Shown in pieces: positions 1 to 22,454 of a DNA stretch of 22,454 nucleotides. Made by a program: the position numbers and the translations under genes. The stretch's first letter is position 1; each line of letters opens with the position of its first letter. The notes under the pieces are model-generated. The model had not been told where the DNA came from, searched no databases, and saw only the letters and a program-made list of their open reading frames with translations. Source of the stretch: Candidatus Heimdallarchaeota archaeon (lineage in GTDB: Archaea; Asgardarchaeota; Heimdallarchaeia; Heimdallarchaeales; Heimdallarchaeaceae); the NCBI GenBank assembly GCA_016840095.1, contig JAEOSZ010000042.1, positions 1 through 22,454 on the forward strand, given 5' to 3'.

Positions 1-1989
1 CATTGAAGCACCAGAGATGTTATAAGATCCATCAAATTCTGCCTTTGACCAGTTTCTGATAGGCATATCTCCATACATATCTATTGCAACATCAACATTT
101 CCGGCAGTACCTAAATCTCTTAACATTTCAGCTGCAAAATCCTCTTTTATATCTTCATAAGCTGCTCGAGATACTTCTTTAAACCTTGTTGGGAGGTTGA
201 AATCTTTATATGTACCTTTAACAGCAATAGCTTTGAGGTTTTTTGATCCCATGACTGCTCCAAGACCTGTTCTTCCAGCAGCTCTTGCTCCATCATTCAT
301 AATGGAAGCAAACCTAACAAGATTTTCTCCAGCGAGTCCAATACATGCGATTTTGAAAGTCCTGTCATCTAAGTCTTTTAGAAGATTCTTTTGAGTTTCA
401 TAAACACCTAAACCCCAATATTGAGTCGCATCAATTATCTCAACTTTCTGATCTTCAATTTTTAGAAATACTGGTGAATCTGATGCTCCTTCTATTATGA
501 TTCCATCGTAACCTGCAAATTTCAAATGTGGTCCAAAGAAACCTCCTGAATTAGCTTCACCCCAGAATCCCGTCAATGGTGACCTTGAGCATACAGAATA
601 CCTACCTGAACATGAAGTAGGTAGTCCAGTTAATGGACCAGTCATAAATATCAAAGGATTATTAGGTGATAAGGGTGCAACATTGGAACCTCTAACAATA
701 TTATAATAATAATATGCTCCTAATCCACTCCCCCCAACGAATTTCTTAGCTCCATCAAAGTCTAAAGGTTCTTGAGTTATTTGTTTAGTAGTTAAATTGA
801 CTCTCAAAATAACTTCTCTATAACCTCCTGTTATCTCGCCTAACATATCGGAAAAAATACTCCTTAAAGCTTCAGTTGTTATCTCTCTTGGATTTACAAT
901 TGAACCTGTATCGTTTAAAGCAAAATCACTAAGAAGTTGCATGTTATCTTCAAGTATCTTTTCGTTGACTCCAAAACTTCGCAAAGAAGTTCTAAGACCA
1001 ATTTCCTCTATTAACTCTTCTACTCTTTCTATTAGTTTCTCTGCTCCTTGTTTAACTGATTTAAACTCAATTCCAATGGCATGTGCAATCTCTGAATAAT
1101 GTTTTGCAGTTTTTTCTTCTTCTAAACAGAATTTCATCATGTGAGGTAAAGCAACAGCAATAATCTCGCCATGAGGTATCTTAAGTACGGCTCCAACAGA
1201 ATGAGCAATCGAATGTGTTCCTCCTATTTGACTATTACCGATTGCTATTCCAGCCATTGTTGCAGCATTGTGCATTTTTTCTCTGTTCTCAATATTCTGA
1301 CCATCTTTCACAGCTTTAGGTAGATATTCAAAAACTAACTTAATTGCTTGTATAGCCATCGCATCTGCAAAATCATTCTTCCAATCAATAGTGTAAGCTT
1401 CTATTGCATGAGCAAGAACATCCATACCAGTTGATGCTGTAAGTTCTGGAGGAAGTTTTATCGTTAGCGATGGATCAACAATATCGATGTCAGGAATTAA
1501 ATCTCTATGTCCTACAGATAGCTTCTGTTTGGTTTCTGGGTCAGTAATTACAATAGCCCAATTGGCATCCGAACCAGTACCACTTGTAGTTGGTACTGTA
1601 GCTAATTTAGCTTTATTTCTAAGTGGTAGCGGATCTTCAGGAAAAACACTATCGATACTCATTTCAGGATTTTCATAATAAACCCATATAGCTTTTGCAC
1701 AATCCATTACTGATCCTCCACCAATTGCAACAATCCAGTCTACTTGGTTTTGCTCTGCAATTTCAGCACCAGCTTTTGCCATTGGAATTGAAGGTTCATA
1801 GGAAACTTGATCAAAGATAGTTATCTTGAAGTCATTCTTCTCTAAAATTTCAATTGCTTTTTGAGGAATACCAAGATTAAGTAGTACTTCATCAGTTACA
1901 ATAAGTGCACTTTTCCCATGTATCTTGTTTAGCTCATCAATTGAATCTTCTCCAAAGACAATTTTGCGAGGAGCACAATAAAACCACAT
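1..1989 (-). CDS. Fusion: N-terminal iron-containing alcohol dehydrogenase + C-terminal aldehyde:ferredoxin oxidoreductase (AOR family); truncated at window start
   Basis: Manual translation from ATG at 1989 is open to position 1 (663 codons; absent from the ORF track because there is no stop in the window). Fe-ADH motifs: PRKIVFG, AIGGGSVMDCAK, VPTTSGTGSD, GMDVLAHAIE, HSIAH, IPHG, NPRE. In the same frame, AOR motifs: GGYREVILRVNLT, SPLTGFWGEANSGG, LKFAGYDGIIIEG, GENLVRFASIMND, RAAGRTGLGAVMGSKNLKAI. Confidence 0.92.
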   Translation of the reverse strand, partial: MWFYCAPRKIVFGEDSIDELNKIHGKSALIVTDEVLLNLGIPQKAIEILEKNDFKITIFDQVSYEPSIPMAKAGAEIAEQNQVDWIVAIGGGSVMDCAKAIWVYYENPEMSIDSVFPEDPLPLRNKAKLATVPTTSGTGSDANWAIVITDPETKQKLSVGHRDLIPDIDIVDPSLTIKLPPELTASTGMDVLAHAIEAYTIDWKNDFADAMAIQAIKLVFEYLPKAVKDGQNIENREKMHNAATMAGIAIGNSQIGGTHSIAHSVGAVLKIPHGEIIAVALPHMMKFCLEEEKTAKHYSEIAHAIGIEFKSVKQGAEKLIERVEELIEEIGLRTSLRSFGVNEKILEDNMQLLSDFALNDTGSIVNPREITTEALRSIFSDMLGEITGGYREVILRVNLTTKQITQEPLDFDGAKKFVGGSGLGAYYYYNIVRGSNVAPLSPNNPLIFMTGPLTGLPTSCSGRYSVCSRSPLTGFWGEANSGGFFGPHLKFAGYDGIIIEGASDSPVFLKIEDQKVEIIDATQYWGLGVYETQKNLLKDLDDRTFKIACIGLAGENLVRFASIMNDGARAAGRTGLGAVMGSKNLKAIAVKGTYKDFNLPTRFKEVSRAAYEDIKEDFAAEMLRDLGTAGNVDVAIDMYGDMPIRNWSKAEFDGSYNISGASM

Positions 1990-2024
1990 AATGGTATAAA
2001 ACAAAAATAGTACTAAAAAAAGTT

Positions 2025-2435
2025 TTAGAGAAATTCTGTCTCTACTTCTTGTGCGGAATTAACGAGTTCCATAGCTGCTTTAGCTGCTCGCATAACTTTA
2101 CCTTTGTTTCCTTTGAGTTTAAACTTCCCAGTAAGAATTCCTTTTATTGGATCAATATCTCCATTGATAACTTTGAGCCAATTTGAATATGTTCCTGAAT
2201 ACTCGAATTCGGTTGTTGGAAGTTCATGTCCATCTTCAAAATAGTCAACACTTCTACAATCTCCATGCCAAAGATCTAAGTAGTAGATTTGTTTTTTATC
2301 CAACTTTTCATCAGGTTCAATTACGAATAGAAAGTCACCTTCCCATGTTCTGGCAGCCTCTTTGTAAGCTTGAGAGTTGTTCACTACATCCATAAATTGT
2401 TCTATCCATTCTTTGCTAGGAAATTTTATTACCAT
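2025..2435 (-). CDS. SCP2 sterol/lipid-binding domain protein
   Basis: FPSKEW N-terminus, WEGDFLF, and W..VINGDIDPIKGILTGKFKLKG, typical of prokaryotic SCP2 proteins; ends 35 nt upstream of the ADH-AOR gene on the same strand. Confidence 0.88.
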   Translation of the reverse strand: MVIKFPSKEWIEQFMDVVNNSQAYKEAARTWEGDFLFVIEPDEKLDKKQIYYLDLWHGDCRSVDYFEDGHELPTTEFEYSGTYSNWLKVINGDIDPIKGILTGKFKLKGNKGKVMRAAKAAMELVNSAQEVETEFL

Positions 2436-2463
2436 TTATTAACCCCGTTCAGTTAAATCCCTA

Positions 2464-2499
2464 TTGAGTAGTTCTATTGCTCAAAAACTTGTTTTTAAA
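2464..2499 (-). promoter_or_regulatory. Putative TATA box (TTTAAAAA, 2499-2492) and downstream inverted repeat TTGAG-N11-CTCAA (2464-2484) for the SCP2/ADH-AOR operon
   Basis: The inverted repeat is visible between the TATA-like element and the SCP2 start; function is inferred from position. Confidence 0.4.
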
Positions 2500-2590
2500 G
2501 CTTTATTTCATACAAATATAACAAAGCAAAAGTCTCTTTTTTGCACAACTCATTTAAGATATAAGATGTATAGTATTTTAAGGTGGTTTA

Positions 2591-3370
2591 GTGGCTCAGC
2601 TTATGGGAATTAACTGTGAAAATGAGATAGAAATCGATTTTTCGTTTAAAGGTTCCGCAGCAGTTTCAGGGAAAAATCCTGATGGTTGGGGTTATGCATA
2701 TTTTAAGAATGATAGCTGGATGATTTTCAAGGAACCTTTCACTGAGAATCAATTTGAATTGAAAGATTTCCAATTAAACTTTCCAACAAATTTCTATAGC
2801 AACAATCTAATTTCTCATATCCGTTTCGCCTCTAAAGGAAACAAAACAATGGAAAACACTCATCCATTTGAATTGGAGTTGTTTGATAAGAATTGGGCTT
2901 TTGCTCATTCTGGTCATTTGACAATTTATAAACATGTGTTGAGATATTCTGAAGGTATAGAACCTAAGGGAGATACTGATTCAGAAGAAGTGTTTTGCAC
3001 TATTTTGACTGAAATAAAGAATTTAGGTCATTTAGTGAGAGATAAGGAAATTGCTATCAAAATAGAAAAAACAACAAAGGAATTAGCTAAGGAAGGTGGA
3101 ATGAACTTTGTTCTTTCAGATGGAGAGTTTTTGTATGCTTATTATTCTGGATACAAATCTCTTTATTATACTGAATTAAGACCTCCTTTCGATAAAAATA
3201 TTGTAGGTGAAGATAATCAATTATGGTTCACTCTTTTTGTCAAAGATATAGATGTGCAAATTGGAATTGTTGCATCCGAACAAATTATTCCTGAAGTTGA
3301 ATGGAAAGAACTTCAAATGAATACACTTTATGCATTTACAAATGGGAAAAGAACTAAATTTCTTATCTAG
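2591..3370 (+). CDS. Class II glutamine amidotransferase-like (YafJ/EgtC/GATase_4 family), catalytic Cys absent
   Basis: NPDGWG, SHIRFAS.G...NTHPF, FAHSG, GDTDSE, NFVLSDG and VASE motifs; GTG start with an AGGTGG SD at 2581. Confidence 0.85.
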   Translation: MAQLMGINCENEIEIDFSFKGSAAVSGKNPDGWGYAYFKNDSWMIFKEPFTENQFELKDFQLNFPTNFYSNNLISHIRFASKGNKTMENTHPFELELFDKNWAFAHSGHLTIYKHVLRYSEGIEPKGDTDSEEVFCTILTEIKNLGHLVRDKEIAIKIEKTTKELAKEGGMNFVLSDGEFLYAYYSGYKSLYYTELRPPFDKNIVGEDNQLWFTLFVKDIDVQIGIVASEQIIPEVEWKELQMNTLYAFTNGKRTKFLI

Positions 3371-3384
3371 TTGAGATGAGACAA

Positions 3385-3822
3385 ATGAGGATTTGGTCAC
3401 TCCATCCAAAATATCTAGATGCAAAAGGATTAGTAGCTGTTTGGAGAGAATCTTTACTTGCTCAAAAAGTTCTAGAAGGAAAAACTAAGGGATACAAAAA
3501 TCATCCACAATTGAACAGGTTTAAAACCAGTAATCGACCAATAGAATCTATTGGATGTTATTTATCTCACATCTATGAAGAATCTTCCAAAAGAGATTAT
3601 AATTTCGATAAAAACAAAATACAAAATTTCTCTCTATGTGAAAAATTTATATCTGTTACTGAAAGACAAATGAAATTCGAGTTAAAACATCTTTTATCTA
3701 AGTTAGCAGTTAGAGACAATGAATTGTTCCAGACCTTAAAAAATATCAGAAAAATAGAACCTCATCCTCTATTCAAAGTAGTAGATGGAGATATTGAGAA
3801 TTGGGAGATTTTTGAAAAATAA
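3385..3822 (+). CDS. Pyrimidine dimer DNA glycosylase / T4 endonuclease V-like family protein
   Basis: MRIWSLHPKYLDAKGLVAVWRE.LLAQKVL.GKTKGYKNHPQL signature. The family N-terminus suggests the ATG at 3385 rather than 3376. Confidence 0.85.
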   Translation: MRIWSLHPKYLDAKGLVAVWRESLLAQKVLEGKTKGYKNHPQLNRFKTSNRPIESIGCYLSHIYEESSKRDYNFDKNKIQNFSLCEKFISVTERQMKFELKHLLSKLAVRDNELFQTLKNIRKIEPHPLFKVVDGDIENWEIFEK

Positions 3823-3914
3823 CTTGTAATTTTAGATAAGTTAAAACATAATTCTGAAACTATCAAATTAAATGTGTAAAAATTCTTAAATTACAGTGTA
3901 TTAGAACAAATTCC

Positions 3915-5024
3915 ATGAATTCAGAAATAAACCTGAGAAGTGAAGAGAAGAAGCCATTCAAAAAACGTTATCTTGATTGGGTCATAGTATTGTTTTTCTT
4001 CATCAATTTTATATTTATTACATATATTGTTGATATAGAGCAGCTAGTTATCAAAGATCCAGCAACATGGGTTTCTGGACCTGGATGGCCTCCAGACTTC
4101 TTTATTCAAATTATTCATAATTATGGAACTAATATAGATCCTTTGCAATTTGCCAGACCAACTTGGTGGAAGGCTACTATTTGGGTGGATGTCTTGTATT
4201 TTGGTCCTTATTATCTCGTTGGAATGTATGCATTCATTAGAGGAAAAAGATGGATACGAATCCCAAGTTTTATTTGGAGTGGTGCAATGTTCATCAATGT
4301 TACCACTATCATGGGTGAAGAATTTTTTGGACCACATCAAGCTATCAAAATGTGGTTAGTAGTTCTCTTGAATTTGCCATGGTGGTCATTTCCATTCATA
4401 GTTACGGCAAGATTATGGAATCCTTATCCGTTCCATAAAAAATTACCAAAACAAAAGGATGAAGATAGCACACCTTTGAGACCAGAATCAGAAGCAAGTC
4501 AATCATTACCTCTTAAGAAGAGATGGTATGATATTCTAATCATTGCTTGGTTTCTAATTAATGTGATATTCATAATTTATATTATTGATTTAGAGCAGAT
4601 AGTGATAAAAGATCCATCAAGTTTTACTTATCCTGGATGGCCCCCAGCATTTATGGTAAATGCAATACACTGGTGGGGTTCTAATTTTGACCCTGTTTTG
4701 ATGGTCAGAGGTGTTTGGTATAAAACCTTGATTTGGATAGACGTTATCATGTTTGGCCCATACTATATAGCAGCTACTTATGCATTCATTAAAAAGAAGA
4801 AATGGATAAGAATTCCAACAATACTTTATGCGGCTCTTATAGTAGAAAATTTGATTATTATCTTAACAGAAGCATTTTTCGGTCCGAACAAAACCACAAC
4901 TCCAGGAATTTATCTGGCAGCTTACTTACCTTATATGTTGGTTCCAATACTCATTGGTATTAGAATGATTCTGAAGCCTGATCCTTTTGCTAAAGGAACA
5001 ATTCTAAAAAGAAAGAAACAGTAA
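3915..5024 (+). CDS. Membrane protein with two tandem EXPERA (EBP/TMEM97/TM6SF-like) domains
   Basis: Internal duplication (KKR..D...IN..FI.YI.D.EQ.VIKDP...PGWPP...DP...W.K..IW.DV..FGPYY....YAFI..K.WIRIP...E.FFGP...LP....P.....R...P.PF), about 4 TM helices per repeat, joined by a charged linker. Confidence 0.8.
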   Translation: MNSEINLRSEEKKPFKKRYLDWVIVLFFFINFIFITYIVDIEQLVIKDPATWVSGPGWPPDFFIQIIHNYGTNIDPLQFARPTWWKATIWVDVLYFGPYYLVGMYAFIRGKRWIRIPSFIWSGAMFINVTTIMGEEFFGPHQAIKMWLVVLLNLPWWSFPFIVTARLWNPYPFHKKLPKQKDEDSTPLRPESEASQSLPLKKRWYDILIIAWFLINVIFIIYIIDLEQIVIKDPSSFTYPGWPPAFMVNAIHWWGSNFDPVLMVRGVWYKTLIWIDVIMFGPYYIAATYAFIKKKKWIRIPTILYAALIVENLIIILTEAFFGPNKTTTPGIYLAAYLPYMLVPILIGIRMILKPDPFAKGTILKRKKQ

Positions 5025-5040
5025 TCTAAGTAAGACATTA

Positions 5041-5061
5041 CTTCTTTTTCTCCTTTTTTTT
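5041..5061 (+). terminator. Oligo-T archaeal terminator
   Basis: CTTCTTTTTCTCCTTTTTTTT 16 nt after the EXPERA gene stop. Confidence 0.6.
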
Positions 5062-5103
5062 GCACAAACTTCATTTAGTAGAATAACCTAATGTTTTGGT
5101 ACT

Positions 5104-6042
5104 ATGAAGAAAATAAAAATTACACTTACAATTGTTCTAGGAATATTAATGACATCTGTTTTAGTTTCCAATGTTTCCAATGCTATACTTGCCTCAGATG
5201 TACTTGAGGTTGGTGCCTCTAGTTATGTAGAGGGAGAGTTATATCTAGATACAGCTGTTGCAGCAGACAAGTTACAAGCATATGTCACTATTGCTGTTAC
5301 TAGAATATTCAATCCTGGGGGTATACTTGATCAAGTCATCGAATTTGAAATAAAGATAAGACCTGTGGAACCTTATGGGTTTGGAATTCTTGATGATCCA
5401 ACTGATATTATTTTAAAATTCCTAGTTTTCACTAACAATAGAACTACAATAATACTTGCAGAACTATTTGTTCAAAATGCTACTGAATCAATCGAAATGA
5501 CTGTGCTACACGAAACAGATTATTTTGCAATGCTAAAACCAGAAAATAGAAAGATAACATTTGCAAACGGAACTACCGCAATAGCCGGATCACTCGACAC
5601 TGCTGATCCTAAATATCTATTACTAGAGCAATTTAGTGATATATCTAATGATTTCTTATTCTGGCACAAATTCACTATACTTGCAATATCTCCAACTGCT
5701 GTATTGGGAGATGATATAAGTTATGATCCCACTCTAGGTGAAGTTATTGGAACTCCAGCAGTTACTACTTGTGAAGATGATTCGTATGATTCTATTCTTG
5801 TTGAATATTATAATACAGGTCTTTTCAACAAAATGGGTGATGCGTATGAAGTTCATGCATACTACGAAGCTGCTTCTGGCTTGTTAATTCAGATTTATGA
5901 ATTCATTGAGCAAGGTACTGTCACATGGAAATTCATTCCTTGTAGACTAAACACAGTTGTTGTACCATTTCCAACAATATCAGTGATAGCAAGTTTAGCT
6001 GTAATAGGTTTAATTATTGTATTTATTAGAAGGAAGAAATAA
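5104..6042 (+). CDS. Secreted cell-surface protein with a C-terminal membrane anchor (CTERM-like)
   Basis: N-terminal signal peptide (MKKIKITLTIVLGILM...SNA), acidic beta-rich body, C-terminal VPFP + hydrophobic helix + RRKK. Confidence 0.75.
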   Translation: MKKIKITLTIVLGILMTSVLVSNVSNAILASDVLEVGASSYVEGELYLDTAVAADKLQAYVTIAVTRIFNPGGILDQVIEFEIKIRPVEPYGFGILDDPTDIILKFLVFTNNRTTIILAELFVQNATESIEMTVLHETDYFAMLKPENRKITFANGTTAIAGSLDTADPKYLLLEQFSDISNDFLFWHKFTILAISPTAVLGDDISYDPTLGEVIGTPAVTTCEDDSYDSILVEYYNTGLFNKMGDAYEVHAYYEAASGLLIQIYEFIEQGTVTWKFIPCRLNTVVVPFPTISVIASLAVIGLIIVFIRRKK

Positions 6043-6044
6043 AC

Positions 6045-6062
6045 CTTCTTTCTTTTTTCTCT
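6045..6062 (+). terminator. Oligo-T/pyrimidine terminator
   Basis: Pyrimidine/T tract immediately after the stop at 6042. Confidence 0.55.
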
Positions 6063-6115
6063 ATTCTTTAGTTTTTGCAAATTCTTTATAAATAAGTTCT
6101 GAAACTGAAAAGAAC

Positions 6116-6982
6116 ATGAAAATCAAGCTAATAACAGATGGTTCTTCTACAATGCCTCTGGAGATGATGAAGAAAGAGAATATTGGTTTTCTTGAATCTA
6201 TGGTAGTTATTTATGAGAAATTCTATAGAGAGCTAACAGAAATGGATTTTGAAGACTTTGTAGGTAAATTATATAATTATGATCCATATCCAACTACTAC
6301 TCAAGTTACACCTGAGGATGCTTTAAACGAATTTAAGAAGGCAGTTGACGAAGGATATGATGAAATATTATATCTTGGTTTGACACCTAAGGTTTCTAGT
6401 CAAATGAACGTTGCTCGTCTTGCAGCTAAAACATTAAAGAAGCAAATCAAAATTCACATATATCCAACTGATCTAAATTGTGGATCTCAAGGTGCGATGA
6501 CTTATAATGCTTGGAAGCTTCTTAAGAAAGGAAAATCAGCTGAAGAAATTATGGAATACCTTGATAGCATAAAAGAACAAGTATATACAATTGGTTTAAC
6601 TGAGGATGTAAAAACACTTTTCAAAACTGGAAGAGTAAAAAGAGGTTCTATTAAGGGAATAATGGTGTCTCTTCTCAAAATGAAACCAATTGCTCATCTA
6701 ACTGTAGAAGACGGTTGGCTGGGTTATGGAGCTAGTACAAGTTACGATGGTGCAATCAAGAAAATGGTTGCTGAGATAGAATCAAGAACAGATCCTAAAA
6801 TAGAGTATAATCTTTTCATGTCAGATGCTGTTAATAGAGAGTTAGTCAAAGTATATGCTGAGGAAATTCAAAAAGTAAGAAATATCAAGGAAGTACATTA
6901 TTGGAATATGTCTCCCGTACAAGCTCTTACTTCAGGTAAGAAGGCAACTATTGCAACAATAGCACCAGTTGTTGAAGAGTAA
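6116..6982 (+). CDS. DegV family fatty-acid-binding protein (FakB-like)
   Basis: MKIKLITDGSS, PTTTQVTP, GYDEIL, KVSSQ, LFKTGRV and LLKMKPI match DegV motifs; typical length of about 285 aa. Confidence 0.9.
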   Translation: MKIKLITDGSSTMPLEMMKKENIGFLESMVVIYEKFYRELTEMDFEDFVGKLYNYDPYPTTTQVTPEDALNEFKKAVDEGYDEILYLGLTPKVSSQMNVARLAAKTLKKQIKIHIYPTDLNCGSQGAMTYNAWKLLKKGKSAEEIMEYLDSIKEQVYTIGLTEDVKTLFKTGRVKRGSIKGIMVSLLKMKPIAHLTVEDGWLGYGASTSYDGAIKKMVAEIESRTDPKIEYNLFMSDAVNRELVKVYAEEIQKVRNIKEVHYWNMSPVQALTSGKKATIATIAPVVEE

Positions 6983-6991
6983 ATATGAGTC

Positions 6992-8560
6992 TTATGTAGA
7001 TTCGTATTCTTTTTCCTTTACTCCTTTAGGGGGGTCAGGTAGACCTTTAATATCTGTTAGCATTTTCTCTGTTTCAACCTTTTTGTAAAAAGATTTAGAA
7101 AGCTTGATTTTCTTCAAAGTTTTCTCTATCTCTTCTGTAGATTTTCTCTGATATTCTCCCCAATCTTTGGAATAAATCCCTTGTTTCTTTGCAATATCTA
7201 CTTCGAAATCATTTAGAATTTGTTTAGTATTCATTATAGACATCTTGTTAACAATATAAACACAATTATCTATTATCTTCCAAATTTGAACTCGTATTTT
7301 ATTGCTTAATGTTTCCTTATCTACATTCTGCACTAAGGTGTCTGTTAAATTCGATATTGTGTCTTTCAACGCTCTTAAGGTTTGTTCATCTAGATATTCT
7401 GGTATATTTGAAGCAATTAGATTAGTTTCAGAAAGAGTTCTGGTAAGCTGTCCTTCTAAGAGAGCTGTGCTTTTTGAGAATTTTCTGACTTCGAATCTTT
7501 TGGTAAGACTTTGGAGAGCTTTTGTTGAACTCTTAACATTAATCTCAGTTTCATTATGGAAGTAAGAAAGTATTTTTTTATTTACTGAAATGCTTTCTTT
7601 AACAAATTTGTCTGAATATTTCTGTTTTGCTAGTTCATCTAATGCTTTCTCAACAAAACCTAGAGTATCACCATTCGAACTATCCAATTTCATGAGAAAA
7701 TATGCTAATTCAAGTTGTGTATAATAGGGGGCAGTTTCAATTTCTTTCTTAAGTAATTTCTCTATTTCTTTTCTTACTTCTTCATCAATCTGATTAAGTG
7801 CATCAGAAGTATCAAGTAAATGTAAAAATCTAAGTAAGTTGGTTAAGCTTAATTCCTCTGAAACTTTCTTATCAGTCAGAATTTCAAGAATAATTTCACT
7901 CACCATTATACTACTGGATAAATTCTTTGAACCAAGAATTGACCATAAGTCAGACATCATAGCTAGCCTGTTCATCTGATCTTCATCTTCCTCGAAATGT
8001 CTCAAGAATCTTTCCACTAAGAGTATTTCGTGGGAGTAAGTTTGTCTAAATGGTTCATAATTGTTTAAAGTTTGTTTAAGGTTTGGAGAGTAATGGCCAT
8101 CTGCGATATACTCATCTATTTTTTTCTCAGCTTTTTTATCACCAGTGAGGTAGTTTTCAAAAAGCTTTTCACTCAACTCCATTGGAACTTCTGAACCAGA
8201 AATTTGTGATTCATAGAGAATATTGGTTGAAAGTTTGACTATTAGTCCTTCAAGTCTATCTATCTTCTCAATAATAACATCATGATCCTTTGATAATTTC
8301 TGAACACCTTTAAGTATCATTATGTCAATTTCTTTATCTTGAACTCCATAAGGACCAAGTTCTTTCTTGAGAATCTCTCGAAATTCTTCTAAACTGTCTG
8401 CTGAGACAAGTTCTTTTTCGATATTCCTCTTGTGTTCTTTCTTAAATTTGGCCTTTATTCGTTTGTAAAGAAACTCTCCCGCAGCTTGCCCTCCCATACG
8501 TTTAACAATTTCAATGAGAACCCCTGCGATGAAAGTACCGATGGTTAAAGAAACAATCAT
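6992..8560 (-). CDS. Hypothetical all-alpha protein (about 522 aa) with a hydrophobic N-terminal helix
   Basis: Long ORF with host-like composition and no recognised motifs. Start is either ATG 8560 or TTG 8569. Confidence 0.75.
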   Translation of the reverse strand: MIVSLTIGTFIAGVLIEIVKRMGGQAAGEFLYKRIKAKFKKEHKRNIEKELVSADSLEEFREILKKELGPYGVQDKEIDIMILKGVQKLSKDHDVIIEKIDRLEGLIVKLSTNILYESQISGSEVPMELSEKLFENYLTGDKKAEKKIDEYIADGHYSPNLKQTLNNYEPFRQTYSHEILLVERFLRHFEEDEDQMNRLAMMSDLWSILGSKNLSSSIMVSEIILEILTDKKVSEELSLTNLLRFLHLLDTSDALNQIDEEVRKEIEKLLKKEIETAPYYTQLELAYFLMKLDSSNGDTLGFVEKALDELAKQKYSDKFVKESISVNKKILSYFHNETEINVKSSTKALQSLTKRFEVRKFSKSTALLEGQLTRTLSETNLIASNIPEYLDEQTLRALKDTISNLTDTLVQNVDKETLSNKIRVQIWKIIDNCVYIVNKMSIMNTKQILNDFEVDIAKKQGIYSKDWGEYQRKSTEEIEKTLKKIKLSKSFYKKVETEKMLTDIKGLPDPPKGVKEKEYEST

Positions 8561-8599
8561 ATTTTCCAATTATATCTCGTGTTTTATGATATATATTTC

Positions 8600-8627
8600 T
8601 GTTTAAAGTGCTAATAGAAAAATAGAA
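8600..8627 (+). repeat. Imperfect direct repeat, copy 1 (TGTTTAAAGTGC-taatagaaaaatagaa)
   Basis: First 12 bp identical to 9545-9556, followed by a similar A-rich tail. Confidence 0.55.
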
Positions 8628-8634
8628 GAAAAAC

Positions 8635-8662
8635 TTGTTCTGCTCTTTTGTAGAGAGAACAA
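8635..8662 (-). terminator. Hairpin + T-tract terminator of the flavoprotein gene
   Basis: TTGTTCT(G)CTCT-tttgt-AGAGAGAACAA, an 11-bp stem with one bulge, followed on the minus strand by GTTTTTCTT. Confidence 0.6.
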
Positions 8663-8669
8663 AAAATTT

Positions 8670-9425
8670 CTATACCATTCCAATACGTATAAGAAAACCA
8701 AATAGGCCATTAAACAATTTCAAAGTAAACTTCTGACCAAATGAGAGTTTCATATCGACAAAGAATTTCTTCTTAGAATAATATCTATAATCAGCTAAAG
8801 ATTCATCAGCCTCTCCTTTATATACTGCTTTAAATGCCGAAAACCAAACTAGATGGCCAAAAGAGGGCTTATAATTAAATGGCTTTTTCATTTTATTTGC
8901 AAATTTTGTTGCTTCTTTTTCTAATTTCTTAGATTGTTTTTCTCTTTTCTTATCATTCATACCGGGAGAGTTCATGATACCAATTCTACCAATAACTTTC
9001 CCACCTGAAGCCATAAGTGACAAGGCATTTGATGCTTGTTTAATCCCTCTATAACTACCACTTGTAATAAGAATCAAAAAACGTTGATGAAAGTACCGAG
9101 GTCTATGCATCAAATATGAATAGCGGTCAATATAATTTTTCATCCGCCAATTAACATTCATCGTATGATTAGGACTTGCTAATATTACTCCATCAGCAGA
9201 TTCAATTTTATTAACAATAACATCGTGATCATCCTTCAAAGGACAAAATTCTTCTCCCTTTGTTAAACATATATGACAACCTCTACAACCTTCCAAATTG
9301 ATCTTATTTAGAAATAAATACTCATATTCACAATCGTAATGCTGCTTATGAATTCTTTCAATTTCCTTTATTGCATTGTATGTGTTTTTTCTTCGTGGGC
9401 TACTAATTATTGCTAGTATTTTCAT
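8670..9425 (-). CDS. Flavodoxin-fold NAD(P)H-dependent FMN reductase / iron-sulfur flavoprotein family
   Basis: MKILAIISSPRRKNT FMN loop, CRGCHIC-x6-CPLKDD cysteine cluster, ADGVILASP and MKNYIDR. Confidence 0.88.
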   Translation of the reverse strand: MKILAIISSPRRKNTYNAIKEIERIHKQHYDCEYEYLFLNKINLEGCRGCHICLTKGEEFCPLKDDHDVIVNKIESADGVILASPNHTMNVNWRMKNYIDRYSYLMHRPRYFHQRFLILITSGSYRGIKQASNALSLMASGGKVIGRIGIMNSPGMNDKKREKQSKKLEKEATKFANKMKKPFNYKPSFGHLVWFSAFKAVYKGEADESLADYRYYSKKKFFVDMKLSFGQKFTLKLFNGLFGFLIRIGMV

Positions 9426-9471
9426 GATTTATTCGAAAAAGGGTTATTGTCCAGATAAAAAAAGTTTATTG

Positions 9472-9501
9472 TCAGTTTTGAAATATAACTTTCAAGACTG
9501 A
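9472..9501. promoter_or_regulatory. 12-bp inverted repeat upstream of the flavoprotein promoter
   Basis: TCAGTTTTGAAA-tataac-TTTCAAGACTGA (1 mismatch). Confidence 0.55.
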
Positions 9502-9544
9502 TTGTCTGAATAAACTATAGAGAAAGAAATAGGATTTACATTAT

Positions 9545-9571
9545 TGTTTAAAGTGCAAATGAAAAAAAGAA
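9545..9571 (+). repeat. Imperfect direct repeat, copy 2 (TGTTTAAAGTGC-aaatgaaaaaaagaa)
   Basis: Matches 8600-8627. Confidence 0.55.
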
Positions 9572-9584
9572 TAAAGAATTGGAA

Positions 9585-10655
9585 TTATCCAATTTCAATT
9601 TGTTTTCTATATGCTTTTTCGGTATAAGTGAAACCATGTATTTCTAATTTGACTATTTTATCTAGTTCTGCTATCATTCCTATGATACTAAGTACTGCAA
9701 AGACTATTACTAGAGATTTTATAATAAGTGGAATGTTAGCATCTACGAACTTATTTTGTAATGCTACTTGGATAAGATCTGGATTGAAATGTAGTCTTAA
9801 GAGCAAAGCGAGATTAAGACTTGATGGAATGATATGCAAAGCAACAAACATTTGTTGTAACCTTAATCGTTTTCCAACTAATGCTTGAGCGAATCTAATG
9901 ATACCACCAATTATCATAGCACCACCAGCTAGTTTCAGCCATTCAGCAAATCCTATCATGTAAGTTGCCATGAAAGGTTCATTTATTGTAGCAAATGGAT
10001 AGAAAATTAATACTCCTCCGATAACAAAACCAACAATAGCTTCAAAGAGATAGCTACCTGATGTTGGTAAGACTGCCTTAGGTTTCTTTTCTCTTTTTCT
10101 TCTGGTTCTTCTAGTTCTTGGTTCCTTAACAGGTTGTAATTTATCTTCATCTACCAGTCGTTTGAAATCTTCAGGTAAGAATCCTTGATAAGATAATTGA
10201 ACAAATAGTATTGTTATACCAGCAAATGCAAATGCAAAGCCTACAAATATCTCCCAGAAAGCATTACCGACAATAGTTACTGTGTCACCTTTTCCTAGTT
10301 TGAATGCCATAGTAATCATATTAACTAAGATTGATACTACTCCTGCAAAAATCAGAGATCTGTAGTACCATGGCCAAAGCTCTTCTGTAATAAAGAACTT
10401 AGGAGTTCCTCTTGTTCTAAATTCTTTGGCAATTTTTCTTGGAGATCCCATCTGAACTATGGCTTCTCTTACGTGCATAAGCTTAGGATCTGCTCCATCA
10501 GCTAGTTCTGAAGCTTTATCCCAGATATGATCTTCCAATTCATCTAGGAAGTCTTTAAGTTCTGATTCCTTAGTTTTTAACCAAATAGGTAATTTTTTCT
10601 TTACCTCTTTCTTAAAAGCGTCAATCATTTCTCTTGATTCAATGTTTATATTCAT
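9585..10655 (-). CDS. PadR-associated membrane protein with an N-terminal HAAS-type signalling domain
   Basis: ELEDHIWD...MGSPRKIAKEF (HAAS-like E..H / GSP..IA motif) followed by about 6 TM helices. The ATG at 10655 has a GAGGT SD and lies 10 nt after the PadR stop. Confidence 0.78.
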   Translation of the reverse strand: MNINIESREMIDAFKKEVKKKLPIWLKTKESELKDFLDELEDHIWDKASELADGADPKLMHVREAIVQMGSPRKIAKEFRTRGTPKFFITEELWPWYYRSLIFAGVVSILVNMITMAFKLGKGDTVTIVGNAFWEIFVGFAFAFAGITILFVQLSYQGFLPEDFKRLVDEDKLQPVKEPRTRRTRRKREKKPKAVLPTSGSYLFEAIVGFVIGGVLIFYPFATINEPFMATYMIGFAEWLKLAGGAMIIGGIIRFAQALVGKRLRLQQMFVALHIIPSSLNLALLLRLHFNPDLIQVALQNKFVDANIPLIIKSLVIVFAVLSIIGMIAELDKIVKLEIHGFTYTEKAYRKQIEIG

Positions 10656-10665
10656 CTTTTTAACC

Positions 10666-11187
10666 TCATTTTGACAATCCTTCAATATTTAATCCACAAA
10701 TATTGCAGAATCTTACATCTTGGTCCTGTGGAATTTTATTGGTACAATTTGGACAGTATATGAACTTCTTTTCAGGAAGTTTGATCTCTATATCCATCAA
10801 TGGAGTAATTGCCTCAAGAAGTTTTGAGAAAAATCCTACCATGTGATGATATAGTTCTGTTCCTTTTTTTGTTAATTTATAGTACTTTCTAGGACGGCCA
10901 CCAGACTCTTTCCTTTCGGATACTACAAGTTCATCTCGCTCCAATTTTCTAAGGATAGGATACAAAGTTCCCTCCTCAATTATTAGAGTTCTACCAGTCT
11001 CTTGTTCAAGTTCTTTTAGTAATTGATAACCATAAATTCCCTCTTCAGGATGTCTCTGAATTATTGACAATGCAGATAGTGTGGATATCCCTCGGAGCAA
11101 TTCAGATTCAAAGCTTTCAACGTATGATTTGATTTGCTCATCCTCTATCAGAGCTCCTTCTCGATATGTTTTGATGTTTCTGAACAA
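10666..11187 (-). CDS. PadR family transcriptional regulator with a C-terminal zinc ribbon
   Basis: ELLRG, YGYQLLKEL, EGTLYPILRKLE and RPRKYYKLT.KG; C-terminal CPNC-x11-CNIC; TTG start with an AAGGTG SD. Confidence 0.92.
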   Translation of the reverse strand: MFRNIKTYREGALIEDEQIKSYVESFESELLRGISTLSALSIIQRHPEEGIYGYQLLKELEQETGRTLIIEEGTLYPILRKLERDELVVSERKESGGRPRKYYKLTKKGTELYHHMVGFFSKLLEAITPLMDIEIKLPEKKFIYCPNCTNKIPQDQDVRFCNICGLNIEGLSK

Positions 11188-11212
11188 GTTTTTACACCTT
11201 TTTCAATGTTTT

Positions 11213-11275
11213 TTAGTATTTCTGTTATACTAACAAACAGATACTATAACACGTATAGTATTGGACATATATAAA
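11213..11275 (-). promoter_or_regulatory. PadR operon promoter: TATA (TTTATATA, 11275-11268) and two palindromic operators
   Basis: ATACTATA-N5-TATAGTAT (11241-11261) and TTAGTAT-N7-ATACTAA (11213-11233). Confidence 0.7.
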
Positions 11276-11370
11276 CATTTTCAATTGAGCTCGAAATGAA
11301 AATTACATCATAAAATAGAGTTAAAAAGCCAGATAGTAACCTCTCAATGTAACCTTGATAGGTGTATAGA

Positions 11371-12267
11371 ATGACAGATGATGATCAAGATAAGAAAATT
11401 GAAGAGTTGGTAAAGCAAGGAACAGAGCATTATGATAAATATGCGTTTGAAAAGTCTTTAAGTTGTTTTCAAGAAGTACTAAGGATTGATCCAAAACATG
11501 TAGATTCATATAGAGCTATTGCAAACATCCATCGTTCTCTAGGACAAATTCCAGAAGCCATAGAATCTTGTCAAAAAGCTCTTGATATCGATCCAAATGA
11601 TGTTGTTGCCTTGTTACTTCAAGGAAATTATCACTTCGAATTAGATGACATAGAGAATTCTTTTCGATGTTATCATCAAGCAGCTGAAATAGCTCCTGAC
11701 AATACTGATGTGTGGTTCAATCTCGGCAATTTACATAAATCTCAGAAAGAATATGAAGATGCTTTGAGAGCTTTTCAGAAAGGTGAGTCATTAGATTCTT
11801 CAGATTTAGGCTTGTTAATAATGTTTGCAGACTTATTTGAAGAATTAACAAAGATTGATGAAGCTATGGAATATTATTACAAAATTGTAAAACTAAGTCC
11901 AGATGCCTATTCAATTTGGATTAGATTGGCTGAATTGCATTTCGATAGAGAGGAGTATGAAGATGCTGTAAAGTGCCAATTAAAAACACTTGAACTTGAT
12001 CCTCAAGATTACATTACTATGAATAACTTAGGCTATACAAAGCTTAAACAAGGAAAACTAGATGAATCTTTCGAACACTTAGGTAAAGCAATAGAGATAG
12101 GTCCAGAATATGCAAATTCTTGGGATAGTTTAGGTGAAGCTTTCGAAATAAAGGGGGATTTGGACAAAGCTCTAGAACATTATACTAAAGCTGTAGAGTT
12201 AGATCCATCTGTAGAATTACACAAAGAAAATCTTTCTAGAGTAAAAGAGAAAATGGAAAAGAAATGA
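11371..12267 (+). CDS. Tetratricopeptide repeat protein (about 8 TPRs)
   Basis: Recurrent 34-aa units (W.NLG...A...F.KAL.LDP). ATG at 11371 follows an AGGTG SD; the track's GTG lies inside that SD. Confidence 0.92.
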   Translation: MTDDDQDKKIEELVKQGTEHYDKYAFEKSLSCFQEVLRIDPKHVDSYRAIANIHRSLGQIPEAIESCQKALDIDPNDVVALLLQGNYHFELDDIENSFRCYHQAAEIAPDNTDVWFNLGNLHKSQKEYEDALRAFQKGESLDSSDLGLLIMFADLFEELTKIDEAMEYYYKIVKLSPDAYSIWIRLAELHFDREEYEDAVKCQLKTLELDPQDYITMNNLGYTKLKQGKLDESFEHLGKAIEIGPEYANSWDSLGEAFEIKGDLDKALEHYTKAVELDPSVELHKENLSRVKEKMEKK

Positions 12268-12276
12268 ATTCTGAAA

Positions 12277-12924
12277 TTAATGATAACACAAAGACCAATT
12301 ATCTTGGAAAATGTCAATCATAGTCATTATTTCGTTATATCCTACTGTTGAAAAGAAAGGTTTTGGACACACTTGATCTCCTTTATAACTGACATCGAAA
12401 TGAATATGAGCACTCTCCTGAACATAGAGAAATCGTGCAATTTCCTGTCCTAGTTCTACCCAGTCTCCTTCTGCAACCTGTAACATTGCTAACTGTTTAT
12501 CTTTATCTGCAGGATTTTGAGTCCAAGGTTCAAAGTTATACCAAAGAGTTATTGTCTTGTTGTATCTGATTTGAATACCTACATAGTATCTATTTTCTAT
12601 CCCTTCACCATTATCTTTCCACCTAATTTCCACAACTTTTCCTGGTGCAGCAGCTATCACTTGTGAGTTATTTAGAAGGAAATAATCCAGTCCATTATGA
12701 ATAAATCCCCATGGACAACTAATTGTCTCGCTGTACCCTTCATTAAATCCATAGTTATCTGAACGATTCCCATAAATTACTGTCATGAAATTAAGATTAG
12801 TAGAATCATATCGCTCTCCAGCATCAAAAAATAGACTGTCCCACATGTATACTAGAAAAAGAGTACCTACAGCTATGATTGCAATAAGTAAAATCACTAG
12901 AAGTATTTTGACAGCTTTATGCAT
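12277..12924 (-). CDS. Membrane-anchored M23-family metallopeptidase-like protein
   Basis: N-terminal TM helix; HNGLDY (HxxxD), VIAAAPGKV, V.EGDWVELGQEIA and AHIHFDV (HxH). Confidence 0.78.
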   Translation of the reverse strand: MHKAVKILLVILLIAIIAVGTLFLVYMWDSLFFDAGERYDSTNLNFMTVIYGNRSDNYGFNEGYSETISCPWGFIHNGLDYFLLNNSQVIAAAPGKVVEIRWKDNGEGIENRYYVGIQIRYNKTITLWYNFEPWTQNPADKDKQLAMLQVAEGDWVELGQEIARFLYVQESAHIHFDVSYKGDQVCPKPFFSTVGYNEIMTMIDIFQDNWSLCYH

Positions 12925-12986
12925 GATTATATATGCATACTAAGAGCATAAAAGTTTTTGTTGGAAGAAAAGAAAAAAATGAGCAA

Positions 12987-13868
12987 TCAGAGTTCTTTCT
13001 CAAACATTGAAGATTTACTCTCTTGCTTGAATCCCATACCTTCGTAATCCTTTAGTTTCTCCATCATTCCACCAAACAAGAATGATTTTAGTTCAAAGAC
13101 TTCTTTTTCTTTACATTCATTTACAATCTTTGAAACTAATTCTTCTCTAAATTTATCCTCTGTGGCATAGATGTATCCAACATAAGCTACATTTAGCTCG
13201 GGATCAATTTGTGCATAAGTTCTAGCTGTAATTTTGTTGTCTTTTCTAATAACAAAGTGACCAAGAATGTTTTCTGCTGTATCAATTACTTCGAAGTTTT
13301 GAATGGCTTGTTCTTCAGTCATTCCTAGTTCTTTAACGAATATTGCTACAAGTTCATCAAGATCTCTTTCCTTATCGTAAAGTAAAACATCTTCCTTAAC
13401 TTCAGTAGTACTGATATTGTCTAATTTTTGAGATACCAGATAAGCTGTATCCCGTTTAAATTCAAATCCATGTTTCTCAGGTACTTTTGCGCTTTCTCCC
13501 CAGGAGTCATTTGCAAAGAATCTGATAATCTCTGCACCTTTAATCTGTAAAATTTTTACTCCTTCTGAAAGCAAAAGACCAAATGCTTCTTCGTGTCCTT
13601 CTAATACTAAAGGTGGACTAAGAGTAGCGATTGTTTTTCCTTCTTCTTTCTCTGGAATTACCCTAGATGTTAGAAATCCTACCATCTCTTCTCCCTTAAA
13701 GCAGTATAATCTAGTTTCTGGATCAAAATCTGGTTGTGAATAAGCTTCCTTGAGTCTATCAACAGGTGTTTGACCAAATAGCAACCAATTCTTACTTACT
13801 TCAGTACCTATTCTAACTTGATCTTCAATAAATTTTTCTTGATAAGTTTTGATAACGTAATCTGACAT
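12987..13868 (-). CDS. Tandem GNAT-fold acetyltransferase-like protein
   Basis: Two GNAT-like halves (GEEMVGFL...KHGFE; ITARTY...YEGMGFK). Probable ATG at 13868 lies 22 nt after TTTATATAA (13899-13891), suggesting a leaderless mRNA. Confidence 0.65.
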   Translation of the reverse strand: MSDYVIKTYQEKFIEDQVRIGTEVSKNWLLFGQTPVDRLKEAYSQPDFDPETRLYCFKGEEMVGFLTSRVIPEKEEGKTIATLSPPLVLEGHEEAFGLLLSEGVKILQIKGAEIIRFFANDSWGESAKVPEKHGFEFKRDTAYLVSQKLDNISTTEVKEDVLLYDKERDLDELVAIFVKELGMTEEQAIQNFEVIDTAENILGHFVIRKDNKITARTYAQIDPELNVAYVGYIYATEDKFREELVSKIVNECKEKEVFELKSFLFGGMMEKLKDYEGMGFKQESKSSMFEKEL

Positions 13869-13997
13869 AACAGAAAAGAAGTAAAAACTGTTATATAAAT
13901 TTGCTTTATTACCAAATATCGGGTAACCCTGTGTGAATTTTGGTAACACACTGGAACTTAAATATTTAGCGCTTTTGCGGGAATATTAGGTGTTATT

Positions 13998-14531
13998 ATG
14001 GACATTAAAGAATTTTTTTCAAATATTTGGAATAAAAAAGATGCCGCACTTTGGTTAGTATTTCTACGGATTATTGTTGGTTTTGAGTGGTTTTTTGCTG
14101 GTCTGACCAAAATAATTCAAACAGCACCAAGCTTTCCAGAAGGAATGGCTGGGACATTAGGTTTCTTTTCAACAGGTGCTCCAACTTGGATGAGCAATTG
14201 GCTTACAGCTATGTTACCTGCTGCTACTACTTTTGGATATCTCGTAGAAATAGGAGAATTACTCATAGGTTTAGCTTTGATGTTTGGAGTTTTAGTAAAT
14301 CTTTCAGCACTAGTTGGAATTTTCTTTAACTTCTTATTCTTCTTTGCTGCAGGATGGTTAGGTGCATCAACAATTTCAATAAATTGGATACTATGGGCAA
14401 TTCAAATTATCTTTATACTAAGCCCAGGTGTCAAGAAACTAGGTGTTGACGGATGGATTGCGAAGGAATATCCTTTCTTCAGACGTTTGCTAGTAGATTG
14501 GTTCGGCTTTGAAAAAGAATTAAACAAGTAA
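13998..14531 (+). CDS. DoxX / TQO small subunit (DoxD)-like membrane protein
   Basis: FLRIIVGFEWFFAGLTKI, LVEIGELLIGLALMFG and LGVDGW; AGGTG SD. Confidence 0.85.
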   Translation: MDIKEFFSNIWNKKDAALWLVFLRIIVGFEWFFAGLTKIIQTAPSFPEGMAGTLGFFSTGAPTWMSNWLTAMLPAATTFGYLVEIGELLIGLALMFGVLVNLSALVGIFFNFLFFFAAGWLGASTISINWILWAIQIIFILSPGVKKLGVDGWIAKEYPFFRRLLVDWFGFEKELNK

Positions 14532-14535
14532 TAAA

Positions 14536-14572
14536 GTAGCTTTTCAGCTACACATTTTTTCCTTTTCTTCTT
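14536..14572 (+). terminator. Short hairpin + T-tract terminator
   Basis: GTAGCT-tttc-AGCTAC followed by TTTTTCCTTTTCTTCTT. Confidence 0.55.
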
Positions 14573-14628
14573 CCAAAAAAATATATATCACCATGCATGT
14601 TTCTATTTATCTATCAAAGGTGCAATCG

Positions 14629-15090
14629 ATGAGTGAAGATTTATCCAATTTCTTGAAGAAGCAAATTGAGCTAGAGGAGAAGATTGTCAACACAGCAGAA
14701 AATTCTGTAAAAGACATGAAAAACACTCTGATTAAGGAAATGATTCTTTCTATAGCTTTAGATTCAAAGAAACATGCAAGCATGCTTACTGCTCTTTTAT
14801 CAATGCAAAAAACAACTCAACCATTTATATCTGAAAAAAAATCTAAAGAACTACATAAAAATATCAAAGAACATATAGAGTTAGAACAAGAAGCGATCAG
14901 GACCTACAAGAATCTTCTAGAGGAGATAGAAGATGAACAAGTGAAATTGGTAGTTCAAGCTATTTATCATGAGGAAATAAGGCATCATGCTTTGCTTATG
15001 AAAATTTACGATGTTTTGATTGAGAAAGAGACTTTAGATGAGGGTGAAATGTGGGAATTTATTAAGGATGATTTCATTCCTCAGTACTAA
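14629..15090 (+). CDS. Ferritin-like (rubrerythrin-like four-helix) protein
   Basis: Paired motifs QIELEE...DSKKH and HIELEQ...EEIRHH; ATG at 14629 after an AAGGTG SD. Confidence 0.8.
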   Translation: MSEDLSNFLKKQIELEEKIVNTAENSVKDMKNTLIKEMILSIALDSKKHASMLTALLSMQKTTQPFISEKKSKELHKNIKEHIELEQEAIRTYKNLLEEIEDEQVKLVVQAIYHEEIRHHALLMKIYDVLIEKETLDEGEMWEFIKDDFIPQY

Positions 15091-15135
15091 TTCTTCCACT
15101 AACTTTTTTTATAACCAAATCATCTCTTCTTTGAT

Positions 15136-16002
15136 ATGAACGTTCAGAAAGTAGGCTCAAGAGGATATGTTTTTACTTTTGAGGATCCTTACAAGCTAAA
15201 CATTTATGTTATCGATGGAGATAAACATACTTTCATTTGTGATACAGGATTTGGATCTGATTCTGTTAATCAGATATTAGATTATTTAAAAGAACATTCT
15301 ATTCAATCCGAACCATTTGTAGTTTTTAACTCTCATGCAGATTATGATCATGTTTGGGGGAATCATGTTTTTGAGGGTTCAGATATAATAGCTCATGAAC
15401 TCTCCCCAGAGGTTTTTCAGAGAGAAGGAGAGGAAATTTTGGAAAAGTATGGGGAACATAAAAAAGGAGAAGTGATATTGACTCCTCCTAATAAACTGTT
15501 TAAAGATAAGATAGTTTTTGAGGATGAAGGAATAGAGTTTTACCATTCCCCTGGTCATACTCTTGAATCATCCTCATGTTTTGACCATAGAGAGAAAATA
15601 CTTTTCGTTGGAGATAATATTGAATCTCCCTTTCCATATATTAACTTCCTAAACCTAAAGGAGTATGCGACTTCACTTAGGGAGTATCTAACTAGAAATG
15701 CTGATATTGTTATTTCAGGTCATGATGAAGTTATGTATGAGGATAATTTGATTAGAGAAAACCTTCATTATATTGAGGAAATTGAATCTGGTAAGGTAAG
15801 TAGAAATAATTTTACTCCAAAGCATCTAGGTATTCATTTTAATAACGTTAAGAGATTAGCTGAATTATACAAAGAAGAAGGAGAAAAGAGTCAGTCAATT
15901 AGATTTTTTCAAGAAGCACTAGAAATCTTGGAAGAAGCTGAAAGAAAACCAGCTATTGAAGAGGAAATGGAGAAAATAAGGAAAATCATTGAAAAACTGT
16001 AA
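15136..16002 (+). CDS. MBL-fold metallo-hydrolase with a C-terminal TPR-like extension
   Basis: DTG, NSHADYDHVWGN, SPGHT, FVGD and ISGH; tail LAELYKEEGEKSQSIRFFQEALEI. Confidence 0.85.
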   Translation: MNVQKVGSRGYVFTFEDPYKLNIYVIDGDKHTFICDTGFGSDSVNQILDYLKEHSIQSEPFVVFNSHADYDHVWGNHVFEGSDIIAHELSPEVFQREGEEILEKYGEHKKGEVILTPPNKLFKDKIVFEDEGIEFYHSPGHTLESSSCFDHREKILFVGDNIESPFPYINFLNLKEYATSLREYLTRNADIVISGHDEVMYEDNLIRENLHYIEEIESGKVSRNNFTPKHLGIHFNNVKRLAELYKEEGEKSQSIRFFQEALEILEEAERKPAIEEEMEKIRKIIEKL

Positions 16003-16106
16003 TGAAATCCCTAAAATTTTTAATGTAGTTGTTAAAATGTCTTCAATTACTAATTAGAATGGAGTATAGATTCAACTTAAATAACAGAATCATGAAGGAA
16101 TTAAAA

Positions 16107-17996
16107 ATGACTGTTGATAAAGATCTGAAGAAAACTACAAAAAATACAGAAACTAAACTCTTAATGGGAAACAGAGCAGTTGTTCAAGGATTATTGGAAG
16201 CAAAAGTTGGTTTAACCACTGCTTATCCTGGAACTCCAAGTACAGAAATTCAAATGCAACTTTATAGATTGAGTAAAGAAGGTCAACTGTTCTTCGAGTT
16301 CTCAGTAAATGAAAAAGTTGCATTAGAAATTGCAGGTGCTGCAGCAATGTCTGGAGTACGATCAGCTGTAATAATGAAACATGTAGGAATGAATGTTGCA
16401 TCTGACCCATTGATGGCTTTAGCATATTTTGGAGTATTAGGTGGAATGGTTATAATCATTGTTGATGACCCAGGATGTCTTTCTAGCCAAAATGAACAAG
16501 ATTCACGCTTTTGGGGTAAGTTTGCTCATTTACCCATTCTAGAACCATCAACTTCTCAAGAAGTTAAGGATACAATAGTAAAAGCATATGAACTATCTGA
16601 GAAGCACAATATGATATTTTTTGTTCGATTGACAAATTATACCGCATTGAATACTTCCGAAGTTGAAATGACTGTAGTTGATGAGAAGTTGGGTAAAAAT
16701 GGACAATTTGTTAAAGATGTTAAATATCTCATACCAGCTAGATATATCTACCATAAAGAATTGCATGGAAAGCTTCATGCGATTAGTCAGGATCCAACTT
16801 TTCAAGCTTTTAATGAACTTAAATTTTCAGATTCTACTTCAGATAAATTGGTTATAACTCAAGGTGCTATTTATCCAATGGTAGAGTATGCTCGTAACTA
16901 TGCAGGAGTAGATGTTCCTATTCTAAAGATTGGTGCCATTCATCCTTTCAGCGAGAAGCATATAGTTAAGCTTCTAAAGAAGTTCAAATATGTTTATTTC
17001 ATTGAAGAGTTAGAAACCTATGTAGAAGATGAAATATCAAGTATAATAGGGAAGTATAATCTGGATATCAAAGTGTTTGGAAAGAACAAATTAGGAATAC
17101 CCCAAGAAAACAGAATTCTTCCAGATTTATTACTCCATCCATTTAAATTGATAGCTAGCGATCCCGATGATCCTCAAACTTGGGATTTCAAATTACCTGA
17201 ATCCTCTCCTTATCCTCAAGTGTTTAACAGAGATGGATTATTGATTCCCCGAACTCTCCCTAGACTTTGTGACGGTTGTTCTCACAGAGGAGCTTTTCAT
17301 TCAATTAAACAAGCAGTAAAAGCTGATTATATTGTACCTTCAGATATTGGTTGTTATGCATTAGGCCAAGTATCTCCTGTTGAGGTAGGAGATTACTGGT
17401 TGTGTATGGGAGCTAGTATTGGAACTGCTATAGGTCAATCTTTGGTCAATAAAAAACCTGTAATCGCAATAATAGGTGATGGAACATTCTTTCATGCAGG
17501 AATACCACCTTTAATTGATGCAGTTCTCTATGATCACAATATTACTGTTGCAATTTTGAATAATCGACTAACAGCTATGACTGGAGGACAGCCAAGTCCT
17601 TCTTCTACAGAAAAGATAGCAAAAAATCAAAACGAAATTGATATCGAACAGCTTGTTAGAGGAATAGGTGTAAAATGGGTTAAATCAGTCAGTGTAGAAA
17701 ATGTTCAAGAAAATACAAAATTGCTCAAAGAGGCAATTGAATATGAAGGTCCAGCTGTAATGATATTCTCTGGCAATTGTGTTGTTGAACTACTTAGACA
17801 TGACTTTGATCTTGGTCAAGCCCCATATGTAGATCAAGAAGTTTGTATTTACTGTGGAATCTGTTATATTGATTTCTCATGCCCTTCAATTATTAAGAAG
17901 GATGGAAAAATAGAGATTAGAGAAGAAACTTGCACTGCTTGCAATATCTGTGTGGATGTCTGTCCGCATGATGCAATAATTCCGAGGAAGAAATAA
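16107..17996 (+). CDS. iorA: Indolepyruvate:ferredoxin oxidoreductase alpha subunit
   Basis: LMGNRAV, YPGTPSTEI, SVNEKVALE, MKHVGMNVASD, SSQNEQDSR, LCDGCSHR, SDIGCY, GDGTFFHAG...NNRLTAMTGGQ and two C-terminal ferredoxin motifs. Start at 16092 or 16107. Confidence 0.95.
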   Translation: MTVDKDLKKTTKNTETKLLMGNRAVVQGLLEAKVGLTTAYPGTPSTEIQMQLYRLSKEGQLFFEFSVNEKVALEIAGAAAMSGVRSAVIMKHVGMNVASDPLMALAYFGVLGGMVIIIVDDPGCLSSQNEQDSRFWGKFAHLPILEPSTSQEVKDTIVKAYELSEKHNMIFFVRLTNYTALNTSEVEMTVVDEKLGKNGQFVKDVKYLIPARYIYHKELHGKLHAISQDPTFQAFNELKFSDSTSDKLVITQGAIYPMVEYARNYAGVDVPILKIGAIHPFSEKHIVKLLKKFKYVYFIEELETYVEDEISSIIGKYNLDIKVFGKNKLGIPQENRILPDLLLHPFKLIASDPDDPQTWDFKLPESSPYPQVFNRDGLLIPRTLPRLCDGCSHRGAFHSIKQAVKADYIVPSDIGCYALGQVSPVEVGDYWLCMGASIGTAIGQSLVNKKPVIAIIGDGTFFHAGIPPLIDAVLYDHNITVAILNNRLTAMTGGQPSPSSTEKIAKNQNEIDIEQLVRGIGVKWVKSVSVENVQENTKLLKEAIEYEGPAVMIFSGNCVVELLRHDFDLGQAPYVDQEVCIYCGICYIDFSCPSIIKKDGKIEIREETCTACNICVDVCPHDAIIPRKK

Positions 17997-18006
17997 GAGG
18001 TTGAAG

Positions 18007-18651
18007 ATGATGAGTGAAAATAGAAAACAAAACGAAAAACCGGTCAACATTGCTATAGTAGGCTTAGGTGGTCAAGGTGTTATAACCTTAGCAAAACTTA
18101 TTGCTTCAACTAGTTTTGGATTAGGAAAGAAAGTGTGTTTCAACGAAATGCATGGTTTATCTCAACGTGGAGGTTCTGTTCAATCGTTTATTAGAATTAA
18201 TGAAGCTAATAATCCAATTTTCGCTGCTGAAGATGTAGACCTTGTTATAGGGATGGAAAAACTTGAAACAATCAGATATCTCTATCTAGCAAAGAAAGCT
18301 CAGCCAAAGGTAATCATGACAAATAAATATGATATCAGATCTACACATGATTTGGGATTGGTGGTTTTTCCAGATGAGGATGAGATTGATAAAGAGATAG
18401 CAAGATATTCTTCGGAAGTATATCTCTTTGATGCTCTAGGGTATGAAGAGAATTTCAAGGGTAAATTCAAACCTCTCAATGTTCCTGTTTTTGCAATTTT
18501 AACTACATTCCCAGAGTTAGGTCTTCCTGAGAAAGAATCAAAAGATTTAGTTTTGGATTATCTTGGTCGTAATATGTTTATCAGACAAATTAACAAAAAG
18601 GCATTCGAAGAAGGACCGAAATGGCTAAAGAAGTTGGAGGAGAGCTCATGA
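18007..18651 (+). CDS. iorB: Indolepyruvate:ferredoxin oxidoreductase beta subunit
   Basis: GLGGQGVIT, EMHGLSQRGGSV, GMEKLETIR and INKKAFEEG; directly follows iorA. Confidence 0.92.
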   Translation: MMSENRKQNEKPVNIAIVGLGGQGVITLAKLIASTSFGLGKKVCFNEMHGLSQRGGSVQSFIRINEANNPIFAAEDVDLVIGMEKLETIRYLYLAKKAQPKVIMTNKYDIRSTHDLGLVVFPDEDEIDKEIARYSSEVYLFDALGYEENFKGKFKPLNVPVFAILTTFPELGLPEKESKDLVLDYLGRNMFIRQINKKAFEEGPKWLKKLEESS

Positions 18652-19685
18652 ATATCGTAGTAGTTGGACCTGGTGCTATTGGCTGTGCAGTTGCAGCAAG
18701 TATTGGAAGTAAAGGTTCTTCAGTTTATCTTCTAGGAAGGGAATATCATAAGGAACACTTTACAAAAAATCCAGCAGTATTCAAAACTAAAGATGATGAA
18801 ATCAGTTCCGAAGTCACTCCTATTACAATTGATGATTTGACAAAAGACAACATAAAACCTGACGCTGTTCTGATTACTCTAAAAGCAAATTTCACTATTG
18901 AATTCATGAAAGAACTGGAAAATCATATTCCTCATGATACATTCATAGTTTCTCTTCAAAATGGACTTATTGCTCAGGATATTTATGATCAAACAGCTTT
19001 CAAAAATGTCATAGCATGTGTTGTTGGTTTTAACATATTTACAGAAAGTATTGGTGTTGCAGTACAAGCATCAGCAGGTGATATCGTTATTGGAAGAGTG
19101 ATGGATGATCATTTTGGTACAGAAACAGGAGATGTCCCAGAATTCATTCTAGAGCAACTAAATCTAGCTGCACCTACTTCAATATCATCGAATATAACTA
19201 GTGATGTTTGGATGAAATTGATGATAAATTCAACAATTAATCCAATCTGTGCTCTTGGAAATCTAACACTTGGTGAACTATATATGCAAGCTGATGCTCT
19301 GAAACTTGCTTTGTGGGTTTGGAAGGAGTTAGTACACGTTGTAGATGCTTTGAAACTTAAACTTAATCCGTTCCAAGGTCAACTACATGCTAACATGCTT
19401 TATACCTATGATATCATCAGTTATGGAATCTCTAGAACAGTAGTATATAGAATGACTGGACTTCATGGTGATGCAATTGTTTCTATGCTCCAAGATTTAA
19501 GAGCTGGTAAAACAACAGAAATTGATTTTCTTAATGGTAGAGTTGTCGAAATAGGCAAAAAGTATAAAGTTGATATGCCAATTAATGAATTACTAATCAA
19601 GAATATCAAGAAACTTGAAAATGGAGATTCTAAACCAAGTAAAGGTTATCTTAAGAAGATATATCGTGACTTAGTTTTAGCTTAG
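18648..19685 (+). CDS. panE: Ketopantoate reductase (PanE/ApbA) family 2-oxoacid reductase
   Basis: GPGAIG, LKA, SLQNG, WMKLMIN..INP and SMLQDL..GKTTEIDFLNG; ATGA overlap with the iorB stop. Confidence 0.85.
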   Translation: MNIVVVGPGAIGCAVAASIGSKGSSVYLLGREYHKEHFTKNPAVFKTKDDEISSEVTPITIDDLTKDNIKPDAVLITLKANFTIEFMKELENHIPHDTFIVSLQNGLIAQDIYDQTAFKNVIACVVGFNIFTESIGVAVQASAGDIVIGRVMDDHFGTETGDVPEFILEQLNLAAPTSISSNITSDVWMKLMINSTINPICALGNLTLGELYMQADALKLALWVWKELVHVVDALKLKLNPFQGQLHANMLYTYDIISYGISRTVVYRMTGLHGDAIVSMLQDLRAGKTTEIDFLNGRVVEIGKKYKVDMPINELLIKNIKKLENGDSKPSKGYLKKIYRDLVLA

Positions 19686-19820
19686 AAGAAGGATTAATTT
19701 TCTTCTCTTTTAATTTCTTTGGCTTTTTAAACGAAATTCCTTATAATCTATTAGTTAATATACGTTAAACTTAAGATTAAGCGAATAAACTATAATAGTG
19801 AAAGTTCTTGAGTGGTTAGT

Positions 19821-20144
19821 ATGAAAATTGAAGAATTAAAACCAGATGCAAACTTTGATGAATTGAAAGTACGTATTCTTTCAAAACAAGGACCCAGACA
19901 AGTTCAGTCTAGAGACCGAGTTTTACATGTTTGGGATATTTTAGTAGCTGATGAAACAGGAACAACTACTCTAACTCTATGGGGTGCAACTGCTGGGGAT
20001 GAATACAAAGTTCAGCAAGTAGTTACAATCTCAGAAGGTTGGTGTAAGATGTTTAGAGACAAGAAGCAAATTTCCTTAGGCAGAGGAGGAAAGATATTCC
20101 CTGCAGAGGATGATCCTAATCTCCCAACAAAGATTCCGGAATAA
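19821..20144 (+). CDS. Single OB-fold ssDNA-binding protein (SSB/RPA)
   Basis: MKIEELKP, LVADETGTTTLTLWG and GWCKMFRDKKQISLGRGG, resembling archaeal SSB / hSSB1-type OB folds. Confidence 0.88.
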   Translation: MKIEELKPDANFDELKVRILSKQGPRQVQSRDRVLHVWDILVADETGTTTLTLWGATAGDEYKVQQVVTISEGWCKMFRDKKQISLGRGGKIFPAEDDPNLPTKIPE

Positions 20145-20151
20145 AAACTTT

Positions 20152-20604
20152 TTACCAAAATCCTTTTTTCATTTCTTTTATTGTTTCTGAATCTTTGTAT
20201 GTCTCTTTCCAGTTTGTTATTTCTTCATCTACTATTTTCTTAATTTCTTCTCGTTCTTCATCTTCAATGTAAGTACAAGCTTCTTCATCAGGTATAATTC
20301 GCTTTATTCTTTCCATAAGTTTCGATAACATGAGTTTTACATCTGATGGTGAAATTTCATCTTCTAACTGTTTAATAAGTACAATTCCAAAACAATTAGC
20401 TGTTTCTAAATACACTTCATTAGATTCAGTTGTTACCGTCCTAGGCTGTCCTACTTTTACCTCTACCATTAAATTTTGAATTGCTGTAATTAAACCAGAA
20501 AACAAGATTGCGTCTGCAACTGAATCTTTTTTCTCAACTGGATCATAATGATATATTGGAACTCCTCCAACTGAAAGTATGTAGAATGATTTTATCATTG
20601 TCAA
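20152..20604 (-). CDS. Longin-like domain protein (Asgard eukaryotic-signature type)
   Basis: MIKSFYILSVGGVPIYHY...DAILFSGLITAIQNL pattern (two strands, then an 'L.SG...AI' helix). Confidence 0.7.
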   Translation of the reverse strand: MTMIKSFYILSVGGVPIYHYDPVEKKDSVADAILFSGLITAIQNLMVEVKVGQPRTVTTESNEVYLETANCFGIVLIKQLEDEISPSDVKLMLSKLMERIKRIIPDEEACTYIEDEEREEIKKIVDEEITNWKETYKDSETIKEMKKGFW

Positions 20605-20614
20605 TCTTCCTCTG

Positions 20615-20965
20615 CTAACATGTTAAATGAATGGCCAAGGCTGCGTTTTTTCCTGTTTTTGTTAATTCATTGAATTTTTCTGTCGCTTCGCTAGATTTGT
20701 AAACCATTACATCTATGTTCATTTGTTCTAGTTCTTTAATAACTTGTTCAGGAACTTCCATTTTACCTATAGAACCTGTTCCAATAACTAGAACATCAAT
20801 TTTTCTTTTATCTAGGATATTTAAATCTTCTAGCTGCAATTTATGCCCTTCTTCTCTCCACCACTTCTCTTGAATGAAATCTTTGAATATAATTAAATCT
20901 GAAGAATAAGATTTACCTGAAACCACAATTTTTCCAAAACGGTATTTATCAATTACATTCATCAT
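20615..20965 (-). CDS. Mth938-like (AAMDC/NDUFAF3 family) protein
   Basis: IDKYRFGKIVVSGKSYSSD, WWREEGH, LVIGTG...M and C-terminal IHLTC. Confidence 0.9.
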   Translation of the reverse strand: MMNVIDKYRFGKIVVSGKSYSSDLIIFKDFIQEKWWREEGHKLQLEDLNILDKRKIDVLVIGTGSIGKMEVPEQVIKELEQMNIDVMVYKSSEATEKFNELTKTGKNAALAIHLTC

Positions 20966-21037
20966 TTAATTGTTGTTCACGAACATATTTAAGTAACTGT
21001 TTCTTATAGTCTACAATAATTCAAGGAGACATAAAAT

Positions 21038-21805
21038 ATGGCATTATGGTGGTTGGGCCCATTAATTGGAGTTCCAGCTTTTATTTTGGGAGTCTGGTTC
21101 CTTGCAGGAATCAAAGTAGTTTTAGAATACGAGAGGATAGTTGTTTTCCGTTTAGGAAGATATAAGAGAACAATGGGTCCTGGAATTGTGTATGTTCTAC
21201 CAGTAATAGAATCTGCTAGAAAAGTGGATTTGAGAATCATCACACAAGATATACCTAGACAAGAAGTTATGACAAGAGACAACATACCTGTTTTAGCAAA
21301 CACTGTTGTATATTTCAAGGTAGAACGTCCTGAAGACGCAGTTATCAAGATTGAGAATTATGTATATGCAGTAAGGCAATACACTCAAGCAGCATTAAGA
21401 GACACTATGGGAACAATGGAACTTGATCAAGTATTAATTGAGAGAGACAAAATTGCTCAAGATATTCGTGAGATTGTTGATAAAGAAACCAGTGAATGGG
21501 GTATTGATATCAAAGGAATAAAGATACAAGAAATTGAGCTTCCAGCTGAAATGAAAAGAGCATTTGCTATGCAGGCAGAAGCTGAGAGAGAAAAACGAGC
21601 TGCAATAATTAAATCAGAAGGAGAACTTCAAGCTGCTCAAAATCTTGCATCTGCTGCTAAGCTATTAGCTACTGAACAAGGAGCTATTCAGTTACGAACT
21701 CTTCAAACAATCAGAGATATTGCTCAAGATCCAAGTGAGAAAATAGTTATTTTCATGCCTAATGATATAACAGAAGTTGCCAAGAAAGTAGTTGGTAAGA
21801 AATAG
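21038..21805 (+). CDS. Stomatin-like SPFH/band 7 (slipin) protein
   Basis: N-terminal TM helix, EYER.VVFRLGR, VDLR...DIPRQEVMTRDN and MKRA.A.QAEAEREKRA; AAGGAG SD. Confidence 0.95.
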   Translation: MALWWLGPLIGVPAFILGVWFLAGIKVVLEYERIVVFRLGRYKRTMGPGIVYVLPVIESARKVDLRIITQDIPRQEVMTRDNIPVLANTVVYFKVERPEDAVIKIENYVYAVRQYTQAALRDTMGTMELDQVLIERDKIAQDIREIVDKETSEWGIDIKGIKIQEIELPAEMKRAFAMQAEAEREKRAAIIKSEGELQAAQNLASAAKLLATEQGAIQLRTLQTIRDIAQDPSEKIVIFMPNDITEVAKKVVGKK

Positions 21806-21819
21806 AAGAGGCGACACTT

Positions 21820-22454
21820 TTGGGTTTACGAACTCTTAAGAGATATGTGCAAATAGCATTCAATGGATCTGCACAACAGGTAAGAAGGATACTTCCACAT
21901 ATTCCATATGATCCTCGAATCATTATTGAAGCAGGAACACCGTATGTCAAACTTACTGGTATGGCTGGTGTCAGACTAATCAGAAGAATGTGGAGGGGAT
22001 TAGTTGTAGCAGATATCAAAGTAACTGACGGAGCAGCTAAGGAAGTTATGTATGCTGCGGGAGCAGGTGCAAATGCTGCAACAGTAATGGGATCTGCACC
22101 TGTAGAAACACTAGACTTCTTTGTTGATTTCTGTGCTAAGCACAATATTTATTCTATGATAGACATGCTAGGTGTTGATAATCCATTAAGAAAGATGCTT
22201 CCAATGAAAACTAAACCTGATATAGTTGTAATACACAAAGGAAGAGATGAAGAAAGTAATAGACAGAACATCATACGATACAAAGATATAACAAAAATTA
22301 GGTCAAAATATGATAGCTTAATTTCTGTTGCTGGAGGACTTGAGCATGATCATGTTCGTACAGCTTTCTTCAATGGAGCAGATATTGCTGTACTAAATGT
22401 AGTAGCAGCTAATGACCCAAATGCAGGTCTTCATGAAGGTTCTAACTTTAGACA
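21820..22454 (+). CDS. 3-hexulose-6-phosphate synthase / OMP-decarboxylase-superfamily protein; truncated at window end
   Basis: Manual translation from TTG 21820 (GAGG SD): YVQIAFN, IIEAGTPYVK, VVADIKVTDG, IDMLGV, PDIVVIHKGRDEE, SVAGG and GADIAV. No stop in the window. Confidence 0.85.
   Translation, partial: MGLRTLKRYVQIAFNGSAQQVRRILPHIPYDPRIIIEAGTPYVKLTGMAGVRLIRRMWRGLVVADIKVTDGAAKEVMYAAGAGANAATVMGSAPVETLDFFVDFCAKHNIYSMIDMLGVDNPLRKMLPMKTKPDIVVIHKGRDEESNRQNIIRYKDITKIRSKYDSLISVAGGLEHDHVRTAFFNGADIAVLNVVAANDPNAGLHEGSNFR

Follow-up and report, generated by a model that had tools for sequence, protein, structure and literature searches.

The window, by which we mean the whole 22,454-nt stretch of Candidatus Heimdallarchaeota DNA analysed here, contains a real gene in which an Fe-ADH and an aldehyde:ferredoxin oxidoreductase (AOR) are encoded as a single chain. 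We consider it probable, judging from the residues retained in both parts, that the product is a bifunctional, CoA-independent enzyme in which both halves are active and benefit from their proximity. The frame lies on the minus strand and runs from an ATG at 1989 to base 1 as 663 stop-free codons, with Pfam matches to Fe-ADH (residues 7–173), ADH_Fe_C (184–381) and AFOR_N (394–593). The gene is truncated by the assembly, since base 1 is the terminus of contig C13; a search of the genome for the missing C-terminal part found no second piece. The earlier note on this DNA had described a full Fe-ADH, with its GGGS loop and D/H/H/H metal ligands, reading without a stop into an AOR N-terminal domain, and all of these elements are present. 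The features are as follows.

1–1989, minus strand: fused Fe-ADH::AOR frame of 663 codons, truncated at the contig terminus; complete homologues reach 996–1007 aa.
841–1989, minus strand: Fe-ADH half, residues 1–383 (Pfam; PDB 3zdr, E 2e-74).
1891–1893, minus strand: Asp33, the aligned counterpart of the NADPH-blocking D494 of C. thermocellum AdhE; NAD(H) predicted.
1711–1722, minus strand: GGGS cofactor loop, residues 90–93 (G90–S93), from the sequence.
1171–1422, minus strand: region with the metal ligands D190, H194, H259 and H273, from the sequence.
852–857, minus strand: A6 run in the codons of residues 378–380; frame supported by homologues.
844–846, minus strand: ATG of Met382, part of the ADH C-terminal helix.
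826–840, minus strand: junction, residues 384–388, a codon-for-codon match to the split locus L133; putative relic.
Within 826–840, minus strand: codons 384–385, corresponding to the AOR ribosome-binding site of L133.
832–834, minus strand: codon 386, presumed position of the old stop, from the match to L133.
829–831, minus strand: codon 387, presumed position of the old start, from the match to L133.
1–831, minus strand: AOR half, residues 387–663 present; AFOR_N at 211–810; pterin/Mg contacts R463, N480, R569 and T628 kept.
2025–2435, minus strand: SCP2-fold gene, 136 aa (Pfam SCP2, E 1.7e-8), 35 bases upstream of the fusion.

A search with the junction region identified 18 protein clusters that cover the junction whole and are 63–87% identical, drawn from NCBI, ENA, JGI and Logan assemblies. 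Complete members have the full length given above and include AFOR_C, and named members are Heimdallarchaeota or Heimdallarchaeaceae, save for one partial record labelled Thorarchaeota. Their alignment is gap-free over the junction, which has an identical length in all of them. We also surveyed 83 genomes of the class, including 25 from the window's Heimdallarchaeaceae genus. The junction is matched in 14 of the 25, every one of which reads through without a stop, and 11 have no match to it; one in-frame TAG is present at the junction in two sister-genus genomes and in one genome of another family. The earlier note had pointed to the six-base A run as a possible frameshift, and an assembly or sequencing error at a homopolymer so close to the junction could in principle have made the fusion. 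The run exists, but this explanation is already refuted and deserves practically no weight, as the same frame and junction length recur in the 18 clusters from independent assemblies and the frame is kept in 13 other genomes. Because the junction alignment is gap-free and the other genus genomes read through, the run is ordinary coding sequence. Nor do close relatives all encode two separate genes, the outcome on which the earlier note would have given up the fusion: relatives within the genus are fused and more distant ones are split. The architecture Fe-ADH, AFOR_N and AFOR_C in a single ORF, for which that note suggested searching, is found in Asgard genomes and also in bacteria.

Both halves look intact, as judged from conserved residues and a structure model. 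The Fe-ADH and ADH_Fe_C matches lie above the Pfam cut-offs (155 and 183 bits), placing this half among the type III ADHs, and the nearest solved structures are the ADH domains of AdhE. The GGGS loop and the four metal ligands are conserved in every fused copy that covers them. Substitution of D494 by Gly in C. thermocellum AdhE admits NADPH (PMC11365378), and since Asp33 aligns with this residue the ADH half is predicted to be NAD(H)- rather than NADP(H)-linked. The two electron carriers proposed earlier, NAD(P) and ferredoxin, would follow from the known chemistry of the two families, with Asp33 pointing to NAD(H) for the first.

The AOR half shows the AOR fold in three ways: AFOR_N in the window, AFOR_C in the homologues and the fold match of the model. 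An AlphaFold2 model of full-length fused protein P0003 (pLDDT 92, pTM 0.77) matches 1aor, 9mqx and 9g7j and, separately, the ADH domains of AdhE, with TM scores of 0.94–0.95 to 1aor/9mqx and 0.91 to the ADH domains (by target); no chain containing both ADH and AOR was found among solved structures. The [4Fe-4S] cysteines C674, C677, C681 and C890 are invariant in the 16 full-length fusions, as are Y702–E703, H838, D733, R463, N480 and R569. A check of the C-terminal ligands had been proposed in the earlier note, and they are indeed conserved in these 16 homologues; the window copy ends before the cysteines, and its own C-terminal part was not recovered. The binding residues of a bis-pyranopterin W site are kept, and synthesis genes for the cofactor were not found in the genus. 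AORs sensu stricto are defined by second-shell residues T243, E313, Y427 (or His) and H448 (PMC12096430). In P. furiosus numbering, T243, E313 and H448 are identical in the fusion and Y427 is replaced by His, as in the active C. formicoaceticum AOR (PMC12096430). Purifying selection acts on both halves (dN 0.03–0.21 vs dS 0.23–2.6).

Comparison with known enzymes places the AOR half close to the class I WOR/AOR proteins (1aor, 9mqx and the C. autoethanogenum enzyme 9g7j), with which it shares 39% identity, TM scores of 0.94–0.95, the four cluster Cys and the equivalents of T243, Y312, E313, H448 and Y452. It differs from them in its N-terminal Fe-ADH, in the His at Y427, in lacking the Fe-bridging Glu332 and in that both Asp-x-x-Gly-Leu pterin motifs begin with Asn. 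Class I WORs are defined as a large subunit alone (PMC13328260), a definition that excludes a chain with a 383-residue ADH, but the fusion is nevertheless predicted to work like one. Neither the five-class WOR scheme of 2026 (PMC13328260) nor the tungsten-enzyme review of 2025 (PMC12096430) mentions an ADH fusion of this kind.

AOR and ADH are known as separate proteins in acetogens, in Thermoanaerobacter X514 and in P. furiosus with AdhA (PMC12096430, PMC10816221). The fusion contains the same enzyme families and, using ferredoxin and NAD(P)H as they do, would run the same conversions between acid, aldehyde and alcohol without CoA; unlike the two-enzyme route, it is a single chain of ~1000 aa, its partner gene encodes an SCP2 fold, and its cells have no detected pterin synthesis. 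Its architecture also recalls AdhE and BdhE (PMC12454647), in which an Fe-ADH is likewise joined to an aldehyde-handling enzyme and which likewise arose repeatedly and independently. In those proteins, however, the partner is an ALDH, whereas here it is a pterin-dependent AOR, the ADH comes first and there is no acyl-CoA step. We rejected assignment of the fusion to AdhE: the window frame has no Aldedh match, i.e. no CoA-acylating ALDH domain, and PRK13805 matches the ADH part only, with 327 bits against a cut-off of 951. The earlier note knew of no characterised fusion of this type, and our literature search, with subscription journals mostly outside its reach, likewise found no description of an Fe-ADH::AOR fusion. 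It is apparently an undescribed, repeatedly evolved fusion of two known enzymes of a known pathway. It may have been overlooked partly because database names and gene calls show one half only: the archaeal fusion is named alcohol dehydrogenase by NCBI and AOR by JGI, and for a bacterial 1006-aa ADH-AOR frame (L139) NCBI lists just the 604-aa AOR part (P0455, a suffix of P0326), on a contig whose length is the same.

The fusion most simply reads as the product of stop-codon loss in a putative SCP2-ADH-AOR operon. Split relatives have the gene order SCP2, ADH (383 aa) and AOR, with ADH and AOR abutting in frame, and the same order is found in many Chloroflexota and in one Bathyarchaeia genome. 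Split locus L133 can be aligned to the fusion codon by codon: position 386 is TAA, position 387 is ATG, and the ribosome-binding site covers 384–385, so that the join would have required only loss of the stop and no insertion. Outgroups are split, and the split state is therefore ancestral. L133 and the sister genus may be pre-fusion or reverted, the base of the clade being an open fork in the tree. The earlier note had suggested that the ATG at 844–846 could be a relic AOR start. This caveat was misplaced, because residues 386 and 387 are where the old stop and start lie, and we reject it: Met382 is the Met of the last ADH helix, and its equivalent precedes the ADH stop in the split loci L001, L003, L118 and L133.

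The junction has also been reopened. In L132 (1160–1215), a secondary split was produced by a new TAG and then a 15-base duplication that created a new AOR start, whose ribosome-binding site appears to be made of the old junction codons. L132 is nested among fused copies, and a fused-only clade is rejected (AU p 0.0007). A further rearrangement is evident in the P0004 lineage (G010, G013 and G018; L123 and L124), where the ADH half is 95–98% like P0003 but the AOR half is 83–92% like P0012 and just 66–78% like P0003. This mosaic points to recombination that exchanged the AOR module within the fused gene, and implies that AOR halves are exchangeable. Read-through or recoding of TAG was considered as a general explanation of the in-frame split relatives and rejected: a separate ribosome-binding site and a TTG start are present in G054, L133 has TAA followed by ATG, and both stop and frame vary among Chloroflexota ADH/AOR junctions. 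As a separate observation, in L001 and L003 (5995–6020 in each) the AOR directly follows the ADH's TAG, and the stop is overlain by a purine-rich site, 5–6 bases ahead of a conserved ATT; a start at this ATT is possible in place of the called GTG and would give an N-terminus equal to that of L133.

Joining of ADH and AOR also appears to have arisen independently in bacteria, in both orders. An exhaustive search found three further fused clusters beyond the archaeal set, and following one of these led to 62 ADH-AOR clusters (at the 90% identity level), whose named matches are Clostridia; several clusters have the reverse AOR-ADH order, including one in Ca. Tharpellaceae. Halves of the bacterial fusions are 28–38% identical to the archaeal halves, lower than the 40–46% of unfused Chloroflexota enzymes, and the forward bacterial forms have a junction as short as the archaeal one. 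For the AOR halves, an AU test rejects a common origin of the archaeal and the forward bacterial forms (p 1e-55). In the AOR tree, fusions fall in at least four lineages; this is a quick tree, in which the archaeal vs forward-bacterial contrast alone was formally tested. The bacterial chains have the same Pfam content as the archaeal ones but different neighbours, either moeA/tup genes or a DUF1329-BNR-MMPL cluster. The Tharpellaceae reverse fusion (L137:1–7934) sits behind such a DUF1329-BNR-MMPL cluster; these clusters are linked with uptake of hydrophobic compounds. A second reverse-fusion family (L140, L141; 1053 aa, 105 members) has two moeA genes and an ABC transporter of the tungstate type as neighbours. 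Other AOR fusions were seen as well, with an HPS/OMPDC-family barrel (P0175, 832 aa) and with a GNAT domain (P0127, 776 aa, one sequence), and P0191 (786 aa) is an AOR with an extra unassigned tail.

In the mechanism that we infer, including its activities, carriers, metal, substrate class, direction and cofactor salvage, loss of a stop between two abutting genes of the SCP2-ADH-AOR operon yielded one chain. The ADH half would interconvert alcohol and aldehyde with NAD(H), and the AOR half aldehyde and acid with ferredoxin, via a bis-pyranopterin W (or Mo) centre and one [4Fe-4S] cluster. Oxidation of alcohol to aldehyde with NAD+ is uphill and that of aldehyde to acid with ferredoxin downhill, and the converse holds for acid reduction. 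Because an uphill step precedes a downhill one in either direction, the aldehyde should be scarce, and an adjacent second site would then help. What the cell gains is most likely that the two activities are made 1:1 and lie close together, so that a reactive, scarce aldehyde would stay near the next site with no sealed tunnel. Dismutation of aldehyde by the fusion is also possible. Among the points against this proximity mechanism, (i) an active AOR half requires an unproven cofactor supply, (ii) the fusion is present in just 14 of the 25 genus genomes and one copy has gone back to two genes and (iii) the C-terminal third of the window copy lies beyond the contig end.

A tighter arrangement would make the protein an analogue of AdhE, in which the ADH of one chain docks on the AOR of another and the aldehyde passes through a protected tunnel. 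The identical junction length in 18 clusters, the repeated fusion in both orders, nine positions that are conserved in fused copies and different in four split ones, and the precedent of ALDH-ADH fusions that gained channelling twice (PMC12454647) are consistent with such a structure. AdhE and BdhE interfaces, however, use lengthened loops that are missing from their sister single-domain enzymes (PMC12454647), whereas the fused forms add no residues relative to their split orthologues. Together with the exchange of the AOR half in the P0004 lineage and the re-splitting of L132, this makes a tunnel unlikely, and the aldehyde channelling put forward in the earlier note is so far unsupported. Still more doubtful is the broader proposal that ADH-AOR fusions constitute a third repeatedly evolved aldehyde-channelling class beside AdhE and BdhE, with an Asgard form that is fed by SCP2, needs neither CoA nor ATP to interconvert alcohols and acids of the long-chain or isoprenoid kind, and uses an imported tungsten-pterin.

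The join could instead be nearly neutral, the stop having been lost by drift between in-frame abutting genes whose halves are unchanged and gain nothing. We hold this to be possible but not the likelier account. It fits with a split state just one codon away (L133), with sister genomes that are still split, with the reversion of L132 and with the 11 genus genomes that have no match. On the other hand, all 14 genus genomes with the locus have it fused, at synonymous divergence near saturation, and the same join is seen in four or more AOR lineages. Drift is largely compatible with the proximity mechanism, the sole difference being whether the fusion is selected.

The supply of cofactor bears directly on whether the AOR half is active. 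No moaA, moaC or moeA was found in any of the 25 genus genomes (72–92% complete), and none was found in the split relatives either. Elsewhere, the same search found them in 17–18 of 61 related genomes and in 11 of 14 controls; within families f5 and f6 the majority of genomes gave no match, and a moa/moe cluster is present in the family's two single-contig genomes (G027 and G030). Genome G000, when searched, yielded no moaE, no TupA-type tungstate binder, no sulfite-oxidase-fold (PruR-like) binder, no match to the MoeA, MoaC or MoaB of relatives and no clear uptake module near three of its AOR loci. Each genus genome has a single MoCF_biosynth match (~265 aa), which we take to be a CinA-type domain and which was rejected as a sign of cofactor synthesis because the relatives' MoaB and MoeA do not match it. 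With no pyranopterin-synthesis genes found in the genus, the AOR half would have to obtain its cofactor externally. The genus and most f5 and f6 genomes are likely pterin-cofactor auxotrophs, and salvage from other cells is the simplest and most likely reading of the gene content.

That these genes were found in none of the 25 genomes, when other relatives and most controls have them, might alternatively mean that the AOR half works without a pterin, as an Fe-S carrier, a scaffold or an aldehyde binder. This is very improbable: the fusion shows no variation at the residues of the pterin, Mg and W sites, and the six other G000 AOR paralogues that cover these positions retain them. About seven places in the same genome hold additional AOR genes, most of which retain pterin and cluster residues, and the genome keeps a formate-dehydrogenase-like molybdopterin protein (G000:C32:15307–18031) and ThiS/WorX-like genes adjoining two AORs. 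Two 436-aa TnpB/IS605-type genes also occur near G000 AOR loci (L160:11224–12534 and L162:16571–17881).

AOR plus ADH is the acid-to-alcohol route of gas-fermenting acetogens and engineered Pyrococcus, and a natural one-chain version offers a ready test of whether flux rises or aldehyde leak falls when the steps are joined. Controls come from within the family, whose fused, never-fused and re-split forms are 60–80% identical. With fusions that recur in either order, the convergence known from AdhE and BdhE now reaches an unrelated fold, and an AOR-rich Asgard genus in which no pterin-synthesis genes were found poses a separate, testable question of cofactor salvage. Note that both halves and their chemistry were already known, that adjacent operon genes commonly fuse and that the function given here is a prediction from sequence.

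The comparison of loci indicates that the SCP2-fold gene is a conserved partner of the AOR/ADH module. An SCP2 homologue is present in 51 of 80 AOR-selected loci, from Chloroflexota, Bathyarchaeia, Deltaproteobacteria and Heimdallarchaeia, and 26 of these 51 have no Fe-ADH in the stretch examined. The 35 bases between SCP2 and the fusion in the window are T-rich. A probable role of the SCP2-fold protein is to carry substrates of low solubility; judged solely by gene neighbourhood, there is about an even chance that the substrate is itself a poorly soluble alcohol, aldehyde or acid. Deltaproteobacterial-type loci (L046, L061, L064, L067 and L070) have the order AOR, SCP2, ADH, and in L061 the frame with the SCP2 match is long and overlaps the AOR region. 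Elsewhere in the window, genes for indolepyruvate:ferredoxin oxidoreductase-like alpha and beta subunits (16029–18651) are a possible aldehyde source. Adjoining SCP2, a block of GATase_4, EXPERA, DegV, HAAS, PadR, M23 and DoxD genes (window 2591–14531) is syntenic in L005, with an EXPERA protein that has two domains and 369 aa in the window and is shorter (186 aa) in L005.
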